A DNA stretch of 64,000 nucleotides from assembly GCA_002362385.1 (NCBI GenBank), contig DEUB01000042.1:14033-78032 (forward strand), written 5' to 3'. The translations under genes were made by a program, and so were the position numbers. The notes beneath the pieces were generated by a model. That model was not told the origin of the DNA, did no database searches, and worked only from the letters and a program-made list of their open reading frames with translations. Positions 1-64,000 of the stretch are shown piece by piece. The DNA is from Lachnospiraceae bacterium UBA3273. Lineage in GTDB: Bacteria; Bacillota; Clostridia; Lachnospirales; Lachnospiraceae. Positions within the stretch are counted from its first letter, which is position 1, and every line of letters begins with the position of its first letter.

Positions 1-207
1 CTCGATACCGCACTGAATCAATTGCTGTACCTGTTCTGTCAGCTCTACATTTTTTAAATTCAGGCGGCGCATCTCCTGCATCATACGTTCATATTCTGCC
101 GTACGCTCCTGCATTCTTTTCATGTCTCTGGCTTCCGCCTGACTGTTTGCTTTTATTATTTCCCCGGCATTAAACCTTTTTGCCAGTTTATCCATAAAAT
201 TATCCAC
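1..207 (-). CDS. hypothetical coiled-coil protein, 3' end runs off the window
   Basis: GTG at 207 preceded by GGAGGGG RBS; open frame MDNFMDKLAKRFNAGEIIKANSQAEARDMKRMQERTAEYE... to position 1; absent from ORF track. Confidence 0.75.
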   Translation of the reverse strand, partial: MDNFMDKLAKRFNAGEIIKANSQAEARDMKRMQERTAEYERMMQEMRRLNLKNVELTEQVQQLIQCGIE

Positions 208-456
208 AATGATCCCCTCCGTACCCTTCTCACGCGGTGTTTCATACGGTGTATATGTATCGTTTTTATTTTATCATGTATTATTTTCTTTTACAACCTC
301 CCCCTTTTTGACATATACCCGCATCTTTTTTGTTAAAATTGCACAGTAAAATATTCAATTTCTTTATTTCATTGTTAATATTAACTATTTTTTCACTCCT
401 TGTTCATAATTTATTCATATTTGTAGATTAATATAAATTTATAAACAACGAACGAC

Positions 457-553
457 GTAATGTTTATCATTACAGACATAGATAAATTTTTTCATAATAG
501 CCCGGGTGCCGAAAGGTGCCTGGGCACTCCTCATTTTAGAGGGAGTTTGTATT
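457..553 (+). ncRNA. candidate small structured RNA (three hairpins, last one terminator-like)
   Basis: GTAATG/CATTAC stem 457-473; 11-bp stem with GAAA tetraloop 500-525 containing three G-U pairs on + strand; stem 526-546 followed by TTGTATT. Confidence 0.3.
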
Positions 554-583
554 AGAATTTTGTTGGCGTTGGAAGCAGGAAGG

Positions 584-800
584 TAAATATATAAGGGCTG
601 TACGAGGGGCTTTTTGTCGCAAAAATATATTTTTTCAGGAACTTAGTTTACACTCTTTAGAGTGCTTGCGCTCCGACAAAGGACGTAGCAGCACATAAGA
701 TTGCAAACTACGCAATCTAAGTGCTGACGCCTTTGTTAGGGTTCCTTCATTAAATATATTTTTGCGACAAAAAGCCCCTCGTACAGCCCTTATATATTTA
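584..800. mobile_element. MITE-like / palindromic repeat element with perfect 49-bp terminal inverted repeats
   Basis: 584-632 is the exact reverse complement of 752-800; interior has extra stems; begins and ends with TA; no coding capacity supported. Confidence 0.6.
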
Positions 801-870
801 ACCACCCGCTCCCGGCACAAACAGAACTTTAATATAAGTGACAGGCAGCCTGAGGAATGGAAAAAATTCA

Positions 871-1587
871 TCAGACCACGGCGCTCCGGGTCCCGGGCAA
901 AGAAGTCTGTCCGTTTTCCGCCGCCTTTTCTTTTTCTTCTGCCGCCTGGTCCGCAAGCTTCTGCACTTCTTTATTTAAGGAAAGCATCTTGGAGTCCAGA
1001 TTGGATACCATATTAGCGCATTCGATCAATTCCTTTTTGATATGCTCCGGAACGTTTCCCTCAAATTTGTAATGAATCTTATGCTCAAGGCTTGCCCAGA
1101 AATCCATTGCAACTGTCCGGATCTGGATCTCCACTTTTGTGTCTACGATCCTGTCAGATAAAAAAATCGGAATCGTGATCAGTAAATGGTAGCTCTTATA
1201 GCCGCTGGGCTTGGGATTCTGGATATAATCCTTTACGGAGATGACCCGAATATCATTTTGTTTGATCAGCATTTCTGCAATTCTGTAAATATCGGAAATA
1301 AAAGAGCAGATGACCCTGATGCCCGCAATATCATTTACATGCTCCACCATATTTGCGATCGTCGATTCATAATGGTTCTTTTTTAATTTTTTAACAATGC
1401 TCTGCGGAGTCTTGATCCGCGACTTGATATGTTCAATGGGATTGTATTGGTGCACGTGTTGAAATTCGTCGTTCAGGATCTCTAACTTGGTCCCCACTTC
1501 CTTTAAGGCCGAATTATATATTAAAACAACCTCTTCCCAACTTTGTATATCATTTTCTTTTTCAACCTTTAGTTCCAAAAGCCTCAC
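871..1587 (-). CDS. small alarmone synthetase / GTP pyrophosphokinase family protein (RelA_SpoT domain)
   Basis: motifs RIKTPQSI.KK, DIAGIR, GYKSYH, EIQIRT.AMDFWASLEH; alternative TTG start at 1578. Confidence 0.9.
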   Translation of the reverse strand: MRLLELKVEKENDIQSWEEVVLIYNSALKEVGTKLEILNDEFQHVHQYNPIEHIKSRIKTPQSIVKKLKKNHYESTIANMVEHVNDIAGIRVICSFISDIYRIAEMLIKQNDIRVISVKDYIQNPKPSGYKSYHLLITIPIFLSDRIVDTKVEIQIRTVAMDFWASLEHKIHYKFEGNVPEHIKKELIECANMVSNLDSKMLSLNKEVQKLADQAAEEKEKAAENGQTSLPGTRSAVV

Positions 1588-1762
1588 CTCTGTTGCTGAT
1601 TTTACAAGAACATTTTACCATATTTCTTCCGTTTATGCACAAATTTGACATAAATTTTACCGTTTTTTCATTTTTAGTTTGCTGTTGTCCGCATATTCAG
1701 GCTCTGCTATAATATCCCTAGCAAATATATCCGTGTTCTCGGGCACGCAGAAAGGAGCGCCT

Positions 1763-2029
1763 ATGTTTCGTTTGTGGGGCAAGATCTGGAAAGACAACCA
1801 CCTGTTAAAGGATACCGTATTTGAAGAAGACAGTACGGATACAAGGACCCATAAAATCTTCCGGGGGCTGGAAGAAATCTGCTATGAATTCGATTTGGGC
1901 AAGCCGATCTGGCTGGATAAAACCATCTCAGAATTCAAACGTCACGACAAGGCAAGATTTTCCCAGGATAATTTTATAGAAGAAATCCCCTTCGATTATC
2001 TGGAAATACAGATCATTGAAGAAGATTGA
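1763..2029 (+). CDS. conserved hypothetical protein
   Basis: AAAGGAG RBS before ATG 1763; MFRLWGKIWKDNHLLKD... Confidence 0.8.
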   Translation: MFRLWGKIWKDNHLLKDTVFEEDSTDTRTHKIFRGLEEICYEFDLGKPIWLDKTISEFKRHDKARFSQDNFIEEIPFDYLEIQIIEED

Positions 2030-2139
2030 TCTTCATCTTATGCATAAAACAATTGACACTTGAAATAATATGTTGTAACATCATTATATCAGAACATAGT
2101 TTTTAAAACTACATGATAAGTTTTCAAGGAGGTCATATT

Positions 2140-2790
2140 ATGCATAATATATCGATTCGTGAACCCGGAAGTGCCATTACACATTTTATTGCCATGATAC
2201 TCGCCATGGGAAGCGCCATTCCCTTATTGATCAAAGCAGCGGAGTTTGGCACCCTTTCCGTCATTGCCATGTTCGTTTTTATCGGCAGCATGGTTTTGCT
2301 GTATGGCGCCAGCGCAACTTATCATTCCATCAATGTTGCACCCAATATCATAAAGATTTTCAGGAAGATCGACCACATGATGATCTTCATCATGATCGCC
2401 GGTTCCTACACTCCCGTCTGCCTTTTGGTTCTGGATAAATATACCGGCAGCCGGATGCTGGCAGCAGTATGGGGCGTTGCCCTTTTGGGTATTTTGATCA
2501 AAGCGCTCTGGATTACCTGTCCCAAATGGTTTTCTTCCATTCTTTACATTGGAATGGGATGGATCTGTATCAGCGCCATCAAGCCCATTATCCATACCTT
2601 ATCCCTGTCGGCATTTATGTGGCTTCTCGCCGGAGGCCTTCTGTATACCGTGGGAGGCGTGATCTACGCCTTAAAACTGAAGGTATTTAACGAAAAGCAC
2701 GCCGGCTTCGGTTCTCATGAGATATTCCACCTGTTCATTATGGCGGGAAGCTTCTGCCACTTTATCTTCATGTATCAATATGTGATCTGA
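2140..2790 (+). CDS. hemolysin III / PAQR family membrane protein
   Basis: AGGAGG RBS; about 7 TM; motifs S..YH, DH..IF..IAGSYTP, HEIFH. Confidence 0.9.
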   Translation: MHNISIREPGSAITHFIAMILAMGSAIPLLIKAAEFGTLSVIAMFVFIGSMVLLYGASATYHSINVAPNIIKIFRKIDHMMIFIMIAGSYTPVCLLVLDKYTGSRMLAAVWGVALLGILIKALWITCPKWFSSILYIGMGWICISAIKPIIHTLSLSAFMWLLAGGLLYTVGGVIYALKLKVFNEKHAGFGSHEIFHLFIMAGSFCHFIFMYQYVI

Positions 2791-4017
2791 TCATAATACC
2801 ATACCGTTTTTCTTTAAGAGTTCCCTCGCTGTCTCAACGCTGTCCACACCTGTGGCGTTTTTGATAGGAGCGAACTCTTTTTCTCTGACTACTTCAAAAG
2901 GCAGGCAGCTTTCCAGTTCATGGATCATATCGAGCACCAGCTGCTCAAATTTATAGCCGTTTGGCTCCTGCGGCTTTATTTCATTCCCGTTTTCATCCAG
3001 ACAATTGATTTTCTTCTCCACGATATGGAGACAGAGCTTGCGGGACATAATGCGCTCCAATGCGGATACGGAAAACAGATAATTTAAGATAACTCCAAAA
3101 TTATAGGCATATTCGCCTTTTTCATTGCGTTCCTCCTTCATCTGTTCCGTCAGCTCATAATACTCCACAATAGAAGGTCTGCCATCCTCTAAGCACATAA
3201 CGCCCACTTTTTCGTCTGGCGCCGCCTTACGCACTACTTTCGCCCCTACTTCCACAGCGCTGTCAATGGAAGCCCCTATAAAAACGGGATCCGCGATTTT
3301 CTGCAAAACATTATCCACTGCAAAAATGTTCAGCCATTCAATGCCGATCTCATGGATCTTATCGACCAGCCCGTTTCTGGCAAGCGAGACAAACCAGCCC
3401 CCGTTTCCGTTGGGGGAGGTTGAAATCTTGCTCTTTGTCTCCAAAAACACTTTTCCTTCAAAATCCACTGCAGGCGCCATTTCCTGTTTAAAAAACCATA
3501 CCATGTCTTTCCGATATCCGAAAAAATCATGTTCCTTAAAAAACTCCGTCGTTCTCTCATGGTTTTTGTCACTGGTCATGATAAACAAAGGCACCCATGC
3601 GTCCGCCTTCTTTACCACATCCAAAAGGTTATTGATTAAGCATTCAAAAATGTATAAATCTTTTGTCAGGCCTATATTATAAACGCCCTTTGGCTCGTCG
3701 CTGCCAAGACGGGTTCCCATTCCGCCGGCTAAAAGCACGGCGCCAACCTTTTGCTTTTGTATGGCGGAAAGCCCCAGGTCTTCAAAACGGGACCTTTTCT
3801 TTTCAATCTCGTCTATTTCCATGGAAACAATGGGAGTGATTTTTCCTCTTTCCGTTCCGCTTTCCCTGTGGTTTAAATTTTTCACTACAGAAAAATCCGT
3901 CCCGTCTATCTGTTCAAGCAGTTCCTTTTGTCTCCCGTCGTCCAGTTCTCCATAATATTTTAACAAATGCGTCTGATCATAAACCGCTAATTTTTCTAAA
4001 GCCTGATTGTAATCCAA
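2791..4017 (-). CDS. UDP-N-acetylglucosamine/UDP-sugar pyrophosphorylase (UDPGP family)
   Basis: LLAGGMGTRLG, SPNGNGG, KFE motifs; TTG start at 4017 after AAAGGAG. Confidence 0.88.
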   Translation of the reverse strand: MDYNQALEKLAVYDQTHLLKYYGELDDGRQKELLEQIDGTDFSVVKNLNHRESGTERGKITPIVSMEIDEIEKKRSRFEDLGLSAIQKQKVGAVLLAGGMGTRLGSDEPKGVYNIGLTKDLYIFECLINNLLDVVKKADAWVPLFIMTSDKNHERTTEFFKEHDFFGYRKDMVWFFKQEMAPAVDFEGKVFLETKSKISTSPNGNGGWFVSLARNGLVDKIHEIGIEWLNIFAVDNVLQKIADPVFIGASIDSAVEVGAKVVRKAAPDEKVGVMCLEDGRPSIVEYYELTEQMKEERNEKGEYAYNFGVILNYLFSVSALERIMSRKLCLHIVEKKINCLDENGNEIKPQEPNGYKFEQLVLDMIHELESCLPFEVVREKEFAPIKNATGVDSVETARELLKKNGMVL

Positions 4018-4187
4018 TGCCCATTCTCCTTTCACTGCCGCCCGGATCATAATGGGGCGCCGCACATAATTCTGCAGATATCCTATATGCTTCTGACAAT
4101 TTCTGCACTTCTTACCGTTTATACAGCCAGTATACCACAATCTTCCATATCTTTACCATATTCGAGAACAAAATGCTATTTTATTTA

Positions 4188-5117
4188 TTATAAATCTAAA
4201 GACAGCTTTTCAAAAAAATCACTTTTCCCCAGATGTTCTTCCTTGTATTTCATCAGAAACGCTTTCATCTGGGGATGTTCCCCGCCTAAATCCAACAGCA
4301 TTCCGTCAAAATTATCCGTCGTCAGACATCCCAGATCCGCAAAGAGGGAAATATATTCCATATCCTCCCCATGCTCTTCCTTTAACACCAGCCAGGTTTC
4401 CTCGCTTTCACAGCCCTTGGTATGGGAAAGCAGATAATCGGTCAATTCCCTTCGGTTATCATCTGCTAATTTCTTATCATATAAAAGTCTCAAAAACGCC
4501 ACCCTGACTTTTCTCTTTCTCTTTTGTTCCAGAAAATACTCCAGATTGTTTTCCCTGCTGCCGTAATCCTCTTCCCCGCATAAAAGCAGCTTGGTATATC
4601 CTTCCGTATCGTCCCCGTGAAGGATCGTCAGCATCCTTGCATCCCACAAAGCAAGCCATTCCTCATCATCCGCCTTCGTGGTCTGGAACAGATAAGGAGC
4701 GTCTAAAACGCCGCAGGTGGAAGCCAACAGGGAGCCAAAGCCACGGCACACCTCTTCTTCCCTGGCATTCCCGTTCTCCTTCTCCGTAAGGCAGATGCGC
4801 TTTAGGGAACTGCACTCCATAAAAAGAGATTTCCCCAGCTCATATTCTTTCCGTGAAAGATAGATTTCCTCCAAATCCCTGCAGTGGGCAAACGCCCAGT
4901 CTCCGATCCTTTCAAGGGTCTTTGGCAGATAAATCCTGTATAAACCGGAAACATTGAAAAAAGCTTTCTTTTCAATAGCAGTTACCGGCAGGCCGTCTAT
5001 GTCCGTGGGAATCACAAGCTCAATTTTATTTCCCTCATAGCCGGTAATGGTCACGCTTTTTTCTGAAATTGTATAATGATACAGGGCTCCAGCCTGTTCA
5101 AACCGTTTTTCTGTCAT
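4188..5117 (-). CDS. BspA-type leucine-rich repeat domain protein
   Basis: TITGY.G, VIP..IDG.PVTAI...AF, LP.TL..IG.WAF..C..L repeats. Confidence 0.8.
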   Translation of the reverse strand: MTEKRFEQAGALYHYTISEKSVTITGYEGNKIELVIPTDIDGLPVTAIEKKAFFNVSGLYRIYLPKTLERIGDWAFAHCRDLEEIYLSRKEYELGKSLFMECSSLKRICLTEKENGNAREEEVCRGFGSLLASTCGVLDAPYLFQTTKADDEEWLALWDARMLTILHGDDTEGYTKLLLCGEEDYGSRENNLEYFLEQKRKRKVRVAFLRLLYDKKLADDNRRELTDYLLSHTKGCESEETWLVLKEEHGEDMEYISLFADLGCLTTDNFDGMLLDLGGEHPQMKAFLMKYKEEHLGKSDFFEKLSLDL

Positions 5118-5140
5118 ATAACATTACCCGCTTCATTATC

Positions 5141-6637
5141 CTACAACTTTAATTCCCTGATTTCCTGCGCCAGCTGTTCTGTTCTTTCGGACAGCATCAG
5201 CTGTTTGTTCTGCCTCTGGTAAGCCTCGCAGCCAAAAGTGGCAATGAATCTGGAAGAATCATTGTTGACCGTCAGTTCCGTTACCAGAATCAGCATTTCA
5301 TTCCCACTTGAAAAAGCCTTTTCCACAAAGTCAAACAATGCCGAAAGCCTTCTCTGGCAAAGCTCCGTATCCTGTTTCATCCTGCTTACTTCTTCATCAA
5401 AACGGGATTTGATCAGGGCAAATACCTGGTCTGTAGAAGTCTGTTTACCCGTAACCGCTTCTTTCTTGCACCTTTCAAGAAAATGAAGGATTCTTTTATG
5501 CCTCTTTTTATCCGCCGGGGAAAGGGAACCGCCTTTTGCCAGATTCTGCATGATTTTTTCCCTTGCCTGTATCTGTTTATCCAGCATGGAAAGCCCGTCT
5601 TCCGCGTCCTTTACCGCCCTTAAGGGAGCCATCATATCCTGCAGATATGCTCCTGTTTCCATATTCTCCTTTATATCAGCAAGCATTTTATCCATAAGCA
5701 TGCCAAGTAGGGAGAGCCGCTCGTCGAAGGGCGCTTCCTCTGCTTTTTTCACAATCGTCTCCGTTACCGTTCCGCCTAAAATCTCATCCACATGATAATC
5801 CTTTTTATATTTCTGGTAAAGGTCGTAATACGCCCCGAATTCCTTTACGATCTTATCATTGCGGATATACTGTCCTATAAGGGCTTCGGATACGGAAAGC
5901 TTTTCCTCCTCATAGAGATATAAAATCTGGGAAAGATCCTCCCATCCCCTTGCGGTCACATAAAGCCTGCCTTTAACCGTTGTCTCAATATGATAAAAAT
6001 ATTCTTTCTTCAGTTCCAGAAAGCTTACGATGGCTCCGTGAATACCCATTTCCCTGGCATAGGTCTTCCATGCGTCGTAATCCGCTTCTACCTCCAGCAC
6101 CTTTAATCGGTCCATGGTAACCACATCGAACTCCCTGACGGATTTGTTATATTCCGGCGGATTACCGGCAGTAACAATGATCCAGCCTTCGGGAACCCTG
6201 TGCTTTCCAAAGGTTTTGTACTGCAAAAACTGCAGCATGGAGGGCGCAAGGGTCTCTGACACACAGTTAATCTCATCCAGAAACAGGATTCCCTCCTTGA
6301 TGCCGCTGCCTTCCATAGCCTCGTATACGGAAGCAATGATTTCACTCATAGTATATTCCGAAACCTGAAATTTTTCTCCTTCGTATTCCTTCTTTGTAAT
6401 ATAAGGAAGTCCCAGGGCGGACTGCCTTGTATGATGGGTCATGGAGTAGGACACCAGCGCAATGGAAAGTTCCGACGCCACCTGCTCCATGATAGCTGTT
6501 TTACCGATGCCGGGCGCCCCCAGGAGAAAAATAGGCCTCTGTCTGACTACCGGTATTCGGTATTCGCCGAATTCATCCTTCTTCAAATATAATCTGACGG
6601 AATCCTTAATATAATCCTTCGCCTGTCTGATATTCAT
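5141..6637 (-). CDS. MoxR-like AAA+ ATPase (AAA_5)
   Basis: Walker A GAPGIGKT, Walker B LFLDE, TAGNP; start ATG 6637. Confidence 0.88.
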   Translation of the reverse strand: MNIRQAKDYIKDSVRLYLKKDEFGEYRIPVVRQRPIFLLGAPGIGKTAIMEQVASELSIALVSYSMTHHTRQSALGLPYITKKEYEGEKFQVSEYTMSEIIASVYEAMEGSGIKEGILFLDEINCVSETLAPSMLQFLQYKTFGKHRVPEGWIIVTAGNPPEYNKSVREFDVVTMDRLKVLEVEADYDAWKTYAREMGIHGAIVSFLELKKEYFYHIETTVKGRLYVTARGWEDLSQILYLYEEEKLSVSEALIGQYIRNDKIVKEFGAYYDLYQKYKKDYHVDEILGGTVTETIVKKAEEAPFDERLSLLGMLMDKMLADIKENMETGAYLQDMMAPLRAVKDAEDGLSMLDKQIQAREKIMQNLAKGGSLSPADKKRHKRILHFLERCKKEAVTGKQTSTDQVFALIKSRFDEEVSRMKQDTELCQRRLSALFDFVEKAFSSGNEMLILVTELTVNNDSSRFIATFGCEAYQRQNKQLMLSERTEQLAQEIRELKL

Positions 6638-8051
6638 CTTCTTTCTCCTTTTCCTCAAATGCTTCTATTTCCGGTTCTCCAAGCACAACCTGAATCGCCC
6701 AGACCGGAACCCGGGGCTTTTTATCATCCTCATTCAGGAACACAAATATTGTATCATAATCCGGCATTCTGTCCGGATAAATCCCATAGCCGTCGGTAAA
6801 ATAAATTAATCCCTTGAGATTTTCAAACTCTCCTTTTAAAATCTGCTCATCCACATAATCAAATACCGGGCGGAAATCCGTAGAACCGAAGCCCTTTAAT
6901 TTTCCCGATGCAAGAAAGGCGTCAAAGTCCTCATCACAGGTAATTTTCGTATCCGACTGCACCTCCATATCGCACTGGATGATGTGCACGTTTACTTTGT
7001 GGAAAAAGCTTTCGCTCTGCTTTAAAATAGAATAGGTCTTCCGCAAAAACGCCTGCACCAGCGGGCCTCTGCAGGACGCGGAGGTGTCGATCGCAATGAC
7101 AAACTCCTTGACCTTCTTCACGTCTTTATATTCCAAAGGCTCCACCAAAGGCATATTACCGTAGGTGGAAAGTCCGTAGGTATAATAGATATAGTCAAAT
7201 TCCTCGTCGTTGACGGACATATCCTCCGAAAGCTGGGTAAAACGGCTCAAAATATCGCTGTAATCATATCGTTCCTTAGTAGCCTCCCCCAGATTGGCAG
7301 AAAGGCTTTCCGATTTGGATTTGTTTTTGGAAAAGCTCTTTAAATCCGCCTTGACCCGTTCGCTGATCCTTTGAAACTGCTCCTGCCCTATGGTCATTTC
7401 CTCTTTCACATTCCACGTCACATGCTCATCCACATGGCTTAAGGAGACCAGTTCCTTTCTTTCATCCGGCTTCAGGGAATTCTTTTGCAGATAGCGGTAA
7501 ATGTGCTCCGCCGTAAAAGGAACCTTTTTCTTTTTTTCCACATCGCTTTGTCCCGTCTGGTTCCACGAAACCCGCCTTGCATACTCCTCGGCGCTCCCTT
7601 TGCCGTTCATGTGATCTTTAAGATTCCTGACAGCTTCCAAAAGTCTGTCATCCTTCTTCATGGCAGCGCTGTGTATGCCAAGCTCCAAAATGGTATTTTC
7701 CACCGCCAGGTCAACCGCCAAATCCCAGTTAGCTTTATCTAATTTCCCGTATTGGTAGCTGTGATAAAAAATGCAATGAAACAGCATATGAAGATACATC
7801 CTTACTGCAAATGCCGGTTCCCTTTCATAATGCTTTAAAAGCCACACCGGGTCATAATACAGTTTCACTCCGTCCGTAGCCGCACCGCCCATGCCGATCC
7901 GCTGCTCCCCGGTCAAAGCGGAAACCGCCACATCCAGAAAGCGCATGTTCACTACAATGCTGTCGGAGGCAAGCTTCATGATATGGGACGCAAGGCTTTT
8001 TATTTTATTCAGTTGTTTGGTTTCTTCTGTTGTTAAATTCAAATCTGACAT
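6606..8051 (-). CDS. VWA-like domain protein with DUF2201-type N-terminus
   Basis: ATDG..LYY motif, H...H motif (HMLFH), MIDAS DTSAS, G.GSTDFRP, YFTDG. Confidence 0.85.
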   Translation of the reverse strand: MSDLNLTTEETKQLNKIKSLASHIMKLASDSIVVNMRFLDVAVSALTGEQRIGMGGAATDGVKLYYDPVWLLKHYEREPAFAVRMYLHMLFHCIFYHSYQYGKLDKANWDLAVDLAVENTILELGIHSAAMKKDDRLLEAVRNLKDHMNGKGSAEEYARRVSWNQTGQSDVEKKKKVPFTAEHIYRYLQKNSLKPDERKELVSLSHVDEHVTWNVKEEMTIGQEQFQRISERVKADLKSFSKNKSKSESLSANLGEATKERYDYSDILSRFTQLSEDMSVNDEEFDYIYYTYGLSTYGNMPLVEPLEYKDVKKVKEFVIAIDTSASCRGPLVQAFLRKTYSILKQSESFFHKVNVHIIQCDMEVQSDTKITCDEDFDAFLASGKLKGFGSTDFRPVFDYVDEQILKGEFENLKGLIYFTDGYGIYPDRMPDYDTIFVFLNEDDKKPRVPVWAIQVVLGEPEIEAFEEKEKEDEYQTGEGLY

Positions 8052-8226
8052 ATTTTGCCCGCTCTGCCTCGACTGTTTTCTTTACATTTATGTGGATAAA
8101 TCACTAAAATATTCTTAACAATTATAGCTGTTTACTGGTACAAAGGCAATACATATGGTAATATCAGATCATTAGTTATAATCTTCTTATTTAGAATATA
8201 AATTTGAATACAATGAGGACTTCTTC

Positions 8227-8967
8227 ATGAACCGACAACTCAATTCCAACCATTTAAAGTTAATCGCTATTTTTGCAATGACCATCGACCATATCGCAGA
8301 TTTATTATATCCCGGTTTTCCAAACGATCCCGTTGCTATTATCCTGCATCTCATAGGCCGTTTGACCGCTCCTATTATGTGGTTTTTTATCTGCGAGGGA
8401 TTTTATTATACAAGAAATTTAAAGAAATATTTACAAAGAATGTTTGTATTTGCGATCATCTCACATCTTGCCTATTGTTTTGCATTCGGAATCGATTATA
8501 TTCCCTTTCGCAGCGGCGTCTTTAACCAGACAAGCGTGATCTGGCCCCTGTTCTTTGGCATTGTCGCATTATGGGTAGTAAACGGGGATAACAGACTGAA
8601 GGAATGGCAGAAATGGCTTTGTGTCATTGCAATTAATATCATTACTTTTCCTTCAGATTGGAGCTGTATCGCCGTTATGGCAATCGTGGCTATGTACGCT
8701 AACCGGGGAAATCTAAAAAAACAGATGTCGGGGATGATGTTCTGGGTTTTGGTATATGGCATTGTATCCTTCTTTTTTGTAAATAAGACCTATGCCCTTG
8801 TACAGTCGGGCGTTATTCTGGTTTATCCCTTTTTAAAACACTATAACGGCAAAAAGGGAAACGCCGGGTGGTTGAAATGGTTTTTCTATTTGTATTATCC
8901 CGCCCATTTAATAATTGTAGGTATTGTACGGCTGGCGGTTTATGGGGATATTTCATTGCTGTTTTAG
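8227..8967 (+). CDS. TraX family membrane protein
   Basis: LKLIAI..MTIDH, IGRLTAPI..FF..EG...T, FY.YYP.HL motifs. Confidence 0.85.
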   Translation: MNRQLNSNHLKLIAIFAMTIDHIADLLYPGFPNDPVAIILHLIGRLTAPIMWFFICEGFYYTRNLKKYLQRMFVFAIISHLAYCFAFGIDYIPFRSGVFNQTSVIWPLFFGIVALWVVNGDNRLKEWQKWLCVIAINIITFPSDWSCIAVMAIVAMYANRGNLKKQMSGMMFWVLVYGIVSFFFVNKTYALVQSGVILVYPFLKHYNGKKGNAGWLKWFFYLYYPAHLIIVGIVRLAVYGDISLLF

Positions 8968-9462
8968 CAAAGTTTCCAAATAATCGTCCGCTTCTTTTCT
9001 TGATCTGAAAATAACAATATTTTTATCCTTTTGATATTTTTTCAACAACTCATAGATCTGCGGCAGCTGGTCTTTGGAAAAATCCATGATCCACTGTCTG
9101 AATTCTTCATCAAATTCCGATTCCACCCAGGGCAGGTCCTCTCTCTTTTTCCCAATACGGGATCTTGCACCCGAAAGACAAACTTCTAAAGGATAATCCA
9201 GTAAAAATACCGTATCGCATTCTTTCAAACGGACCTCGAGTGTGCGCAGATAATTTCCGTCCATTATCCAGCTGTCATTGTTAAGGATTTCACGCATTCC
9301 CTTATCAAATTCTTCCCTGGAAACGTTTGTCCCGTCCGGCTTATGCCACAGCATATCCAGATAATAGAGCGGGAGTTTTGTCATATCCCTCAATTTTCTT
9401 GCAAAGGTGCTTTTTCCCGCACCGGGGCTTCCTATAATAATTATTTTTAGTATAGTTTCCAT
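8953..9462 (-). CDS. adenylate kinase-related P-loop protein (FlaR/topology modulation family)
   Basis: IIGSPGAGKSTFA, W.MDGNY. Confidence 0.85.
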   Translation of the reverse strand: METILKIIIIGSPGAGKSTFARKLRDMTKLPLYYLDMLWHKPDGTNVSREEFDKGMREILNNDSWIMDGNYLRTLEVRLKECDTVFLLDYPLEVCLSGARSRIGKKREDLPWVESEFDEEFRQWIMDFSKDQLPQIYELLKKYQKDKNIVIFRSRKEADDYLETLLKQQ

Positions 9463-9687
9463 TTTTAAATTCTCTTTCTATCAACAAAGCAACATAATAT
9501 ATTACAAATCGTAAGCAATAACATAGCATAATTAACTTATCAATTCAACAACATTATGTTCATATATGACGGTATCACTATATGAAATCCTTATTTTCAG
9601 TAGAATTGTATATGTATATATGCTAAAATGAATAAAATTGTATCATTCAACAAAAATTTCAGTAATGACTTTCTCGGAGGTATGTAT

Positions 9688-10446
9688 ATGAACAGGCATA
9701 AAAAGATAACCGTATTGGTATGTGTATTTCTAACATCTTTGAGTATCGTTGCCTGCGGGAACGCAAACGAAGATGAATTTGCTGCAAATCAGCAGGAAAG
9801 CGATCTGCAGACAAATGAGAGTGCTGATTCGGATATAAAAGATGATGAAATCGCAAATGCGGAGAAAGCCTCATTAAATCAGCAGGAAAGCAATGAACAA
9901 GAGGTTGAAAATGCAGATTCGGAAATGACGGCAGAAGAAATATTGGATTTATTTATTGATGGTTCCATAAACGCAGCTTATTCCACAGATCCGACAGCGA
10001 CATTTTATATCAGCGATTTAAAAATGGATTCTGATGAATGGGATTCATTTTCTCTCGGAGAGAAAGTCGATCTTGACAATGACGGAGAAAACGAACTCAT
10101 TATTTGCGGTCCCTATGGCGGAAAATACCTTGATGCGCGTGATAACAAGGTATATGAATTTGCTGCGGGAGGCGGCACCGCTCTCGCGCTCTCTTATACC
10201 TATTATAATGGTTCTGTATGGATCATGTACAGCAACTCAATGAATGCAGGATATAAAGCTTACCATATGGAAAAATTTGAGGGAGCCGATAACTTAGTCG
10301 CAGAAATGAACTTCGGCGAGGAACTTGTCGACCCAAATAATTCAGAATCGGGAATGAAATATACATGGAACGGAACAGAAATTTCTTACGATGAATATAC
10401 GGCATTATGCAGCAAAATTTTTGCTGCCGAAGTAAGTACAAACTGA
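9688..10446 (+). CDS. hypothetical lipoprotein
   Basis: GGAGG RBS; signal peptide with lipobox IVAC; acidic linker; DLDNDGENEL motif. Confidence 0.8.
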   Translation: MNRHKKITVLVCVFLTSLSIVACGNANEDEFAANQQESDLQTNESADSDIKDDEIANAEKASLNQQESNEQEVENADSEMTAEEILDLFIDGSINAAYSTDPTATFYISDLKMDSDEWDSFSLGEKVDLDNDGENELIICGPYGGKYLDARDNKVYEFAAGGGTALALSYTYYNGSVWIMYSNSMNAGYKAYHMEKFEGADNLVAEMNFGEELVDPNNSESGMKYTWNGTEISYDEYTALCSKIFAAEVSTN

Positions 10447-10521
10447 AAGAAATACTTTAAGTTTCCCGGAAAAGATACAGCAAAAAAGATATTATAAAAA
10501 ATTTGAATATTGTTTACTTTC

Positions 10522-10562
10522 AGGCAGCGATTTATCTTAACAGAAAATCAGCTGCCTTTTTC
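10522..10562 (+). terminator. intrinsic terminator
   Basis: AGGCAGC/GCTGCCT stem followed by T run. Confidence 0.65.
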
Positions 10563-10644
10563 ATTTTCAGAAACTGCCGACACAGCATGACATCCATTTT
10601 TTAACAGATCATAATACAATGTAAAATATCTCGCCGCTAAAATA

Positions 10645-10685
10645 TTGACAGCGCCAAAAAATTGTATATAATGAGTATATACAAT
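10645..10685 (+). promoter_or_regulatory. sigma-A promoter overlapped by YtrA-type GntR operator
   Basis: TTGACA-16-TATAAT; perfect inverted repeat ATTGTATATA/TATATACAAT (TGTA-N13-TACA) over the -10. Confidence 0.75.
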
Positions 10686-10746
10686 AATCAAATCTGTGAA
10701 TCCGTGCACATATTCACAGACGATTCTATGCGCAAAGGAAAAGATT

Positions 10747-11127
10747 ATGGATATTCTTATTTCAAACAGTTCAGGAGTCCCCCTCTATGAACAGATTGAG
10801 GAACAGATCAAAAGCCAGATCATGACAGGCGGACTGTCGGAAGGGGACGCCCTTCCCTCCATGAGGGTTCTGGCAAAGGAACTGAAAATCAGCATTATTA
10901 CAACCAAACGTGCCTATGAGGACCTTGAAAGGGACGGATTTATTTATTCCGTAACGGGAAAGGGAAGCTTTGTAAAGGGAATCAACAGCGACATCATAAA
11001 GGAAAATATGATGTTTGAGATCCAGGAGCTTTTGGAAAACGCAGTTGATAAGGCCACCCTGGGAAAGATCACATTGGATGAGCTTCAGGAAATGCTACAG
11101 CTTTTATATGAAGAAAAGAACCCATAG
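10747..11127 (+). CDS. GntR family regulator, YtrA subfamily
   Basis: PLYEQI, LPS.R.LA.EL.ISIIT..RAY..LE; short C-terminus; heads an ABC operon. Confidence 0.9.
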   Translation: MDILISNSSGVPLYEQIEEQIKSQIMTGGLSEGDALPSMRVLAKELKISIITTKRAYEDLERDGFIYSVTGKGSFVKGINSDIIKENMMFEIQELLENAVDKATLGKITLDELQEMLQLLYEEKNP

Positions 11128-11160
11128 GCATGTGATTGTCAGGCAAAGAAAGGGGTTGCC

Positions 11161-12060
11161 ATGGAAGATATCGCAAATGTAATTGAATTAAAGGACGTGT
11201 CAAAGGACTACGGGGACTTTAAGTTAGACGACGTGAGTTTTTCCGTTCCGGAAGGCTCCGTATGCGGGTTCATCGGGCAGAACGGCGCCGGTAAGACCAC
11301 CACGATCCAGATCATTCTCGACGCCATTAACAGAGACAGCGGAGAAGTATATGTATTTGGGAAAAGCATGGATAAAGACTCTGCTTTACTTCGGGAAAAT
11401 ATCGGGGTCGTATTTGATGAAATGGGCTTTCACGATTTTTTGAACGCCAGACAGATCAACACCATTATGAAAAATGTGTATAAAAACTGGAATCAGGAAA
11501 GATATTTTGAATATTTAAAGCTTTTTTCCCTTCCTACCAAAAAAGCCTGCGGCAGCTTTTCAAGAGGTATGCGAATGAAACTGCAGATTGCCACGGCTCT
11601 TTCCCATAACGCAAAGCTTTTGATCATGGATGAGCCTACCTCGGGCCTGGATCCTATCGTAAGAAATGAAATGCTTCAGATCTTCCGCGAATACGTAGTG
11701 GAAGAAGATCATACCATCCTGCTCTCCTCCCATATCACGGGAGATCTTGAAAAGCTGGCGGATGAGGTGGTATTTATCGACGGCGGAAAGATCGTCCTGA
11801 AGGGAAACAAGGATGAAATCCTTGAAAAACACGGTATTCTCCGGTGCAAAAAGGATGAATTAAAAAATATCAGCGAATCCCTGCTTGTATCGGCGGAAAC
11901 CTCCAGCCTGGGAGCCGAGGTTTTGGTAAACGACAGAAAAGCCGCAGAAAAATTATACCCGGAAATGATCATTGAGCCGGCGGAGCTTGAACAGATCATG
12001 ATTTACTATGTCAACAGGGCAAAAGGGCAAAAAACGTCGGAAAGGCAGGGAGACTTATGA
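11161..12060 (+). CDS. ABC transporter ATP-binding protein
   Basis: GQNGAGKTT, FSRGM, LIMDEP, SSH. Confidence 0.92.
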   Translation: MEDIANVIELKDVSKDYGDFKLDDVSFSVPEGSVCGFIGQNGAGKTTTIQIILDAINRDSGEVYVFGKSMDKDSALLRENIGVVFDEMGFHDFLNARQINTIMKNVYKNWNQERYFEYLKLFSLPTKKACGSFSRGMRMKLQIATALSHNAKLLIMDEPTSGLDPIVRNEMLQIFREYVVEEDHTILLSSHITGDLEKLADEVVFIDGGKIVLKGNKDEILEKHGILRCKKDELKNISESLLVSAETSSLGAEVLVNDRKAAEKLYPEMIIEPAELEQIMIYYVNRAKGQKTSERQGDL

Positions 12061-12824
12061 AAGGATTGCTGATCAAAGACTTCTTCTGCCTGAAAAAACA
12101 GCTGATCAATTACGGATTTATCATTGCGGGAGTCATTGTCATTTCCGTTATGTTCGTCTTAAGCTATAACTTTGGAAATATCCATGCAGGTTTTACGGAA
12201 ATGGTGGATTCAGGGCAGAATACCGGAGAAAGCATTACCATAATCGCAAGCAACGCCATGCTTTTATTTATGTTGATCCCCATTGCCTGTACGGGGGATA
12301 TTACAAACCTGGTCATAGAGGATGAAAAAGCATCCTTTTATAAGGTCGCTTCCGCCCTGCCGGTTTCTGTTGGCAGGAGGGTGGTGTGCAGATTTATGGC
12401 AGGCTATTTATTTATTGTTCTGGGTGCGGCGGTGGACCTGATCCTGAGCGTTATTTTGTCATCCCTGACCGATGTCATTTCTTTGGAAAAATATTGCGGC
12501 GTCATCATAACCTTTGCATCCGTCATGATGGTGTATATCAGCCTCTTTATTCTGTTCACATATATTCTGGGAAAGGGAAAAACAACCTATGCGAATATCC
12601 TCCCCCTGTTAATCGGATTACTGGTATGTATATGCGTCAGCTTTAACAAGATCAAAGCATTCCTGACGGATACCGATGATAACGCTTTGATGGATCTGTA
12701 TAACCGGACAACGGACTTTATGTTTCACAGATCCTATCTTCTTTTGACCGCTGCAATCATTATTTCCGGCGGCGCTTATTTTACGGCAGTATGCATTGCC
12801 AAAAGAAAGCGGGGTGTGGCATAA
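12057..12824 (+). CDS. ABC-2 type permease
   Basis: MKGLLIKDF start, about 6 TM, ATGA overlap. Confidence 0.85.
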   Translation: MKGLLIKDFFCLKKQLINYGFIIAGVIVISVMFVLSYNFGNIHAGFTEMVDSGQNTGESITIIASNAMLLFMLIPIACTGDITNLVIEDEKASFYKVASALPVSVGRRVVCRFMAGYLFIVLGAAVDLILSVILSSLTDVISLEKYCGVIITFASVMMVYISLFILFTYILGKGKTTYANILPLLIGLLVCICVSFNKIKAFLTDTDDNALMDLYNRTTDFMFHRSYLLLTAAIIISGGAYFTAVCIAKRKRGVA

Positions 12825-13624
12825 TGGCAGGACTTTTATATAAGGACTTTGTGGGAATCAAGGGCAGACGGCTTTTATGGCTCCTTGCAGGATGCACTCT
12901 TATCTTTTTGATCTTAAGATTTCTATTCCCGGGAAATTCGAATGCGGTCATGTCAGGCATCATGACGGAAAACGAAGCGGGAGAATTGATACGCCTTACA
13001 GTCGGAGATTTTCGGGACTCTCTGCTGGTAATGCTGCCTATGCTTTTTATTGTTTGCGGTTTTTTTCTTCCATCCACATGGACAGCCGCCATCTGCAGGC
13101 ATGATGAAAAGAATAAGACAAGGCAGTATACCCGGACGCTGCCTCTTGATAAAAATGCGTATATTGCGTCAAAATACCTATTTATCGGGATTGGCGTCTA
13201 CCTTCTGTTTTCTCTGGACAACATATGGATCATCATATTTAACAGTGTGGCAGGAAATAACAACAGCACGGAGTGCCTCATGGTCCTTTCTCAGTTTTTG
13301 ATGGGGTTTTGCGGACTTTCACTCGTTCTGGCTTCCATCGAGCTGCCCTTTTTCATAACTTTTGGCGTGAAAAAAGGAATGCTGGTAAAGACTGCCATTC
13401 TGGAGATTGCCGCCTTCTTTGTCATGGCATATCTGTTCTTTGGAAACCTGAAGATATTTGAAAATTTTAATATTTACACATTTATAAACTGGTGCGAAAA
13501 CCATCTGGCAGCCATCACGTTTATTTCTATCCTGTCTCCGGTTGCAGAGCTTCTCATTTTCTGGCTCTCTTACCGGATAACCTGCAGGATCAATCGTAAC
13601 AGGGAGGTGGAAAGCAATGGATAA
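12824..13624 (+). CDS. ABC-2 type permease
   Basis: MAGLLYKDF start, TAATG coupling, about 6 TM. Confidence 0.85.
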   Translation: MAGLLYKDFVGIKGRRLLWLLAGCTLIFLILRFLFPGNSNAVMSGIMTENEAGELIRLTVGDFRDSLLVMLPMLFIVCGFFLPSTWTAAICRHDEKNKTRQYTRTLPLDKNAYIASKYLFIGIGVYLLFSLDNIWIIIFNSVAGNNNSTECLMVLSQFLMGFCGLSLVLASIELPFFITFGVKKGMLVKTAILEIAAFFVMAYLFFGNLKIFENFNIYTFINWCENHLAAITFISILSPVAELLIFWLSYRITCRINRNREVESNG

Positions 13625-14522
13625 AACACTGGAAAGCAAGAGGCTTTTTATCTACCTGGCTTTTGCATTCGGATTGACTTGGATAGTCTTTTTCCCCTAC
13701 ATTCTTATGGGAAATATCTGGATGAAAGACGGGGTTCTTTCCGGCATGGACCAGTTTGTATGCCTTGGAATGCTTATGCCCGCTTTAGCGGCGTTACTTA
13801 CAAGATATGTTACCAAAGAGGGCTTTGCTGTTACAGGTAAGGACTCCCTGCTTTTAGGAATCTCCTTCCGGGACGGAAAATGGTTTTATTTTGTGCTGGC
13901 AATTGTTCTTCCGTGGATTTATTTTGAACTGGGTTATGTACTCACGCTTCTGCTTTCGCCGGGCGCTTTCGATACCGCCTATCCGGCAGTTTTGGAGATT
14001 GCAGACCGGGAGCGTGCCGTTATCTTTTTCCAGCCGCTGGCCATGATGGTTTCCGGCGTCATTACTTCCTTTGCCGCCTTTGGCGAAGAAGCCGGGTGGA
14101 GAGGATATATGATGCCCAAAATGATAAAGCTCTGGGGAATAAAAAAAGCGATCGTCATCGGCGGGATCATCTGGGGCATATGGCACTGGCCCTTGACCAC
14201 TATAGGGCACAATTTCGGCCGCAGCTATTTCGGTTATCCTTTTACAGGCTTCGGGGCAATGTGTATCATGTGCATATTTATGGGCATTATTCTTACCTTT
14301 GTTACCTATAAATCAGGCTCCATATGGCCCGCCGCATTTCTCCATGCGGTCAATAATTCATCGCCGTCCATTCTCCGGTATTTTACCAATGAAAGTAAAA
14401 TCACGGGATGGAAAGCAGACAGCGTGGCTTCCACTTTGATCCAGCTTCTGCCGATGATAGTCATCAGCGTTTTTATGTTTATGAAATTGTTGAAATGTGA
14501 AAAATTGAAACCAAAGGCCTGA
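13617..14522 (+). CDS. CPBP (Abi/CAAX) intramembrane metalloprotease
   Basis: GEEAGWRGY, WG.WH, H..NN motifs. Confidence 0.9.
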   Translation: MDKTLESKRLFIYLAFAFGLTWIVFFPYILMGNIWMKDGVLSGMDQFVCLGMLMPALAALLTRYVTKEGFAVTGKDSLLLGISFRDGKWFYFVLAIVLPWIYFELGYVLTLLLSPGAFDTAYPAVLEIADRERAVIFFQPLAMMVSGVITSFAAFGEEAGWRGYMMPKMIKLWGIKKAIVIGGIIWGIWHWPLTTIGHNFGRSYFGYPFTGFGAMCIMCIFMGIILTFVTYKSGSIWPAAFLHAVNNSSPSILRYFTNESKITGWKADSVASTLIQLLPMIVISVFMFMKLLKCEKLKPKA

Positions 14523-14552
14523 TAAAGTTAAAGCATTGTTTATAAAATAGTT

Positions 14553-14584
14553 ATGGCAGAGGGACATAGAGGCTCCTCTGCCAT
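14553..14584. terminator. hairpin between convergent genes
   Basis: ATGGCAGAGG/CCTCTGCCAT perfect 10-bp stem. Confidence 0.55.
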
Positions 14585-14648
14585 ATTGACAGCAATTTTC
14601 TTTCATCCATTTTTATTGTTCCGTCCTGGCTGAAAACAAAAAATATTC

Positions 14649-14957
14649 TTATAATCTGTACATACAGGTATCGTAATACTCCTTAAATCCATACTTTGCA
14701 TACAGACCCTGTGCGTCTCTTGTCAGGGCGACGCCAAACTGCCCTTTCAGTTTTTCTTCACATTCCACAATATATGCAATCATCTTTTTCCCAAGCCCTA
14801 TGCCTCTGTATTGTTCGTCCACAATGACGTCCTCCAGGCAATACAGGGTTGCGTAATCCGTAATGACCCTGGCAAAAGCAGCCAGGTTTCCATTATTCAA
14901 ATCCACGATTCCGTAGCAGACTGAATTTTGAATGGACCTTTGTATCAGCTCCCGCAA
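14649..14957 (-). CDS. GNAT N-acetyltransferase, possibly frameshifted or 5'-truncated
   Basis: FARVITD, DVIVDEQYRGIGLGK, LYAKYGF; the RBS-linked ATG at 14967 is out of frame by one base. Confidence 0.65.
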   Translation of the reverse strand: MRELIQRSIQNSVCYGIVDLNNGNLAAFARVITDYATLYCLEDVIVDEQYRGIGLGKKMIAYIVECEEKLKGQFGVALTRDAQGLYAKYGFKEYYDTCMYRL

Positions 14958-14982
14958 ACTCTTTCATATGCACGCACTCTCC

Positions 14983-15387
14983 TTATTTATTTTCCATAAG
15001 CTTCTTTCTCAGTTTCTCCGCCACGGCATCCGAACATTCCTTTTCCCCTTCCGGATATATAAAACCGAATCCGTCATTTTCATAACGTGGAAACACATGA
15101 AAGTGCGCATGACCGAAATCACAGAACCTGCCGCCGTTTTGCATGATGCTGTATCCATCCGTTCCATATAACTCACGTAATGCGTTCACAACTTTTTGAG
15201 CTGTTTGTATCACATCTAGTAACATTACCTCCGGTATTTTATCAATGGAAGCCTCATGCACTTTGGGAACAATTAATACATGTCCCTCGTGGATGGGTTC
15301 AATATCCAAAAAAGCGATGACATTTTCGCTTTCATATACAATCCGGGCTGATGCCTCTCTGTCTATGATCCTGCAAAATTCACACAT
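14983..15387 (-). CDS. HIT family protein
   Basis: C.FC.I, GH.L..PK.H, HAHFH triad. Confidence 0.92.
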   Translation of the reverse strand: MCEFCRIIDREASARIVYESENVIAFLDIEPIHEGHVLIVPKVHEASIDKIPEVMLLDVIQTAQKVVNALRELYGTDGYSIMQNGGRFCDFGHAHFHVFPRYENDGFGFIYPEGEKECSDAVAEKLRKKLMENK

Positions 15388-15727
15388 GGCGGTTCTCCTT
15401 TCATTCCGGCTGCTATTTTTCGTTTAACCCGTCTTTCAGCGCTTTTTGTCCGGTTTAATCGGACTATTGCGTACATTATATCATATAGTCCGGTATCCAT
15501 TAAAGAAAATCATTCCATAGTCTCCACAATATCCTTGATATTAAAAGTCAAAAATCTTACCGTGGATCCTGTATTTTTTAATTCTATTTTTCCCCGCGGT
15601 TGGCAAAATATTGAAAAATCCCCTTCCTTCTTATATAATAGGTTCAGGATTTGACATTGCGTGGAAAGTTCCTTATAAAGCTTTTTCATGATAATTCTTT
15701 CCTTTAGAAAAACAAGGCGGAAAATCA

Positions 15728-16771
15728 ATGTCCGAAAAAATATTTGACGTATCAGTCGTCATTCCCGTATACAACATGGAAGCTTATCTGGACCGGTGTG
15801 TAAAAAGCGTTCTTGCCCAGACCCTTCAAAATATAGAGATCATCCTGGTAGATGACGGCGGAAGGGACCGTTCTGTTACCATGTGCGACGATTATGCCGC
15901 CGCTTATCCCGGAAAGATCCGTGTCCTTCACAAGGAAAACGGCGGACTGACTTCTGCCTGGAAGGCCGGAAGCAACCTTGCAAAGGGACGTTATATCGGC
16001 TATGTGGACAGCGACGATTTTATTCTCCCGGATATGTATGAGAGAATGTTTACCCGCATTGAAGAGGAAGATGCAGATATTGCCTGTTGCGGCCTGCACC
16101 ATATTTATGAGGACGGCAATCATGAGGAATGGGACGACCAGATGGATTTCCCCACAGATGTATTTGAACCTGCTGCCTTAGAAAAAGAAATGTTTCCCGT
16201 ACTCATTAACGACGGCAGTTTCATGGGCAGAAAGCTCCATCCCAACCGTGTAACCAAGTTAGTCAGGACTTCTCTTGTACAGAAAAACCTTCCTCTGTGC
16301 AGCGATGAGGTTTCTATCGGCGAAGATTTCCAGTTTTCCCTCTGCATGTTTTTAGACGCCAAAAAAGTAGTGGTTTTAAAGGATTATTTCCCTTACTATT
16401 ATTACATGAACAACAGTTCCATGACTATGAAGTATGACAGTCATTATATGGAAAAAATCAAGATTTTAAATAAAAATCTGCTGCGGATCAGCAAAGAGAA
16501 GGGCGGCTATGATTTCAGCACACAGATCTGGAATGATTTTCTATGTCTGACCGTTCTTCACATAAAAGGCGGCATTTACAAAAAGAAAAAAGCCCCCTAT
16601 AAAGAGCATAAAAGCGACATGAAATCAATCTGCCATGACCCGGACGTACTTCATGCCTTAAAGGTATATGATATGCCGCAGCTTACTATAGCGGAAAAGC
16701 TGTTTCTGTTTTTTATGAAGCATCATATGTATCTGGCTATTTTTCTTGCGGTACGAATTTATTTCCGTTAA
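15728..16771 (+). CDS. glycosyltransferase family 2
   Basis: SVVIPVYN, LVDDG..D, N.GL..A, YVDSDD. Confidence 0.92.
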   Translation: MSEKIFDVSVVIPVYNMEAYLDRCVKSVLAQTLQNIEIILVDDGGRDRSVTMCDDYAAAYPGKIRVLHKENGGLTSAWKAGSNLAKGRYIGYVDSDDFILPDMYERMFTRIEEEDADIACCGLHHIYEDGNHEEWDDQMDFPTDVFEPAALEKEMFPVLINDGSFMGRKLHPNRVTKLVRTSLVQKNLPLCSDEVSIGEDFQFSLCMFLDAKKVVVLKDYFPYYYYMNNSSMTMKYDSHYMEKIKILNKNLLRISKEKGGYDFSTQIWNDFLCLTVLHIKGGIYKKKKAPYKEHKSDMKSICHDPDVLHALKVYDMPQLTIAEKLFLFFMKHHMYLAIFLAVRIYFR

Positions 16772-16846
16772 CAGAACATCCGTCCAGCTTAACCTGTGCT
16801 CTTTAGAGTATTGTTCACTGAAATAGGTAAAGGAAGCTCTTTGAAA

Positions 16847-19846
16847 ATGAGTCAAAACACAAATGACAAGAAAAATATCATATCAGGAACTCATGCCGGG
16901 AATCCGGGGAAGGGACTGCCCCTCCCGGTAGTTTTTATTCTGCCCTGCATTTTGATCTTTATCCTCTATCTTCTGTTTAAGGATCATTACTTTGAAGGCT
17001 TTTCCCGGATGTCTGATCTGATCATCGACCAGGTTGCCATGGACGGCAGCAACAAAACCGGAGAATGGGAATTTTTCTGGGGACTGCTCTGGCTCGGGTG
17101 CTTTTGTATTTTAGGACTGTTTCTGGCCGGAAGAAGCCCCTTTGCCCCTAAGCGTAAGTCTCATACCCCCGTTTTATCGGCTTCACAGCCCTCATCCGCA
17201 CGGGATCTGTCTTATTCATGGAATTTTTCTTATTCCTTTGAAGAGGTCCCTCTTTTATTAAAATGCGCTTTATGCTTTTTCCCCCCTGCCATACAACTGA
17301 TATGCTATGGAAAAGTTTCCCTGTATCTCTGGCTTTTTTCCCTTATCTTTGCCCTTTTGATCATTATTTTAAAAAAGGACTGTGCAAAAGGGATTTCATT
17401 ATTCCTCTTTCTTTACTTTGATGTCCACGTCATCAATCTGGTTTCGTCATTTTTTACCGGAAAATATCTTCACTCGGATTTATTGATATTCGGGGCCGCG
17501 GCCCTTATCTTTCTTTTTGCACTCCTGTTTTATTTTCATTTTTACGGGGTATTTGATAAGATTTTTTTTATAAGCCAGCTTCCCCTCCCCCTTTTATTGA
17601 TCCTGTATCTGAAAAATTCCTACAGCTATCAAGGACAGATCCTGCATCTTTCCTTCCCCAAAGCGTATCTGATCTTTATAGCCGGCTTAATACTTGCCCT
17701 GTACGCAGGCTTTTTTCTTCAACATCATTTTTCTAACCTATCCGGTAAAGATCCGAAGCCTTTTGCCTTCGTTTCTTCGGCAGTTTCCGTTTTTTTATAC
17801 GGTTCCTATATACCCCCGGCCTTAATCATCCCTACGGATATGCACCATTACGGCGAACAGATGCTTCCGTGGCAGCAGATCTTTGTTTTGGGAAATTCCC
17901 CTTACGAAGACTATTTTCCGGTATCGGGATTATTTCCTGTGTTAGCCGGCGGTATCAATCAATTATTTTTCCATGGGAAGGCCTCTTCCTACAGCGCCGC
18001 CTTTGTCATACTATTTGTTTTGTTTGCAGTACTCTCAGTTGTCATGATATCTTTTCATGTAAAAGGGGAATGGGCGCTTCTTTTTGCCTTTCTCTTCCAT
18101 ATGCCCGTTTACTGCCGGACGTGGGTCATCCTGCCTGTGCTGCTTCTGCTTTTGCATCCTGTTGTCCTTCGTAACAAAAGGCGCTTTTTGTATCTTTATG
18201 TTTTCTGCGGTTTTTTAAGCGGGCTTTACTATCCCCTGTTCGGCCTGGCGCTCATTGTTGCCGGAATGCCCTTTGCACTTTTCTGCCTGTTCTCCTTTTT
18301 TAAGGAGAGAGAAATAAAAGCAGAACTTTTGAAAAAATCATTTTACCCGGAAACGCTCATTCTTTTTCTCCCCATCATTTTATCCGTTCCCATGTTGATA
18401 AAAATGGCGTCCCATATCCTGACCTATTCCGGCCAGACCCTTCTCGCCGACGGATTGTCCTTAAGTTCCGTATCCGTTCCCGAATGGTTTATGCCTTATT
18501 TATCCTCCTTTGAAAAGATCAGATCCGGGACTTACTATGCCCTCCGCTTTTTAGGCCCTATGCTCCCTGTCTGGCTTTTTCTTCTACTGTTTTTGTCCTT
18601 TTACTACAAAAACAAGGATAAAAAGCCTTACCACCTGCCTGCTTTTCTGGGACTGTCCGCAGGGTTTCTCATCCTTCCCGTATGCTATACATACACTTTG
18701 GTCATTATGGATGAGACCTGGGTCAGCAGACTGTTTTCCCGCAGCAGCCACATTTACCTTTGGATATTAGGCATCTTTCTTCCCATCCTTATTATCCGAT
18801 TCGGAAGACAGATCTTCCAAAAGGAAACATCTGCCGCAGTCTGTATCGCTTTTTCCTTGAGCATTCCTTTTCTTACCTTTTATCAAATGGGGGATTACCA
18901 GTTCCCTTCTTTAGACGGAACCACAAACGCGGACTGCGCATGTGTAGGGGAATACACGGCTAACCTCCTGCCCTTTTCCGTCTCTCCTTCGGCCCTTTCC
19001 GTTACCGAAGAGGATGCCGCCTGTTTTCCCTCCTTAGGATACGGATTTATGGAAAACAGCGTGAAGGAACGTCTTTATGAATATGGCGAAAACCTGAAAA
19101 TCCTTCGCAATGCAGATAAGGATTTGAAGATCCTGGCACTGGATAAGCTGCAGATGTACTATTTTCTCTTAAATGAGAGCGCCCTCTATTCGGGAAAGGT
19201 TTCCCTTGCCAAGAGCAGGGGCGCGGCAGACGCGGTAATCGCCCTTATTGACGAACACACTGTTATCGGAAGCGACTTAAGCCCCTTAAATAATTACTAC
19301 ATTTACCGTGAATTATTGATAAGAGGCTACGCTTATGACAGCCGTACAGAGTTCTATCTTCCAAAAGCCCTTTATATTTCCATGTACGGAGAAGAAAGTT
19401 ATGCCTCCGCAGACCTTTCCGATTCTCCCTGGGCGGCTCCCCTTTATATGAGTAAATGTCCTCTGTCTCTGGGACACAGCCTGGAAGATCTGAACGCTTC
19501 TGCCCTCATTACCTCTGACGGACCTTCAGAATTTCTTTATGCTGAAATCAATACGGACGCATTAAGGGCGCACTTTGGCAGCACACTGAACGAGGACACC
19601 ATCATTACCATCAGCTGGGAAGGAAAAAGCTGCCTTCTGACCGATCTGGGAGACGGAACCTTACTGCTTCCCTTAGCTTCCAACAGCGACTGGGCAACAG
19701 GAAATTACAGCCGGGTATTTATCAGTTTATATGATGAAACCAGACCGGTCATGGAAATAGATGATAAGATTCCATTAAAGGAAGCAAGCGATTACTTACA
19801 ATATTATTCTTTAAGGGACGCCCCACAGACAGTGAAGCGTGAATAA
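16847..19846 (+). CDS. large polytopic membrane protein (possible GT-C-type)
   Basis: about 1000 aa, many hydrophobic segments, DMHHYGE loop motif, soluble C-terminal region; follows GT2. Confidence 0.75.
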   Translation: MSQNTNDKKNIISGTHAGNPGKGLPLPVVFILPCILIFILYLLFKDHYFEGFSRMSDLIIDQVAMDGSNKTGEWEFFWGLLWLGCFCILGLFLAGRSPFAPKRKSHTPVLSASQPSSARDLSYSWNFSYSFEEVPLLLKCALCFFPPAIQLICYGKVSLYLWLFSLIFALLIIILKKDCAKGISLFLFLYFDVHVINLVSSFFTGKYLHSDLLIFGAAALIFLFALLFYFHFYGVFDKIFFISQLPLPLLLILYLKNSYSYQGQILHLSFPKAYLIFIAGLILALYAGFFLQHHFSNLSGKDPKPFAFVSSAVSVFLYGSYIPPALIIPTDMHHYGEQMLPWQQIFVLGNSPYEDYFPVSGLFPVLAGGINQLFFHGKASSYSAAFVILFVLFAVLSVVMISFHVKGEWALLFAFLFHMPVYCRTWVILPVLLLLLHPVVLRNKRRFLYLYVFCGFLSGLYYPLFGLALIVAGMPFALFCLFSFFKEREIKAELLKKSFYPETLILFLPIILSVPMLIKMASHILTYSGQTLLADGLSLSSVSVPEWFMPYLSSFEKIRSGTYYALRFLGPMLPVWLFLLLFLSFYYKNKDKKPYHLPAFLGLSAGFLILPVCYTYTLVIMDETWVSRLFSRSSHIYLWILGIFLPILIIRFGRQIFQKETSAAVCIAFSLSIPFLTFYQMGDYQFPSLDGTTNADCACVGEYTANLLPFSVSPSALSVTEEDAACFPSLGYGFMENSVKERLYEYGENLKILRNADKDLKILALDKLQMYYFLLNESALYSGKVSLAKSRGAADAVIALIDEHTVIGSDLSPLNNYYIYRELLIRGYAYDSRTEFYLPKALYISMYGEESYASADLSDSPWAAPLYMSKCPLSLGHSLEDLNASALITSDGPSEFLYAEINTDALRAHFGSTLNEDTIITISWEGKSCLLTDLGDGTLLLPLASNSDWATGNYSRVFISLYDETRPVMEIDDKIPLKEASDYLQYYSLRDAPQTVKRE

Positions 19847-19889
19847 TCCCTGACTGCTTTGCCTAAAATGATAACAGGAGGACAATAAA

Positions 19890-21242
19890 ATGCCAAATAC
19901 AACTACCCGAAAATCAGACCAAAACATCCGGAAACAGGGGGCCGATGCTGCCATTGAAGCTTTATCCGAACTGATTGGCGAGGCTCATTCGCCCTATCAC
20001 TGCTGCCTGTATTGCCGTGACCGCTTAAAGGACTCCGGCTTTCAGGAATTAAAGCTGACCGAACCCTTTGCCGTAAAACCGGGGGGCAGGTATTATATCA
20101 ACGTTTATGACAGCACCTGCATCGCATTTACCGTGGGAAAGGATGTCCTGCCCAAAAAGTCCGTTTCACGGCTTCGTATGCTGACCGCCCACACAGACTG
20201 GCCCACTTTTCTCATAAAGCCCGATCCTGAAATCTCCTCCGACAGATACGGCAAACTGAATACCGAGCCTTACGGCGGAGCTGTTTATGCCAGCTGGCTT
20301 GACCGTCCTTTGGGGATTGCAGGAAAGGTATGTCTAAAAGGAAAAGATCCCTTCCACCCCATCACAAAACTTGTTGATTCCAAAGGACCTGTGGCTGTCA
20401 TTCCCGGCCTTGCCATTCATATGAACCAGAAGGTCAATGACGAATTGAAACTGAATCCCCAGCTTCATATGCTGCCCCTTCTTTTCCTCAATAAAGACGG
20501 GGAGAGCCACAAGGACTTCTTTCTTTCCTATCTGGGACAGTTAGCAGAGGCTTCCCCGGATAAGATACTGGACTATGAAATCTGCCTGTATAATGCCGAT
20601 GATGGGGCTTATGCTGGTATCCATAAAGAACTGTTTTCTTCTCCACGCATTGACAACTGTTCCGGCGTTCATGCTGCTCTGGAGGCCATTTTAAAAGCAG
20701 ACACTAAGGGAAATCAAATCTGCGTATCCGCTTTCTATCATAACGAGGAAATCGGCAGTTCCACCAAGCAGGGAGCCGACTCAGGACTGACCATGGGTAT
20801 TCTGGAACGGCTCTTTGAAAATCTTGGCTTTGAAAAGGAAGGAATTTGCTGTACCATAAACGGCGGACTTTGCCTTTCTTTGGACGTTGCCCATGCAATG
20901 CATCCCGGCTATCCTGACAAAAATGATTTAACAAACCACCTATGCTTAGGAGACGGCGTTGCCCTGAAGCTTTCCGCAAGGCAGGCATATGCAACGGATT
21001 CTTACTATGTGAGCATCATACAATCCCTTTGCGATGAGCATAATATTCCCTACGCCAAATATGTGAACCGTTCGGATATCCGCGGCGGCTCCACCTTGGG
21101 AAGCATCAGCTCCGCAAAATTAAGCATCCCCTGCGTGGATGCAGGCGTCCCCCTCTTATCCATGCACTCTGCAAGAGAACTGATGGCTTGCAGGGACCAG
21201 GAGGCACTTTGCAGACTGGCAGAAGCCTTATTTGCGGAATAA
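19890..21242 (+). CDS. M18 family aminopeptidase
   Basis: AHTD.P, YGG....W.DR.L, RIDN, NEEIGS, D.AH..HP, MHS.RE. Confidence 0.92.
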   Translation: MPNTTTRKSDQNIRKQGADAAIEALSELIGEAHSPYHCCLYCRDRLKDSGFQELKLTEPFAVKPGGRYYINVYDSTCIAFTVGKDVLPKKSVSRLRMLTAHTDWPTFLIKPDPEISSDRYGKLNTEPYGGAVYASWLDRPLGIAGKVCLKGKDPFHPITKLVDSKGPVAVIPGLAIHMNQKVNDELKLNPQLHMLPLLFLNKDGESHKDFFLSYLGQLAEASPDKILDYEICLYNADDGAYAGIHKELFSSPRIDNCSGVHAALEAILKADTKGNQICVSAFYHNEEIGSSTKQGADSGLTMGILERLFENLGFEKEGICCTINGGLCLSLDVAHAMHPGYPDKNDLTNHLCLGDGVALKLSARQAYATDSYYVSIIQSLCDEHNIPYAKYVNRSDIRGGSTLGSISSAKLSIPCVDAGVPLLSMHSARELMACRDQEALCRLAEALFAE

Positions 21243-21246
21243 GAGG

Positions 21247-21285
21247 AAAAAGGAACTGTTACCCACCGACAACAGTTCCTTTTTT
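21247..21285. terminator. bidirectional intrinsic terminator
   Basis: AAAAAGGAACTGTT/AACAGTTCCTTTTT between convergent genes. Confidence 0.8.
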
Positions 21286-21312
21286 ACTTTCAATCCATTC
21301 TCTTATTTCTCA

Positions 21313-22461
21313 TCAAATCAACGACTCGTACAGCTTTGTAATATCCTCCACGCTGGTCTCCTTAGGATTGCCCGGTCTGCAGGCGTCGTCATATGCGGAC
21401 TGCGCTAAGAAAGGAATATCCTCTTTCTTTACGATCTCCTTTAGATCAGCGGGAATTCCCACATCTACGGAAAGCTGTTTAACAGCATCTATTGCCGCCT
21501 TACGGTATTCTTCCTGGCTCATGGAATCTACATTCTTAACGCCCATGGCCCTGGCAATTTCACGGTATTTCTCTCCGGTAGCTTCTGCATTATATTCCAT
21601 AACCGTAGGCAGGATAATGGCATTTGCCACACCGTGGGGCGTATCGTATAAAGCTCCCAAAGGATGCGCCATGGAGTGAACGATACCAAGACCTACATTG
21701 GAAAAGCCCATGCCTGCAACATACTGTCCCAAAGCCATGCCTTCCCTTCCTTCCGGCGTATTATCGACTGCGCCTCTTAAGGAACGGGCAATGATCTCAA
21801 TTGCTTTTAAGTGGAACATATCGGATAATTCCCATGCGCCTGCGGTAATATAGCCTTCAATGGCATGGGTCAGCGCGTCCATACCGGTAGCTGCTGTTAA
21901 CCCTTTAGGCATGGAAGACATCATTTCCGAATCCACAAATGCCACTACAGGAATATCCTTAGGGTCTACGCATACCATTTTGCGGTTCTTTTCTACATCG
22001 GTAATAACATAGTTGATGGTAACCTCCGCCGCGGTCCCTGCCGTTGTAGGAACTGCAAAAATGGGAACACACTTGTTGGTGGTAGGCGCCACTCCCTCTA
22101 AGCTTCTCACATCCGCAAAGTCGGGATTATTGATAATGATGCCCACTGCTTTTGCGGTATCCATGGATGATCCTCCGCCAATGGCAATGATGTAATCCGC
22201 GCCGGATTTTTTATATGCCTCCACACCGGACTGCACGTTCTCAATGGTGGGATTGGGCTTAATATTGGAATAGAGCTCATAAGAAAGCCCTGCATCATCC
22301 AACACCTTCAATACCTTTGCCGTTACCCCGAATTTAACCAGGTCAGGGTCGGAACATACAAATGCTTTTGTAAAATTCCTTCCTTTGGCCTCGCCGGCTA
22401 TTTCATTGATCGCCCCCGCTCCGTGATAGGATGTCTCGTTCAGTACAAATCTGTTTGCCAT
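21313..22461 (-). CDS. fucO: lactaldehyde reductase (iron-containing alcohol dehydrogenase)
   Basis: MANRFVLNETSYHG.GA, GGGS..D, PTTAGT, DAL.HA.EGY, H..AH. Confidence 0.88.
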   Translation of the reverse strand: MANRFVLNETSYHGAGAINEIAGEAKGRNFTKAFVCSDPDLVKFGVTAKVLKVLDDAGLSYELYSNIKPNPTIENVQSGVEAYKKSGADYIIAIGGGSSMDTAKAVGIIINNPDFADVRSLEGVAPTTNKCVPIFAVPTTAGTAAEVTINYVITDVEKNRKMVCVDPKDIPVVAFVDSEMMSSMPKGLTAATGMDALTHAIEGYITAGAWELSDMFHLKAIEIIARSLRGAVDNTPEGREGMALGQYVAGMGFSNVGLGIVHSMAHPLGALYDTPHGVANAIILPTVMEYNAEATGEKYREIARAMGVKNVDSMSQEEYRKAAIDAVKQLSVDVGIPADLKEIVKKEDIPFLAQSAYDDACRPGNPKETSVEDITKLYESLI

Positions 22462-22644
22462 ACCTTTCCTCCTTTTTCATTACATAGTACACATTGCTGC
22501 TTTGTTAAAAGCCTTTTACGGCTAACTTTATTATAGCCTGTTCTTCCGGTTTTTCCCATAAAAACTTTTCAACATTTTTCAGCTTTTACCTTTGTTATTC
22601 ACTTTATACTGACCGGCCTGCATCAGCCATTTTTATCCCAGATG

Positions 22645-23613
22645 CTACCCCAGATATTCTACCGCCATCAACGCAGCAACCGCCCCGTCGGCTGCCGCCG
22701 TGGTCAGCTGTCTGACCGTTTTCGTCCGACAGTCTCCTGCCACAAATACTCCCGGAACCGTAGTCCTGCAGTCTTCTCCCGCCTGGATATATCCCTTTTC
22801 ATCCATAGCCACCATTTCCTTTGCGACAGCGGTTTCCGGTTCCTGTCCTATGGCGATAAAAAGACCGTCTACCTTTAATGTTTTTTCTTCTCCGTCCTTA
22901 TTTTTTATGCTGATGCTCTCAAGCTTTCCTTCTCCCATAAGTCCCGTTACAACCGAATTTAAAACAAAGCGGACATTCTCCCTTTTTTCAAGGGCATCCA
23001 CAAGCTTCTGCTCTCCCCTGAAAGCATCCCTTCTGTGGATCAGATAGACCTCTTTGCAATAGTTGGACAAAAAGAGGGCGTCCTCCAAAGCCGTGCTTCC
23101 CCCTCCGTTGACCGCCACGACCTTATCCCTGTAAAACATACCGTCGCAGGTTGCGCAATAGGAAATCCCCGCTCCCGTCAGCTCCTGTTCTCCCGCAAGC
23201 CCCAAAAGACGATTTTTCGCTCCCGTGGCAAAGATCAACGCTCCGCATTCATAAGAGTTCTTTGATGTATTTACCACAAAAACAGGAGCATCGTTTCCGC
23301 TGCCTTCCTCATTTCCGTCGGACTGAGCCGCCTCCATATCGGAAATCTCCCTGTTACCGGATTTTTCCACGGAAACCACCTTTTCCATTTTGATCTGTGC
23401 GCCTAAATCCTTTGCCTGTTCATAAAGTCCCTTTGCAAATTCGAAGCCGGACATCTTTTTAATGCCGGGGTAATTTTCTACCTCGGGCGTATTGATGATC
23501 TGCCCTCCGTAGGTCTTCCCTTCCAATACCAGGACGCTTTTTCCCGCCCTGATCCCATAAATCGCCGCAGACAGCCCTGCCGGTCCTGCGCCGATGATGA
23601 TCATATCGTACAT
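22645..23613 (-). CDS. trxB: thioredoxin-disulfide reductase
   Basis: GAGPAG, CATCDG redox motif, GGGSTA, FVAGD; AGGAGG RBS. Confidence 0.9.
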   Translation of the reverse strand: MYDMIIIGAGPAGLSAAIYGIRAGKSVLVLEGKTYGGQIINTPEVENYPGIKKMSGFEFAKGLYEQAKDLGAQIKMEKVVSVEKSGNREISDMEAAQSDGNEEGSGNDAPVFVVNTSKNSYECGALIFATGAKNRLLGLAGEQELTGAGISYCATCDGMFYRDKVVAVNGGGSTALEDALFLSNYCKEVYLIHRRDAFRGEQKLVDALEKRENVRFVLNSVVTGLMGEGKLESISIKNKDGEEKTLKVDGLFIAIGQEPETAVAKEMVAMDEKGYIQAGEDCRTTVPGVFVAGDCRTKTVRQLTTAAADGAVAALMAVEYLG

Positions 23614-23732
23614 AGACACCTCCTGATTAACATCTCCGCCGCAATTACCGGCGGATTTACTATAACATATGAAAATAAAGACTGATATGCTTCACTTTCC
23701 GGAATGATAACGAAACTGCTTTTCCATAGCCG

Positions 23733-23948
23733 CTACCACACCTTCCCTATGTCTTCTTTTTCCACTCCGTATTCCTCACAAAACACAGCCAGATCCTTTT
23801 CACTTCGGATCAGCATCACATCTGTAAATTTGCCCGTTGCTTTATCTAAAAAGCCGGCAACTTTTTCTCCCGTGCAGATGCTTACCCGCATTACCGGCTT
23901 TTGCGTCTCTTTATTATAACCCGGGGTTTTCTTTTTCCTACCAAACAT
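23733..23948 (-). CDS. small conserved hypothetical protein
   Basis: 71 aa, SICTGE.VAGF motif. Confidence 0.75.
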   Translation of the reverse strand: MFGRKKKTPGYNKETQKPVMRVSICTGEKVAGFLDKATGKFTDVMLIRSEKDLAVFCEEYGVEKEDIGKVW

Positions 23949-24123
23949 ATGATTTTACCGCTTTTCAAAAAACAATAAGTTTCTACCCCTTTATTATAAC
24001 AGGGATATGGGCGCACGCAATACCCTTTTCTCCCGGCTAAAGATGATCCTGATACGACAAAAGCCGCCCGGGCCTCCCCAAACGGCTTATCCGATCCTAT
24101 CTGTCATACTTTATAGACAGATA

Positions 24124-24552
24124 CTATAAAAACTGCTTTAAATCACACATAAAATCTTCTTCCGCCTTGATCAGGCTTTTTGCAAGACCGACGCTTTCCT
24201 TAGAGGCCTGCTTGTATTTGTTGATGCTTTCCGCTATGGACTGAATGCCCATGTTGCAGCCGTCCATCATGATCTTTGCCACCTGATTGTTATCATCCTT
24301 TACGAACATCTTGACACCGGTAGTCATTCTTGCCATGGCGGCCGCCATGACCCCGGGTTCCTTCCCTGCCGCGCCGTTTTGTCCGAGCATCCCGTCCGCC
24401 TGCTTTTGCAGTTCCATATGTTTGTATTTATAATGGTCGATGACATGGGACAGCTTCCCGTCCATGCCGTAGCTGCCGATTCTGTTCATGCTGTCAATGG
24501 CCATTTTACATCCCGAATCTACCTCTTTCAAAAGACTGATCGTATCGCTCAT
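24124..24552 (-). CDS. hypothetical ferritin-like helical protein
   Basis: LLKE.DSG.KMA, MMDG.NMG; AGGAAAAGGGAG RBS. Confidence 0.7.
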   Translation of the reverse strand: MSDTISLLKEVDSGCKMAIDSMNRIGSYGMDGKLSHVIDHYKYKHMELQKQADGMLGQNGAAGKEPGVMAAAMARMTTGVKMFVKDDNNQVAKIMMDGCNMGIQSIAESINKYKQASKESVGLAKSLIKAEEDFMCDLKQFL

Positions 24553-24672
24553 TTTTTCTCCCTTTTCCTTTTTATTTTTCCGGCAATCGTGATACTTTCG
24601 AAACTAATATCTCAAGAGCTTTTTTACTCTTCAAGATTAGTATGGAAAAAGGGAGTAAAATTATACCTCCGG

Positions 24673-25902
24673 TCATTCTTTCATTTTCATGCTTTTTCTG
24701 ACAGAAGTCAGGGCGACGCCTGCAAATCCTAGAACCATGGCGCTTCCCAAAAGCCAAAAATATCTTTTTCCCCAAATGCTGTTGCTTTTTACCCCGTCTA
24801 CGTTGGCATACATCTTTCCATCGCAAAAATAGGCCTGCGTGACAAATCCTTTTATATATGGAGGATAGTTGGACTTTACATTGATCAGGTCATATTTTTG
24901 GTCATTATAAATCACCGTTACCTCCGTTTTCGTATGACCTTTATAGGAGCTTTCCCTGCATTCGGCCACGATCGCAGTTACTTCTTCATATGAATATTCC
25001 ACACTTGTTTCCGAATATACCCGGACTGCTATGCAGCCAATCACGGAAAGAAGCGCCAATGCATATAAAATCCTGTTTGCAATTTTAAGCTTCGGATCCC
25101 ATTTTCTCCATTTGTCTCCTTTTGTGGCGTCATGAGGCAGACTCCCCGACTGGCATTTGGGGCAAAAATCCCTGACCAGCATATTCCCGCAGAATGGACA
25201 GTATTTTATGCTGTCTTTGCTTAAAGGATCCTCTAATTTTCTGAATTCACGGATCAAATTCTCGTAATCCTCATAGGATTTTGATAAAACCAGTTCTTTA
25301 TGTTCCTTTCTGCCTTCCCTGTTTTGTAAAATGCAATACAGCCTGCAAATCCTTCCCTTCTCTTCGATCAGCCTGACTAAAACGACCTGTCTTCCATAAG
25401 CCAGCATTCTTTTTTGCTCTAACAGTCCTTCTATCATCTGGTTCTTATCAATCAGCTCTATAAACCTTGACATATTCCGGCTGTTTTTCCAGTTCCCGAC
25501 AGCAAGGTTTAAAGCGTTTCCCGAAATTATCTGTTTTTGCGCCATCCCACATCCCGCGGCATAATTCTGCATAGCCGCCGAACCATAGTCAAACACATAC
25601 AGGCAGCCGCTTCCGTCCCTTGCAAAAGTAAGCTTCATAGACGAAACTCTGGCGGACATACGGGATGCAAAGAAGAAATATAAGGTGGGAACCGCAATGA
25701 TCGCTATGGCGATCCCCCAACGCAGAAATTCAAGAACGGTTTTATTTTCCACATTTTCACGCACGACTATCTCCAGAACAGCCATCGCTATCACTGACAG
25801 TATAATCACGGCGATCCCCAAAAACTGAAAACCGATATCGCTTAATTCAAATAATCTTTTTATAGATCTGCCTTTTCTATACTTCCATATCTTATAATCC
25901 AT
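24673..25902 (-). CDS. hypothetical membrane protein with zinc ribbon
   Basis: TM segments; CPFCG...CPKC motif. Confidence 0.7.
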   Translation of the reverse strand: MDYKIWKYRKGRSIKRLFELSDIGFQFLGIAVIILSVIAMAVLEIVVRENVENKTVLEFLRWGIAIAIIAVPTLYFFFASRMSARVSSMKLTFARDGSGCLYVFDYGSAAMQNYAAGCGMAQKQIISGNALNLAVGNWKNSRNMSRFIELIDKNQMIEGLLEQKRMLAYGRQVVLVRLIEEKGRICRLYCILQNREGRKEHKELVLSKSYEDYENLIREFRKLEDPLSKDSIKYCPFCGNMLVRDFCPKCQSGSLPHDATKGDKWRKWDPKLKIANRILYALALLSVIGCIAVRVYSETSVEYSYEEVTAIVAECRESSYKGHTKTEVTVIYNDQKYDLINVKSNYPPYIKGFVTQAYFCDGKMYANVDGVKSNSIWGKRYFWLLGSAMVLGFAGVALTSVRKSMKMKE

Positions 25903-25973
25903 TTTATCCGCTTTTCCCCTCATTATCCTTTCATCGATATCCCGGTTATTTTTCCCTGTTTTATCTATCCGCC

Positions 25974-28508
25974 TTATCTGTCCTCTATATCTTCCCATTT
26001 TACAGGCTTTGCAAAATAATACCCCTGGGAATGTGCGATCCCGATCTTTTCCATGATCCGCTGAATATTTTCATTTTCCACAAATTCGCCGACCACTTCT
26101 TTTCCCGTGCTTCTGCACCACTCATTGATCATCGTTACGAACTCACGGCAGTTTTCATCCTGGCAGACTACCTTGATGATCTCTCCGTCGATTTTTAAAA
26201 TATCCGCGTTGATCTTGATAATATGTAGAAGATTGGAAAAGCCGCTTCCGAAGTCATCAATAGCGATCTTCGCCCCATGCTCATGGATCCTTTCCGCAAA
26301 CTGCTCGATATACTGGTAATCCTTAACTTCTTCGCTTTCCACCAGTTCAAACACAAAATTCCCCGGATGAGACGCCTGCTTTAAATAATGGAAGATCATC
26401 TCGATCATATCCTCGTCATAAATATCCTGCACGTTTAAATTGATGGTCACTTTAACGTCCTCATGAAGAAACATTCCCATGACTTTTTTTACCATGATCA
26501 CGGAAAGGGCTTCATAAAGGTCGTACTCCTTGGCAATTGACAAAAACTGTCCCGGATAATACAGATTTCCCTGAGCGTCCTTTATGCGGATCAGCGCCTC
26601 GTACATTTCTATCCTTCCCTTTCGGTTGTCATAGATTCCCTGAAAATAAGGAGCGATCCCATCCTGGACCAGAGCCTCCCTGACCACCTGAAGAATGTGC
26701 ATTTCTTCCTTCATATCGGCTACTTCTTCCTGTATCTGGTTATAGATCACAAAAGAAGTTTTGCTCTTTGCGCCGTATTGAAGCGCCGTATCAGCCTTCT
26801 GCAGCGCATCCTCCTCCCTGATGACTACCGCACATTCATAGGAAAGCTTAAAATCCCTGCAGGCGATCCCGTTAAGGAAATCATATGCCGTCCTTATGCA
26901 CTCCACAAAATCCCCGCGATCGGTTAAAGACTCTCCCGCTGCAATCAAAAGTCCGTTTTCCCCGTAGCTGTAAAAATACAGTTTATCCGCATAAAGCCTC
27001 TCTTTTTCCTTTAATGCCTTTTTCAATTTTTCATAAATATCTTTTAATTCCGACCAGAAAGCCTCCTGACCCAGAAACAACCGGAGCATCCTTTCGTTTT
27101 TTAAGGAAAATACCGCAATCTTATCCAGATGATGGCTGTCTTTGTCATAAATGTATTTTGCCTGGTTATCCATACCTAACACATCCTGATAGAACATTGC
27201 CTGCTTCATCTTATCCCGCTGTAAGCTCAGCTGTTCGCTCAACTGCCTGTTTCCCGTCATCAGAAGATAGTTAATGATCTGCATATTTTCATGCTGCAGT
27301 CCGGAAACATCCTTTAAACCCTTTTCCTTTAATAAAAGGCGTGCGTCAGGGTTTTCCGATATTCCCGCAAGGATAAGGCTGGAATTTCCATAAAGGTTTT
27401 TCCCGTTTATGTTGCCGATTTCCCCAGCCATCATGGCCCCGCTTATATTTGTCGTATAAAACTGTCCTATTTCCCATGTGGCGCAGTCATGAAGCATCCA
27501 CATCCTGGAAAGGCAGTCGTAGGCAAACAGGGTCTCCACCGGCTCCTCCCCTAATTTTTCGTATGCGGCGCTTAACTGGTCCACGATTTTCTGGGGAGCA
27601 AAATACCCCAGGCCGAAGCGCATCCCTTCGGAAATCTCGCTGAAAAGATTGATACGATCCCTGTTTTCCGATTTCCATGGGTCCGGCAGCGTAGCGGCAG
27701 GCTCATAAACCAGATTATAGGCGATCTGCGTCTCTTCCTGCACCAGGGGAAAAATACCTGCCAGAGAAGGATCCTTTTGAAGCTCCTCTTCTCCGAGCAT
27801 TTCCTGATACCATCCGGCCCCGTCAACACCTTCTATTTCATCCACAAAATGTTCGTGAACCTTTGTGATCTCATAGCTTCTGCCCACACTTTCCGCACCG
27901 CAGATAACACTTTCATAGATGGACAGCTGCGGCGATACCAGCATGACCGCCGCCATTTTCGTCACGGACGCCTCTGTCTGCCCTATTACATACGCTTTTT
28001 CTCCCGCCTCGCTGTAAGCGCCGTCCGCCACATAGGCAACGCCGCCTATCATATGAAGCCCTTTGTTCATCCGGTCCATGTGCTCCACAAATTTTGCCGT
28101 CTTATAATAAGATAAGGGGAAAAAAGTCAGCATCAGACCTCTGTCTCCTTTTACAAGCCCTTCGGATACTTCCCTGCTTAAAGCTTCCCCCTCTTTTTCT
28201 ACTCCCTTTCCCTGTTCACAGCTAAACATGCCGATCCTGATCTCACATTTCTCGAATAGGGTAAGGGAGATCAGGCATGCGCCTTGTAATATCTTTCCTT
28301 CACAGATCACATGGGATGTGCTGCATCCGATCATCACGGCACTTGGTAAGATCCCCTTTAGCTCCGCCGTCAGTTGTTCCATCATATCGGCAGTATGAAT
28401 ATTGCTGTGGATCCGCAAAAGCACCTGCCTGCTCCGGTCCAGCTCGATCCCGTCTAAAAAATCGTTAAACTTTTCCAATGTTTCAAATAAGTGATTATAA
28501 GTTTTCAT
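25974..28508 (-). CDS. FIST-domain sensor with degenerate GGDEF-like region and EAL phosphodiesterase
   Basis: N-terminal IGCST...I, IGG.A and YSC-like segments; EALIR, FELVESE, IDDFGSG, QGYYF. Confidence 0.85.
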   Translation of the reverse strand: MKTYNHLFETLEKFNDFLDGIELDRSRQVLLRIHSNIHTADMMEQLTAELKGILPSAVMIGCSTSHVICEGKILQGACLISLTLFEKCEIRIGMFSCEQGKGVEKEGEALSREVSEGLVKGDRGLMLTFFPLSYYKTAKFVEHMDRMNKGLHMIGGVAYVADGAYSEAGEKAYVIGQTEASVTKMAAVMLVSPQLSIYESVICGAESVGRSYEITKVHEHFVDEIEGVDGAGWYQEMLGEEELQKDPSLAGIFPLVQEETQIAYNLVYEPAATLPDPWKSENRDRINLFSEISEGMRFGLGYFAPQKIVDQLSAAYEKLGEEPVETLFAYDCLSRMWMLHDCATWEIGQFYTTNISGAMMAGEIGNINGKNLYGNSSLILAGISENPDARLLLKEKGLKDVSGLQHENMQIINYLLMTGNRQLSEQLSLQRDKMKQAMFYQDVLGMDNQAKYIYDKDSHHLDKIAVFSLKNERMLRLFLGQEAFWSELKDIYEKLKKALKEKERLYADKLYFYSYGENGLLIAAGESLTDRGDFVECIRTAYDFLNGIACRDFKLSYECAVVIREEDALQKADTALQYGAKSKTSFVIYNQIQEEVADMKEEMHILQVVREALVQDGIAPYFQGIYDNRKGRIEMYEALIRIKDAQGNLYYPGQFLSIAKEYDLYEALSVIMVKKVMGMFLHEDVKVTINLNVQDIYDEDMIEMIFHYLKQASHPGNFVFELVESEEVKDYQYIEQFAERIHEHGAKIAIDDFGSGFSNLLHIIKINADILKIDGEIIKVVCQDENCREFVTMINEWCRSTGKEVVGEFVENENIQRIMEKIGIAHSQGYYFAKPVKWEDIEDR

Positions 28509-28681
28509 GCTCTTCTCTCCTTATTCAAAATATATAGGGCTTTTCTACCATTTTAACAGTTGAAGGAACAAAATTCAACGGCAGAAAGATATATAAAACA
28601 GACGGAAACAGTATTTTTCCCACTGTATTCCGTCTGTTTTTCATACCCTCTGCCCTTATCCTTTTTATCAATCGCCACGCC

Positions 28682-29227
28682 TTAATAGATAATCCTGATC
28701 TTCTCCTCAAGATCCGGACTATACCTGATCTGCTTGATGTTAAAATAGTTATTGTCATCGTAATAAGAACCTATCTGGCCGTTTTTTATATCCTCCAGAA
28801 AAATATCCTTGTATTTCATTATAAGCTTGACCGGCTTTAAATACAGGGAAATATGAATTCCCACTTCTTTTACATATGTTTCCCCATCCTCGGTCTCACC
28901 GTAGAGATCTCTCTGGTACAGGCGTGGTTTTTCAAAGTCGTCATTGTATTCCACGTCCATTTCCACCCTGCCTGCAGGCAGGGAATTATCGGAAACCATC
29001 TCCGGCCTTCTTTCTCCGTCGCCGTTATAGTAATTGATAAAGCAGGTATCCGCCTTTTCATATTCATACAGCTGGCAGCTCAAGGTCGTTTCCCTGACCG
29101 TCCCCATCTGCCTGTCTCCCGCATAGGAAAGTCCGCTGAATTCAACAAAGCTTACCCCTGCTCCCAATCCGCAGAACAGGATCCCGCCAAAGAAACAACC
29201 GGCCAAGATTATCCATTTTTTAAACAT
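28682..29227 (-). CDS. hypothetical exported/membrane-anchored protein
   Basis: N-terminal TM; operonic with DUF1700 and PadR. Confidence 0.75.
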   Translation of the reverse strand: MFKKWIILAGCFFGGILFCGLGAGVSFVEFSGLSYAGDRQMGTVRETTLSCQLYEYEKADTCFINYYNGDGERRPEMVSDNSLPAGRVEMDVEYNDDFEKPRLYQRDLYGETEDGETYVKEVGIHISLYLKPVKLIMKYKDIFLEDIKNGQIGSYYDDNNYFNIKQIRYSPDLEEKIRIIY

Positions 29228-30101
29228 TTACCTCTCCTCCTTCCGGCTTTTCATCCTTTGTAATTTTCCACCTCGTTAAAATGAAACAGCCTGCTACTAA
29301 CGAACCTGCAGAAACTGAAGCCCCCAAAGCGCACAGGGTAAAACCTGCCGTGGGATATCCCTGGGTCAGCATAACAAGGAATAATCCCACAAAAAATACA
29401 AATACTGCCGTAAAGAAAATCCCGATTATTCCGGCGCCGATACAGAAGGCATTCCACATAATGAGCATACACCACAGGGCAATATAAAAGCATTTGCCCG
29501 CCAGCCATATCATTCCCTTAAAGCATTCCTTTACAAATTCTTTGATGCCACTGAAAAATCCCCTTATCAGTCTGCCGATTCCTCCAAAGAACCCTTTCTG
29601 TTTTCTTTCTGTTGAAACCGTCCCGCTGCCTGCCGGATTACCTGCACCTGTCAAAGCGCCTGTGCTATCTGGACTGCCTGCACTTTCTGAAGCTTCTCCT
29701 GCTGCATTCTCATTTTGATCTCTTTTAAAGGGCTTCTGACAGAGGTTCACTAATGCAGTCAGGAACTTTTTGATTCCCGAAGCAATTTTTTTACAGCCTG
29801 CAGCCATTTTTCCGTATATTTTATCAGCCTGGCCTTTGATTTTCCCAAAAAACTTTTTATAATCAACGCTCTTTGCCTTTTGGTCCTCTAAAGCATTAAT
29901 TTTTACATGATAGGATTCCAATATTTCCTTGCTGAGTTCTTCAACGGGTCCCATCTCTTTTACGGCATCTTCCTCAGACATCCCCTGGCTCATCTTCATA
30001 TCAATATGCTGGGTGTATTCTTCCACGAAATACTGCTGCTCCTGATCATCCAGAATACTGATGCTGCGCTTCAATTGTGTTATAAATTCTTCTTTGTTCA
30101 T
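29220..30101 (-). CDS. DUF1700 family membrane protein
   Basis: MNKEEFI..L...I..L...E.....EEY..H......G.SEE.....G. Confidence 0.85.
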   Translation of the reverse strand: MNKEEFITQLKRSISILDDQEQQYFVEEYTQHIDMKMSQGMSEEDAVKEMGPVEELSKEILESYHVKINALEDQKAKSVDYKKFFGKIKGQADKIYGKMAAGCKKIASGIKKFLTALVNLCQKPFKRDQNENAAGEASESAGSPDSTGALTGAGNPAGSGTVSTERKQKGFFGGIGRLIRGFFSGIKEFVKECFKGMIWLAGKCFYIALWCMLIMWNAFCIGAGIIGIFFTAVFVFFVGLFLVMLTQGYPTAGFTLCALGASVSAGSLVAGCFILTRWKITKDEKPEGGEVNV

Positions 30102-30415
30102 ACTTCTACTCCTCTAAAAAATTCATTTACCTTTGCCTGAAATGCATCCCAGTCCTTATACAGTGCATTGCTGTACAATACTCCTTTTGCGGTCAGATGA
30201 TAATATTTCCTGGGAGGTCCTTCACTGGACTCTACCAGATAGGTTTCAAAATACTGTTCATTGGTCAGTCTGCGAAGAAGGGGATAGATCGTGCCCTCAT
30301 TGACATCAATGACCTTTGAGACCTCCTCCACCAGTTCATAACCGTACATGTCTTTATTTTTGACGGATTCCAGAACGATCAGTTCCAGTACGCCTTTTTT
30401 AAATTGCGCGTTCAA
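30098..30415 (-). CDS. PadR family transcriptional regulator
   Basis: QFKKG.LEL, YGYEL, EGT.YP.L.RL, RKYY.LT. Confidence 0.92.
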   Translation of the reverse strand: MNAQFKKGVLELIVLESVKNKDMYGYELVEEVSKVIDVNEGTIYPLLRRLTNEQYFETYLVESSEGPPRKYYHLTAKGVLYSNALYKDWDAFQAKVNEFFRGVEV

Positions 30416-30438
30416 CGGATTCCCTCCCTTCTGGAATT

Positions 30439-30470
30439 ATATTATACCTACTACTTGGTATTGTCAAGTA
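30439..30470 (-). promoter_or_regulatory. putative PadR autoregulated promoter
   Basis: TTGACA-17-TAATAT on minus strand; TACTTG/CAAGTA inverted repeat 30452-30470 over the -35. Confidence 0.45.
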
Positions 30471-30537
30471 CCTTGCATAAAATAAATGAAGAGCCTACAG
30501 CTTATCCGCCATAGACTCTGACATTATCAACGGATTA

Positions 30538-32358
30538 CTAAGCTCTTTCCTTCTGCAAAACCTCCAAAAACCGCTCCCCGTACTTCAGGTACTTCACTTC
30601 CCCGACTCCAATAACGGCAAGCATCTCCTCTTTCGTCCCGGGAAGCTTGGCACACATATCCACCAATGTTTTGTCGGAAAAGACAATATAAGGCGGCATA
30701 TGCTCTTCCCTGGCGATCTCTAAACGGAGCTGACGCAGCTTTTCAAATAAGCCGGGGCTTCCGCTCTTTACCCTTGCCCCCGCTTTTGATGGCTTTTGTT
30801 CAATATTGATCGAAACCTTGGGCACCTTCATGGTCAAATGCTCCCCGCCCCATATATAGTCTTCCGCCGCACCGGTCAGCTTCAGTATGGGATATTGGTC
30901 TTTTGTGGTACAGGCAATATTCGAAATGATCATCTGATGAATGATCTGCTTCAGATAATCCTTATTCGCTCCCTTTTCTTTCCCATAGCTGTCTAAGCGG
31001 TCAAAGTGATAGGAGAGAAGTTTTGCATTTTTTTCTCCCCGCAATATGCCCACGATCATGTTAATGCCGAAACGCTGTCGGGTCTCCATGATGCAGTTGA
31101 TTACATGGAGACATTCTTTGGTAACATCCTTTTCTTCAAATTCCCTAAGGCAATTGGAACAGTTTCCGCAGCCATCCTTCGCCTCTTCGCCAAAATACCG
31201 CAGAATATACCCCCGCAGACAATCCTTTGACATGCAGTAATCCGTCATCTGCCGTAGCTTCAGGGCGTCCCGCTCCCGCAGGGCATAAGCCTCCCTTTCG
31301 TCTATTTCCGCCCTTACTTCTTTACTGTCGATCAAAAACTGGTTGACGACCACATCCTGGGGAGAATAGAGAAGAATACAGTCAGCATTTTCTCCGTCCC
31401 GTCCGGCCCTTCCCGCCTCCTGATAATAGTTTTCCATGCTCTGGGGCATATTATAATGAATGACAAAGCGGACATTTGATTTGTCTATCCCCATTCCGAA
31501 AGCATTGGTGGCAACGATCAAAGGCCTGTTATCAAAAATAAAATCATCCTGGTTTTTCTTTCGTTCCTCATTATTCATTCCCGCATGATATTTTGCCACG
31601 GAATATCCATATTTCACGAGAAGTTCAAAGACCGCATCCACATTTTTGCGGGTAGCGCAGTAAATGATACCGCTTTCCCCGGCGTGTCTTCTCAGGTAAT
31701 TAAGAAGCTCTGCATCCTTTTTTCCGGATTCCTTTACCTCAAAATACAGATTCTTCCTGTCAAAACCGGTAACCAGCACCTTGGGACTTACCAGGCCTAA
31801 AACATTTATGATATCTTCCTTTACCTTTTCCGTCGCTGTGGCAGTAAAAGCGCTGATAACGGGGCGGCGCGGCAGACAACGGACAAGCTTCAGAATATTC
31901 AAATAACTGGGCCTGAAATCCTGCCCCCACTGGGAAATACAATGGGCTTCATCCACTGTTACCATGGAAATATCCGTGTGCACGGCAAAATCACGGAACA
32001 GGGAAGATTCCAGCCGTTCCGGCGCCACGTAAATGATCTTATATTGTCCGCATCTGGCATTATAAAGAGCCTTTGAGATTTGACTTTCCGTTAGAGAACT
32101 GTTGATATATGCCGCATGAACGCCGGCTTCGTTTAATGCCCTGACCTGATCCTTCATAAGGGAGATCAGAGGAGAGATCACTATGGTAATGCCGGGAAGC
32201 ATCAGGGCGGGAATCTGGTAGCAGACAGATTTACCCGCTCCGGTAGGCATGATGCCCAGCACATCCTTTCCCGCCAATATGCCCCGGATTAACACCTCCT
32301 GGCCCTCCCTGAAGGAATCATAGCCGAAGTATTTCTTTAATATCTGAACAGGCTGCAT
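30538..32358 (-). CDS. recQ: ATP-dependent DNA helicase RecQ
   Basis: FGY..FR.GQ, PTGAGKS, DEAHC, QEAGRAGRDG, Zn-binding Cys cluster, RQC and HRDC domains. Confidence 0.95.
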   Translation of the reverse strand: MQPVQILKKYFGYDSFREGQEVLIRGILAGKDVLGIMPTGAGKSVCYQIPALMLPGITIVISPLISLMKDQVRALNEAGVHAAYINSSLTESQISKALYNARCGQYKIIYVAPERLESSLFRDFAVHTDISMVTVDEAHCISQWGQDFRPSYLNILKLVRCLPRRPVISAFTATATEKVKEDIINVLGLVSPKVLVTGFDRKNLYFEVKESGKKDAELLNYLRRHAGESGIIYCATRKNVDAVFELLVKYGYSVAKYHAGMNNEERKKNQDDFIFDNRPLIVATNAFGMGIDKSNVRFVIHYNMPQSMENYYQEAGRAGRDGENADCILLYSPQDVVVNQFLIDSKEVRAEIDEREAYALRERDALKLRQMTDYCMSKDCLRGYILRYFGEEAKDGCGNCSNCLREFEEKDVTKECLHVINCIMETRQRFGINMIVGILRGEKNAKLLSYHFDRLDSYGKEKGANKDYLKQIIHQMIISNIACTTKDQYPILKLTGAAEDYIWGGEHLTMKVPKVSINIEQKPSKAGARVKSGSPGLFEKLRQLRLEIAREEHMPPYIVFSDKTLVDMCAKLPGTKEEMLAVIGVGEVKYLKYGERFLEVLQKERA

Positions 32359-32705
32359 TAAAGCTTTTCCTCCCATTCCTTTTCCTTAAATCCAATGAGC
32401 ACAAAATCATCGCCCACAAGCAACGGCCTTTTTACCAGCATGCCGTCCGAGGCAAGAAGGCGGTACTGCTCCTCCTCGCTCATGCCGGGAAGCTTGTCCT
32501 TAAGCTGCATTTCTTTATACAGCAGACCGCTTGTATTAAAAAACTTCTTTAATGGCTGTCCGCTGAGCTTATGCCATTTTTTAAGTTCCTCACAGCCGGG
32601 ATTTTCTTCCTTTATATGACGGTCATCATAAGCGATCTTCTTTTCATCCAGCCATTTTTTTGCCTTCTGGCAGGTAGTGCATTTGGGATATTGTATAAAT
32701 AACAT
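32358..32705 (-). CDS. ArsC/Spx family protein
   Basis: YPKCTTCQKA, LVKRP. Confidence 0.9.
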   Translation of the reverse strand: MLFIQYPKCTTCQKAKKWLDEKKIAYDDRHIKEENPGCEELKKWHKLSGQPLKKFFNTSGLLYKEMQLKDKLPGMSEEEQYRLLASDGMLVKRPLLVGDDFVLIGFKEKEWEEKL

Positions 32706-32719
32706 ATTTTTTCTCCTCT

Positions 32720-33487
32720 TTATCTATAATTTTCCCGCTTCGGGTCCAAAACCCTCGGAAACTGTTTCTCGGAAAATAATTCCATCATGGCGTCAAAGCC
32801 TTCCTCCAGTTTAAATTCGATCTCTTCCTTATACATGGGAATTGCCCAGAGGAAATTAATTTTAGTCCCGTCCTTACAGATCAGGTTATCTACACCGGGG
32901 TAAGCAGGCCCTAAGGGAATCGGCGGGAGAAAGAAAAATCCACTCATCTTTGTCCCCTCTCCCAAAGGCGCATATTCCGGCCCGTTCGGAAGAGTATGCC
33001 CCGTTCCCAGCCAGGTATGATATACATGGGGAAACCTTGCCAGAAACTTTATCCAGTAAATGGGCCAGTAATATTCCTGTCCGATTTGGGAAGGATCTTC
33101 CCCTACCTGCCCCAGTTCCCAGTCTCCCGGCAGATACATTAACAGCTCCGCCCTGTTATACTCCTTCGGGTTCCGGCTCCCGTCCGGGAGATCCATGGGC
33201 AGATCGCTCATGCCGCTGGTCCAAAGCACATAATAATCCCGTTCCCCTTCCGGCGGTATCACATTTACATCAATATGCACAATATCGGAAACTATTTCAT
33301 GATAAACATAAGGCTCTTTTTCTTTGCATGGATATATCTTATCGATATGGGCCTGAATTTCATCCAGATATACGCCAGCCTGAGCCGGCGGCGTCCACTC
33401 CCTGCGTTCCTCATCTCCATAGCTGATAACATCCACCTTTGTTCCGTCTTTAGAGACCTTCTTTTTACGGTTAAAAATAAATCCCAT
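32720..33487 (-). CDS. suppressor-of-fused (SUFU) domain protein
   Basis: HEI.SD.VHIDV, T.GMSD.PM, RAEL, LARFPH, W...GHT, P.Y.EE. Confidence 0.82.
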   Translation of the reverse strand: MGFIFNRKKKVSKDGTKVDVISYGDEERREWTPPAQAGVYLDEIQAHIDKIYPCKEKEPYVYHEIVSDIVHIDVNVIPPEGERDYYVLWTSGMSDLPMDLPDGSRNPKEYNRAELLMYLPGDWELGQVGEDPSQIGQEYYWPIYWIKFLARFPHVYHTWLGTGHTLPNGPEYAPLGEGTKMSGFFFLPPIPLGPAYPGVDNLICKDGTKINFLWAIPMYKEEIEFKLEEGFDAMMELFSEKQFPRVLDPKRENYR

Positions 33488-33559
33488 TGATTCCATCCTT
33501 TCTCTTTGTATGATTTCCCCGATATCAATTTTCTTTTATTCTTGCAAGCATCCCGGGCG

Positions 33560-35461
33560 TTATCTCTCCTGCCGCCTGCTGCGTTGAATAAATCCCACAA
33601 AATCCCCGGCAGGAAGGGGTCTGGAAAAATAATAGCCCTGAACATAATTTATTCCCAGATCTTTCATCGTATCGTACTGCTCTTTGGTTTCGATTCCTTC
33701 CGCCACGATCTTTAAACGCATTCCATGGATCATATGCATCGCCGCGTCCATGACATATTTTGCCTTACCGTTTTCAAAATAAGCAGAGATCATGCTTCGG
33801 TCAAATTTTACAATGTTAACGGGCATTTCCACAATATAATTTAAATTAGACTGCCCTGTCCCGAAATCATCCAGGGAAAATGTGATCCCGTAATCCATAA
33901 GCTTTCTGATGTTCTCCAAAAAAATTTTCTTGGAGCTGACAGAAGCAGACTCGGTAATTTCCAGATTTACCCAGGAGGGATCGATTTCATATTGTTCCAT
34001 GATCCTGATAAAACTCTCAGCCAGATGCTCGTAGGTACACTGTACGGCAGAAAGATTAACCTCTATATAATGCAGTCCAAGCTGTTTGGGATGATTTTCC
34101 TGTAAAAAACCGCACACCTTTTCAAATACGATCTCTCCCAGCCGGATGATCATCCCGTTCTTTTCGGCCACATTGATAAAAGTATTTGGCAGCACGATCT
34201 GATCTGACGCATCTTTAATCCTCATCAAAGCTTCTGCTGAAGTAAAACGCTGTTCCCCGGTGGCAAAAATCGGCTGATAATAAACCTCCACCCTGTCATT
34301 GTCTATTGCATTTACCAACAGCTGTTCCGTCTTCCTTTCATCGTACATGCGCCCTGCAAGAGTCTTATCAAGAACCACTGTATTATCCTCCGCAAAGTCC
34401 CTGCTGTTCTGCCTCGCATATCTTAAAAGATATGAAATATCCTCCGGTTTATTTACCACATAAGCATCCGGCAGAAACATCCAGGAAGGATTCACAAAAA
34501 TATCTCCTTCTTCTCCCCAGCCGAATTCAAACCGGTTCTTTAACATTTCCCGGCACTTTTCCGCCTTTTCCCTGTCCCGGAATAGAATAATGACTTCATC
34601 CTCTGCATTTTTAAAAGCATAAGTCTCCGGAATACTAAGAATAAAAATGATAACCTCCATCTTGACCTGCTGTTCCACTTCCGCAGTCATATTGCTGACA
34701 CGGGAACGTGAAAAAATAAGGGACAACAGAGAAAACTCCGCTCTCTTCCCATAAAGCTCGGCCGTATACTGCTGCAGGGTGTTCTGATTATACAGTCCCG
34801 TCTGCCGGTCCAGATTGGTTTCCGGATTTTCCAGCAATAAATAAATGATCATGACCGCAACAGCGCCTACATAACCCACAATAAGCAGTTCTTTAAACAG
34901 AAACTGGATAAACGCCGCTGACATCCAGAGGGCGATCCAGATATGTACCGCTTCCCGCCTTCTGGGATTCATCTCCTTTTTGTGCCGTTCCATCAAAACC
35001 ACTGTCGCCGCAAAAAAGAACAGTGTAAAAGCATAAGTAGCAAGGGCGCTAGGGCCTGAAGTATACATGACATCTTCATTTAGACAGGTTTTATCAATCG
35101 GCAGAATAAATATCAGCACAATGCCGGCTGCCGCCACAATGCAGTAAGCTCCGGTTACTTTCCGATAGCGGGAGCTTTCTTTATAAATGTCCACACAGAC
35201 ATACAGCACACCGCTCAATGCTACCAGCACCAGAGTGGAAATATATAGTTTACATGAGAAATCAACCAGCCAGAGCGGCAGGCTGTCCATATGGGTAAGA
35301 GCTGCCAGAGAAAGAATATCCGTAACCAGCCCTGTCATGATAATACAAAACATTCTCAAAAATACTTTTTCTGTATTCAGTCGGATTTTTTTCTGTCGGC
35401 CGTAAAAGTACAAAATAACCAGCATCAGAACAATCCCGCAGCATTGTACTTTAATATTCAT
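33560..35461 (-). CDS. membrane-anchored EAL domain phosphodiesterase
   Basis: about 7 N-terminal TM, degenerate GGDEF-like segment, EALMR, EITES, LDDFGTG, QGYYF. Confidence 0.88.
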   Translation of the reverse strand: MNIKVQCCGIVLMLVILYFYGRQKKIRLNTEKVFLRMFCIIMTGLVTDILSLAALTHMDSLPLWLVDFSCKLYISTLVLVALSGVLYVCVDIYKESSRYRKVTGAYCIVAAAGIVLIFILPIDKTCLNEDVMYTSGPSALATYAFTLFFFAATVVLMERHKKEMNPRRREAVHIWIALWMSAAFIQFLFKELLIVGYVGAVAVMIIYLLLENPETNLDRQTGLYNQNTLQQYTAELYGKRAEFSLLSLIFSRSRVSNMTAEVEQQVKMEVIIFILSIPETYAFKNAEDEVIILFRDREKAEKCREMLKNRFEFGWGEEGDIFVNPSWMFLPDAYVVNKPEDISYLLRYARQNSRDFAEDNTVVLDKTLAGRMYDERKTEQLLVNAIDNDRVEVYYQPIFATGEQRFTSAEALMRIKDASDQIVLPNTFINVAEKNGMIIRLGEIVFEKVCGFLQENHPKQLGLHYIEVNLSAVQCTYEHLAESFIRIMEQYEIDPSWVNLEITESASVSSKKIFLENIRKLMDYGITFSLDDFGTGQSNLNYIVEMPVNIVKFDRSMISAYFENGKAKYVMDAAMHMIHGMRLKIVAEGIETKEQYDTMKDLGINYVQGYYFSRPLPAGDFVGFIQRSRRQER

Positions 35462-35695
35462 TGTTGCTCCCTCTTAATTCTGATTTTGCCAAATTACCTC
35501 TTCCCGATTGGCACAGACAGAATATGCCGCATTGAAGGACTGGTAATTTATAGGTGTTATTTTACTATAGAAATCCCTGCAAAACAAGGCAATTTGCCCT
35601 CTTTTGATTTTTTGCCTTGTATTTTTGGTCACGTCATGGCATAATTACATTCATATACGAAAAAGAGACATATGTAATGTAGAAAGGACGTAAAA

Positions 35696-37051
35696 ATGGA
35701 AAAAAAGAGAGGTGCATTTTCCAATAAGCTGGGGTTCGTTCTTGCGGCTGCCGGCTCTGCAGTAGGCTTGGGAAATCTTTGGAGGTTCCCCTATCTGGCC
35801 GCAAAATACGGAGGCGGTATTTTTATACTGATCTATCTGATCCTCGCCGTTACCCTTGGCTTTACTCTGATGATCACAGAGATTGCCCTTGGAAGAAACA
35901 CAAGATTGAGCGCTGTAGGCGCCTTCAAAAAACTGGATAAACGTTTTGGCTTTGTGGGCTATCTTGCCTGTGCGGTCCCGTTTATCATTACTCCCTACTA
36001 TTGCGTCATAGGCGGCTGGGTCATCAAATATCTGATAACCTTTATCAGCGGAAACGTGACTGCCGCTGCAGGCGATGAATATTTTACCGGATTCATTACG
36101 GAACCCGTACAGCCGGTAGTCTGGTTTGCGGTTTTTGTTCTCCTTACCTCTCTGGTAGTTATTATCGGCGTGGAAAAGGGAATTGAAAAGGCCAGCTGCA
36201 TCCTTATGCCTATTTTGGTCATCCTGACCATCGGTATTGCCGTATTTTGCATTACCCGGCCCGGGGCATTGGAAGGCGTAAAATATTATCTGCTTCCTGA
36301 CCTTAATCATTTTTCTCCCACAACGGTTTTGGCGGCAATGGGGCAGTTATTCTACTCTATGTCCCTGGCTATGGGAATTATGATCACTTACGGTTCCTAT
36401 ATGAAAAAAGATGTCAGTCTGGAAAAATCCGTACGCCAGATCGAGATATTTGACACGGCAATCGCTTTTTTTGCCGGTCTGATGATCGTACCTTCCGTAT
36501 TCGTTTTCTCCGGCGGAAACGAAGAAGCGCTGAGCAAGGGACCATCCTTAATGTTCATTACCCTTCCCAAGGTATTTGACAGCATGAAGCTGGGCGGTTT
36601 TATCGGAGCGGTATTTTTTATCCTGGTTCTGTTCGCTGCGCTGACCTCCGCCATTTCATTAATGGAAACCAACGTATCTATTTTGGATGACAAGCTGAAA
36701 TGGGGCCGTAAGAAGACAACGATCATCGTAACCGTCTACGTTCTGATCGTAGGCGCAATCGTATCCTTAGGCTTTGGCGTCTTAGATTTTATCCAGATTA
36801 TCGGAATGGGACTTTTGGATTTCTTTGATTTCCTCAGCAACAGCGTGCTCATGCCTATTGTAGCGATACTGACCTGCATCAGCATCGGATATTTTATTAA
36901 ACCTCAGGTCATTTATGATGAGATAGAAACAAACGGTCCTTTTAAGATGAAAAAATTTTATACCGTTATGTTGAAATGGATCGCCCCCATCTGTCTGGTT
37001 TTAATATTAGCCTTTGCTATTTCAGAAGCCATGGGATGGATCAAAGTATGA
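35696..37051 (+). CDS. sodium-dependent transporter (NSS/SNF family)
   Basis: AGSAVGLGNLWRFPY, GGG.F, GQ.FYS.S. Confidence 0.93.
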   Translation: MEKKRGAFSNKLGFVLAAAGSAVGLGNLWRFPYLAAKYGGGIFILIYLILAVTLGFTLMITEIALGRNTRLSAVGAFKKLDKRFGFVGYLACAVPFIITPYYCVIGGWVIKYLITFISGNVTAAAGDEYFTGFITEPVQPVVWFAVFVLLTSLVVIIGVEKGIEKASCILMPILVILTIGIAVFCITRPGALEGVKYYLLPDLNHFSPTTVLAAMGQLFYSMSLAMGIMITYGSYMKKDVSLEKSVRQIEIFDTAIAFFAGLMIVPSVFVFSGGNEEALSKGPSLMFITLPKVFDSMKLGGFIGAVFFILVLFAALTSAISLMETNVSILDDKLKWGRKKTTIIVTVYVLIVGAIVSLGFGVLDFIQIIGMGLLDFFDFLSNSVLMPIVAILTCISIGYFIKPQVIYDEIETNGPFKMKKFYTVMLKWIAPICLVLILAFAISEAMGWIKV

Positions 37052-37056
37052 TTCAG

Positions 37057-37097
37057 AATCTCCCCAAAAGGATAGTTTTCCTTTTTGGGGAGATTTT
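37057..37097. terminator. bidirectional intrinsic terminator
   Basis: AATCTCCCCAAAAGG/CCTTTTTGGGGAGATT stem with T run. Confidence 0.75.
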
Positions 37098-37126
37098 CTT
37101 TTTTATGACGCTTTCTTTATTTTCAT

Positions 37127-37507
37127 TCATTTTGGCTTCCGTTTTTTATTCTTAGGGGCACCCTTGTTTCCGATACACAGATCGTAGCTTTCCCCTATCA
37201 TCCTGTGGATCTCCTCATCGGGAATCGTACCGTCCAAAATAATGGAATTCCAGTGTTCTTTATTCATGTGGTAGGCGGGAAGCACGGATCCATAAGTGCT
37301 TCTCCAAAAATCCCTCCATTCCGGGTCGCATTTCACATTGACCCAGATATGCTCATTTCTTTCATAGATCCATGCAAAAATACGTTTATTGGACTTTATG
37401 CGCATACACGTCCAGTTTGCATCATGGAAAGGATAATCCTCATAGGTATCCTTAAATTTCATGCAGAAATCAACTGCCTGTTTTCTTGTAGTCATTGAAA
37501 ACGCCAT
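37127..37507 (-). CDS. MmcQ/YjbR family DNA-binding protein
   Basis: DYPF, N.KCDP, PAYHMNK.HWNS. Confidence 0.9.
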   Translation of the reverse strand: MAFSMTTRKQAVDFCMKFKDTYEDYPFHDANWTCMRIKSNKRIFAWIYERNEHIWVNVKCDPEWRDFWRSTYGSVLPAYHMNKEHWNSIILDGTIPDEEIHRMIGESYDLCIGNKGAPKNKKRKPK

Positions 37508-37539
37508 ATTTCCTGCTCCTTTGCTCTTTTCAAAATTTT

Positions 37540-38133
37540 CTATTCTCCTTTAACAGAGGCAAATGGGCTGCCCTTTATAACATATCTCCACAAAAAATCC
37601 TTTGCCTCTTCTGCATAATCCACATTGATCCGTTTAGTCTTAAGAATATCCTCCGGCGCAACCGGCTCTGCATCCTCCAGATACAGAATATCCCCGCACA
37701 GATCCATTCCGTACTGATCCTTAGTAATCCCCATTGCCTGACAAAGCTTTCCCGGACCGCTGCAGAGATTGCGGAGCTTATCCGTGCCTCTCCTTTTTTT
37801 CATCAGCTCTATACCCTCTACAGGCTCTATGGCGCGCAAAAGCACAGACTCCGGCTCTTTACTGCGCCCGGTCACAATATTCATGCAGTAATACATGCCA
37901 TATATGAAATAAACGTATGCATAGCCGCCTTCCCCAAACTGTATTTTCGTCCTCTCAGTGCACAAGTTGGGATAGGAGTGGGCCGCTTTATCTATGGCTC
38001 CGTTATAAGCCTCCAGTTCCACGATCCTTCCCTTGGTAACGCCTTCCTCGGTCCGGTGCACCAGTATTTTTCCCAGCAGTTTTTCCGACGCCTCTAAAAC
38101 GCCGCAGGTATAAAAGCTTCTGTCCAGTTTCAT
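37540..38133 (-). CDS. DNA-3-methyladenine glycosylase (Mpg/AAG type)
   Basis: LLGK.L, GRIVE.EAY, YVY.IYG..C.N, VLLRA.EP, GPGKLC.A. Confidence 0.92.
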   Translation of the reverse strand: MKLDRSFYTCGVLEASEKLLGKILVHRTEEGVTKGRIVELEAYNGAIDKAAHSYPNLCTERTKIQFGEGGYAYVYFIYGMYYCMNIVTGRSKEPESVLLRAIEPVEGIELMKKRRGTDKLRNLCSGPGKLCQAMGITKDQYGMDLCGDILYLEDAEPVAPEDILKTKRINVDYAEEAKDFLWRYVIKGSPFASVKGE

Positions 38134-38176
38134 TTTTACGTTTCCTCATTTATTATATCGGCCTTTTACAAGCCTT

Positions 38177-38722
38177 TTAATCCCGGGGAACATCATCTAC
38201 CGTATAATAGATTGAAAAATCCCCTTCTCCGTCGGCCCATTGGGTAAACCCGATCTCATCCTTTAAATCTTTTTTCAATATGATCATACTGTTTATGCCC
38301 ACGCTTTTGCTTACCTCATGGGGATGTTCTTTTTCAAATTCCGGATCATGGGACGTATATCCGAGGCTTATACAATACACATCTTCATCAGTAGTCACGA
38401 TAAACTCCTTTTCATAAAAAGATGTGATCATGCCCTTTTCTACGCCTCCGCTGCATTGATATTCCTCAGATCTCCCTTCATAAAATTCCATCAGTTCATC
38501 GATCCATTCATCCAGATCTTCAACATGCTCCACCGTATTATCGGACATAAGGCCCTTTAAAGCATTCGCATCCTCTTCATCAAGCGCTGCCAGTACCTTT
38601 TCGAACATCTCCTCACAATCATTTTTATAGCGTTCATCGTCCCGCCTGGGATCAGTATTTTTGCATCCGCAAAGACAAACGCACAGAACAACGATCCCTA
38701 ATACGATCTTTACACTTTTCAT
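38177..38722 (-). CDS. hypothetical lipoprotein (DUF5104-like)
   Basis: lipobox LCGC; D...LK.LMS motif. Confidence 0.7.
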   Translation of the reverse strand: MKSVKIVLGIVVLCVCLCGCKNTDPRRDDERYKNDCEEMFEKVLAALDEEDANALKGLMSDNTVEHVEDLDEWIDELMEFYEGRSEEYQCSGGVEKGMITSFYEKEFIVTTDEDVYCISLGYTSHDPEFEKEHPHEVSKSVGINSMIILKKDLKDEIGFTQWADGEGDFSIYYTVDDVPRD

Positions 38723-38743
38723 AAGCTTTCCATCCTTATTCAT

Positions 38744-39217
38744 TCAACAATTCGATTTTGACTGATTATTAATTTCTCTTAACTCTTCCACCAATCTCCT
38801 CAAGGCCCCTTCAAATGCCAGATCATCCTCCCTGCTCCGTTTGGACGGCCCTTTTAAATGGTTTTTAGCGGATGCACGCCTTGCTTTTTTGGATAAATGC
38901 CGTTCCATTAAAAGTCTGTCCATATTTTCATCGGTATATCTCCTGCCGGACTGGTGTATGGCGTAAGCTCCTTTCCCAAGGGCCATGGCAGCGACTCCAT
39001 AGTCCTGGGTTACCACAATGTCCCCTTTTTTACAAAGGTTTATCAACGCAAAATCCACCGCATCTGCTCCGGCGCCTATGGTCCTTACCGTGCTGTAATC
39101 GGATTGGAGAATATGGTTGGTGTCACACAATAGGATAACGGGGATTTGATACTCCTTGGCTGTCTTTTCTGTTATTTTTACTACCGGACAGGCGTCGGCG
39201 TCAATGAGAATCTGCAT
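38744..39217 (-). CDS. YaiI/YqxD (UPF0178) family protein
   Basis: ILIDADACPV, ADAVD, VVTQDYG.AA..L. Confidence 0.92.
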   Translation of the reverse strand: MQILIDADACPVVKITEKTAKEYQIPVILLCDTNHILQSDYSTVRTIGAGADAVDFALINLCKKGDIVVTQDYGVAAMALGKGAYAIHQSGRRYTDENMDRLLMERHLSKKARRASAKNHLKGPSKRSREDDLAFEGALRRLVEELREINNQSKSNC

Positions 39218-39236
39218 TTAAAAACCTGCTTTCTTT

Positions 39237-39268
39237 AAAAAATAGCGGAGTTTCCTCCGCCATTTTTT
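39237..39268 (-). terminator. intrinsic terminator after the 41-aa ORF
   Basis: GCGGAG/CTCCGC stem flanked by A and T runs. Confidence 0.7.
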
Positions 39269-39392
39269 AATGTTTTGTTGCTTTATGCACAGCTAATGTT
39301 TTACCTGCTTTGCTCTTAGCACTTTTACTTGATGTGTTAGAAGCAAGGGTTCTACCTGCTTTACCAACTCTGCCACCATGATGTATTGCCAT
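39267..39392 (-). CDS. small basic protein, 41 aa (MAIHHGGRVGKAGRTLASNTSSKSAKSKAGKTLAVHKATKH)
   Basis: AAAGGAGG RBS, ATG 39392, TAA 39267-39269, terminator immediately after; below ORF-track cutoff. Confidence 0.75.
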   Translation of the reverse strand: MAIHHGGRVGKAGRTLASNTSSKSAKSKAGKTLAVHKATKH

Positions 39393-39559
39393 ACCGTTTC
39401 CCTCCTTTGCAATTTATTAACAACTCTTGCAAAAGATTATCTTCTCTGTTATATTTAAATTGCTTATTTTTTAAATGTTGAAAGATAATCTTTTGACATC
39501 AGAACCAGATATCTTATCTGGTTCTATTTATGTAAAGAATAAATTCTGCTACAACATAT

Positions 39560-40165
39560 TTATACTACTGCTTTTTTGCGTTTTATATATTCTTCATATG
39601 TCCTTTCTGGCAGTCGCAAATCATCTTCATACATCTTATCCCACAGTTTTGATGCTGAATCATGAGTAATAATCTTCAGTTCTTCTGCTTTTGCTAATAC
39701 ATCTGCCGTAGTCCATAGAACGATTCCATAACTGTCTACATATGCACTGACATCCTTTAAATTGTTACTTGCCAAGCAAGCAGTCTCCTCTTTTGCATAA
39801 AGCACCATGCTTATAGCCGCTGACTCTCCCTGACCCATATTTTTCTTTAATTCTTCATATCTTATTCCCATATCAGAAAAGGGATCGATATCTCTAATAT
39901 ATACATTTCCCGCACCATGTACTTTTTCTTTTTTATTATTCAGCCGAATAAGTGGAGTTTGCAAACGCTCCCTTGTTCTAATGCTATAGCCCAGTTCTTC
40001 CATCACGGCTTGTGGAACTACTATATCCATTCCCAATTTTTCAAAAAGTCTTGTCACAATTCCAAATTGACCCCTCCATAAGAAACTTGACAAAAAATCT
40101 GTATCGGAAATTACAATTGCACTTTTATCAGACGTATCATTTACTTCTTTACCCTGGCTAGTCAT
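39560..40165 (-). CDS. PIN-domain-like protein
   Basis: IVISDTDFLSSFL, VPQAV.EEL, MG.GES.AI, LASNN..D; AGGAGG RBS before ATG 40165. Confidence 0.72.
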   Translation of the reverse strand: MTSQGKEVNDTSDKSAIVISDTDFLSSFLWRGQFGIVTRLFEKLGMDIVVPQAVMEELGYSIRTRERLQTPLIRLNNKKEKVHGAGNVYIRDIDPFSDMGIRYEELKKNMGQGESAAISMVLYAKEETACLASNNLKDVSAYVDSYGIVLWTTADVLAKAEELKIITHDSASKLWDKMYEDDLRLPERTYEEYIKRKKAVV

Positions 40166-40913
40166 ATATAAGCGCCTCCTTAACCATTTCGTTCCAGCGC
40201 TCATCACAAAATCCTTCAAGAGCAAATTGCTTATAAAGACTATCTGAAATCCGTTCCTCTTTATGTGCCCGCTCAAGGAGCTGGCTATATTGTCCATATG
40301 ACTTTTCCATTTCTTCTTCAGGAGATTTCATATATAAGGACATATCTATTCCCGTATCCTTAACATTATCTAAAATATTTGCATTTATTAATTCATGATA
40401 ACGAAGGTCGTTGATTTTCTCTTCCTGATGCAACCTATATACAATCGCCTGAAAACTCATACGAAAAAACTGACTTAACCTTACAATATGTTCTAATGTC
40501 CACTCTTTCACTCCATATTTTTCAATGAACCATTCTAATGCATCGCAAGGAAGCAAAAAATAAGATGCGAAACGATCTGCCTCCTTTTCAGAATCCGTTT
40601 TACTTCCCTTTTTGCAAATAACTCCTTGTCCTCTACACTCAATTTCCATATGATACAACTCATGCGCAACAGTAAACCGCTGTCTCCCCAAAGACATCAT
40701 GGAATTTACGGCAATTATTTTAGAAGCTCCATCAATAATGCACATTCCACTGATATTGTCCGTCATGGGCAATCTGATAAAGGTATAACGTTCTTGTGCC
40801 ATCAATAATCCAATCACATCTATCGGTTCTGTACTCCCATAACCATTTATTCTTCTCTGTTTGACAGCTTCCGTCTGTAATTGCAAATCATCTTTCATTA
40901 CAATATCACTCAC
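40158..40913 (-). CDS. ImmA/IrrE family metallopeptidase
   Basis: RQRFT.AHELYH (HExxH), E.EAD.FA..FL.P, F..S..A..YRL. Confidence 0.9.
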   Translation of the reverse strand: MSDIVMKDDLQLQTEAVKQRRINGYGSTEPIDVIGLLMAQERYTFIRLPMTDNISGMCIIDGASKIIAVNSMMSLGRQRFTVAHELYHMEIECRGQGVICKKGSKTDSEKEADRFASYFLLPCDALEWFIEKYGVKEWTLEHIVRLSQFFRMSFQAIVYRLHQEEKINDLRYHELINANILDNVKDTGIDMSLYMKSPEEEMEKSYGQYSQLLERAHKEERISDSLYKQFALEGFCDERWNEMVKEALIYD

Positions 40914-41259
40914 TCTCTAAACTAGCCTTAATCCGTCTCAAATTCAGTGCAATCCTCTGTACCTTTGAAACTACCTCAATATCATCCAATGTTAAATCTT
41001 TTGCCCGATAAGCTACTGCAAGCGGCTGGTATTCCTGTTCCTCCAAAACTGCATTTACTTCACAGCCAAACAGCCTGCATGCCTTTTCAAGCGATGCCAT
41101 TCCAAGGCTTCTTTCTCCAACTTCAAATTTTGCAATCAAAGAGCGGTCTACCTGAAGAAATTGTGCAATCTGCTCTTGAGTAAAATCATTTTGCCTTCTG
41201 ATTTCTTTAAAACGCCTTCCGGCATTTACCAGCATTTCATTTCTCTCTTTGTCTGCCAT
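40906..41259 (-). CDS. XRE family HTH transcriptional regulator
   Basis: R.....TQEQIA..L.V.RS.IA..E.G. Confidence 0.88.
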   Translation of the reverse strand: MADKERNEMLVNAGRRFKEIRRQNDFTQEQIAQFLQVDRSLIAKFEVGERSLGMASLEKACRLFGCEVNAVLEEQEYQPLAVAYRAKDLTLDDIEVVSKVQRIALNLRRIKASLESE

Positions 41260-41299
41260 ATGAATTTCCTCCGATTTTCTAATCATCTTTTGTTATCTT

Positions 41300-41366
41300 A
41301 ATATACAACGGAATTGTCACATTGTCAACTGATTTATTTTCATAAAAAGTGACAACTTGAGACAAT
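41300..41366 (-). promoter_or_regulatory. sigma-A promoter with repeated TTGTCA(C) operator-like boxes
   Basis: TTGACA-17-TATATT on minus strand; ATTGTCACATTGTCAAC and an inverted copy GTGACAACTTGAGACAAT. Confidence 0.55.
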
Positions 41367-41408
41367 ACTTTGTGCTTTTAATAAATTACGGAAAAATTGT
41401 AAAACTGT

Positions 41409-41702
41409 TTATTTTGTAAAATAAGTATTAGCCATCATTGCAAATGCACAAACGCCGCCGATCGCATAAAGGCCGTTTATAATCAGGCAGACCTTCATTA
41501 CGTTATTCTGCACCTTTGCCTTGACATAGGAAAGAAGCGTAAACACGCCGCTAAAGATCATAAATGCAGCGTAGCAGGAGATCATGATCTCAGCGACAGG
41601 CGATTTAAGCGCCCAATCAAAAGACCTTAAAGGCAAAATAGTCCACGGTACAATAAGCATAAGAGCATTAACAGCAGTTAAAATTTTATTTTTCATAAAC
41701 AT
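41409..41702 (-). CDS. small membrane protein
   Basis: 3 TM; TAATG-coupled to upstream permease. Confidence 0.75.
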   Translation of the reverse strand: MFMKNKILTAVNALMLIVPWTILPLRSFDWALKSPVAEIMISCYAAFMIFSGVFTLLSYVKAKVQNNVMKVCLIINGLYAIGGVCAFAMMANTYFTK

Positions 41703-42472
41703 TATCTCCTTTCAGCCTGCCCGAATCGGATGCAGGAAACAGTCAAACATATAATTGTAACAGCAAAGGCGACAGGTATCCACGGTATTAATTCTACCTG
41801 CGCCGTATTGAGATTTGCCGCAAGTTTTCCATATTCCGAAGTGATGACAAAAAACGGATATGACATGGGATAGGCAAACCAAATTTTTGTATTGATCATC
41901 AATACAGACGGCACGATGGATGCCAGGCCTATACCGATGGAAAAAATCGGAGTCTGAATGCACACAGACAGCATCCAGAAAAATGCAATCATGGGGATAG
42001 CGGCCAGAAAAAGCATAGCAGCTTCTTTCCCGACAAACACCGGCGACAGGAAAAAATAATAAGCCTGGGTTTTGGAACAAATAACAGCGCTGATATAGTA
42101 CATACCCGTCATCATCAAAATTTGTGCTGCCGCCAATGAAAGCAATACAAAAAACTTTGCAAGACAGAGCTTCGCTGTGTTAATTGGCAGCGCCAGCATT
42201 TTCAGAATTCCTTTGTTCGTCCTTTCCGTCTGGCTTAGAAGAACCGTTCCCACTACCATGCTTGCGGGAAACATAAACCACGACATTCCCATAAAGCCTT
42301 GAATAAAGAAATTATTTTCCGGAGAAATGCCCTCCGCCTGCATTTTGAAATTCATATGTGCATTTAAAATGGACGGTATCCACAGGACAACTGTTGCCAC
42401 GAGCAGAATGAAAAGTATCTTCGAGCGTTTTATTTTCTTAAATTCAATGCCGGTAAGCGATAAAAAATTCAT
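41702..42472 (-). CDS. ABC-2 permease, lantibiotic-immunity (LanE/LanG-like)
   Basis: IEF.KIKRS, E....G..K...LP, about 6 TM. Confidence 0.82.
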   Translation of the reverse strand: MNFLSLTGIEFKKIKRSKILFILLVATVVLWIPSILNAHMNFKMQAEGISPENNFFIQGFMGMSWFMFPASMVVGTVLLSQTERTNKGILKMLALPINTAKLCLAKFFVLLSLAAAQILMMTGMYYISAVICSKTQAYYFFLSPVFVGKEAAMLFLAAIPMIAFFWMLSVCIQTPIFSIGIGLASIVPSVLMINTKIWFAYPMSYPFFVITSEYGKLAANLNTAQVELIPWIPVAFAVTIICLTVSCIRFGQAERR

Positions 42473-43191
42473 GCAAAGGACCTCCTTATCTTTATCAATA
42501 ACAGCTCTGCCAGGCCGAAAACAAAAGTCTCCGCCGCTGCCGCATAAATATAGCGCGTTACCTGTGCCAAATCAGTACCTGTAAACATCTGAAAGGGCGT
42601 CGCAAAGGGAAAGAGCGAAAGCGCAAAGTTATCCGTCGGCAGCATTGTTGCAGTAAAAACGCAGACCACGCCGATACCAAGGGATATCCACATATTTTTA
42701 CAGGCTTCCGAAATAAGCATTGATAAAACGAGACAGGGCAGCATCAGCAAGAACGCATACCCAAAGTTCCTGCCCAATTCCTCCCAAAAACCGTTCCTAG
42801 CCTCAAACCAATAGTATGCACAAAAAGCGGTTGCCCCCGCTTCTATAGCAAGTATCAGAAGGCTCATAAGGATCGTCAAAATAACTTTACCTGAGAAAAT
42901 GGAAATTTCCCGAACAGGAAGCGACTTCATTTTCTGCATGGCATGATCGGCATATTCCGTGTGATATAAAAGACATGCTCCCGTTACCACAAGTAGCACA
43001 TTCAACATCGCCATCATCTGCCAATTGGCGCTAAGCAGGATCTGCAGGGGACTTCCCTGTTTTGTCTGATATATTTCTGAACGGACTGCCATATTGACAA
43101 CGGGAACGGCTCCGGCCAAAATACCACCGCCTATGAACGCCTGCAAAAAGCCGGTCCGCCTTATTTTTTTGCATTCCAGAAAAACACTCAT
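42469..43191 (-). CDS. ABC-2 permease, lantibiotic-immunity (LanE/LanG-like)
   Basis: LE.KK.RRT, EY......KM..LP, about 6 TM. Confidence 0.82.
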   Translation of the reverse strand: MSVFLECKKIRRTGFLQAFIGGGILAGAVPVVNMAVRSEIYQTKQGSPLQILLSANWQMMAMLNVLLVVTGACLLYHTEYADHAMQKMKSLPVREISIFSGKVILTILMSLLILAIEAGATAFCAYYWFEARNGFWEELGRNFGYAFLLMLPCLVLSMLISEACKNMWISLGIGVVCVFTATMLPTDNFALSLFPFATPFQMFTGTDLAQVTRYIYAAAAETFVFGLAELLLIKIRRSFA

Positions 43192-43943
43192 CCTAAAGCA
43201 CCTCTTTTCCGGTTATCAGCGTCAATCATTGCAAGAAAAGTATCTTCCAGATTATCCGTAGGATAACCCTGTAGATCCGCATTCATTTTCAGCTCATCGA
43301 GAGTTCCTTCAAACAACAAATGCCCCCGGTTCAGGATACCGATATGATCGGCCATCAATTCTATTTCAGACAAAAGATGGGACGATACTAAAACAGTACA
43401 GCCAAATTTTTCCGGCAGTGAACGGATAAGCGTTCTGATCTCGTGAATGCCTACAGGGTCAAGACCGTTTGTAGGCTCATCCAGAATCAGGATCGGCGGC
43501 TTCCCTATCAATGCGCCGGCAAGACCTAATCTCTGTTTCATTCCGAGGGAATAATTTTTAGCAAGCCTCTTTTTAAACTGTGTCAGCCCCACAATTTCAA
43601 GCGCTTCTGCTACCGAAGATCCAGGAAGCCCCAATATCCTGCGGATAATTTCAAGATTTTCCTCGCCGCTTAGATTTCCATAAAAAGCAGGGGCCTCGAT
43701 AAACGAGCCTATTTCTTTTAAAATCTCCACCCTGTTTTCAGGGTATTTCTTCCCGTCAATGGTAAATGAGCCGCTCGTAGGCCTGGTAAGTCCCAGGAAC
43801 ATTTTCATGGTGGTGGACTTTCCCGCGCCGTTGGGACCGAGGAAGCCATAGACAACACCTTTGGGAATATGCAGGCTGACGCCTGAAACCGCAGTAAAAT
43901 CAGCATAAGATTTTGTTAAATTTTTAGTTTCAATGACATTCAT
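43188..43943 (-). CDS. ABC transporter ATP-binding protein (LanF/BcrA-like)
   Basis: GPNGAGKST, YSLGMKQRL, LDEPTNGLDP, SSH.L.E. Confidence 0.9.
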   Translation of the reverse strand: MNVIETKNLTKSYADFTAVSGVSLHIPKGVVYGFLGPNGAGKSTTMKMFLGLTRPTSGSFTIDGKKYPENRVEILKEIGSFIEAPAFYGNLSGEENLEIIRRILGLPGSSVAEALEIVGLTQFKKRLAKNYSLGMKQRLGLAGALIGKPPILILDEPTNGLDPVGIHEIRTLIRSLPEKFGCTVLVSSHLLSEIELMADHIGILNRGHLLFEGTLDELKMNADLQGYPTDNLEDTFLAMIDADNRKRGALG

Positions 43944-43991
43944 TGTACTTTGCTCCTTTCTCATCATTGTAAATACATTGTACGTTCCCAA

Positions 43992-44033
43992 CCTTATGCT
44001 GACCTTCTCCTGTCCTTACATTTACCTTACATT
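43992..44033. promoter_or_regulatory. OmpR-family tandem binding boxes
   Basis: CCTT(A/C) cores at 43992, 44003, 44014, 44025, exact 11-bp period, between divergent ABC and response-regulator genes. Confidence 0.6.
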
Positions 44034-44097
44034 TTTGCACAAAATATAAAAATAAATATTTTCATGGTATACTGGAAAATACAAAGGAGGGCTTCCT

Positions 44098-44802
44098 ATG
44101 AACTCTGATTATTTAAAACAAAAACGCATTTTGCTTGTGGATGATGAACCGGAGCTTTTAGATATGGTGGCATCTATTTTAAATGAAGACGGATTTCAAA
44201 ATATTAAGACAGCAAAAACGATTGCAGAAGCAGTTGCTGTTTCAAAGGAATATGCTCCTGAATTTGCAATTCTGGATGTGATGCTTCCCGACGGCAGCGG
44301 CTTTGACCTTATGAAACAGCTTAAAAGTACCTTTGATTATCCCGTGCTCTTTTTAACGGCACGTGGAGAGGATGACGATAAGTTCCGCGGCTTCAGTCTC
44401 GGAGCAGACGACTATATGGTAAAGCCGTTCTTACCAAAAGAACTTCTGTTCCGTATTAATGCCATTCTTCGAAGAAGCTACAAAGATGAGAATCCCCTTG
44501 TAAAATTGCCGGGCAGTGAAATCGACTTTGACCGTGCAGAGGTAATTAAAAACGGAAAACATATTCCGCTTACGGCAAAAGAACACAGCATTCTTGCTGC
44601 TTTATACCGGAATGCAGGGCGGATCGTTACCATCGACGCCCTGTGCGAGGCCGCCTGGGGCGATAATCCTTTTGGTTATGAGAATTCACTGATGGCGCAT
44701 ATCCGCCGAATCAGAGAAAAGATTGAAACGGATCCGTCCTCTCCCGTTGCTTTGATAACGATCAAGGGACTCGGCTATAAACTCATAGTGGAGGGAAAGT
44801 AA
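44098..44802 (+). CDS. OmpR family response regulator
   Basis: LLVDDE, LDVMLPD, LTA, DDY..KPF, winged-helix HI.R.R.K. Confidence 0.94.
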   Translation: MNSDYLKQKRILLVDDEPELLDMVASILNEDGFQNIKTAKTIAEAVAVSKEYAPEFAILDVMLPDGSGFDLMKQLKSTFDYPVLFLTARGEDDDKFRGFSLGADDYMVKPFLPKELLFRINAILRRSYKDENPLVKLPGSEIDFDRAEVIKNGKHIPLTAKEHSILAALYRNAGRIVTIDALCEAAWGDNPFGYENSLMAHIRRIREKIETDPSSPVALITIKGLGYKLIVEGK

Positions 44803-44803
44803 T

Positions 44804-46195
44804 ATGAAAAGCGTACTGAAACTGATACGGCGTTTTGTCGGTATCATGCTCTTATCTTCAGCTCTGCTTATTATTTTAAATTTTATCCTATTATTTATAA
44901 TTACCGTGAGACAAGCAACAAATTCACAGCCCTGGCAGACTGCTAAAGAAGTTGCAGATAACTTATTTCAGAATGATAATGAATACATTTTGCCGGAGAA
45001 TTTAGCGCTTGAATTGAAAAAAACTGATACATGGGCCATTTTTATTGACAATACGACGATGAACGTAGTATGGCATACAGATGATCTGCCCGAAACTATA
45101 CCTATGTCATATTCCATTTCGGATATTGCACGGCTGACCCGCGGTTATATAGACGGGTATCCCACATTTACAGGAGAAGCAGAGAACGGGCTGGTCGTAT
45201 TAGGCTATCCCAAAGACAGCTTTTGGAAACATATGTGGCCAAGCTGGGATTACCATTTGATCGCCAATTTACCCAAAACTTTTCTTACTGTTCTTGCAAT
45301 TAATGTTACGCTGATCTTTATGATCTATGCAGCTGCTAACTCCAGGCTTTTGAAATCGGTAAAACCGATCGTAAGCGGGATACAGTCTCTGCCTGCAGAA
45401 GAAGACGTTCACATAAAAGAAAAGGGACTGCTGTCAGAGCTTGCAGCCAATATTAATAAAACCTCGGAGATCCTTCAGTCCCAACGCAGGCAGCTCCGCA
45501 AAAAGGAGACTGCAAGGGCTAATTGGATCGCAGGAGTATCCCATGACATACGCACGCCGCTGTCTATGGTAATGGGTTACGCAAGCCAGTTAGAAAGTGA
45601 TGATCGTTTACCGAAAGATGACCGCAAAAAAGCTTCGGTTATTGTAAGTAAAAGCCGGCAAATGAAAAATCTGATCAACGACCTGAATCTTGCGTCCAAA
45701 TTGGAATATAACATGCAGCCCATAAATCCTGCAAGGCAAAATCTCGTCGCCGTTGTCCGTCAGGTAGTGGTGGATTTTATCAATACGGATATTGATGATA
45801 AGCATCCCATTGAATGGGAAACTGATGAGGATCTAAAGGTTTGCTTTGCAGATATTGACGAAGACCTGATGAAAAGAGCAGTAAGTAATCTGATTCAAAA
45901 TTGTATCAACCATAATGAACAGGGATGCCATATCTTTGTACGTGTTATGACCGGAGAAGATACCTGTATGATAGTCGTTGAAGATGACGGCAGGGGGGCT
46001 ACAGACGAACAGATTGAAAAACTGAATCGTTCTCCTCATTATATGATCTGCGATGAGAATACATCAGAGCAGCGCCACGGTTTAGGGCTGCTCATTGTTA
46101 AGCAGATCGTGACGGCACACGGTGGTGTAACCGAAATCGGCCACAGCTCATATGGCGGTTTTTCTGTGACACTTATATTACCCATGCAGGAATAA
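44804..46195 (+). CDS. sensor histidine kinase
   Basis: SHDIRTPL H-box, N-box, DDG.G, GLGL. Confidence 0.93.
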   Translation: MKSVLKLIRRFVGIMLLSSALLIILNFILLFIITVRQATNSQPWQTAKEVADNLFQNDNEYILPENLALELKKTDTWAIFIDNTTMNVVWHTDDLPETIPMSYSISDIARLTRGYIDGYPTFTGEAENGLVVLGYPKDSFWKHMWPSWDYHLIANLPKTFLTVLAINVTLIFMIYAAANSRLLKSVKPIVSGIQSLPAEEDVHIKEKGLLSELAANINKTSEILQSQRRQLRKKETARANWIAGVSHDIRTPLSMVMGYASQLESDDRLPKDDRKKASVIVSKSRQMKNLINDLNLASKLEYNMQPINPARQNLVAVVRQVVVDFINTDIDDKHPIEWETDEDLKVCFADIDEDLMKRAVSNLIQNCINHNEQGCHIFVRVMTGEDTCMIVVEDDGRGATDEQIEKLNRSPHYMICDENTSEQRHGLGLLIVKQIVTAHGGVTEIGHSSYGGFSVTLILPMQE

Positions 46196-46203
46196 GAGGC
46201 CCT

Positions 46204-47448
46204 TTATTTCCAGTCAATGGATCCGCTAAAGACTACCTTATTCCTGCCTTTTGCAATCTTTCCGACTTCATAGCATTCATAATATTTTTGTACTGTATCT
46301 ACAACCTTTTTCTCCTCTTCCCTTTCCACCACAATCATGAACCCCACGCCGCAGTTAAAAGTGGACAGCATTTCTTCCTGCCCGATATTTCCTTTATTTC
46401 GGATATAGGAAAAAACAGGAAGGGGCTTTATTTTTGTCAAATCAATTTCCGCGCTTAAGCCGTCAGGCATTATCCTGCTTAAATTTCCTTCTATCCCGCC
46501 GCCTGTAATATGGGCCATCCCGTGAACATACGGACAGCCGAATAAATTTTTGACAGCTTTGTAATAAGGGGTGTGCGGTTTCATAATTTGCTCTATAAAT
46601 GTTTCTCCCTGGATTTTATCAAGCTTTATCTGCGGCATTTTATCCATAAGCATCCGCACAAGGGAGTAACCGTTTGTGTGAAGCCCATTAGAAGCAACTG
46701 CTAACACCACATCTCCTTCCCTGACCCGCGAACCGTCAATAATATTTTCCCTCCCCACGATTCCTGCAACACTTGATGTGAGGATATAGACGCCTTTCTC
46801 AATCACTTGCGGCTGAATGGAAGTCTCGCCGCCTACCAGATCACATTCATTTTCCCTGCACGCTTCTGAAATTCCTTTTACAAAAGATTTTATTGTTTCT
46901 TTTTCCGCATTGCCGCACACAATAGTGTCCAATACTGCTAAAGGTCTCGCGCCCATAACAACAATATCATTGACCAGATGGTTTATCATATCATGGCAGA
47001 TGGACTCACTATAGCCGTATTCCATGGCTAACTTTTGTTTTGATCCCGGTTCTTCCGCCTTCAAAACAAGAACCGGGTTTTTGATTTCCGGAAAATGAAT
47101 ATCATACAGGGATGCGAATGGGCCAAATCCATTTAAGACACGCTCATTTTCCGTCTTTAAGTAAACCGCCATTTCCCTTTTCATGGCGTCGGTATAAGAA
47201 ATGTCCACACCTGCCTTACTATACGAAAAACTTTCATTTTTCTTTTCTTCTCCATTTAAAATTTCATCCACGCTGACCCGCAAAAGCTTTGCCAGTTCCA
47301 CAAGCATTTCCACATTGGGCAGGGTTCCGTTTTCCCACTTGGAGACAGCCTGAAAGGAAACCTTTAATTTTTCCGCCACATCCGCCTGGGTCAATCCCAA
47401 AGCCTTTCTTCTATGTGAAATGAACTTTGCAATCTTCTGATTATCCAA
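46204..47448 (-). CDS. XRE-HTH fused to divergent PurM (AIR synthetase-like) protein
   Basis: N-terminal TQ.DVAE.L.VS.QAVSKWE.G; then YSKAGVD, VND...GA.P, GGET, GLH.NGYSL, HITGGG, FN.G.G; TTG start. Confidence 0.85.
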   Translation of the reverse strand: MDNQKIAKFISHRRKALGLTQADVAEKLKVSFQAVSKWENGTLPNVEMLVELAKLLRVSVDEILNGEEKKNESFSYSKAGVDISYTDAMKREMAVYLKTENERVLNGFGPFASLYDIHFPEIKNPVLVLKAEEPGSKQKLAMEYGYSESICHDMINHLVNDIVVMGARPLAVLDTIVCGNAEKETIKSFVKGISEACRENECDLVGGETSIQPQVIEKGVYILTSSVAGIVGRENIIDGSRVREGDVVLAVASNGLHTNGYSLVRMLMDKMPQIKLDKIQGETFIEQIMKPHTPYYKAVKNLFGCPYVHGMAHITGGGIEGNLSRIMPDGLSAEIDLTKIKPLPVFSYIRNKGNIGQEEMLSTFNCGVGFMIVVEREEEKKVVDTVQKYYECYEVGKIAKGRNKVVFSGSIDWK

Positions 47449-47463
47449 TAAAAAGCACCAACC

Positions 47464-47504
47464 TTTCCTGTTCTTATTGTATAAAACAGGAAACATTGAT
47501 GCAA
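47464..47504 (-). promoter_or_regulatory. sigma-A promoter with inverted-repeat operator
   Basis: TTGCAT-17-TACAAT on minus strand; TTTCCTGTT/AACAGGAAA inverted repeat straddling the -10. Confidence 0.65.
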
Positions 47505-47581
47505 TAACCGGATATTTGAAGATATAAAAAAATTTCTACCAGGAGTTGAATGATATGTTTTATCCCAAACAACAGAAATAA

Positions 47582-47669
47582 CGGAAAGGAAAGGATTCGA
47601 ACCTTCGGTACACTTGCGCGTACGGCGCATTAGCAATGCGCTGCCTTAGACCATCTCGGCCACCTTTCC
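47582..47669 (-). tRNA. tRNA-Ser(GCT), CCA not encoded
   Basis: acceptor GGAAAGG/CCTTTCC, discriminator G, anticodon arm GCGCA-TTGCTAA-TGCGC, long variable arm with GCAA loop, TTCGAAT T-loop. Confidence 0.92.
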
Positions 47670-47673
47670 ATAA

Positions 47674-47757
47674 TGGATGGGGCAGGACTCGAACCTGCGT
47701 TGTTTCTTATGTCAGGGTTTTACAGACCCCTGCCCTCGCCACTAGGCATACCCATCC
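47674..47757 (-). tRNA. tRNA-Tyr(GTA), atypical, CCA not encoded
   Basis: acceptor GGATGGG/CCCATCC, discriminator A, anticodon arm GGGGT-CTGTAAA-ACCCT, T arm GCAGG-TTCGAGT-CCTGC; 3-nt acceptor-D linker and poorly paired 15-nt variable region. Confidence 0.85.
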
Positions 47758-47818
47758 TTATTGTTTTAGGGGGACTTCCCGGCATTTCCGGTTAAAGAAT
47801 GCCGGTGTCCCTTTAATC

Positions 47819-48073
47819 TTACGCGCCTATTTGTGTAGACGCCGCAATATTTATAACAAGAATATCATCTACCTGTACCTGAAAAATTACCGCCAATACT
47901 ACCAGATTATCTACGGAGGGCAAGGCCGTACCCTGCTGCCATTTGTAGATTGCCTGGGGTGTGGAGAAGCCAAAAATATTCTGGATATCTTTCACGGATA
48001 ATCCTTTTTCTTTCCTTAACTGTGTGATATTCTGTCCTGTTTTAACCATGTCAATGGTGGGAATTTGTATCAT
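47819..48073 (-). CDS. XRE family HTH transcriptional regulator
   Basis: AGGAGG RBS; LR..KGLSV..Q..FGF..PQAIYKWQ.G..LP. Confidence 0.9.
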   Translation of the reverse strand: MIQIPTIDMVKTGQNITQLRKEKGLSVKDIQNIFGFSTPQAIYKWQQGTALPSVDNLVVLAVIFQVQVDDILVINIAASTQIGA

Positions 48074-48149
48074 TTTTATGTCCTCCTGTTCTGGCAGACT
48101 GACGGTAAATAAGCTTCCCTTCTGGAGGTTTTAGCTTTTCTCTTCCCCC

Positions 48150-48280
48150 GACGTGCCTTAATCGCACAATTGCTTCGCAATCATGCGATTATAGGGCTTC
48201 GCCCTATAAGCTATATTTGCAAACCGTCTGATGGTAAGCAAGCTTCCCCTCAGACGCTTTACAAATATAGCTTGCACGTC
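48150..48280 (-). other. four-way-junction structured element (RNA or ssDNA) directly after the rtcB stop
   Basis: closing stem GACGTGC/GCACGTC plus three arms; two GC-GAA-GC loops on minus strand. Confidence 0.7.
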
Positions 48281-49480
48281 TCAGTTTGCCTTAAAGTTAT
48301 AAATCGGTTTCATGATGTCTATGACAGTTACGGATTCTTTGATGACGTCTATGATGTCTTCTAAAGATTTGTATGCCATAGGCGCTTCGTCTAATGTTGC
48401 TTCATTTACGGAAGTAGTATAGATTCCTTCCATTTCGCGTTTATAATCGTCCATATCCAAATTTTCCTTTGCTTTTTTTCTGGACATGATCCTTCCTGCC
48501 CCGTGGGGTGCGGAATAGTTCCATTCGGGATTGCCTTTACCCACGGCTAATACACTTCCGTCTCTCATATTAATAGGAATCAATACTTTCTCCCCTTCGT
48601 GGGCGGCAATGGCGCCTTTTCTTAAAATCATTTCTTCCGTATCAATATAATTATGAATGGTATGAAAGGAATCCGCGCCGCTCATACCCGTTCTATCCAA
48701 TAACACCTCCGCTATTTTTTCACGGTTTCTTCTGGCAAAGGTCTGGCAGATTTCCACATCAAAAAGATAATCTTCCAAATAGCTTCCATACAAAAAGCAT
48801 AAATCCTCCGGCATGGTTGCCTCCCTCTTATTCCAGGAGATCGCCTCTAAAGCTGCCTGTATTTCTTTTCTTCTGCCGGCCGCTTTATATTCACGGATAA
48901 TGGCGTCCCTTTCCTGAAAGTAAGTTTCCTTTCCTTTATTTAAATCAATTGCTAACTGCTGATAGATTTCCGCAACCTGCTTTCCAAGATTCCTGCTCCC
49001 GCTGTGTATCACAAGATAATTGGTTCCGTCCTCTGCCCGGTCAACCTCTATAAAGTGGTTTCCTCCGCCTAATGTACCCAGGCTTCTTTCTAACCTTTTC
49101 GTATCTCTAAGGCTTCTATAGCAGCGAAGAGCAGTCAGATCAAATCTTTCCTGTCTGCCTTCCCACACATTCATACCGGAAGGCACAAAATGTGCGGCTT
49201 CATCCAGCTTTTCAAAATCAATATCGCCTTTCCCCAAGGTTACCGTATACATCCCGCATCCGATATCCACTCCTACAATATTGGGAACGGCTTTATCCGT
49301 AACCGTCATGGTAGTTCCGATGGTGCAGCCTTTTCCCGCATGGACGTCGGGCATGATCCTTATCCTGCTTCCTTCTGTAAATTCATAATCGCACATCCGT
49401 CTGATCTGCTCTATAGCTTCATCTTCCACTACCTTCGCATAGCAGACAGCAGTATTCACTTTTCCTTTAATCTCCAACAT
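48281..49480 (-). CDS. rtcB: RtcB family RNA ligase (2',3'-cyclic/3'-phosphate to 5'-OH)
   Basis: MPDVH.G.G..IG, VGVDIGCG, LGGGNHF.E, HSGSR, HNY, SAPHGAGR. Confidence 0.95.
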   Translation of the reverse strand: MLEIKGKVNTAVCYAKVVEDEAIEQIRRMCDYEFTEGSRIRIMPDVHAGKGCTIGTTMTVTDKAVPNIVGVDIGCGMYTVTLGKGDIDFEKLDEAAHFVPSGMNVWEGRQERFDLTALRCYRSLRDTKRLERSLGTLGGGNHFIEVDRAEDGTNYLVIHSGSRNLGKQVAEIYQQLAIDLNKGKETYFQERDAIIREYKAAGRRKEIQAALEAISWNKREATMPEDLCFLYGSYLEDYLFDVEICQTFARRNREKIAEVLLDRTGMSGADSFHTIHNYIDTEEMILRKGAIAAHEGEKVLIPINMRDGSVLAVGKGNPEWNYSAPHGAGRIMSRKKAKENLDMDDYKREMEGIYTTSVNEATLDEAPMAYKSLEDIIDVIKESVTVIDIMKPIYNFKAN

Positions 49481-49590
49481 CTTCTTTTCCCCGTCTTTCT
49501 CTTTTCATTTCCTTAGTATTGCTTTTCTTTAACTCACTTTTTTAAGCTGCGTTTCCATTATAAGATATTCCGTCATTTACGTATTTTAGC

Positions 49591-49629
49591 ATAATAAAAC
49601 CGCCTATCTCTCATATAAGATAAGCGGTT
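49591..49629 (-). terminator. attenuator terminator upstream of rtcB
   Basis: AACCGCTTATCT/AGATAGGCGGTT 12-bp stem then TTATTAT on minus strand. Confidence 0.8.
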
Positions 49630-49663
49630 CCTAAAATCCATGAAGTCTATGAATCATCCGACA

Positions 49664-49783
49664 TCACACAATTCTGCATCTTTGCCTTATCTTACATGAG
49701 CGCATAAAAGTTAAGCTCTGATCTTTCCTCAGTGCCTGATAACTTCTTTCTTCCAGATAATCAAATCGAAAAATTGTGTTCAT
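49664..49783 (-). CDS. putative leader peptide, 39 aa (MNTIFRFDYLEERSYQALRKDQSLTFMRSCKIRQRCRIV)
   Basis: GAAAGGA RBS, ATG 49783, TGA 49664-49666; lies between a promoter and a terminator and contains a segment complementary to the terminator. Confidence 0.75.
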   Translation of the reverse strand: MNTIFRFDYLEERSYQALRKDQSLTFMRSCKIRQRCRIV

Positions 49784-49836
49784 CGTTATTATTTCCTTTC
49801 CGGGTCAGCCTTAGACCGCTTTTTTATCTAATCCCT

Positions 49837-49865
49837 AATATAACACAAGAAATTTGTTCTGTCAT
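49837..49865 (-). promoter_or_regulatory. sigma-A promoter for leader/rtcB
   Basis: ATGACA-17-TGnTATATT (extended -10) on minus strand. Confidence 0.7.
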
Positions 49866-49950
49866 TATACCTGCGCTATAATTTTTCATTTTTTTGCATC
49901 AAGGTTAGATATATGCCCCGCTTTTAATTCCGTTTCTGGACACTCAATCT

Positions 49951-51798
49951 TTAATCCTCCGCAATGACGATCATATAATCTTCCTTTTCATATACAGTCT
50001 GCTCTGATTTTAAAGGATTTGTTACGATCTCTGTAGCGCCGTCCCTTATCTTCTTATAACCTATGGCAATATGCCCCTTTCTGGCAGCGCTTTCCGTTAC
50101 AGTATAAAAATCAACGGGAACTCCTGTTTTTACATATTCGGAAGCAGGCTTCATATAGATCTCCGAGCCTTCCTCATCCAAAATATCCTCAAAAAGCGCC
50201 GTCAATTCCCTGTTTTCGGCAATCTGGGTCATTAAAAGATTTATAATATTGGAGCCGATGACAAAATCCTCTACCCTGGCCTGGGTTGCAAGGCGCTGGT
50301 TATTGCTCTTTCTCATTTCACTGGTAATGGTAAACTTTTTCCCCGTTTTACCGGAAATATCCCGAAGGAAGATCAATTGCAGCAGAGTCTGGGAATCGGA
50401 TGCCTCCGCATCCAGCCCATCATCGCTTAAAACCAGTATATCGTCCACATCCGACGATAATAATTCCTCCAAAAGCCTGCGGTCCGTTCCCGATCCCATA
50501 ACCTGCTCGATCACAATGTTTTTATAAGCTGCTTTATCCAACTCCAGCTCGTTGGGGTAGACAATGGTAACCTCAGAACCCGGCTCCACATAACAGTCAT
50601 ATTCCCGCAGGATGCGTTCAATCATACTGTTACACCCCAAAATCAGCAGACTTTCCCTGTTTGCGGTTTTCTTTGCCCCGGAATTATTGATCAGTTCCTC
50701 CTGTATGGGCATCTCATTCAAATCCAGCTCAAAGGAACCGTCATCATCCTCCAGCAGAATGATCAGGTCTCCTTTCTCAAGCACCGTATCCATGGGCGGA
50801 TTCAGATGGGGACCGTCGTCTTTTCGGATGCCGAATACAACCGCTTTAGGAAACAGGTTCAGGGTCTCATGGAGCATCTTTCCGTATAGCTCGGGAACCT
50901 CTTCAAAATACAGTTCATCCCCGTCATAGTCAAAAAGCTCCACCAGCACATTGGACAATCCCGGCTGTCTGCAGGTATGGGCAATAATACGGGAAATAGC
51001 GTCATTGGCATGAATAATCTCCGCCCTGCCTTCTCCTGCGATCCTCGCCGCCTCCACATTCTGCTCGTTTTCAATGGCCGCAGTCATAAACAGATCTTTT
51101 ACCAATAATTCCTTATCCTTTAAATATGCAGAAACGGATAAGATGATTTTAATGACCTCCGCGTCCTCATAAACATTGATTATAACAGAACGGCTTCTTT
51201 CCACAGCGCATCTTTCCAGAATATGCGCTTCCGATAAAGAACCGCTCCGGCAGATCACACGGGAAGTTTTAAAATCGGATATGCGGGATGCGATAGCTTC
51301 CTCCATCTCTTCCTTCTCCTGTGTACCCACCACTACAATGCACTGATTTTTGTGATTAGAGTTAGCTTCAATTAACTCATTTAACAACGTATAGATATTG
51401 TCATTAAACCCTATGATAACCGTATGCCTTTCTTCCAGTACAATGGACTTTCCCTTGCGCAGTTCCTTCAGCCTGCTTTCAAAACCGGTGGTAATGATAC
51501 CGATTAAAATACTGGTTACAAACAGCCCGCATAGAGTTACCACAGACATTATGATCACATAAGGTATGCTGTCCAAAGTATCCGCCGTCAAGGTTCCTGC
51601 ATCCAGAACATGCATGGCGCTTGACCAGATCTGGCTTCCCAGACTGCCGTCCGCACCAAAAACAACTGCCGCAATTCCCGCAAGCCCTACCACGATCATA
51701 GTAATTCCAAATAGCAGGCCAATCAGTGCGATGGTTCCTTTGGACATAATATTGTCAAAATGATATTGTATTTTTTCTCCAAAGGTCCGCTTCTTCAT
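49951..51798 (-). CDS. CASTOR/POLLUX-related RCK-domain ion channel protein
   Basis: two N-terminal TM flanking pore-like DAGT segment, HTVIIG.N RCK domain, GLS.V..EL..Y.G.E, EGSEIY.KP. Confidence 0.82.
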   Translation of the reverse strand: MKKRTFGEKIQYHFDNIMSKGTIALIGLLFGITMIVVGLAGIAAVVFGADGSLGSQIWSSAMHVLDAGTLTADTLDSIPYVIIMSVVTLCGLFVTSILIGIITTGFESRLKELRKGKSIVLEERHTVIIGFNDNIYTLLNELIEANSNHKNQCIVVVGTQEKEEMEEAIASRISDFKTSRVICRSGSLSEAHILERCAVERSRSVIINVYEDAEVIKIILSVSAYLKDKELLVKDLFMTAAIENEQNVEAARIAGEGRAEIIHANDAISRIIAHTCRQPGLSNVLVELFDYDGDELYFEEVPELYGKMLHETLNLFPKAVVFGIRKDDGPHLNPPMDTVLEKGDLIILLEDDDGSFELDLNEMPIQEELINNSGAKKTANRESLLILGCNSMIERILREYDCYVEPGSEVTIVYPNELELDKAAYKNIVIEQVMGSGTDRRLLEELLSSDVDDILVLSDDGLDAEASDSQTLLQLIFLRDISGKTGKKFTITSEMRKSNNQRLATQARVEDFVIGSNIINLLMTQIAENRELTALFEDILDEEGSEIYMKPASEYVKTGVPVDFYTVTESAARKGHIAIGYKKIRDGATEIVTNPLKSEQTVYEKEDYMIVIAED

Positions 51799-52066
51799 AT
51801 CTGCTTTCTCCTCATTATCATCTGTAATCCATATACCAACAAACCTATTATAATATACTTTCCTGCAAAATAACAGCTTGTTCTATATACATTTCCGGCC
51901 TTTCATAGCTTAAATTCCCATTTTTTTTACTTACATAAGCCATTTGGACACAACTAAATTTCAGCCCCAAGCCAACGCTTTTTAGTATTGATTTTATTTA
52001 CACTCTCTGTTATTCTGAGAGTAGAATAATCTTATTAGAAAAGAAATGTTATGAGGGTGGGAAATT

Positions 52067-52576
52067 ATGATGAAAAGCGGAGAAAACAAAGGGTTTTCAC
52101 TTGTAGAATTAATTATTGTCATCGCCATTATGGCAGTACTTGTCGGTGTTTTGACCCCGATCATGATCAAATATGTAGAAAAAGCAAACGTCACTTCCGA
52201 CCAGCAGATGCTCGACGCCATCTATCAGGCCTCCGTTTATGCCATGGCAGACCCTGAGATTGCATCAGATTCTGCATCCAAAACCTTTATCGACAGTCTG
52301 ACAACACCCCAGACCCTGGAAAGCATTCCTGCCGGCTCCAAATTATACGACGAGATTTTAGATACCATCGGCTGGACCGATTTAAACCAGAGCACCTATG
52401 AGGCACGTTTACGCTCTGCCCATGCCTCCGGCTGCGAAATTTATCTGGCGTATCAGGGCGGCGTAAAAAATCCTATCGCCATGTGGATTACCACAACCGA
52501 TCAGACCGGCAAAAAAGATACCAGCAATACGTCAAATACTGTTGCCGGTATCGGAGACTGCATCAGCATTCAGTAA
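52067..52576 (+). CDS. type IV pilin-like protein
   Basis: prepilin cleavage/methylation motif KG-FSLVELIIVIAIMAVL. Confidence 0.88.
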   Translation: MMKSGENKGFSLVELIIVIAIMAVLVGVLTPIMIKYVEKANVTSDQQMLDAIYQASVYAMADPEIASDSASKTFIDSLTTPQTLESIPAGSKLYDEILDTIGWTDLNQSTYEARLRSAHASGCEIYLAYQGGVKNPIAMWITTTDQTGKKDTSNTSNTVAGIGDCISIQ

Positions 52577-52622
52577 GAAAAGGCATTTTTCCTGCAATAC
52601 GGATTAAATATGCAAAATCTGT

Positions 52623-53453
52623 CTATGCTTTCTCACTTTGTTGCTTTTCTTTATTCAGTTCATAATAGAATATGTATTGCTGCATAACGCCCTGACAGCC
52701 CTCATACCGTCTTTTAGGAAATCCTTTTTTATAGTGCATTTCCAGAGCCTGATTAATATGGGTATCTACGGGAAAGGCCTGTAAATGATGGAGCGCAAAA
52801 AGACAGATACAATCCGCCACCTTTTCCCCTACTCCAAAAAGCTTCAGCAATTCTTCCTTTGCCCTTTCGTAAGGCAGCCGTCGTATATATTCCAAATCCG
52901 TTTCCCCGGACACGACGCTCTTTGCCGCACGCACTACGTATTTGCTCCGGTATCCCAAATTGCACGCCTTCAAAGCGTCTTCCTCTAAATCCGCCAGTGC
53001 TTCCGGCTTCGGGAAGGCGTAATATACTTCTCCTTTGGAAGTTATTTTCTCTTCCCCGTAACGATCGCAAATATTCTGAATACAGCGGCGTATCCTGACA
53101 ATATTATTCTGCTGGGAGATCAGGAAAGAAACTATCATTTCCCACAAATCCTGTCGTAAGATCCTGATTCCCTTTCCAAAATCTGCAGCAGAAATCAAAT
53201 AAGTATCATCCGGATTGATTTTTTTGATATAAGCCGGATAGTTCTCTTCCAGATCAAAATAATCCTTCCAGAAATTTTCAAATTCTTCTTCGTCACAATG
53301 GAATATGCATTCTTTTTCGTGCTGTTCAAGCTCCAGATAGTTTGCACCGGCAATAAGGGTGTATTTACCGGAGCTTTGCCGATTCATGCGGAAGCATTGG
53401 CCGGAAGCGCTGATTTGATTCAGATTAAAGTTCTCGATTGTTTTTCGGATCAT
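52623..53453 (-). CDS. 8-oxoguanine DNA glycosylase (Ogg/HhH-GPD)
   Basis: SGQCFR, GIRILRQD.WE, SQQNNI.RI, LGYR.KY, G.G.KVADC..LF, FPVDTH. Confidence 0.92.
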   Translation of the reverse strand: MIRKTIENFNLNQISASGQCFRMNRQSSGKYTLIAGANYLELEQHEKECIFHCDEEEFENFWKDYFDLEENYPAYIKKINPDDTYLISAADFGKGIRILRQDLWEMIVSFLISQQNNIVRIRRCIQNICDRYGEEKITSKGEVYYAFPKPEALADLEEDALKACNLGYRSKYVVRAAKSVVSGETDLEYIRRLPYERAKEELLKLFGVGEKVADCICLFALHHLQAFPVDTHINQALEMHYKKGFPKRRYEGCQGVMQQYIFYYELNKEKQQSEKA

Positions 53454-53504
53454 CGTTTGTAATATGCCTTTTTGATTTATTTTAGCATTTTATGAAGGCC
53501 CTTT

Positions 53505-53963
53505 TCAATGGAAGTCTTTTCTATTTTTCCATACGCCTGCCAAAATATCTTTTAGGACCAGTAAAGCATCTAATTCGCTGTATCCGTATTCTTCTTTCAA
53601 TTCATTTAACATACTGCTCAGTCTTTTGGCATAATTGACAGTGTTTACTTCATTTTTGTATTTCAATAAAATCGGATATTTTTTACCCCAGACATTTGTC
53701 CAATTGATCTTTTCCTGTTTTTCGTCGCTGATCCTTTCTATGAATTGTTCAACTTCTTTCTCGTCAATGTCAAATTCAATCAGTTCGTCCAGGGATACAT
53801 TGTATAATACCGCCATTCTTTTGGACTGACGGATATCGGGGAGCGTCTCGTCCGTTTCCCACTTAGAGATCGTCTGCCTGCTTACCCCCAGTTTCTCCGC
53901 GACCTCTTCCTGGGACAGGCCGCAACTTTTTCTGGCATGAAATAAACTGTTCCCTAATCTCAT
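53505..53963 (-). CDS. XRE family HTH transcriptional regulator
   Basis: RK..GLSQEEVAE.LGVSRQTISKWE. Confidence 0.9.
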   Translation of the reverse strand: MRLGNSLFHARKSCGLSQEEVAEKLGVSRQTISKWETDETLPDIRQSKRMAVLYNVSLDELIEFDIDEKEVEQFIERISDEKQEKINWTNVWGKKYPILLKYKNEVNTVNYAKRLSSMLNELKEEYGYSELDALLVLKDILAGVWKNRKDFH

Positions 53964-54088
53964 TAAAACCACCTCGCTTTATTTTATACCCAAAGTATAC
54001 GGTCCTGCATCTAAAAAATCCATCCATTTATTTTTACAATTATGCACGTTTTCTTAACGAAAACGATCAGCAGTATCTTTCTGCATTT

Positions 54089-54763
54089 CTATTTTACTTT
54101 TCCTCCATGAAATAAACATTCGTATATTTTGCGCGTTCTGTAAAATATTTCTTCATAACCCTGGAACCAGAAAAAATCTCCTTCCACCCTGCAATGATAG
54201 TGATATTCTCCTTCTGTGTATATGCAGGGCCCCCGGTAAGGCATTTCTTCCGTCACATTTAACAATGCTTTTTTCAAAAAATCTCCGCTGAATCCTTCTC
54301 CTATTACTCTTCCCGAATAGTTCATACACCAGACAGGAATATTCTTTATCCATATTCCTTCTTCTCCCGAAAAATTTTCTCCTCCCAGATACGTATCATA
54401 ATAAAGATATTCTCCTTCCTGATATTTCAGGTCATGGGATGCCGGTCTGGCAGGCTCTGTTTCTCTTCCTTTGCCGGCATATGTTTTCTGTTTTCCGCGG
54501 ATCAAAAACGGTATAATAGAATCTTTGTCGGTTTCCGATCGTTGCTCATACATGAAACCGCATCCATCCTGCCCTTTTACTATATGATCTATGGTCACTC
54601 CATAAATTTCACTTAGCTTGAGCAAACCGGACAATTCCGGAACTGCCTGTCCGTTCTCCCATTTTCCTACGGTCTGCCTGGCAATTCCAAGCTTATAAGC
54701 CAGATCCTCCTGGGAATAACCGTTCTTTTTTCTTAATGTACAAAGATTTTCATGCAATGCCAT
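54089..54763 (-). CDS. XRE-HTH fused to DUF5680-like domain
   Basis: HTH SQE.LA..L...RQT..KWE.G; C-terminal K..TYAG, Y.DTY.GG..F.GEE, W.MNY.G; GGAGG RBS. Confidence 0.82.
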   Translation of the reverse strand: MALHENLCTLRKKNGYSQEDLAYKLGIARQTVGKWENGQAVPELSGLLKLSEIYGVTIDHIVKGQDGCGFMYEQRSETDKDSIIPFLIRGKQKTYAGKGRETEPARPASHDLKYQEGEYLYYDTYLGGENFSGEEGIWIKNIPVWCMNYSGRVIGEGFSGDFLKKALLNVTEEMPYRGPCIYTEGEYHYHCRVEGDFFWFQGYEEIFYRTRKIYECLFHGGKVK

Positions 54764-54880
54764 GACGTATGCCTCCTGCTCTTCAATATACTGATTTCTA
54801 AAATACATTATAAAGAAAATGCAGGAACTTTCTACCGCCAAAGAATTGCAAAAATGTAATCACACAACTGCATTTTACTG

Positions 54881-55783
54881 TTAATCCTGATATTTATCTA
54901 ATATCTTTGCCAGTTCTGTCCTTAACTGTTCCCTCACTTCCACCGGCTTAATAACTTCCAATGCCTGCCCAAAGCTAAGCAGATAGTAAAACAGCCATTC
55001 TCCTCTGGGGAAAGTAATTTCCGCCAGAAAGCTTCCGTCCTCAAGCTCCTCATAGTCTTCAAATTCATCATATACCCGGAAGGCGGCTTCTTTTGCAATC
55101 TTTAATTTCAATTGGACTTTATCCGTTTCATAATTGCCATGTTCTTTCTTTAATACTGCTTCCCCGCATGTCCTTTGGAAAATTTCTTCTGTCAGTTCAA
55201 GTCTGCGGATCCGTTTCAGCTTAAAAAATCTCTCTTCCTCATGCTTTCTGCACCAGGCGTACAAATACCATGCCTCGCCTTTAAAGCAGAGCCTCAAAGG
55301 TTCTGCTTCCCTCTCCGACGTCTGCCCTTTAGCGTTGGCATAGGAAAAACGAATGACCCTTTTTTCAATGACTGCCCTTTTTATATCGTTAAAGAGTGTT
55401 TCCTCCCGTTTCCTATCAGACCATATTCCAAAATCCACTTCGATCCAATCATAGCCGGATTCTCCTAACAGACTTCCCAACTTTGACAAGGCTGTCGTTT
55501 TTTCTTCCGGTTTTACCGCATCTAACGCTTTTAAGGCGGACAAAATTTCCGCCTTTTCCCCCTCTGTAATAACCGCCTTATTTAAAGTAAAGCCCGGCAG
55601 CAGGGACACCCCGCCGCCTTTTCCTTTACTCATATAAATGGGGATTCCCGCGCCGGAAAGCGTCTCAATATCCCTGTATATAGTTCTTGCGGATACTTCA
55701 AATCGCTCTGCTAACTCCCTTGCAGTAACTTTTTCTTTCTCCAAAAGAATATAGACGATCTCGAAAAGCCTGTTGATCTGCAT
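54881..55783 (-). CDS. WYL domain transcriptional regulator (YafY family)
   Basis: HTH_11 TA.ELA..FEVS.RTIYRD, EP..L......WYL, R.FKL.RI. Confidence 0.92.
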   Translation of the reverse strand: MQINRLFEIVYILLEKEKVTARELAERFEVSARTIYRDIETLSGAGIPIYMSKGKGGGVSLLPGFTLNKAVITEGEKAEILSALKALDAVKPEEKTTALSKLGSLLGESGYDWIEVDFGIWSDRKREETLFNDIKRAVIEKRVIRFSYANAKGQTSEREAEPLRLCFKGEAWYLYAWCRKHEEERFFKLKRIRRLELTEEIFQRTCGEAVLKKEHGNYETDKVQLKLKIAKEAAFRVYDEFEDYEELEDGSFLAEITFPRGEWLFYYLLSFGQALEVIKPVEVREQLRTELAKILDKYQD

Positions 55784-56422
55784 TTAACTCTCTCTTTTCT
55801 TTATGGGATGACGTATAACGGTTTTGCATCGTTCAGGCGCCACTCTCCTCGGATCGGAGAGATAGATCTCATGATGGCGCCTTTCATCCGTGATATCCTT
55901 ATCATAACCGTTTTTTTCTAAAAAGTCATCCATCAAAGCGATAGTTGCCGGCTCGTCGTCGTAAGATCCTATATGCATGACCTGCAGGCACAAGCCTTCT
56001 TGAATTGTCAAAAATTCCGCCTTGGAATAATCTGCATTTTTCTTCCGCTCCACTTCCTTTACTGCCCAATCAAAATCCTTTTTCGAAACAAAATCAGGGA
56101 GCCTGATCGCAGAGATCCACTGAAATTTTTCCTTGTGGCTGTAATCGATCTCATTTTCTCCCTCCGACCACCAGAAGCCCTCCAAAGGAGGCACAACATA
56201 ATCAAAATAACCTTCTATCTTATAACCTGTTTTGGGACTCATTTTGATGGTAAAGGCAACGGCATAAAGTATGCCTATTGCCTGCTTATAAGCTCCATTT
56301 TCCTCATTGGGGTTTCCCTCCCCCCTTACTGCGATATAGTTCATGGGAGGGATCTCAACGATCTGCGGTTTTTTCCCCGGCAAATAAAACTCTTTGTATT
56401 CCTTTTTGTAATCAAAAGCCAT
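55784..56422 (-). CDS. GyrI-like small-molecule-binding domain protein
   Basis: D.KK..KE.Y, V.PLEG.WW, H.G.YD.E, HHEIYLSDPR, KT..R.P. Confidence 0.88.
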   Translation of the reverse strand: MAFDYKKEYKEFYLPGKKPQIVEIPPMNYIAVRGEGNPNEENGAYKQAIGILYAVAFTIKMSPKTGYKIEGYFDYVVPPLEGFWWSEGENEIDYSHKEKFQWISAIRLPDFVSKKDFDWAVKEVERKKNADYSKAEFLTIQEGLCLQVMHIGSYDDEPATIALMDDFLEKNGYDKDITDERRHHEIYLSDPRRVAPERCKTVIRHPIKKRES

Positions 56423-56534
56423 TTGAATGCTCCTTTCTTTATTCTTGCAGACAGTGCCTATAGGGCACAAGTACCCATAGGGCATAAATACCCCCAAGGC
56501 GACTGCCGCTTTGCTTATGAAAAGATTATAATAT

Positions 56535-56566
56535 CCATAATATGACACCTGTTCGTCATATTATGG
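56535..56566. promoter_or_regulatory. perfect 12-bp inverted repeat, candidate WYL-regulator operator
   Basis: CCATAATATGAC-N8-GTCATATTATGG just upstream of a TATAAT that lacks a consensus -35. Confidence 0.6.
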
Positions 56567-56694
56567 GTAATTTTTTACAGCATCCCACTTTTTAAAGTCC
56601 AAACAGCTTGCTCATTATCCTTTCAATCATCAAATTCAGACCGTTGCTCTGCTTATTCGCACTTATTATTCCCTTCAGCCCGTTACTGCCGGGA

Positions 56695-57474
56695 TCAATA
56701 TCCCCATATTTCATACGCCGTATATTCATGGTCAAAATGATACCCCAGCTTCTTAGCAAGCATGACAGATTCCTTGTTTTGTGCATCCCAGCTGGGATAA
56801 AGTCCTTTCTCCAAGCATCTTAAGATCAAAGCCGCTCCGCTGATAAGGGCAAGGCCCCGCCTCCTGTATTCCTGCTTTGTATCGATTTGTATTTCAATTC
56901 CTTCTCTGTAGCTTGAATAAGAAGAGGCTCCCGCAACGAGACAGCCGTCTTTTAAAATAACCACGCCCAGGCCCTTTTTCTCATATTCTCCGTAATCTTC
57001 ATATTGGGATACCCAGTCCCCGCACCATTCCTGCTCTTTGCACCATAAAAACACCTCTCTATCAAGGGGCTTCATCACATATTCGCCGGACAGACCCTTT
57101 ACGATCTCTTCAAGTTTTTTCCTTTGATCTTCTTTTAAAAATATTTTCGGCTCCTTTTTTATGGCATACCGGATAACCTTTTTAGCTTTCTCCCCATAGT
57201 AGGCTTCTATCAATGCCGCCCACTCTTCATTAGGAGGAATCATGATCATAAAATCCTTTTCGCAGCCTTCCGGTTTATATGCCGCAAGCGCCCTGTCCGG
57301 TTTTCCTGCCAAAAAACAGAAGTCTCCCAGAATGGCTGCAGCAGATTCCGGATCTTGCGGATCATTTGCATAAATTTTTCCCATAACCTTTTCCAGACAG
57401 GACCAGATTATGGTTTCTTCCAAGCCTTCAAATAAGGCTTTTGCAGTTTGAGGGTTTTCCATAACAGATATCAT
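56695..57474 (-). CDS. GNAT family acetyltransferase
   Basis: GLGVV, S.Y....EI.I.T..EYRRRGLA, WDA.N..S..LA.KLGY. Confidence 0.88.
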   Translation of the reverse strand: MISVMENPQTAKALFEGLEETIIWSCLEKVMGKIYANDPQDPESAAAILGDFCFLAGKPDRALAAYKPEGCEKDFMIMIPPNEEWAALIEAYYGEKAKKVIRYAIKKEPKIFLKEDQRKKLEEIVKGLSGEYVMKPLDREVFLWCKEQEWCGDWVSQYEDYGEYEKKGLGVVILKDGCLVAGASSYSSYREGIEIQIDTKQEYRRRGLALISGAALILRCLEKGLYPSWDAQNKESVMLAKKLGYHFDHEYTAYEIWGY

Positions 57475-57599
57475 AATTTCCTTCTTCTCCTTTAAATTAC
57501 CAATTTAATAACAGCGTTGTAAAGCTGCAAGCAAATCCCATAATACTAGCCGGTATCATCACGACTTTTTCTTTTTTGCTCTTTAAAATTTTACCACAC

Positions 57600-59357
57600 T
57601 CATTGAATTACTTCTATTATCATTTCCGAAATAGCTTTCCCCGGCGGTACAATAGGCAGCACGTTTGCTTCCCCTGGAATCACAAACTCAATTACCGTTG
57701 GGATTTTTCTATTCTGCTTTGCCTTTTCCAATGCAGTTTTTATATCGCAGACATCTAAAACCCTGATCCCTTCAGCGCCGTAGCTTTCCGCTAATTTTAC
57801 AAAATCCGGCGTATATTCCGGACATTCTCTGTCAGGCCGGTTCTCAGCCACCGAATTAGCGCAGGAAAAAAATCCGCAGCTTCTCCGGTAGCGCATACAT
57901 GTAGCCGAATACCTTTTATTATAAAACATCTCCTGCCACTGGCGCACATTCCCCAGCCACCCGTTGTTTAAAACACAGACAACGATTGGCAGTTCATAGA
58001 CAACAGCCGTTGCCAGCTCCTGAATGTTCATCTGTATTCCTCCGTCCCCTGATATGGCTATCACCGGTTTACCCGGGTTTCCCAGACATGCTCCGATGGC
58101 GGCAGGCAGACCAAATCCCATTGTCCCCATTCCACCTGAAGTCAGCAGTCTTTTATGCTCATTCAGTTCGAGAAACTGCGTAGCCCAAAGCTGATTCTGT
58201 CCTACATCCGTAGTAATGAACGCCTCCTCAAACAATTCATTGACCGCTTCCATGATCCTTTGAGGCGTTACTCCCTGATAATTCATGGAAACAGGGTATT
58301 GCTCCTTCCAGCCATTTATTTCTTCCAGCCACTTTTCTGTTTTTAAAGAAACAGCCTTTTTTAGTAAAGCATTGATAACCTCTTTTGCATCTGCCACAAT
58401 GGAAACATCCGCAGTCACATTCCGGGAAATAACATCTACATCTACATCAGCATGAATAATAACGGCATCCGGGGCAAACTCCTGTAGCTTTCCCGTTATG
58501 CGGTCATTGAATCTCGTCCCTATGGCAAACAAAACGTCGCACCGGCTTACTGCCAGGTTAGCTCCACAGCTTCCATGTATTCCCAGATTCCCCACATACG
58601 ATCTGTGTGTTGTGGGAATCGCTCCTTTCCCCATGATGGTGGTAACTACAGGAATACCCGTCAGTTCCGAAAGCCGCGTCATTTCTTTTCCCGCACAGGC
58701 AATATTAACCCCGCCTCCTATTAAAAAAAGCGGCCTTTCTGCCTTATTCAAAATATCCAGCGCTTTTTCCATCTCCTCCGAACATCCCCCTGAACCTACG
58801 GAAATATTTCTATCATCTGCCGTATCACACACAGACGGATAGGTATCATTTCCATATTCTTTCTGGATATCCTTTGGCAGGTCTACGACTACTACTCCGG
58901 GACGGCCGCTTTTTGCGATCCGAAAGGCCCGTTTTATAATTTCGGCCAAGTCCTCCCTTCTTTCAACTCTTACTACATATTTAGAAATGCTCTTTGTCAC
59001 ATCCACAATGTCAACCTCTTGAAATGTCTGCTTTCCCAAGAGATTTGTAGGTACCTGGCCCGTAAAACACACCAGCGGAACGCTGTCATAATTAGCCGTG
59101 GCTATTCCCGTAACCAGATTTGCCGCCCCCGGTCCGCTTGTTACAAGACAAACCCCTATCCGCCCTGTTGAGCGGGCATATCCGTCCGCCGCATGGACCA
59201 GCCCCTGTTCGTGGCGGGGCAAAATGATCTCTATGTCCTTTTCTCCGTATAAAGCGTCAAACAGATCGATAGCCTGCCCTCCCGGATAAGCAAATAAAAT
59301 ATCCACCTTTTCTTCTTTTAATGCCTTTACAAATAATTCTGCACCTGTGATATCCAT
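57600..59357 (-). CDS. ilvB: acetolactate synthase large subunit
   Basis: YPGG, RHEQG..HAADGYAR, TSGPGA.N, TDVGQNQ, SGG.GTMGFG, GDGG..MN. Confidence 0.92.
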   Translation of the reverse strand: MDITGAELFVKALKEEKVDILFAYPGGQAIDLFDALYGEKDIEIILPRHEQGLVHAADGYARSTGRIGVCLVTSGPGAANLVTGIATANYDSVPLVCFTGQVPTNLLGKQTFQEVDIVDVTKSISKYVVRVERREDLAEIIKRAFRIAKSGRPGVVVVDLPKDIQKEYGNDTYPSVCDTADDRNISVGSGGCSEEMEKALDILNKAERPLFLIGGGVNIACAGKEMTRLSELTGIPVVTTIMGKGAIPTTHRSYVGNLGIHGSCGANLAVSRCDVLFAIGTRFNDRITGKLQEFAPDAVIIHADVDVDVISRNVTADVSIVADAKEVINALLKKAVSLKTEKWLEEINGWKEQYPVSMNYQGVTPQRIMEAVNELFEEAFITTDVGQNQLWATQFLELNEHKRLLTSGGMGTMGFGLPAAIGACLGNPGKPVIAISGDGGIQMNIQELATAVVYELPIVVCVLNNGWLGNVRQWQEMFYNKRYSATCMRYRRSCGFFSCANSVAENRPDRECPEYTPDFVKLAESYGAEGIRVLDVCDIKTALEKAKQNRKIPTVIEFVIPGEANVLPIVPPGKAISEMIIEVIQ

Positions 59358-59547
59358 TATTTTTCCTCCATGTAGCAAGCAATTTGTTTTCGGTTCCTTT
59401 CATCCCATAAATAGATCCTAAAAATTTTTAGAAAGTTATTCTTTAGTTTGTTTATTAATGCGTGTACTTGCTTGCATAATATCTATTTTATATGGCACTA
59501 CCTGATCTTATTTTCACAGATAGTACCATTTATTTTCGAATCTATAT

Positions 59548-60126
59548 CTATAAATGTTGAATTCCCTTGCAAAAAACCCTGACGCTTTGGCGGATAAATT
59601 CTTCCTGCTCTACCGCAGACAAGCTCTTATCAAAAGACGCTTTTAAAAAAGTATAGCCAAATGTGGATGTAAAAACGGTCATCGCCAGGCATTCAAAATC
59701 CAGATGGAGAAGTTTTCCCTTTTCCTCCATTTTCTCAAAATATTCAATGAGAGCCGTTAAAAAAGTCTTGGGCACTTTCAAGATCATAGATGACGTATCC
59801 TCGTAAAGCTGAGGTGCACGCAAGCCAATGGAAAGATTTACAAAATCCGGGGTAATCCTCTTCATATACTCCGTCATAAACATTTCCAGATCCTGCTCTA
59901 ACTCCCATTTCACATTTTTAAAAATGTCCGGCGTAATATTTGCCCTCCATTTCTCCTGGGAAACCCCGTTTAATACGATATCCTTTTTATCTTTGAATTT
60001 GCGAAACAAGGTGCACTCATTGACCCCTGCCGCTCTGGCAATATCTTTTGTGGTCGTGGCCACATATCCTTTGTCACGGATCAATGACATTGCGGCATCT
60101 ACTATTTTCTGACTTGTCTCATCCAT
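59548..60126 (-). CDS. TetR/AcrR family regulator
   Basis: KGY.ATTT..IA..AGVNE.TLFR.F..K. Confidence 0.9.
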   Translation of the reverse strand: MDETSQKIVDAAMSLIRDKGYVATTTKDIARAAGVNECTLFRKFKDKKDIVLNGVSQEKWRANITPDIFKNVKWELEQDLEMFMTEYMKRITPDFVNLSIGLRAPQLYEDTSSMILKVPKTFLTALIEYFEKMEEKGKLLHLDFECLAMTVFTSTFGYTFLKASFDKSLSAVEQEEFIRQSVRVFCKGIQHL

Positions 60127-60222
60127 CTTTTTTCCACCGTTCCTCAATCTCATGCAAGTGCTTGCTATCATTTTACTGCCTGGAATAAAAAAATGCAAGA
60201 GATAATATCTGCTCTATCAATT

Positions 60223-60858
60223 TTAAAATTCATTCACATACTTCTGTACCAGCTCATACAGCTTTCCGATATGAAGTCCGTCCACAAAAGAGTGGTGGGC
60301 CTGAACAGAGAACGGCAGCAGGATTTTCCCATCCTTTTCATAAAACCTTCCCCAGTCAAAGAGAGGGGTGGCGTTGTCTTTTTTCCCTGAATTGGTATGG
60401 GAAATATGGGTATAAGAAACCCAGGGCATGGGAGAAAACTGAAATACGTCATTTCCCAAAGGCCCTGTAAAATATTCCTTCTGCTTCTCTGCCGTCTTTA
60501 GCGCTAAGGAAACATATTCTTCCATGGAATCACACATGGGCACGTTTACTACCTTAAATAATTCCGTTTCTTTGTTCAGATAGGTAAAAGCAGTATCAAT
60601 GCGGTCAAACAAAACCACCTTCCCGTCTAAAAACCTGTACCTGAATTCCTCGATCTCATTGGCGCATTTGGATACGGCATAGATCATGGCCATGGTAAAG
60701 GAATAATTCTTTTCTTTTACTTTGGGTAAAAAATTAGTAATATCCAATTCAAAGGTAACGCAAAAGGCAGGTTCCACGCTGTTCCTGAATACCATGCAAT
60801 GCATGGTGCGTTTCCATGTTTTTTCATCTATTTCTGTATAATGATTGTTCATTGCCAT
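60223..60858 (-). CDS. CatA-like O-acetyltransferase (chloramphenicol acetyltransferase family)
   Basis: W.R..H...F, N.I.EFRYR, S..PW.S.T, P.F.WG, HHSFVDG.H catalytic motif. Confidence 0.85.
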   Translation of the reverse strand: MAMNNHYTEIDEKTWKRTMHCMVFRNSVEPAFCVTFELDITNFLPKVKEKNYSFTMAMIYAVSKCANEIEEFRYRFLDGKVVLFDRIDTAFTYLNKETELFKVVNVPMCDSMEEYVSLALKTAEKQKEYFTGPLGNDVFQFSPMPWVSYTHISHTNSGKKDNATPLFDWGRFYEKDGKILLPFSVQAHHSFVDGLHIGKLYELVQKYVNEF

Positions 60859-60885
60859 TTTCTCCTTAAATGATTTAAAATTTCT

Positions 60886-61194
60886 TCAACATTCCCACCG
60901 ACACTTTTTCAAATCTACATGAGAAACGTCTTTCATGGAAATACCTTCTTTTTGCAGCAATTCTCCCTGCTCATGCCAGCCGGGAACCAACCGTCCCGCA
61001 TGGTTGACTACCCTGTGGCAGGGATATTCCCCGTAATATTCCGCCATGCTTAAGACTTTCCCCACCAGCCTGGCATTTTTGTCCCTTCCGATAAGCCTGG
61101 CAATCTGCCCGTATGTAGCCACACAGCCTTTGGGAATTTCCTCTACTACGGAAAGGATTTCATAGATCAAAGCTTCCTGTAAAACAGCAGACAT
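60886..61194 (-). CDS. MGMT family / alkyltransferase-like protein
   Basis: IP.G.V.TYGQIA, AR.VG, PCHRVV. Confidence 0.9.
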   Translation of the reverse strand: MSAVLQEALIYEILSVVEEIPKGCVATYGQIARLIGRDKNARLVGKVLSMAEYYGEYPCHRVVNHAGRLVPGWHEQGELLQKEGISMKDVSHVDLKKCRWEC

Positions 61195-61212
61195 ATGAAC
61201 ACTCCTTTTCTA

Positions 61213-61605
61213 CTACTCCTCTACCGTCACATAAATCTGCGCCTCGCGGGATTCATGGTTGGAACCTGTTGCCATAACAGAAACCTGAAACGTCCCCGGC
61301 TGAGAACCTGCATATACCGCCTGCTTATCCTCTGTTATTTTTGCATCGGTCTGCTCTCTTGTGTCTTCTGAAATCCCAAGTATCTTTACTTCTTTGGCTT
61401 TTTCAATTTTTACCAGTTCTTCAATAGATAAAGTTTCTCCGACCCGGCATGTTACATTTTCATAAGGTGTGATCTGAGGATTTGCGTCCATATATCGTTT
61501 TAATCCGAACAACAAATAAACGACTGTTAATAACGCAATTACTACTATAATCATAATAATTGCAATGTTACGGCCCATCTTATTTTCTCTTACATTTTCT
61601 TCCAT
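61213..61605 (-). CDS. hypothetical membrane-anchored protein
   Basis: N-terminal TM, Ig-like beta pattern; GAGG RBS. Confidence 0.7.
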   Translation of the reverse strand: MEENVRENKMGRNIAIIMIIVVIALLTVVYLLFGLKRYMDANPQITPYENVTCRVGETLSIEELVKIEKAKEVKILGISEDTREQTDAKITEDKQAVYAGSQPGTFQVSVMATGSNHESREAQIYVTVEE

Positions 61606-61733
61606 ATGTGATTTCCTCTTTCTTCTCTCTGATCTTTCTCATAATTATATTCTACATGAGCGAATAATACCAGCAACTAATATTTTCTTAAATTTCCCGA
61701 CCAATAAACAATAAATTTTTTCTGATAAAACTA

Positions 61734-61764
61734 TTGACTCCCACGTACCGTGATACTGTATTCT
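61734..61764 (+). promoter_or_regulatory. MerR-type promoter
   Basis: TTGACT-19-TATTCT with CACG-TAC-CGTG dyad in the spacer. Confidence 0.6.
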
Positions 61765-61802
61765 TTGATTAGAAGAGATTTTTTATTCCCATAGGAGGTT
61801 CC

Positions 61803-62684
61803 ATGAAAACTATCAGTCAAGTTGCAAAATTAGCAGGCATCAGTACACGTGCCTTACAATACTATGATGAGATCGGATTATTAAAGCCAAGCAGCCTGAC
61901 CCGGTCCGGCTATCGCTTATATGATGATGAGGCTTTGCAGAAGCTCCAACAAATATTATTTTTTAAAGAACTGGGCTTTTCCTTAAAAGAAATCAGCGAA
62001 ATTATGCAAAAACCGGACTTTGACAGGATTTCGGCTTTTAAAAAACAAAAAGAACTGCTTTTATTAAAACGCAATCGGGTAAATAGGCTGATCGAGCTTC
62101 TTACCCGTTTAGAGAAAGGAGAAATGTGCATGAGTTTCAAGGAATTTGATCTGTCCGATTATATCAATGCATTGGAAACATTTAAAAACAGCAATACTGA
62201 TGATATTGTTAAATATTGGGGAAGTGTGGAGAATTTTGAATTATTCATTCAGAAAGCAAAGGATAACGAATCTCAAATTGCCAGGCGCGCCATCAAGCAG
62301 TTCGGCAGCATAGAAGAGTATACCGAAGCAATAAAGTATAATCTTTCGCATTTTTCCGAACTTATGGATAAAGAGCAGGAAAAGGCTCCTGAAGCCGCAA
62401 AGCAGATCAATGATTTATACAGGAAACTGACGGCTGACCTGAAAAGAGAAGTCTCTTCTTCGGAAACGCAGGACATTGTCAGAAAAATCCTTGCGCTTAT
62501 GGCAGAAAATGTAACTGTCGATTTTTTTGCCTCGAATTATTCGGAAATGATTATGAATATTTATTCCGACAATGATTACGTCAGGGCTATAGCTGATACA
62601 AAGTATGGGAATGGGGCGGCGGATTATATTGCGGGGGCGTTTGGGTGTTATTATAATAGACAAAACAGTGAAAATGGCCAATAA
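61803..62684 (+). CDS. MerR family regulator (TipA-like C-terminus)
   Basis: TISQVAKLAGIS.RAL.YYDEIGLL.P, GYRLY, LGF.L.EI. Confidence 0.9.
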   Translation: MKTISQVAKLAGISTRALQYYDEIGLLKPSSLTRSGYRLYDDEALQKLQQILFFKELGFSLKEISEIMQKPDFDRISAFKKQKELLLLKRNRVNRLIELLTRLEKGEMCMSFKEFDLSDYINALETFKNSNTDDIVKYWGSVENFELFIQKAKDNESQIARRAIKQFGSIEEYTEAIKYNLSHFSELMDKEQEKAPEAAKQINDLYRKLTADLKREVSSSETQDIVRKILALMAENVTVDFFASNYSEMIMNIYSDNDYVRAIADTKYGNGAADYIAGAFGCYYNRQNSENGQ

Positions 62685-62736
62685 TACATTTATAAATGTC
62701 ACATACTAAGCGGAGAACCATATAAAATCAATATTT

Positions 62737-64000
62737 TTATGGTTCTTCGCCATACATCTCCACAAAATCCGCCTCTTCTTGGGCTATTTTACCATTAATC
62801 TGCTTTAACTGCTCATTTAAATCTTTTCGTTTTAATACATTTAATGTTCCTAAATTGCTATATTGGTTGTATATTTCACTCTTTTTATACTGCATTTCCC
62901 GAAGTTCCTGCCGTTTAATCTCTTTTTCGTCAAGAATCCTTTTTATTTCGCTCCGTATGCTGTCAGAATCCTTATAACCTTCTAGCTTTTCAAACAATTT
63001 ATACATCTGGCTTATTGTCATCTTCCATGGTTTATGATTATACAGATCACAAGCATTTTGATACTCTTTCTCTCTTTCCTCAAGTGCCAGTTTTAAATTA
63101 GTATTAAATTGCTCTATTCTATCATTTAACTCATCATCAATCCGTTTTCCCACTTCTGCATCGCACTGCTGTGCTTCTATTTTACGGTTCTCCAATGCAG
63201 CAAAGATTTCCTCTTTAACGCCATTAAGCAAAGCTAACTCTTTATCTTTAGAAAAGCGGAAGGCCTTGCTTAAGAGTTTATCTGTTTTAAAGAAGTTTTG
63301 TTCTTGTTCCAATTGCTGCGTGCGACATTCCAATTCCGTTTCATAAGCAACCGGCATTTGTAGCGCCTGCATGATTTTTCCCTTTTGACTCTCACTAATG
63401 GGACTTTCTTTCAATATATTATTACATTTTTCTATCACATCTTCTTCAACACTTTTTGCATGTTCTGTCTTATCGACATTTTCATAAAGTGCCAGCCGTA
63501 TATTTTTAAACTCTTCCGTATTTGTGACTTTATGCACTGCTCTACTTTGTCCCCAATAAGCCGATGCACATTCGGCATCAATATTCAGAGCCTCATCAAA
63601 ATGTTCAAATGCCTTGTCCCATTCGCCATCTTCTAAAGCCATATCTCCCCTCTTTAATAAAGCCACCAAATTTGAACCGGATTCATTAGGGGTCTTGTCT
63701 TCTTTTTCTGCAACGGCTGTTTTATCTTCAAGAACCTTCTTTATTCCTCTGGTTAAGTCCTGAATAAAACCAATTTTAGACATATCCTGAGCCTGATAAT
63801 AGGACAAAGCATCCGGTAAATCATATGGGTCCATATCCCTATATACCGGAATAATCAATCTATTTTTCTGATTCTGCATAATGGACAAATATCTTGACCA
63901 CTCATTTTTGACCCATACAGCATTAAAATATTCGGGTTTGGTCCCAACTACCAACATGACCTTGGCAGAATTCAATGCGGCAAAAATGTATGGCTCATAC
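62737..64000 (-). CDS. TIR domain protein with TPR and coiled-coil regions, 5' end outside window
   Basis: YEPYIFAALNSAKVML.V, W.KNEWSR, LIP.Y..M.PYDLP; TPR LEDGEWDKA..HF..AL..D.E...AYWG. Confidence 0.82.
   Translation of the reverse strand, partial: YEPYIFAALNSAKVMLVVGTKPEYFNAVWVKNEWSRYLSIMQNQKNRLIIPVYRDMDPYDLPDALSYYQAQDMSKIGFIQDLTRGIKKVLEDKTAVAEKEDKTPNESGSNLVALLKRGDMALEDGEWDKAFEHFDEALNIDAECASAYWGQSRAVHKVTNTEEFKNIRLALYENVDKTEHAKSVEEDVIEKCNNILKESPISESQKGKIMQALQMPVAYETELECRTQQLEQEQNFFKTDKLLSKAFRFSKDKELALLNGVKEEIFAALENRKIEAQQCDAEVGKRIDDELNDRIEQFNTNLKLALEEREKEYQNACDLYNHKPWKMTISQMYKLFEKLEGYKDSDSIRSEIKRILDEKEIKRQELREMQYKKSEIYNQYSNLGTLNVLKRKDLNEQLKQINGKIAQEEADFVEMYGEEP

Follow-up and report, generated by a model that had tools for sequence, protein, structure and literature searches.

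Are two tRNA genes lying side by side behind an RNA ligase gene in a gut bacterium ordinary members of the translation apparatus, or do they belong, together with the ligase, to a dedicated response to tRNA shortage? The question is raised by a locus of Lachnospiraceae bacterium UBA3273, which we analysed within a window of 64,000 nt (GenBank assembly GCA_002362385.1, contig DEUB01000042.1, positions 14,033 to 78,032 of the forward strand; all coordinates below are those of the window). Cleavage of tRNA is an emerging major weapon of phage defence and bacterial warfare. To our knowledge, replacement tRNAs have so far been proved experimentally for phages only.

The tRNA pair and the genes around it

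ARAGORN and Rfam (RF00005, gathering score 29) place two class II-type tRNA genes on the minus strand, tRNA-Tyr(GTA) at 47674..47757 (53.8 bits, E = 7e-10) and tRNA-Ser(GCT), a second, divergent copy, at 47582..47669 (55.8 bits, E = 2e-10), separated by the 4-nt spacer TTAT. This is the arrangement that an earlier note, made from the sequence of the window, had described, and the peculiarities that it ascribed to tRNA-Tyr, namely, a 3-nt linker, a G-U pair and a poorly paired variable region, are seen in the Rfam alignment and the ARAGORN drawing as well. The linker is UAU, with one extra base following U8-A9; the G27.U43 pair tops the anticodon stem; and the A-rich variable region of 15 nt, GACAUAAGAAACAAC, is unpaired. 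The long variable stem-loop that is usual in bacterial tRNA-Tyr and tRNA-Ser is absent from this tRNA-Tyr and present, as a paired 6-bp arm, in tRNA-Ser. Both tRNAs have 7-nt anticodon loops with U33 and a purine at position 37 (CUGUAAA in Tyr, UUGCUAA in Ser) and the T-loop sequence GTTCGA (GGTTCGA), and their 3' ends read ...CCAUCC-A (discriminator A73) and ...UUUCC-G (discriminator G73), respectively. Neither gene encodes CCA, as the note had stated, but its classification of this feature as atypical had to be discarded because none of the 24 tRNA genes of the assembly encodes CCA.

The pair is on the same strand as the ligase gene and about 500 nt downstream of it, in a conserved order. 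The ligase, correctly recognized in the note, is RtcB (48281..49480, minus strand; 399 aa; Pfam PF01139, E = 5e-56), in which the motifs DxH, DIGCG, GGGNHF, HSGSR and HGAGR align to those of P. horikoshii RtcB (PDB 1uc2/4dwq). A spacer of 207 nt (48074..48280, minus strand, from the coordinates) separates rtcB from the intervening gene (47819..48073, minus strand; Pfam HTH_3), which encodes an 84-aa XRE-family helix-turn-helix protein, denoted here HTH84 and used as the cassette marker, with 25 invariant columns across 14 homologues; presumably, it is an autoregulator. Between the stop codon of the XRE gene and tRNA-Tyr, the sequence contains an 8-bp hairpin lacking a U-run, CCGGCAUU ... AAUGCCGG (47779..47805, minus strand), which is kept in a related genome of the genus (G012) and possibly shields the 3' end of the mRNA once RNase P has cut. 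No terminator is evident after tRNA-Ser. Directly downstream of the pair is a gene for an HTH_3 domain fused to an AIR-synthase (PurM)-like domain (Pfam; 46204..47496, minus strand), the membership of which in the cassette is doubtful because only 3-4 genomes of the genus have it 3' of the tRNA pair; it is absent from the cassettes of other genera. A Pfam scan of seven ORFs selected from the 38-58 kb region, comprising the cassette genes and their immediate neighbours, among them a CASTOR/POLLUX-type channel on the upstream side and the HTH-PurM-like gene on the downstream side, detected no Band-7 or Ro60 (Rsr) domain.

The pair is accessory to canonical tRNA genes

The proposal of the earlier note that the two tRNAs are accessory rather than housekeeping is well supported by the comparison with the other Tyr and Ser tRNAs of the genome, which revealed different, canonical copies of both. 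The canonical tRNA-Tyr, present genus-wide, is located on contig C25, where it adjoins tRNA-Leu(UAA) and is preceded by its own promoter-like site, and the canonical tRNA-Ser(GCT) is on contig C55, with a TTGACA/TATAAT promoter upstream. ARAGORN reports a single tRNA-Tyr in the assembly because the canonical gene on C25 is split by a scaffold gap, its middle having been lost in one of 35 N-runs; the apparent status of the variant as the sole tRNA-Tyr was accordingly rejected as an artefact. The variant tRNA-Tyr is 67% identical to the canonical tRNA-Tyr of the genus, and the window tRNA-Ser is 62% identical to the housekeeping tRNA-Ser(GCT) on C55. Across 18 genomes of the genus, the C55-type tRNA-Ser(GCT) is found in nearly all, with 87-100% (mostly 94-100%) identity; the variant tRNA-Tyr is found in six, every time alongside the canonical one, and the Tyr-Ser pair of the window type in 3-5, the window-type tRNA-Ser being confined to cassette-bearing genomes. 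A scan for the sigma-70-like consensus identified promoter sites at the canonical genes on C25 and C55 and none in the 61 nt between the XRE gene and the variant tRNA-Tyr. Given the canonical copies elsewhere and the empty promoter scan, the pair is thus neither the sole nor an identical housekeeping set, nor does it show a promoter of its own.

Chimerism of the metagenome-assembled genome is an unlikely origin of the duplicate tRNAs and was dismissed, the variant and canonical genes coexisting in G012 and four other genomes. In an empty-site comparison with five genomes of the genus that lack the module, no orthologue of the flanking histidine kinase was detected at E <= 1e-60; the neighbourhood is not conserved in these genomes and therefore yields no clean insertion or deletion boundary.

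A recurrent cassette in Lachnospiraceae

Five genomes of the genus share the locus as syntenic chromosomal DNA, and the order RtcB-XRE-Tyr-Ser is found in four further genomes of the genus; in G012, the syntenic tRNA-Tyr is broken off after about 30 nt, with other genes taking its place. Among 150 Lachnospiraceae genera, each represented by one genome, RtcB-XRE is flanked by tRNA genes of varying identity: Lys on one side and Glu and Ser on the other; Ser, Lys and Leu on one side and Arg, Glu, Glu, Tyr and Ser on the other; Lys and then Glu and Tyr; or Leu and then Arg and Arg. The general order of the Lachnospiraceae cassette is a promoter, a leader ORF with a terminator, an optional rtcB, the gene for the 84-aa XRE protein, and packed tRNA genes, the content of which varies among Lys, Glu, His, Tyr, Ser, Arg and Leu.

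A search with the XRE marker yielded more than 570 stretches with homologues in GTDB species-representative genomes, the best 80 of which were checked for adjacent tRNAs; tRNA genes adjoin the XRE gene in 69 of these 80 loci, most commonly in the order leader-Lys-XRE-Glu-Glu-His-Tyr-Ser. Within the same 80 loci, the cassettes mostly contain about 5-6 tRNA genes (range 1-8), with about 25 or more in Butyrivibrio only, and the majority of arrays lack an adjacent RtcB. We found no published account of an RtcB/XRE/tRNA cassette, or of its leader, in Lachnospiraceae.

A predicted leader attenuator upstream of rtcB

All parts of a leader attenuator, that is, an ORF with an SD sequence, a terminator with a U-run, and an antiterminator overlapping the end of the ORF, are present upstream of rtcB and conserved in more than 70 loci. 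The promoter (ATGACA-17-TG-TATATT; 49837..49865, minus strand) lies inside a palindrome-like motif, TATAATGACA-N13-16-TGTGTTATA, that is conserved across leader families. It is followed by an ORF of 39 codons (49664..49783, minus strand; MNTIFRFDYLEERSYQALRKDQSLTF followed by MRSCKIRQRCRIV; SD GGAAAGGAAA) and an intrinsic terminator with a 15-bp stem and then UUUUAUUAU (49591..49631, minus strand; -20.2 kcal/mol). In the alternative antiterminator fold (-28.3 kcal/mol), the 5' strand is supplied by the leader codons MRSCKIR (49700..49686).

The sensor part of the leader contains two Tyr (UAU) and two Ser (AGU, AGC) codons. For the window leader alone, the sensor matches the tRNA pair weakly (4 of its 25 codons are cognate; binomial p = 0.04), and the leader also contains Glu, Lys and Arg codons without a matching spare tRNA. 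Across 14 leader families, the score of leaders against their own arrays was 0.283 vs 0.227 +/- 0.013, and none of the 20,000 permutations reached the own-array score, a result to be read in view of the relatedness of the families and of our own choice of families and sensor boundaries. The Ser codons show a pronounced synonymous bias: the sensor parts have 142 AGY and 27 TCN codons, compared with 5 and 59 in the tails and 67 and 126 in the genes nearby. On a scaffold labelled 'Bacteriophage sp.', the array adds tRNAs for Phe and Cys, and the leader has Phe and Cys codons along with TCN-Ser. The coupling is loose, in that some leaders with His codons precede arrays without tRNA-His, and leaders similar to those of the cassettes are found at loci with RtcB only; a strict one-to-one correspondence between leader and array was rejected in favour of a statistical tendency.

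The architecture (short ORF, terminator, and competing antiterminator overlapping the 3' end of the ORF) is shared with leader-peptide attenuators of the trp/his/pheST type and with PA5471.1 of P. aeruginosa, which lies upstream of armZ-prfH and governs the RtcB-like armZ (PMC12057347), so that in the latter case the controlled gene is RtcB-like, too. Unlike these systems, the window operon would yield tRNAs with anticodons that read the leader's own codons, and several amino acids, not a single repeated one, make up the sensor; in sequence, the window leader does not resemble PA5471.1.

The variant tRNA-Tyr class and its possible nuclease resistance

In an alignment of 19 sequences of the variant tRNA-Tyr class, the cloverleaf is 98% paired and 11 of the 21 pairs show double compensatory changes, a level reached in none of 500 shuffles; 15 of the 19 members retain the G.U pair, and the stemless variable region has the conserved sequence ACAnAGAAACA. 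The covariation supports the prediction that the cloverleaf of the variant is a functional tRNA shape, and the UAU linker, G27.U43 and the ACAnAGAAACA loop can be taken, as far as the alignment goes, to define a conserved non-canonical tRNA-Tyr architecture. The acceptor stem of the variant resembles that of the host tRNA-Tyr (6 of 7 bp and A73 are the same as in the canonical one) and not the phage versions. The sequence of the D-arm and variable region, by comparison, recurs in phages, namely, in two IMG/VR contigs (239 and 193 kb) and in Bacillus phage BCP78, and the 'Bacteriophage sp.' scaffold has a leader-XRE-tRNA layout like that of the cassette.

This architecture raises structural questions of recognition by TyrRS and of nuclease resistance. 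The C-terminal domain of bacterial TyrRS touches the variable arm, and recognition of a tRNA with a stemless variable region might suffer. There is a single tyrS gene in the genome, and no second TyrRS dedicated to the variant was found; the tRNA would be aminoacylated by this one enzyme.

In tRNA-Tyr, the Septu and retron-Eco7 (PtuAB) nucleases cut the variable arm, and the tRNA-Tyr of phage T5 is resistant by virtue of a distinctive variable loop (PMC13096335, PMC11555353). The variant differs from the host tRNA-Tyr exactly in this arm, which in the host forms a GCA/UGC stem-loop; the stem that is cut by Septu and retron-type PtuAB is missing, so that the tRNA may survive such an attack, and a nuclease-refractory tRNA-Tyr is plausible. 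The anticodon loop of the variant is identical to that of the housekeeping tRNA-Tyr, and nothing therefore points to escape from a colicin-E5-like nuclease that reads this loop. The phage counter-defence tRNAs (T5/T6 tRNA-Tyr vs retron-Eco7 PtuAB and Septu, and T5 tRNA-Lys vs PARIS; PMC11555353, PMC13096335, PMC11464382) are similar in that an extra tRNA-Tyr differs from that of the host in the variable arm; moreover, the Tyr sequence class occurs also in phage tRNA arrays, and the 3-nt UAU linker is shared with T5 tRNA-Tyr. They differ in that the window tRNA is chromosomal, under a bacterial stress-type control and associated with a repair ligase, and in that its variable region has no stem at all, as opposed to a modified stem-loop, the resistance being putative.

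Tentatively, and as a possibility rather than a probability, the Tyr with the stemless variable region could represent a distinct, widely exchanged 'nuclease-proof' class shared by jumbo/Herelle-type phages and Lachnospiraceae chromosomes. In bacteria, together with other spare tRNAs, it would be part of a self-rescue circuit in which a leader of cognate codons gauges the damaged pool and turns on RtcB repair and replacement together. If true, this would be a bacterial counterpart of what phages do in the tRNA-centred arms race, directed against interbacterial tRNase toxins or helping the cell to recover from abortive-infection nucleases of its own.

No exact match to the anticodon arm of the window-type tRNA-Ser was found in IMG/VR, and no phage BLAST hit spans the Ser half of the pair, and on these grounds a phage origin of this tRNA-Ser was dropped. 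For the commoner Ser type of the cassettes, one match to a viral contig was observed, in a different tRNA context.

A predicted repair-and-replacement operon and its alternatives

The tRNA pair probably consists of supernumerary spare tRNAs at the 3' end of an inducible repair-and-replacement operon, with rtcB, the XRE gene and the tRNAs predicted to be co-transcribed and induced by tRNA shortage. Under this scenario, transcription would start from a single promoter upstream of rtcB, and the transcript would meet a ribosome-sensing leader. Smooth translation of the 39-codon ORF would bring the ribosome over the antiterminator strand, so that the terminator forms and the operon is off; stalling in the sensor part, at Tyr or Ser-AGY codons and also at Glu, Lys or Arg codons, would let the antiterminator form, and transcription would proceed through rtcB, the XRE gene and both tRNAs. 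The latter would be freed by RNase P and 3' processing, with the ends completed by the CCA-adding enzyme. RtcB would act on the 2',3'-cyclic phosphate and 5'-OH termini left by ribotoxins and reseal the broken tRNAs, the pool would be topped up by the spare tRNAs, and the stemless tRNA-Tyr may persist where an attack destroys its housekeeping counterpart. Against the scenario, sensing of uncharged tRNA would turn the operon on in amino-acid starvation as well, where added tRNA is useless.

The closest known parallel is in Anabaena sp. PCC 7120, where a silent trn tRNA array and rtcB are co-induced under translational stress, both under the control of the repressor TrcR; the study of such L-arrays left Firmicutes aside, tRNA operons being the norm in this phylum (PMC8421152, PMC10272220). 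Common to both systems are extra, non-housekeeping, packed tRNA genes tied to an RtcB ligase by regulation or neighbourhood, a small DNA-binding repressor (presumed in the window) and a proposed role in surviving translational stress. The trn-type arrays, however, comprise 26-43 tRNA genes, whereas the window has only two, predicted to be in one operon with rtcB; the control in the window is apparently exerted by a leader-peptide attenuator and an XRE protein, not through TrcR direct repeats; there is no HNH (all8564-like) neighbour; and the locus is on a Lachnospiraceae chromosome rather than a cyanobacterial megaplasmid.

Several other explanations have to be weighed. The locus might mediate a general response to translational (antibiotic) stress, whereby the leader peptide stalls through its amino-acid sequence in the presence of a ribosome-targeting compound, no particular tRNA is sensed, and the tRNAs do no more than enlarge or buffer the pool. 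Leaders of this drug-stalled type are PA5471.1-armZ, erm and bmrCD. Compatible with such a response, the leader peptides retain amino-acid motifs, such as M-x-T-x-N-R/F-F-x-Y-L, RtcB-only loci included; translation inhibitors induce rtcB and the trn array in Anabaena, for which a pool-boosting or buffering role has been proposed (PMC8421152), and ribosome-targeting drugs induce armZ through its leader peptide (PMC12057347). Peptide conservation does not explain the AGY-over-TCN bias in the sensor, however, and the leaders follow the arrays to which they belong, down to Phe, Cys and TCN-Ser on the phage-like scaffold, so we regard this explanation as unlikely. Less probable again is that the pair are ordinary redundant copies, expressed constitutively and relevant to dosage only, with the proximity of rtcB being meaningless. 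Although both score as normal tRNAs in Rfam, tight tRNA clusters are common in Firmicutes (PMC8421152) and encoded CCA is absent genome-wide, redundancy would hardly account for a combination of XRE, tRNAs and leader, with or without RtcB, that is found again in many genera while its tRNA content changes, nor for copies that share just 62-67% identity with the housekeeping genes, occur in about a third of the genus only and show no promoter of their own in the consensus scan.

A role outside translation, with the tRNAs acting as toxin decoys or as partners or cofactors of RtcB, is suggested by tRNA-like RNAs such as the predicted b7a-tRNA and the YrlA Y RNA of rsr-rtcBA operons. Such tRNA-like RNAs are repeatedly encoded beside RtcB (bioRxiv 10.1101/312249, citing Burroughs and Aravind 2016), and the window fits this description to the extent that a tRNA-shaped RNA gene adjoins rtcB in an RNA-repair setting. 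For Anabaena, the tRNAs of the operon have been proposed to serve as a sponge (PMC8421152), and the atypical linker and variable region could lower use in translation. Compared with these RNAs, the window tRNAs nevertheless look like authentic elongators, with normal anticodon loops, A73/G73 identity nucleotides and a host-like acceptor stem; the anticodon set of the cassettes varies and tracks the leader codons, which is unlike a single dedicated cofactor; none of the seven scanned ORFs provides a Band-7/Ro60 partner, and most related arrays have no adjacent RtcB. We therefore consider such a role quite improbable. Least probable of all is a phage or mobile-element relic, that is, a functionless leftover, either from a phage array of tRNAs or from the duplication of an attachment site. 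The Tyr class common to phage arrays, the 'Bacteriophage sp.' scaffold with its cassette-like layout and the broken tRNA-Tyr of G012 would be expected of a relic, but the locus lacks flanking phage or integrase genes and is syntenic in five genomes of the genus, the compensatory stem changes across genera point to purifying selection on structure, and the acceptor stem is that of the host tRNA-Tyr, not of the phage versions.

On the preferred interpretation of spare tRNAs in an inducible operon, the locus suggests that common gut bacteria possess an inducible kit consisting of a ligase that repairs cut tRNAs, spare tRNAs, one of them phage-like and possibly resistant to cleavage, and a translation-based sensor of tRNA shortage. 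The cassette is widespread, and its carriers include the culturable strains Acetatifactor muris DSM 23669, Otoolea muris DSM 111138, Eubacterium plexicaudatum ASF492 and Butyrivibrio sp. VCD2006, and the idea is therefore directly testable.

A tRNA pair downstream of an RNA ligase gene

ARAGORN detects two tRNA genes in the 64-kb window and no others, both on the minus strand: tRNA-Tyr(GTA), at 47757..47674 (Rfam tRNA model, 53.8 bits, E 7e-10), and tRNA-Ser(GCT), at 47669..47582 by Rfam or 47670..47581 by ARAGORN (55.8 bits, E 2e-10; the gathering score of the model is 29). The spacer is 4 nt by the Rfam boundaries. On the same strand, the pair is preceded by the gene for an RtcB ligase (49480..48281; PF01139, E 5e-56), which retains the motifs aligned with the residues for metal binding and guanylylation in the Pyrococcus enzyme, and by a gene for an 84-aa XRE-type helix-turn-helix (HTH) protein recognized by Pfam (48073..47819); the 207-nt spacer between these two genes (48074-48280) may be a processing or stability element. 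Directly after the pair, also on the minus strand, comes a gene encoding an XRE HTH domain (HTH_3) fused to a PurM/AIR-synthase-like body (47496..46204), which keeps this position in 3-4 genomes of the genus and is missing from the cassettes of other genera. The wider surroundings, including a two-component system, an ABC transporter and a CASTOR-like channel, are ordinary syntenic chromosome. Elsewhere in the window (39560-41286, minus strand), three genes encoding an XRE HTH protein, an ImmA/IrrE-type metallopeptidase (PF06114) and a product without a Pfam match look like a mobile-element or defence-related regulatory module.

The earlier note, made from the sequence alone, described tandem tRNAs 4 nt apart behind an RNA ligase gene, and these coordinates and the PF01139 match bear it out. 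The peculiarities that it ascribed to the tRNA-Tyr are likewise recovered: the Rfam alignment requires one extra base after U8-A9, yielding the 3-nt linker UAU, and ARAGORN draws the G-U pair atop the anticodon stem and a variable region of 15 nt with no stem. The tRNA-Ser is a regular class II molecule, with the long arm paired. CCA is indeed encoded by neither gene, but this is not an atypical feature: none of the 24 tRNA genes of the assembly encodes CCA, so its absence is uninformative.

Accessory status of the pair

The window assembly comprises 75 contigs, is 94% complete and contains 24 tRNA genes. The appearance of a single tRNA-Tyr in this assembly proved to be an artefact, as the ends of a canonical tRNA-Tyr flank a scaffold N-run on another contig of this genome, C25. 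A pattern search finds the canonical gene (GGATGGATTCCCGAGTGGCCAAAGGGGACAGACTGTAAATCTGCTGCAAATTGCTTCGGTGGTTCGAATCCACCTCCATCCA) in almost all of the 18 genomes of the genus, where it is found next to tRNA-Leu(UAA), as a Tyr-Leu pair, and within a cluster of the order Asp-Val-Thr-Tyr-Met-Phe-Lys; in the window genome, its first and last 22 nt border one of the 35 scaffold N-runs, and these remnants lie immediately 5' of tRNA-Leu(UAA) and 3' of a promoter-like site. A second, strongly divergent tRNA-Ser(GCT) is encoded on contig C55, 3' of a TTGACA/TATAAT promoter, and genes of this type are found at 94-100% identity in most genomes of the genus. Against the canonical genes, the window tRNA-Tyr shows just 67% identity and the window tRNA-Ser 62%. 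The variant tRNA-Tyr is present in only 6 of the 18 genomes, and in each of the other five it is accompanied by the canonical gene; chimeric binning as the cause of this coexistence is made unlikely by G012, an apparently isolate-labelled assembly that carries both. The window genes are thus neither the sole nor identical isoacceptors, and the proposal that they are accessory rather than housekeeping copies is supported.

The assembly also contains two different tmRNA genes (C27:299557-299893 and C66:32969-33313, with the tags AEDNLAYAA and ADENLAFAA) and two tRNA-Gly(CCC) genes, which could reflect slight contamination, a strain mixture or a mobile-element tmRNA.

A tRNA-Tyr class shared with phages

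In a BLAST search against phage records, the Tyr half of the pair hits a human-faecal phage scaffold and genes annotated as tRNA-Tyr in Bacillus phages (BCP78, TsarBomba and relatives), at 80-84% identity. In IMG/VR, scanning for the exact pattern yielded five viral contigs, two of them 239 kb and 193 kb long, the latter with a 31-tRNA array. The phage genes and the variant tRNA-Tyr have in common the UAU linker, the D-arm GCCUAGYGGCGAGGGC and the stemless variable region ACAnAGAAACA, and the phage acceptor stems diverge in a compensatory manner. In an alignment of 19 members of this class (14 bacterial and 5 phage), the cloverleaf is 98% paired, with both-sided changes in 11 of 21 pairs, values that shuffled sequences and slid registers come nowhere near; the G27.U43 pair is retained in 15 of the 19. 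The tRNA-Tyr of phage T5 (NC_005859, 35340-35427), whose counter-defence role has been studied experimentally, shares the unusual UAU linker, which separates the acceptor and D stems, but keeps a variable stem-loop. The linker could mark phage-type tRNA-Tyr in general. The acceptor stem of the bacterial variant (GGAUGGG/CCCAUCC, A73) nearly matches that of the host canonical tRNA (GGAUGGA/UCCAUCC, A73), and the window genome contains one tyrS; both features fit charging by the housekeeping TyrRS.

Retron-Eco7 PtuAB depletes E. coli tRNA-Tyr (PMC11555353), and Septu cleaves tRNA-Tyr at positions 48/49, in the variable-arm stem, with variable-loop cleavage ascribed to retron-Eco7 as well (PMC13096335); PARIS is neutralised by the T5 tRNA-Lys (PMC11464382). 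The window tRNA-Tyr may resist variable-arm nucleases.

A recurrent XRE-marked cassette

The order RtcB-XRE-Tyr-Ser is maintained in four further genomes of the genus. In a sample of 150 genera of the family, one genome each, about 26 genera have a close RtcB orthologue, adjoined by the XRE gene in about 12. Four further RtcB-XRE loci from this sample are bordered by other tRNA sets, namely, Lys before and Glu, Ser after; Ser, Lys, Leu before and Arg, Glu, Glu, Tyr, Ser after; Lys before and Glu, Tyr after; and Leu before and Arg, Arg after. An XRE alignment with 25 invariant columns, used to scan one genome per GTDB species, recovered more than 576 homologous stretches. The best 80 of these loci are all Lachnospiraceae-like (among them Acetatifactor, Otoolea, Parablautia, Dorea, E. 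plexicaudatum ASF492 and Butyrivibrio); tRNA genes lie directly beside the XRE gene in 69 of the 80, and RtcB is encoded 5' of it in 13. The most frequent layout among these 80 is leader-Lys(UUU)-XRE-Glu(UUC)-Glu(CUC)-His(GUG)-Tyr(GUA)-Ser(GCU), with spacers of 0-5 nt. In three Butyrivibrio loci, the same leader family and XRE gene precede at least 25 tRNAs covering most amino acids, the cassette thereby taking an L-array-like form in Firmicutes. Within a widespread family of accessory tRNA arrays marked by the XRE gene, the window locus thus represents the RtcB-linked version with two tRNAs. Our literature search found no publication on the Lachnospiraceae cassette, or on its XRE marker or leader.

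At the syntenic RtcB-XRE locus of G012 (on contig C1; ~9,880-9,975 in locus coordinates, minus strand), only the hairpin behind the XRE gene and the first ~30 nt of tRNA-Tyr remain, and a NERD-like gene and another ORF take the place of the tRNAs and the HTH-PurM gene; a different contig of G012 carries a complete Lys-XRE-Glu-Glu-His-Tyr-Ser array. The tRNA part is thus the variable part of the cassette, and the G012 arrangement suggests a replacement scar at a gene-exchange hotspot. In another genome, G182 (contig C21, 3544-4745), the cassette RtcB matches as two overlapping pieces (350 and 63 aa) flanked by intact tRNAs, which suggests a frameshift or pseudogene.

Leader and control region

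On the minus strand upstream of rtcB, we identified a promoter (ATGACA-17-TG-TATATT, 49865..49837), a 39-codon leader ORF with a Shine-Dalgarno (SD) sequence 5' of it (MNTIFRFDYLEERSYQALRKDQSLTFMRSCKIRQRCRIV, 49783..49664) and a terminator with a 15-bp stem and UUUUAUUAU (49631..49591). The MRSCKIR codons of the leader (CUCAUGUAAGAUAAG) show complementarity to the terminator's 5' arm, and the predicted folding energies are -28.3 kcal/mol for the antiterminator and -20.2 kcal/mol for the terminator. The antiterminator would be masked by complete translation of the leader and would stay accessible if the ribosome stalled earlier. More than 70 loci share the promoter motif, SD, ORF family and terminator ahead of the cassette's first element, whether or not RtcB or tRNAs are present. 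From the leader to the end of tRNA-Ser, no promoter-like or terminator-like sites were found on the minus strand, which is compatible with a single transcript but is no proof of it.

The -35 and extended -10 elements (49835-49875, minus strand) lie within a conserved palindrome-like motif, TATAATGACA-N13-16-TGTGTTATA, with homologous sites in about 15 loci, plausibly an operator for the XRE protein. AAGCGG, located 5' of the SD, is conserved and complementary to CCGCTT in the terminator arm.

Leader codons and array content

Counted over the sensor parts of 59 distinct leaders, serine is encoded by 142 AGY and 27 TCN codons, compared with 5:59 in the leader tails and 67:126 in neighbouring genes; on these counts, the AGY excess is a synonymous bias that points to tRNA-Ser(GCU). 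The most frequent leader (…AYYLHSEHYEALFSKEKEQS…) is made up for the most part of codons for Tyr, His, Ser (AGY), Glu and Lys, the five species of its own array. Across 14 leader families, the own-array share of sensor codons is 0.283 against 0.227 +/- 0.013 after permutation of the arrays, the observed share being reached in 0 of 20000 permutations, with related families and with families and sensor boundaries picked by the analyst. The coupling is not strict: His codons occur in some leaders whose arrays lack tRNA-His, and RtcB-only loci possess leaders of a similar kind. The window leader alone, with 4 Tyr/AGY codons in 25, is modestly enriched (p = 0.04).

Related arrangements are known: in Anabaena, translational stress induces rtcB together with an otherwise silent array of 26 tRNA genes, with TrcR as the repressor, and other cyanobacteria have rtcB next to arrays of this kind (PMC8421152, PMC10272220); the leader peptide PA5471.1 of P. 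aeruginosa controls the RtcB-like armZ (PMC12057347); and the tRNA-like RNAs b7a-tRNA and YrlA are predicted or found next to RtcB (bioRxiv 10.1101/312249). Most likely, the window tRNAs are co-expressed with the tRNA ligase when translation of the codon-matched leader falters; the trigger may be tRNA damage rather than general translational stress. Compared with the known systems, what is new is a chromosomal Firmicute operon in which repair and replacement are united with a translational sensor and whose tRNA-Tyr has an architecture shared with phages.

The same promoter motif, leader ORF and terminator, along with an XRE homologue (44% identity), are present in a 'Bacteriophage sp.' record from human faeces (MT835946.1, 2380-3520), where the array consists of Lys, Tyr-like, Phe, Ser(UGA), Ser(GCU), His and Cys genes, and the leader (MLTAIKFCKSSYSFKHSSYSKKNSIV…) also contains Phe, Cys and TCN-Ser codons. 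The Tyr-like gene of this record has C33 in place of U33 and is missed by ARAGORN.

Follow-up and report, generated by a model that had tools for sequence, protein, structure and literature searches.

Gut Lachnospiraceae carry a conserved and apparently undescribed operon (a search of the literature found no description of it) that probably supplies back-up parts for translation under certain conditions, and the locus described here is one version of it. With its extra tRNA genes, small regulator gene and, at some loci, the RNA ligase gene rtcB, the operon appears to be a reserve on which cells could draw when tRNAs are damaged or scarce. The locus lies in a 64 000-nucleotide stretch of Lachnospiraceae bacterium UBA3273 (the window), where a promoter, a leader ORF, a terminator, rtcB, a structured element, a gene for an XRE-family regulator, tRNA-Tyr(GUA) and tRNA-Ser(GCU) follow one another on the minus strand. 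Every part listed in an earlier note on this DNA, made from the sequence alone, was located in the orientation given there using ARAGORN, Rfam, Pfam, folding and a promoter scan. In the direction of transcription the features are:

49865–49881, minus strand: candidate XRE operator, an inverted repeat TTATAG-N5-GTATAA (also written TTATAC-N5-GTATAA) that abuts the -35 element
49837–49865, minus strand: promoter, with -35 ATGACA, a 17-nt spacer and an extended -10 TGn-TATATT
49815–49829, minus strand: 5'-UTR segment R0 (AGAUAAAAAAGCGGU), mimic of the terminator 3' arm and candidate antiterminator strand
49792–49817, minus strand: small, covarying 5'-UTR hairpin with the ribosome-binding site GGAAAGGAAA
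49664–49783, minus strand: leader ORF (MNTIFRFDYLEERSYQALRKDQSLTFMRSCKIRQRCRIV) of 39 codons behind this ribosome-binding site
49684–49695, minus strand: segment R2 (UGUAAGAUAAGG, encoding C-K-I-R), like R0 a candidate partner of the terminator 5' arm
49591–49631, minus strand: intrinsic terminator, stem AACCGCUUAUCU / AGAUAGGCGGUU, then UUUUAUUAU
48281–49480, minus strand: rtcB, encoding a 3'-phosphate/5'-OH RNA ligase of 399 aa (Pfam RtcB, E = 5e-56)
48142–48282, minus strand: copy of a four-way-junction repeat, beginning within the rtcB stop codon
47819–48073, minus strand: gene for an XRE-family helix-turn-helix protein of 84 aa (Pfam HTH_3, E = 9e-7)
47771–47811, minus strand: hairpin without a U-tract (-21.8 kcal/mol), 13 nt before tRNA-Tyr
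47674–47757, minus strand: tRNA-Tyr(GUA), operon-type paralogue (ARAGORN, Rfam tRNA)
47581–47670, minus strand: tRNA-Ser(GCU), spare copy (ARAGORN, Rfam tRNA)

The order of the parts is identical in four further species of the genus and the core of leader, XRE gene and tRNA genes is seen again across many genera; the arrangement therefore exceeds chance expectation. At least 573 loci encode an XRE protein of this type. Its orthologues are 60–97% identical with 35 invariant columns, and they occur in 23 of 200 sampled Lachnospiraceae genera (about 12%) and almost nowhere outside the family. The operon is present in a single copy per genome. Across loci the usual order is leader, terminator, tRNA-Lys, XRE and then tRNA-Glu, Glu, His, Tyr and Ser, the cargo of the relatives being tRNA-Lys(UUU), Glu, His, Tyr and Ser(GCU) and, in some cases, also RtcB. 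Genes for tRNA follow the XRE gene in 58 of 75 loci, and they stand consistently under the leader–terminator unit, which upholds the expectation that they are a conserved part of the operon.

The operon tRNAs are divergent spare copies rather than housekeeping genes, as the earlier note had held. Two lineages of tRNA-Tyr can be distinguished, with 62–72% identity between them and 79–95% within each; the window copy is 79–90% identical to operon tRNA-Tyr elsewhere and 62–69% identical to housekeeping tRNA-Tyr. The housekeeping paralogues are located elsewhere, also in this genome, where contig C25 carries a housekeeping-type tRNA-Tyr and contig C55 a second tRNA-Ser(GCU) that is 66% identical to the operon copy and has its own TTGACA/TATAAT promoter. 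Housekeeping tRNAs for Tyr, Lys, His and Glu are found in their usual clusters in Eubacterium plexicaudatum ASF492 and in one congener. Deletions and truncations are frequent among the operon copies: tRNA-Ser(GCU) is internally deleted in one congener, and the rtcB locus of one congener ends in a truncated tRNA-Tyr. Such decay means that the operon tRNAs are dispensable.

The rtcB product matches Pfam PF01139 with 191 bits (cut-off 27), and its metal-binding and guanylyl-histidine motifs (DxHxGxG/C, GNHF, HSGSR and HGAGR; in the window protein PDVHAGKGCTIG, GGGNHFIEV, HSGSRNLG and APHGAGR) align to the Pyrococcus horikoshii RtcB structure. Orthologues with 72–95% identity occupy the same operon position in other genera, so that its membership of the operon, proposed earlier, stands; its place in the core does not, as rtcB is present in only 13 of 64 loci, about a fifth, and in seven of 17 genomes of the genus. 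It is optional cargo on a core made up of promoter, leader ORF, terminator, XRE gene and tRNAs. The assembly, 94% complete, yielded no RtcR (PF06956), RtcA (PF01137, RTC) or archease, and the genome gave no match to Ro (TROVE); their involvement was set aside on this basis, and the absence of RtcR agrees with what had been claimed.

The element behind rtcB is strongly structured (fold z-score -9.7; covariance-model match 158 bits). In the repeat, 93.8% of cells are paired, compensatory changes are seen in 50 of 53 pairs, and G-U pairs outnumber A-C pairs by 44 to 10. It has no Rfam match. Model R1 recognizes copies in 35 of the 151 Lachnospiraceae genomes searched, with as many as 14 in a single genome, and other copies stand after the stop codons of genes for an ABC transporter, a glycosyltransferase, SpoIVB, SmpB and further unrelated proteins, whereas the equivalent spacer of two congeners lacks the element. 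Since it is dispersed in this way, it is not a component specific to the circuit but presumably a passenger repeat, and its earlier placing within the proposed circuit is not sustained. The same observations dispose of any role for it as a tRNA mimic or a sensor specific to rtcB and, with the lack of TROVE and Rfam matches, of a Y RNA/Ro module beside rtcB. A second copy of its loop motif upstream of the XRE gene (48104–48119) was considered as an XRE operator and rejected because it is not conserved in relatives.

Transcription would start at a sigma-70-type promoter. The promoter claimed previously is well borne out, as the site matches at ten of 12 positions with the extended TG and is conserved across genera. 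The adjoining inverted repeat has the consensus TTATAyyAc.aGTATAATGACA and is kept in 66 unique promoter regions from many genera. The XRE protein is presumably the regulator of the operon and we infer that it binds this repeat; given a site centred near -43 it could also act as an activator. The strict form of the operator occurs once in this genome, and a wider XRE regulon was therefore rejected. Downstream of the promoter, the 5'-UTR hairpin keeps its pairing despite sequence change between loci (GGUC/GACC, GGCU/AGCC, GGAU/AUCC and GGAC/GUCC).

In 72 loci and the window, the leader is an ORF of 38–57 codons, each with a purine-rich ribosome-binding site. Length variants of the common type are in frame and share the C-terminus, and changes are in excess at the third codon position; these three features indicate that the leader is translated. 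The peptide matches no Pfam or NCBIfam family and is conserved in sequence, including its basic C-terminus. The stop codon lies about 35 nt upstream of the terminator, whose hairpin (approximately 49598–49631) has 15 pairs, -20.5 kcal/mol and z = -6.0. The window thus presents a short ORF with a ribosome-binding site, an intrinsic terminator directly after it and structural genes behind, as in an attenuator. Across loci the leader and terminator form a conserved unit with structural genes directly 3'. The terminator motif CCGCTTA[TC]C is found upstream of the XRE gene in 56 of 64 loci; its two arms co-vary, and the stem sequence is conserved across genera far more than a plain terminator requires.

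The first tRNA begins directly after the terminator T-run in 29 loci (34–37 nt from the start of the terminator motif), which leaves no room there for a tRNA promoter, so that all expression of the cargo would rely on read-through. In one congener, about 25 nt separate the terminator U-tract from the rtcB start codon. The proposal of a gating unit of leader and terminator is thereby strengthened. The further claim that the operon contains no internal promoter or terminator holds to the extent that a consensus scan of the minus strand found no site resembling either between rtcB and the tRNAs; however, the scan is a weak one that also missed the leader terminator, and a weak promoter within rtcB or the XRE gene would be compatible with it. 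A TATAAT at about 49543–49548, between terminator and rtcB, was rejected as an internal promoter: it lacks a usable -35, relatives do not conserve it, and the stretch is deleted in one congener. The spacers between the XRE gene and the tRNAs contain a conserved hairpin, ending mostly 3–6 nt before the first downstream tRNA in nearly all loci, with differing sequences, no T-run and no conserved promoter. This hairpin presumably forms a protective 3' end of the XRE mRNA once RNase P has cut.

Two upstream segments could compete for the terminator. When transcripts cut before the 3' arm are folded, either the 5'-UTR AAGCGG of R0 or the K-I-R codon segment AAGAUAAG pairs with the terminator 5' arm; R0 does so in seven of ten representatives and its AAGCGG is kept in nearly all loci. 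R2 and CUUAUCUUAUA are complementary, and the G/A variants of R2 remain pairable. In minimum-energy folds R2 pairs with the Tyr-Leu codon region (49753–49762), and one leader subgroup lacks the K-I-R segment altogether. As R0, R2 and the target arm are almost invariant, covariation cannot back the antiterminator pairing. No T-box, riboswitch, Y RNA or ribozyme was detected in the leader or structured element by cmscan at E values up to 10 (47300–50100), this permissive Rfam search returning the two tRNAs and chance-level matches only.

These features suggest the following working scheme. Transcripts from the sigma-70-type promoter would carry the translated leader ORF into the terminator, and only those that read through would reach the cargo. 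During smooth leader translation the terminator 5' arm would stay free and the terminator would form; were translation slowed or to fail, the mimics of the 3' arm, namely the 5'-UTR AAGCGG and the K-I-R codon segment, would pair with the 5' arm and allow read-through. Scarce or cleaved tRNAs, ribosome-targeting compounds and damaged ribosomes may all act as triggers. RNase P and RNase Z would then free the tRNAs, leaving the XRE mRNA with its 3' hairpin, RtcB would rejoin RNAs with 2',3'-cyclic-phosphate and 5'-OH ends, and XRE, acting at the -35 inverted repeat, would turn the operon off again. The repeat behind rtcB would take no part. We infer read-through, induction and co-transcription of the operon. 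One point that sits uneasily with the scheme is the position of the leader stop codon relative to the terminator, since the way in which a ribosome terminating there would block the alternative pairing is not obvious.

A more specific reading is possible, and we hold it only tentatively: the leader would sense tRNA supply, with loss of particular tRNAs stalling the leader ribosome and releasing replacement tRNAs together with RtcB where present, the loop being closed by XRE. The regulatory codons would be those for Tyr, His, Ser (AGY), Glu and Lys, the isoacceptor families encoded by the operon; their loss might be caused by anticodon nucleases that serve in phage defence or act as bacteriocins or toxins, and the replacement tRNAs would be nuclease-divergent. 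In the commonest leader, 18–19 of 46 codons are of these kinds against a background of 22.3% (p about 0.003–0.008), with no tandem run of any single regulatory codon. In the window leader there are eight among 38 against about 22%, no significant enrichment. Its AGY serine codons (14 and 23) correspond to other residues in close relatives, and its one invariant serine (codon 29) is TCA. The earlier proposal that loss of specific tRNAs stalls the leader ribosome is accordingly not supported by the window leader, in which Tyr and Ser (AGY) codons are not enriched and the AGY positions are not kept. Co-variation between leader codons and linked tRNAs, which the note had named as a check, was seen across loci solely as an association of His codons with tRNA-His (Fisher p = 0.009); this clade-level link stems from one or two clades and does not count as independent evidence, and co-variation was otherwise rejected.

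Other explanations need to be weighed against conditional back-up gated by the leader. Control might lie only at the promoter, with XRE a labile autorepressor like TrcR of Anabaena, the leader an independent small-protein gene, the terminator leaky and translation irrelevant. The conserved operator-like repeat at -35, the XRE gene within the operon, the manner in which TrcR acts, the conservation of the peptide down to its basic C-terminus and the unenriched window leader all fit this account. We nevertheless consider it unlikely, because it leaves unexplained the over-conserved terminator stem with two conserved upstream mimics of its 3' arm, the 29 loci in which cargo needs read-through and the abundance, in the commonest leader, of codons read by cargo tRNAs. 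The locus might also be an ordinary constitutive tRNA operon that includes a regulator gene and, at some loci, rtcB; the genes would then be neighbours through mere synteny, with no role in repair or replacement. Mixed operons of tRNA and protein genes are known, such as the tufB operon of Escherichia coli, and the operon tRNAs look canonical to Rfam (55.8 and 53.8 bits for the two in the window). Clustering of tRNA genes is moreover common in Firmicutes (PMC8421152). Yet housekeeping copies of these isoacceptors sit in their usual clusters, the operon copies decay frequently, few of the sampled genera have the operon and a strong terminator precedes the first tRNA, all of which make this account improbable.

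That the module derives from a mobile element or prophage, as a remnant or as cargo, seems very unlikely; XRE would then be a repressor of the CI/Cro-like kind, and the tRNAs would join RtcB as phage-type counter-defence cargo. Such an origin would suit the patchy distribution of rtcB within the genus and of XRE among genera, the phage RstR-type repressor that ranks first, below cut-off, for XRE in NCBIfam and the truncated tRNA-Tyr that closes one rtcB locus. One Lachnospiraceae locus also heads a 26-tRNA array resembling the L-arrays of tRNA genes that spread horizontally (PMC8421152). However, no integrase, phage, transposase or other mobility genes occur within 8 kb of the window operon, so that a prophage or island setting was discarded; the flanking genes are common to species of the genus, and each genome has one copy. 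Conditional back-up of translation remains the preferred reading.

How RtcB is controlled outside enterobacteria and cyanobacteria, and what extra tRNA genes are for, is little understood, and the operon offers a compact, testable case in which tRNA genes stand straight behind a leader ORF and terminator and are tied to a small repressor in abundant gut commensals. Should the gate respond to translation capacity or to how plentiful specific tRNAs are, attenuation control would extend to tRNA genes themselves and a host-encoded defence against tRNA-cutting toxins would be indicated, with relevance to phage defence, bacteriocin warfare and antibiotic tolerance in the gut. Should the sensor reading be true, the operon would provide the first case of an attenuator sensing the tRNA that it has as cargo, and one widespread in gut Lachnospiraceae. 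Experiments are feasible because several cultured strains have the operon, among them Acetatifactor muris DSM 23669, Otoolea muris DSM 111138, E. plexicaudatum ASF492, Lachnospiraceae bacterium A4 and Lachnospiraceae bacterium COE1.

The idea is not without precedent. The closest known system is the translational-stress regulon of Anabaena sp. PCC 7120, in which a trn operon of 26 spare tRNAs and rtcB are co-induced by translational stress through the small autoregulated repressor TrcR (PMC8421152, PMC10272220). Both systems place non-housekeeping tRNAs and rtcB under common control and encode a small regulator, the proposed role in both being upkeep of translation when tRNAs or ribosomes are impaired, and one Lachnospiraceae locus matches the trn operon in its number of tRNAs. 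They differ in that TrcR, which is confined to cyanobacteria, belongs to the ribbon-helix-helix proteins and acts on direct repeats over the -10, whereas XRE is a helix-turn-helix protein encoded inside the operon with a candidate inverted-repeat site at -35; in that a leader ORF and terminator gate the Lachnospiraceae cargo; and in that rtcB is predicted to share a transcript with the tRNAs, while in Anabaena it is a separate locus. Ribosome-mediated attenuators (the trp, his and pheA leaders, and the antibiotic-responsive bmrB-bmrCD and vmlR of Bacillus) likewise have a short translated ORF followed by an intrinsic terminator, upstream segments that can pair with the terminator 5' arm, to which the candidates R0 and R2 would correspond, and, as in the commonest Lachnospiraceae leader, codons matched to the cargo. 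Their cargo, however, is genes for amino-acid biosynthesis or resistance rather than tRNA genes and an RNA ligase, and the Lachnospiraceae leader departs from them in having no tandem single-codon run and a predicted long-range pairing from the 5'-UTR. In enterobacteria RtcB similarly belongs to an inducible RNA-repair response tied to tRNA damage and impaired translation (rtcBA under the sigma-54 activator RtcR, and rsr-yrlBA-rtcBA of Salmonella), but those operons are without tRNA genes, and the Lachnospiraceae assembly has no detected RtcR, RtcA or Ro; in comparison with the Salmonella operon, positions 47300–50100 of the window show no Y-RNA or other Rfam match except the tRNAs. Phage tRNA sets such as the T5 tRNAs replace host tRNAs cut by anticodon nucleases, of which Lys(UUU), Tyr, Glu, His and Ser isoacceptors are typical targets. 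The operon resembles these sets in its divergent extra tRNAs for the same five, but its copies sit on the chromosome, where control is of the host type, and come together with a repressor and a ligase.

Every operon part that the earlier note had named in the window is confirmed, and all lie in the same orientation on the minus strand. They are listed here together with one further hairpin (47771-47811).

49865-49837, minus strand: promoter-like site with an extended -10, upstream of rtcB
49664-49783, minus strand: leader ORF of 39 codons with a good ribosome-binding site
Upstream of rtcB: 15-pair hairpin followed by UUUUAUUAU (-20.5 kcal/mol, z = -6.0)
48281-49480, minus strand: RtcB ligase, 399-amino-acid ORF with complete catalytic motifs
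48142-48282, minus strand: structured element, with a second copy on contig C27 of the same genome (45017-45144) and further loci L155-L173
47819-48073, minus strand: XRE-type helix-turn-helix protein, 84-amino-acid ORF
47771-47811, minus strand: hairpin between XRE and tRNA-Tyr
47674-47757, minus strand: tRNA-Tyr(GUA) (ARAGORN and Rfam)
47581-47670, minus strand: tRNA-Ser(GCU) (ARAGORN and Rfam)

In line with the earlier note, no RtcR activator was detected in this 94%-complete assembly, nor were RtcA, archease or Ro protein; the assembly comprises 75 contigs, on which no more than 24 tRNAs are present. The tRNA pair is immediately followed by a gene (46204-47496, minus strand) that joins an XRE helix-turn-helix domain to a complete PurM-like (AIR synthase) body; three or four congeneric species keep it at this place.

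A profile search with the leader peptide recovered the same leader in other genera, adjoining XRE, tRNAs and sometimes rtcB. A search with an alignment of XRE orthologues yielded at least 573 XRE loci, the best 80 of which all belong to Lachnospiraceae or unclassified Clostridia, several cultured strains among them. Acetatifactor muris DSM 23669, Otoolea muris DSM 111138 and Eubacterium plexicaudatum ASF492 are examples of cultured strains with the operon. Counts of loci and genomes come from related genomes and are not independent: the terminator motif CCGCTTA[TC]C lies upstream of XRE in 56 of the 64 loci with enough upstream DNA, rtcB stands between leader and XRE in 13 of the same 64, and tRNA genes follow XRE within 500 nt in 58 of the 75 loci for which downstream DNA is available. 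The most frequent arrangement runs promoter, leader ORF, terminator, tRNA-Lys(UUU), XRE, tRNA-Glu(UUC), Glu(CUC), His, Tyr and Ser(GCU). Of 200 Lachnospiraceae genera sampled, 23 have an XRE orthologue, which is nearly unseen beyond the family (2/388 sampled Clostridia genomes from other families). Judged by these locus counts across the family, the conserved core is the leader, XRE and tRNAs, with rtcB as a frequent, optional cargo.

Within the genus, rtcB is present in seven of the 17 other genomes searched; five of the seven have the order leader-rtcB-XRE, followed in three by tRNA-Tyr and tRNA-Ser. The leader region is conserved also in those genomes that have a different gene upstream of it. 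In one congener species tRNA-Tyr is kept and tRNA-Ser is internally deleted; in another just the first ~30 bases of tRNA-Tyr lie beside rtcB and XRE, and a full operon version is found elsewhere in the genome. Operon tRNAs are often truncated, interrupted or lost across loci, which fits a putative accessory role. Between XRE and tRNA-Tyr in one genome (L027, G013), and also at locus L100, lies a degenerate tRNA-Glu(UUC)-like sequence, uncalled by ARAGORN, that looks like a relic of a fuller tRNA set. At another locus (L030, G016, 2813-4000), tRNA-Trp(CCA) comes next after the leader and terminator, with rtcB behind it, and the leader contains two Trp codons.

Across genera, the leader has a conserved anatomy. 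Immediately next to the -35 stands an inverted repeat, TTATAC-N5-GTATAA, and the 5′ UTR presents in order AAGCGG, a small hairpin that covaries, and the ribosome-binding site. The leader ORF comprises 38-57 codons with the core Y-L-x-S-E-x-Y-(E/Q)-A-L ... F-M-R-S-x-K-I-(R/K), and the terminator stem shows hardly any sequence change. Leaders of the common type differ in length without losing the frame or their shared C-terminus; variable sites fall at third, first and second codon positions in the proportion 17, 10 and 8, and 37 of 80 codon differences from the consensus are synonymous. The leader ORF is thus probably translated. In many loci with the dominant leader type (e.g. L105, 3630-3790) a second ORF (MSPERK...CAHVR) overlaps it in another frame, starting inside the 5′-UTR hairpin; because it has no ribosome-binding site, it is probably not translated.

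Two upstream segments, AAGCGG and AAGAUAAG, mimic the 3′ arm of the terminator stem. When transcripts truncated ahead of the 3′ arm are folded in silico, one of these mimics is paired with the 5′ arm. Both mimics are invariant, so that they carry no covariation signal. We favour, with some reservation, a conditional operon gated by leader translation. Smooth translation of the leader would allow the terminator to form; impaired translation would let the upstream mimics capture the 5′ arm, so that the cargo is made, and XRE would reset the promoter. Read-through of the terminator is unavoidable for rtcB in one congener species, since the rtcB start codon follows the U-tract after ~25 nt. In each of 29 loci the first tRNA begins immediately behind the T-run, 34-37 nt downstream of the point where the terminator motif starts, leaving no room for a promoter, and a comparison of the spacers between XRE and the next tRNA across loci found no conserved promoter. 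The operon tRNAs are predicted to depend on terminator read-through.

Set beside this leader and terminator, control at the promoter only, by a labile XRE as with TrcR, the small repressor of the Anabaena translational-stress regulon, seems improbable to us; the conserved inverted repeat abutting the -35 is common ground for this explanation and for the resetting step of the one we favour. A plain constitutive tRNA operon, in which the tRNAs would simply be transcribed throughout, is slightly more improbable still. That the operon is the remnant of a mobile element is very unlikely, there being no mobility genes near it.

A sharper version, put forward in the earlier note, holds that the leader senses the loss of specific tRNAs; we consider it a possibility, though a rather doubtful one. 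The commonest leader, whose sequence contains YYLHSEHYEALFSKEKEQS, devotes 18-19 of its 46 codons to Lys, Glu, His, Tyr and Ser(AGY), the families read by the tRNAs of the commonest operon, versus a background of 22.3% in neighbouring genes (p ~0.003-0.008). Ser codons of leaders are AGY in 64% of cases versus 37% in the background, in sequences that are related. The window's own leader shows no such enrichment (8 of its 38 codons), and its two AGY Ser positions are occupied by other residues in close relatives. Co-variation between leader codons and tRNAs across loci was recovered for His only (two or more His codons with tRNA-His, 20/44 versus 2/19), and this signal reflects one or two clades.

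The operon tRNAs are, by sequence comparison, spare copies. In Eubacterium plexicaudatum ASF492 and one congener, the housekeeping tRNA-Tyr, Lys(UUU), His and Glu(UUC) reside in the usual large clusters and are clearly unlike the operon copies. Across genomes, operon-type tRNA-Tyr genes are 79-95% identical among themselves and 62-72% identical to housekeeping tRNA-Tyr. The window's genome has another tRNA-Ser(GCU) on contig C55, served by a strong promoter of its own, and a housekeeping-type tRNA-Tyr, also with its own promoter, on contig C25 (~2227-2626; locus L174, 728-1127, minus strand). The latter has 340 N between its first 24 and last 21 bases, ~300 nt beyond the need of an intact tRNA, which would be withheld sequence, a gap or an inserted stretch, an intron for example. 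The XRE-tRNA spacers contain a hairpin of varying sequence, without a T-run and ending mostly 3-6 bases short of the tRNA, which we infer may be a protective 3′ end of the XRE mRNA left after RNase P cutting. In several genomes the operon tRNA-Lys(UUU) carries a ~20-nt hairpin insertion (AAGGGAUAAAGGGCAUCCCU) before the anticodon stem, and such genes are miscalled Pro(AGG) or Ser(AGA) by ARAGORN; in other genomes its 3′ part is missing. The tRNA-Lys(UUU) genes listed are those of L083, L088, L108 and L075 (first tRNA after the terminator) and of L068, L104 and L082.

The structured element, which the earlier note had counted among the operon parts, has a different character. The spacer between rtcB and XRE forms a four-way junction, and its fold is much more stable than those of shuffled sequences (z = -9.7). 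The family is ~130-140 nt long, with a conserved 5′ GAGCNGUGC closing stem, apical loop GGGAGCUUGCUCAC and arm AUAGGGCGAAGCCCG, and nothing in Rfam matches it. With a covariance model based on four copies, full-length matches turned up in 35 of the 151 Lachnospiraceae genomes sampled, at up to 14 copies per genome. The family covaries very strongly. On 31 matches, pairing is maintained in 93.8% of cells versus 58% for shuffles and 34-48% for slid partners, with compensatory changes in 50 of 53 pairs; G-U pairs exceed A-C pairs 44 to 10, and the element is therefore read on the minus (operon) strand. Since many copies begin 0-9 nt past the stop codon of a co-oriented, unrelated gene, and the spacer lacks the element in two congeners, it is a dispersed repeat that landed in the operon and no specific part of the circuit. 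It is interesting in its own right. In this genome only, a second copy of the apical-loop motif (GGGAAGCUUAUUUACC, 48104-48119, minus strand) has CCUCC (48124-48128) on one side and the XRE ribosome-binding site GGAGG (48082-48086) on the other, an arrangement (48082-48128, minus strand) that could sequester this site.

A literature search found no description of this Lachnospiraceae operon. The closest known system is the TrcR regulon of Anabaena, where rtcB and a silent operon with 26 spare tRNAs are jointly derepressed under translational stress via the ribbon-helix-helix repressor TrcR (PMC8421152, PMC10272220). The Lachnospiraceae operon would work similarly in outline. In a Lachnospiraceae MAG from sheep rumen (L139, 1463-5400), an array of 26 tRNA genes covering most amino acids stands behind the same leader, terminator and XRE; it resembles the long tRNA arrays described in cyanobacteria. 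The regulators, however, belong to different families, XRE as against ribbon-helix-helix, and, unlike in Anabaena, the Lachnospiraceae ligase and tRNAs share one predicted transcript, with the cargo placed behind a leader ORF and terminator.

Follow-up and report, generated by a model that had tools for sequence, protein, structure and literature searches.

A probable leader-peptide attenuator upstream of rtcB and spare tRNA genes in Lachnospiraceae

Results

We examined a window of 64,000 nucleotides from Lachnospiraceae bacterium UBA3273 (contig DEUB01000042.1) and found on its minus strand a leader element (49591-49881) that combines a promoter and candidate operator, an RBS, a 39-codon ORF, a 14-bp antiterminator and an intrinsic terminator. 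It is quite probable that this element acts as a ribosome-dependent leader-peptide attenuator gating rtcB, the gene of an XRE-family regulator and the genes for tRNA-Tyr(GTA) and tRNA-Ser(GCT), and that what it senses is most likely a shortage of, or damage to, those tRNAs. A preliminary description had listed a promoter, an RBS, the ORF, a terminator and three pairing segments, and each of these was found where it had been placed. The features of the element and of the module behind it are as follows.

49865-49881, minus strand: candidate palindromic operator TTATAG-N5-GTATAA, adjoining the -35 hexamer
49837-49865, minus strand: sigma-70-type promoter with upstream TG (consensus scan, 10 of 12 matches); -35 ATGACA at 49865-49860, 17-nt spacer, extended -10 TGtTATATT at 49845-49837
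49803-49817, minus strand: 5' hairpin GGTC...GACC, just 5' of the RBS
49793-49801, minus strand: Shine-Dalgarno sequence GGAAAGGAA, a strong RBS
49783-49664, minus strand: leader ORF, 39 codons plus TGA, MNTIFRFDYLEERSYQALRKDQSLTFMRSCKIRQRCRIV
49767-49780, minus strand: 5' strand of helix P0, codons 2-6, AACACAATTTTTCG, pairing with 49678-49665
49755-49761, minus strand: segment 1, the conserved anti-antiterminator ATTATCT, codons 8-10, pairing with AGATAA at 49692-49687
49713-49737, minus strand: inner hairpin P2, AGGCACTG ... CAGAGCTT, in the sensor region, with codon 23 in its 3' strand
49686-49699, minus strand: segment 2, TCATGTAAGATAAG, codons 29-33, partner of segment 1 or segment 3
49665-49678, minus strand: 3' strand of P0, TGCAGAATTGTGTG, at the ORF end and overlapping the first two bases of the stop codon
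49611-49624, minus strand: segment 3, CTTATCTTATATGA, the 3' part of the terminator 5' arm plus the loop
49591-49629, minus strand: intrinsic terminator AACCGCTTATCT / AGATAGGCGGTT, then U-run UUUUAUUAU, about -20 kcal/mol; stem 49629-49618 / 49609-49598, loop 49617-49610, U-run 49599-49591
48281-49480, minus strand: rtcB, 399 aa, the first of the genes predicted to be gated (Pfam RtcB, 5e-56)
47819-48073, minus strand: 84-aa XRE-family HTH protein (HTH84, motif FGFSTPQAIYKWQ; Pfam HTH_3)
47674-47757, minus strand: tRNA-Tyr(GTA), a spare tRNA predicted to be gated (ARAGORN and Rfam, 53.8 bits)
47581-47670, minus strand: tRNA-Ser(GCT), likewise (ARAGORN and Rfam)

Promoter region and 5' elements

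The promoter is kept in both position and sequence across the leader family, and transcription would start near 49830. The operator candidate is kept more strongly than the promoter hexamers among 36 cluster representatives; its family consensus, TTATAC-N5-GTATAA, recurs with hardly a changed letter in about 30 of them, and the XRE protein may bind there. The 5' hairpin contains two pairs that covary within the first nine homologs (TC/GA, CT/AG, AC/GT and AG/CT), and almost all of the 36 representatives have a conserved Shine-Dalgarno sequence, (C)CGGAAAGGA, 6-12 nt 5' of the ATG. Two further candidates were set aside. The transcript begins with an AGATAA box (49829-49824) that can pair with segment 1 in the window and is not conserved, and a TATAAT at 49563-49558, which could belong to a promoter lying between terminator and rtcB, has no acceptable -35, is unconserved in relatives and was not called by the scan.

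The leader ORF and its peptide

The ORF, which has its own RBS, is situated between the promoter and the genes presumed to be regulated. Its frame is open in all 36 representatives, and frames +1 and +2 are always closed, with means of 3.8 and 5.6 stops, respectively. All indels are multiples of three (9, 12 and 15 nt were seen), and third codon positions vary more than the other two (108 changes vs. 77 and 82), although the excess is mild. Judged by this pattern of sequence change, the ORF is probably translated.

The encoded peptide has a recurrent pattern across the family, (D/Y)YL.SE.YEAL...QSL.FMRS(Y/C)KIR, and a basic C-terminus. Such recurrence would be expected if the peptide itself were the active agent, whether as an arrest peptide responsive to a small molecule or as a small protein working in trans like peTrpL, a leader peptide described as acting in that way. 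We consider this very improbable, as the most conserved residues are encoded by nucleotides of segments 1, 2 and P2 and are thus explained by constraints on the RNA, and as leaders of the phage type and those internal to tRNA arrays have unrelated peptides yet retain the same relation of codons to tRNAs.

RNA structure and covariation

The leader folds better than 200 of 200 shuffles (z = -3.43). When the terminator, the 1:2 helix and the inner hairpin are scored jointly, 93% of alignment cells are paired and 21 of 29 pairs show changes in both partners, which no shuffle equals. More decisively, the leader is conserved with covariation in more than 70 homologous loci, and its structure goes beyond chance. 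Positions of the segments in homologs were taken from an alignment to a covariance model that covers the last 171 nt of the leader at its 3' side, because assignment of segments 1 and 2 by RNAduplex was too noisy in divergent homologs.

The intrinsic terminator stands between the leader ORF and rtcB, about 110 nt 5' of the rtcB start, with 94% of cells paired and 7 pairs covarying across homologs. It is absent from the output of a simple consensus scan, probably since its stem continues into the U-run by way of G-U pairs. The pairing of segments 2 and 3 over 14 positions, one of them G-U, holds as first described (-17.0 kcal/mol by RNAduplex). This antiterminator, which overlaps the ORF in part and cannot coexist with the terminator, is not part of the covariance model; 90% of its cells are paired among 65 distinct homologs, compared with 34-58% for slid partners, 8 pairs change on both sides, and the observed values were reached by no shuffle.

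Opposing the antiterminator is a conserved helix of segment 1 (TTATCT, 49760-49755) with segment 2, in which 91% of cells are paired and all six pairs covary (for example TTACCT:AGGTAA, TAGTCT:AGACTA and TTGCCT:AGGCAA). It is extended by the long-range helix P0, which joins codons 2-7 to the end of the ORF; most representatives have a comparable two-part helix, in which compensatory changes occur (mean z -2.5 vs. shuffles). Codons 8-10 and codons 2-7 together form an anti-antiterminator that a ribosome could mask. P2, enclosed within, has 97-98% of cells paired and covariation at 7 of 7 pairs.

So elaborate a covarying multi-helix fold, closed by P0, might by itself be a switch with an incidental ORF, in which termination depends on whether the P0-P1-P2 structure has bound a ligand, a tRNA or a fragment of one in the manner of a T-box, or the XRE protein, which is always co-encoded. 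This seems highly unlikely to us. The ORF, its RBS and its frame are kept in all homologs, the match of codons to tRNAs described below exists in frame only, and the leader has no match among all Rfam families at E<=1, the T-box riboswitch model (RF00230) included.

Position of the switch

The comparative evidence supports the trp/his-type attenuator with 1:2, 2:3 and 3:4 pairing that the preliminary description had put forward: aligned for compensatory pairing, the terminator, the antiterminator and the anti-antiterminator (TTATCT) all covary. That description had, however, placed segment 1 at 49715-49703 and taken as the switch a ribosome waiting at codon 23 (AGC, 49717-49715), with a local hairpin of 49715-49703 and segment 2 as the anti-antiterminator. 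The hairpin can indeed form in the window (11 of 13 positions pair), codon 23 is the last tested A-site position that leaves segment 2 fully free, and AGC is read by the downstream tRNA-Ser(GCT). But the helix is not conserved. Only 62% of it is paired among 65 distinct homologs, 500 of 500 shuffles are equally good, covariation is below the shuffled mean, and the single-sequence MFE structure pairs 49715-49703 with upstream sequence rather than with segment 2. Nor is codon 23 special: it falls inside a broad permissive stall window of about codons 3-25, it is GGC in a near relative (G013), and it is Gly or Trp-Gly in many other homologs. In G013 an AGT stands at leader codon 19, and the module still has tRNA-Tyr and tRNA-Ser. 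The version that depends on codon 23 and the local hairpin is already largely refuted by the comparative data, and the chance that it is right is very small; the accompanying warning that the trigger might equally be a nearby codon was correct.

Proposed mechanism

In the attenuator as we envisage it, the position of the ribosome decides between two folds. In the OFF fold, codons 2-10 (P0 and segment 1) would pair with codons 31-39 (segment 2 and the 3' strand of P0), leaving the terminator (49629-49598) free to form; in the ON fold, segment 2 would pair with the terminator 5' arm and loop. With no ribosome, or with one at codon 27 or beyond, segment 2 would be sequestered or covered and RNA polymerase would terminate. 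A ribosome held at about codons 3-25 would instead keep the 5' strand off a naked segment 2, so that the antiterminator could form before the 3' arm of the terminator is made, giving read-through.

We modelled this by folding the transcript cut before the terminator 3' arm, with pairs across the ribosome forbidden. An A site at codons 3-23 gave the full 14-bp antiterminator, codon 25 gave 11 bp, and codon 27 or beyond gave none. When the full-length RNA was folded to equilibrium with ribosome masks, it always preferred the terminator and positions were not discriminated; read-through therefore depends on kinetics. Tight coupling of transcription and translation is not a given in Firmicutes.

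The codons within the stall window appear chosen for the tRNAs of the module (Tyr TAT at 9 and 15, Ser AGT at 14 and AGC at 23, with AGT-TAT adjacent at 14-15). Since these codons are read by the module tRNAs, the circuit most likely reports a shortage of, or damage to, exactly those tRNAs, and the response would consist of fresh tRNA copies, the RtcB ligase to reseal cleaved tRNAs, and the XRE protein, which probably feeds back on the conserved promoter operator.

Match between leader codons and downstream tRNAs

That the AGY and TAY codons of the leader relate to the two tRNAs downstream, as had been suggested for this copy, finds comparative support across the family. Tyr and Ser are enriched about twofold in the sensor region, where Ser codons are AGY rather than TCN in a ratio of 64 to 25 (the genomic AGY share is 37%). 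The fraction of codons cognate to the tRNAs of the same module is 0.257, against 0.201+-0.012 after permutation of leaders among modules, a value above 20000 of 20000 permutations (p<5e-5, a figure that overstates independence, as do the other p-values of these tests, the sequences being related). An alignment-free version gave 0.228 vs. 0.174+-0.009, likewise above all 20000 permutations, and the same permutation tests gave no signal in frames +1 and +2. The choice of Ser codon also tracks the Ser tRNA present (13:4 vs. 4:8, Fisher p = 0.029).

Single leaders make the match conspicuous. In the leader of locus L168, codons 6-19 (YEHYEYEHELLLHE) precede tRNAs for Glu, Glu, His, Tyr and three Leu, and at locus L186, which has tRNAs for Glu, Phe, Tyr, Glu, Ser(gct) and Ser(aga), 16 of 17 leader codons find a cognate tRNA among these. 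The tRNA array of Butyrivibrio sp. VCD2006 contains three successive leaders. In the second (NKQFNNKQFMQFCKNQKC), each of 18 codons in a row has its cognate tRNA among the next seven, and the preceding block lacks tRNAs for all six amino acids concerned. The window's own leader is less striking, with 4 of 29 codons cognate (TAT twice, AGT and AGC) where about 2 are expected from genome usage (Tyr 4.6% plus AGY about 2.2%). Because this signal is modest, it is the family and not this copy that carries the codon argument. Part of the Tyr and Ser enrichment, moreover, falls in homologous columns that also overlap RNA helices, so that constraints on peptide, codons and RNA are confounded.

A broader sensor, in which any slowing of the leader ribosome (by antibiotics, damaged rRNA or global starvation) leads to read-through and the codons are incidental or serve fine-tuning, would account for the breadth of the permissive stall window. 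It would also account for the many close loci in which the same leader is kept after loss of individual tRNAs, and for modules that consist of rtcB and the XRE gene only, without any tRNA. Several inhibitors of translation induce an Anabaena tRNA array together with rtcB (PMC8421152). We nevertheless think this reading rather unlikely, as the match between leader codons and module tRNAs occurs in frame only, and the perfect runs in L168, L186 and the three-leader Butyrivibrio array are hard to explain unless specific decoding is sensed. A response to general translation stress and one to tRNA shortage are not mutually exclusive.

Composition and distribution of the module

Among homologous loci the order is constant: leader, 0-3 tRNAs, an optional rtcB, the 84-aa XRE gene, and 0-24 tRNAs. 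The most constant partner of the leader is HTH84, as 71 of the 80 loci that encode relatives of this protein have the leader upstream on the same strand, whereas rtcB is part of the module at about one third of homologous loci. In all, at least 579 HTH84 loci exist. The module tRNAs are divergent extra copies of housekeeping tRNAs, as judged in one 99%-complete relative, and the module tRNA-Ser(GCT) of the window is very different from the other tRNA-Ser(GCT) of its genome. The idea that the module tRNAs carry altered anticodon loops was not generally supported when checked in the genome G012, where the loops of module Lys, His and Tyr tRNAs are those of the housekeeping ones and Glu(ttc) ends in CAA, not CAC.

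The covariance model has matches in 20 of 150 sampled Lachnospiraceae genera, and the leader element is also present on some viral contigs; an order-level search beyond Lachnospiraceae returned two weak matches only.

Discussion

The leader is probably leader-peptide attenuation in a new form, a sensor of tRNA shortage. In the trp, his, thr, leu, ilv and pheST leaders of E. coli, a ribosome stalled at hungry codons favours the antiterminator. The element described here shares with them a short ORF with regulatory codons, four segments pairing as 1:2, 2:3 and 3:4, and an intrinsic terminator, and like the pheST leader it would control a component of the translation apparatus. It differs in that the genes it would turn on encode tRNAs, an RNA ligase and a repressor-like protein instead of biosynthetic enzymes or a synthetase, its sensor is addressed to several amino acids and matched to the downstream tRNAs, and its anti-antiterminator spans codons 2-10 and so encloses almost the whole ORF. 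Furthermore, several units can be chained in one tRNA array, and the host belongs to a Gram-positive family in which such control is usually exercised by T-boxes. These are untranslated elements that use a specifier codon and the T-box sequence to bind uncharged tRNA directly. Both are forms of transcription attenuation in Firmicutes in which the choice of terminator or antiterminator reports the state of a specific tRNA, but the present element is built around a probably translated ORF.

Attenuators with upstream ORFs in which a stall relieves premature termination are known from bmrB-bmrCD, vmlR, topAI and whiB7, several of them in Gram-positive bacteria (e.g. PMC9226507, PMC12121999). Their targets are genes for resistance or stress, and stalling in them depends on a drug or on alanine; in contrast to the leader as interpreted here, none has been reported to gate tRNA genes or to have a codon set matched to downstream tRNAs.

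The nearest functional parallel to the module is the trn L-array of Anabaena sp. PCC 7120, in which supernumerary and normally silent tRNA genes, together with rtcB, are turned on when translation is impaired (PMC8421152). Supernumerary tRNA genes accompany rtcB in both systems; in ours they are co-oriented behind one attenuator and would be co-regulated by it. A DNA-binding regulator is also involved in both. TrcR of Anabaena is an autoregulated, trans-acting RHH repressor that recognizes direct repeats at the promoter (PMC10272220). At our locus the regulator is instead of the HTH_3 (XRE) type, and in place of 9-nt direct repeats over the -10 and the transcription start there is an inverted repeat 5' of the -35. 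The sensor proposed here is, in addition, cis-acting and addressed by codons, and the Anabaena report (PMC8421152) describes no leader ORF or attenuator, the strings "leader" and "attenuat" occurring in it 0 times.

For the rtcBA operons of Salmonella and E. coli, control is exerted by RtcR, whose CARF domain senses tRNA halves with a cyclic phosphate and which activates a sigma-54 promoter (PMC7790460, PMC10159003). Induction of RtcB upon tRNA damage would be common to both, but the leader would sense slow decoding, a functional consequence of the damage, rather than the fragments. None of the neighbours tested at the locus (a Castor/RCK channel-like protein, the XRE HTH protein and an HTH-PurM fusion) resembles RtcR, a sigma-54 activator with a CARF domain, or has an RtcA-like domain.

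No description of the leader element was found in Rfam or in the literature searched, by which measure it would be the first leader-peptide attenuator on tRNA genes and an RNA repair ligase. If our interpretation is true, decoding capacity feeds back directly on the supply of tRNAs through this element, which offers a concrete and testable answer to the questions of how RtcB is regulated outside proteobacteria and how silent, supernumerary tRNA arrays could sense stress. More tentatively, Lachnospiraceae and some of their phages may carry self-addressed tRNA modules, each block of spare tRNAs (with or without RtcB) being preceded by one leader whose codons list exactly its tRNAs. The loss of any of these, for instance to anticodon nucleases of phage defence or warfare, would be detected by the ribosome and answered by replacement and repair, and long arrays would be chains of independently gated units. 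Such an arrangement would supply an annotation rule for hundreds of tRNA clusters in gut bacteria and phages, and would suggest that toxins aimed at tRNAs are a major source of selection in the gut. The element occurs in cultured strains, among them Lachnospiraceae bacterium A4 and COE1, Butyrivibrio sp. VCD2006, Otoolea muris DSM 111138 and Acetatifactor aquisgranensis DSM 110981.

Organization of the leader locus

The promoter, RBS, 39-codon ORF, 14-nt complementarity and hairpin of the preliminary description were all present at the coordinates it gave, on the minus strand of the window, in a gap of 470 nt between a Castor/RCK channel-like gene and rtcB.

Features of the locus in the window
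Ends at 49951, minus: Castor/RCK channel-like gene, 615 aa
470-nt gap, minus: promoter, ATGACA-17-TGtTATATT
470-nt gap, minus: RBS, GGAAAGGAA
49783-49664, minus: leader ORF, 39 codons
49760-49755 with 49692-49687, minus: 1:2 helix, TTATCT with AGATAA
49699-49686 with 49624-49611, minus: 14-nt complementarity, segments 2 and 3
49629-49598, minus: terminator hairpin, about -20 kcal/mol, then UUUUAUUAU
49480-48281, minus: rtcB
48073-47819, minus: 84-aa XRE-family HTH gene (HTH84), 3' of rtcB
47757-47674, minus: tRNA-Tyr(GTA)
47670-47581, minus: tRNA-Ser(GCT)
46204-47496, minus: HTH-PurM fusion gene, directly after the tRNA pair

The leader fold beats 200 of 200 shuffles (z = -3.43), the leader is single copy in the window's genome, and a search of all Rfam families at E≤1 returned no match for it. 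The module's tRNA-Ser(GCT) is very unlike the second tRNA-Ser(GCT) of the genome. The HTH-PurM fusion joins an HTH_3 domain to a full PurM-like body (TIGR00878, 2e-84) and keeps its place behind the tRNA pair within the window's genus. The spacer between rtcB and the XRE gene (48074-48280) measures about 210 nt in close relatives of the window and just 50-90 nt in the two other genera checked (genomes G151 and G027), so its additional sequence looks like an insertion specific to this lineage and not a component of the module.

A family of leaders with a common module plan

BLAST identified homologous leaders in related genomes; their alignment contains 9- and 12-nt indels within the ORF, and in two aligned genomes tRNA-Lys, not rtcB, lies directly 3' of the terminator. 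A covariance model built on the leader's 3' 171 nt matched 20 of 150 Lachnospiraceae genomes, one sampled per genus, and, elsewhere in the same order, gave only two weak matches. Searching with HTH84, we found relatives encoded in at least 579 stretches of species-representative genomes, and among the best 80 of these the leader lies upstream on the same strand in 71. Gene order follows a single plan: leader, 0-3 tRNAs, optional rtcB, HTH84 and 0-24 tRNAs. The most frequent module tRNAs are Tyr(gta), Ser(gct), Glu(ttc), Glu(ctc), Lys(ttt) and His(gtg), and arrays reach at least 24 tRNAs at Butyrivibrio loci. In a 99%-complete relative, the module tRNAs duplicate, in divergent form, tRNAs that housekeeping clusters also encode.

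Two peculiarities were observed among these loci. Locus L040 of G027 encodes, immediately behind its XRE gene, a second and divergent RtcB with 40% identity to the first (oriented coordinates 2316-3419). At four loci (L083, L101, L079 at about 4365-4458 and L163 at about 1284) the tRNA-Lys(TTT) after the terminator contains about 19 inserted nt (AAGGGATAAAGGnCATCCCT, a small hairpin) in the 5' strand of the anticodon arm, because of which ARAGORN miscalls the gene as Pro(agg). The insertion may be an intervening sequence or a sign of a disrupted gene.

Conserved structure of the leader RNA

Structure counts were taken over 65 distinct sequences. Pairing reaches 93% in the terminator, the distal 1:2 helix and an inner hairpin taken together, and in 21 of their 29 pairs both sides change. 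The 2:3 antiterminator, which was left out of the covariance model, is 90% paired, compared to 34-58% with the partners slid by 1-3 columns, and has eight pairs with changes in both partners. No shuffle attained the observed values, either for the model helices or for the antiterminator. A further long-range helix, P0, pairs codons 2-7 with the region 3' of segment 2 and shows compensatory changes (ACAATT:AATTGT, ACAGTT:AACTGT, CAGCATT:AATGTTG). With the 1:2 helix, whose 5' strand is TTATCT (codons 8-10), P0 therefore makes codons 2-10 the 5' strand of the OFF fold, which encloses nearly the entire ORF. The preliminary description had instead placed segment 1 at 49715-49703; that pairing reaches 62%, is equaled by 500 of 500 shuffles, and keeps its three innermost pairs alone in homologs.

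The leader ORF as a probable coding sequence

Several features suggest, indirectly, that the leader ORF is translated. A Shine-Dalgarno sequence, (C)CGGAAAGGA, is kept 6-12 nt 5' of an ATG. All 36 cluster representatives have an open frame 0, a partly circular count since the ORF was required for inclusion; frames +1 and +2 contain a mean of 3.8 and 5.6 stops and are open in none. The ORF is absent from just 3 of the 71 loci, two of them cut by a contig end. Leader indels are all multiples of three (9, 12 and several of 15 nt), and third codon positions are somewhat more variable than the others (108 changes vs. 77 and 82). Two leaders, at L078 and at L045 of G064, are frameshifted relative to close relatives, the former by a 1-nt change in an A-run that ends the ORF early, with its stop inside segment 2; these could reflect assembly error, decay or phase variation.

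Leader codons match the gated tRNAs

In the sensor region (alignment columns matching window codons 8-26), Tyr, Ser, His and Gln occur about twice as often as in the genome's long ORFs, and Ser codons number 64 AGY vs. 25 TCN, with AGY making up 37% of Ser codons genome-wide. When leader-module pairings were permuted 20000 times among these mutually related sequences, no permutation reached the observed cognate fraction, whether for the aligned sensor region of 19 representatives (0.257 vs. 0.201±0.012) or, alignment-free, for codons 2-30 of 23 representatives (0.228 vs. 0.174±0.009). The mean longest cognate run in the alignment-free test was 3.48, compared to 2.03±0.23 in permutations. Neither test gave a cognate excess in frames +1 or +2, and we count this in-frame restriction as an indirect sign of leader translation. 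Modules in which Ser(gct) is the sole Ser tRNA have 13 AGY to 4 TCN leader codons, vs. 4 to 8 in modules with a TCN-reading Ser tRNA (Fisher p = 0.029). The window's own leader has a modest signal (4 of 29 codons cognate). RNA, codon and peptide constraints overlap in the leader.

The strongest evidence for the codon-tRNA link is qualitative and comes from divergent leaders missed by the covariance model. In IMG/VR, HTH84 relatives on viral contigs adjoin tRNA arrays in 70 of 80 loci; such loci (L181-L242, e.g. L186 at 4200-5350) have a tRNA array on the 3' side and a divergent leader ORF and terminator on the 5' side, so that the design is common to Lachnospiraceae chromosomes and phage-like contigs. 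In L186, 16 of 17 consecutive codons, TCY serine included, are cognate to Glu, Phe, Tyr, Glu, Ser(gct) and Ser(aga). Codons 6-19 of L168 are YEHYEYEHELLLHE, followed by tRNAs for Glu, Glu, His, Tyr, Leu(taa), Leu(caa) and Leu(tag), while the L166 leader has Trp, Gln, Phe, Tyr and Glu codons and exactly those tRNAs downstream.

The 24-tRNA array of Butyrivibrio sp. VCD2006 (L125; NZ_AUIX01000044.1, 4245-8224) contains three units of leader ORF and terminator. In the first leader, 18 of 29 codons have a cognate among the 12 tRNAs that follow. Codons 7-24 of the second (NKQFNNKQFMQFCKNQKC) are cognate, 18 of 18, to the next seven (Gln, Cys, Phe, Lys, Lys, Asn, Met), and the preceding block has no tRNA for any of those six amino acids; we calculate from the genome's amino-acid usage that such a run would arise by chance at a given position with a probability of about 2e-12. 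Met, Ile, Ala, Val and Asp abound in the third leader, which has Ile, Ala, Val, Asp and Met tRNAs downstream. Judged from sequence, the long tRNA arrays here appear to consist of modules linked in series, each gated on its own. The second unit encodes an XRE paralog of its own (6294-6515).

Proposed mechanism and relation to known systems

At equilibrium the full transcript prefers the terminator in every case; therefore the ON/OFF choice must be kinetic, as in classical attenuators. We folded transcripts cut just 5' of the terminator's 3' arm, forbidding pairs across the ribosome. The 2:3 antiterminator was complete (14 bp) with the A site at codons 3-23, 11 bp at codon 25, and absent at codon 27 or later, where segment 2 is covered. 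The anatomy thus suggests three outcomes. Without a ribosome, P0 and 1:2 would form first and hold segment 2, giving termination; a ribosome running through would cover segment 2 while segments 3 and 4 emerge, again giving termination; and a ribosome waiting at a hungry codon before the last third of the ORF would permit read-through. The window's cognate codons in the permissive range are TAT (9), AGT-TAT (14-15) and AGC (23), and a stall at codons 9-15 would physically cover segment 1 as well. The preliminary description had made AGC at codon 23 the switch point. This codon varies among aligned leaders: in G013, whose module keeps tRNA-Tyr and tRNA-Ser, codon 23 reads GGC and codon 14 CAT, with AGT at codon 19 instead. 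The attenuator and the link between its codons and the downstream tRNAs stand; the proposed segment 1 and AGC switch point do not.

The most economical signal would be shortage or damage of the tRNAs read by the leader, given that read-through would supply further copies of just these tRNAs together with an RNA ligase that reseals cleaved tRNA. Amino-acid starvation or ribosome inhibitors would likewise stall the ribosome and may be the signal instead. In its logic the rtcB/tRNA leader follows the trp, his and pheST attenuators; it differs from them in its output and in its multi-tRNA, module-matched sensor. The closest parallel in biology is in Anabaena, where translational stress induces the trn array and rtcB; control there runs through promoter repeats and TrcR, an RHH repressor acting in trans, and neither a leader nor an attenuator is described (PMC8421152, PMC10272220). 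Enterobacterial rtcBA is under RtcR, a sensor of tRNA fragments (PMC7790460). In the full-text papers searched, which cover a minority of the subscription-journal literature, we found no description of a leader-peptide attenuator ahead of rtcB or of tRNA genes. The codon-matched leader offers an unusually clear and testable design rule.

A candidate operator

A palindrome, TTATAC-N5-GTATAA, abuts the upstream side of the -35 hexamer and is conserved nearly letter for letter across the family, better than the promoter itself; the window's version is TTATAG-N5-GTATAA (49881-49865). It is likely an operator for the co-encoded HTH84, the XRE protein being the obvious candidate binder. Among NCBIfam families, HTH84 most resembles the RstR transcriptional repressors, at a score short of the curated cut-off. 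Binding of HTH84 to the palindrome would feed back on the promoter as a second, DNA-level layer of control.
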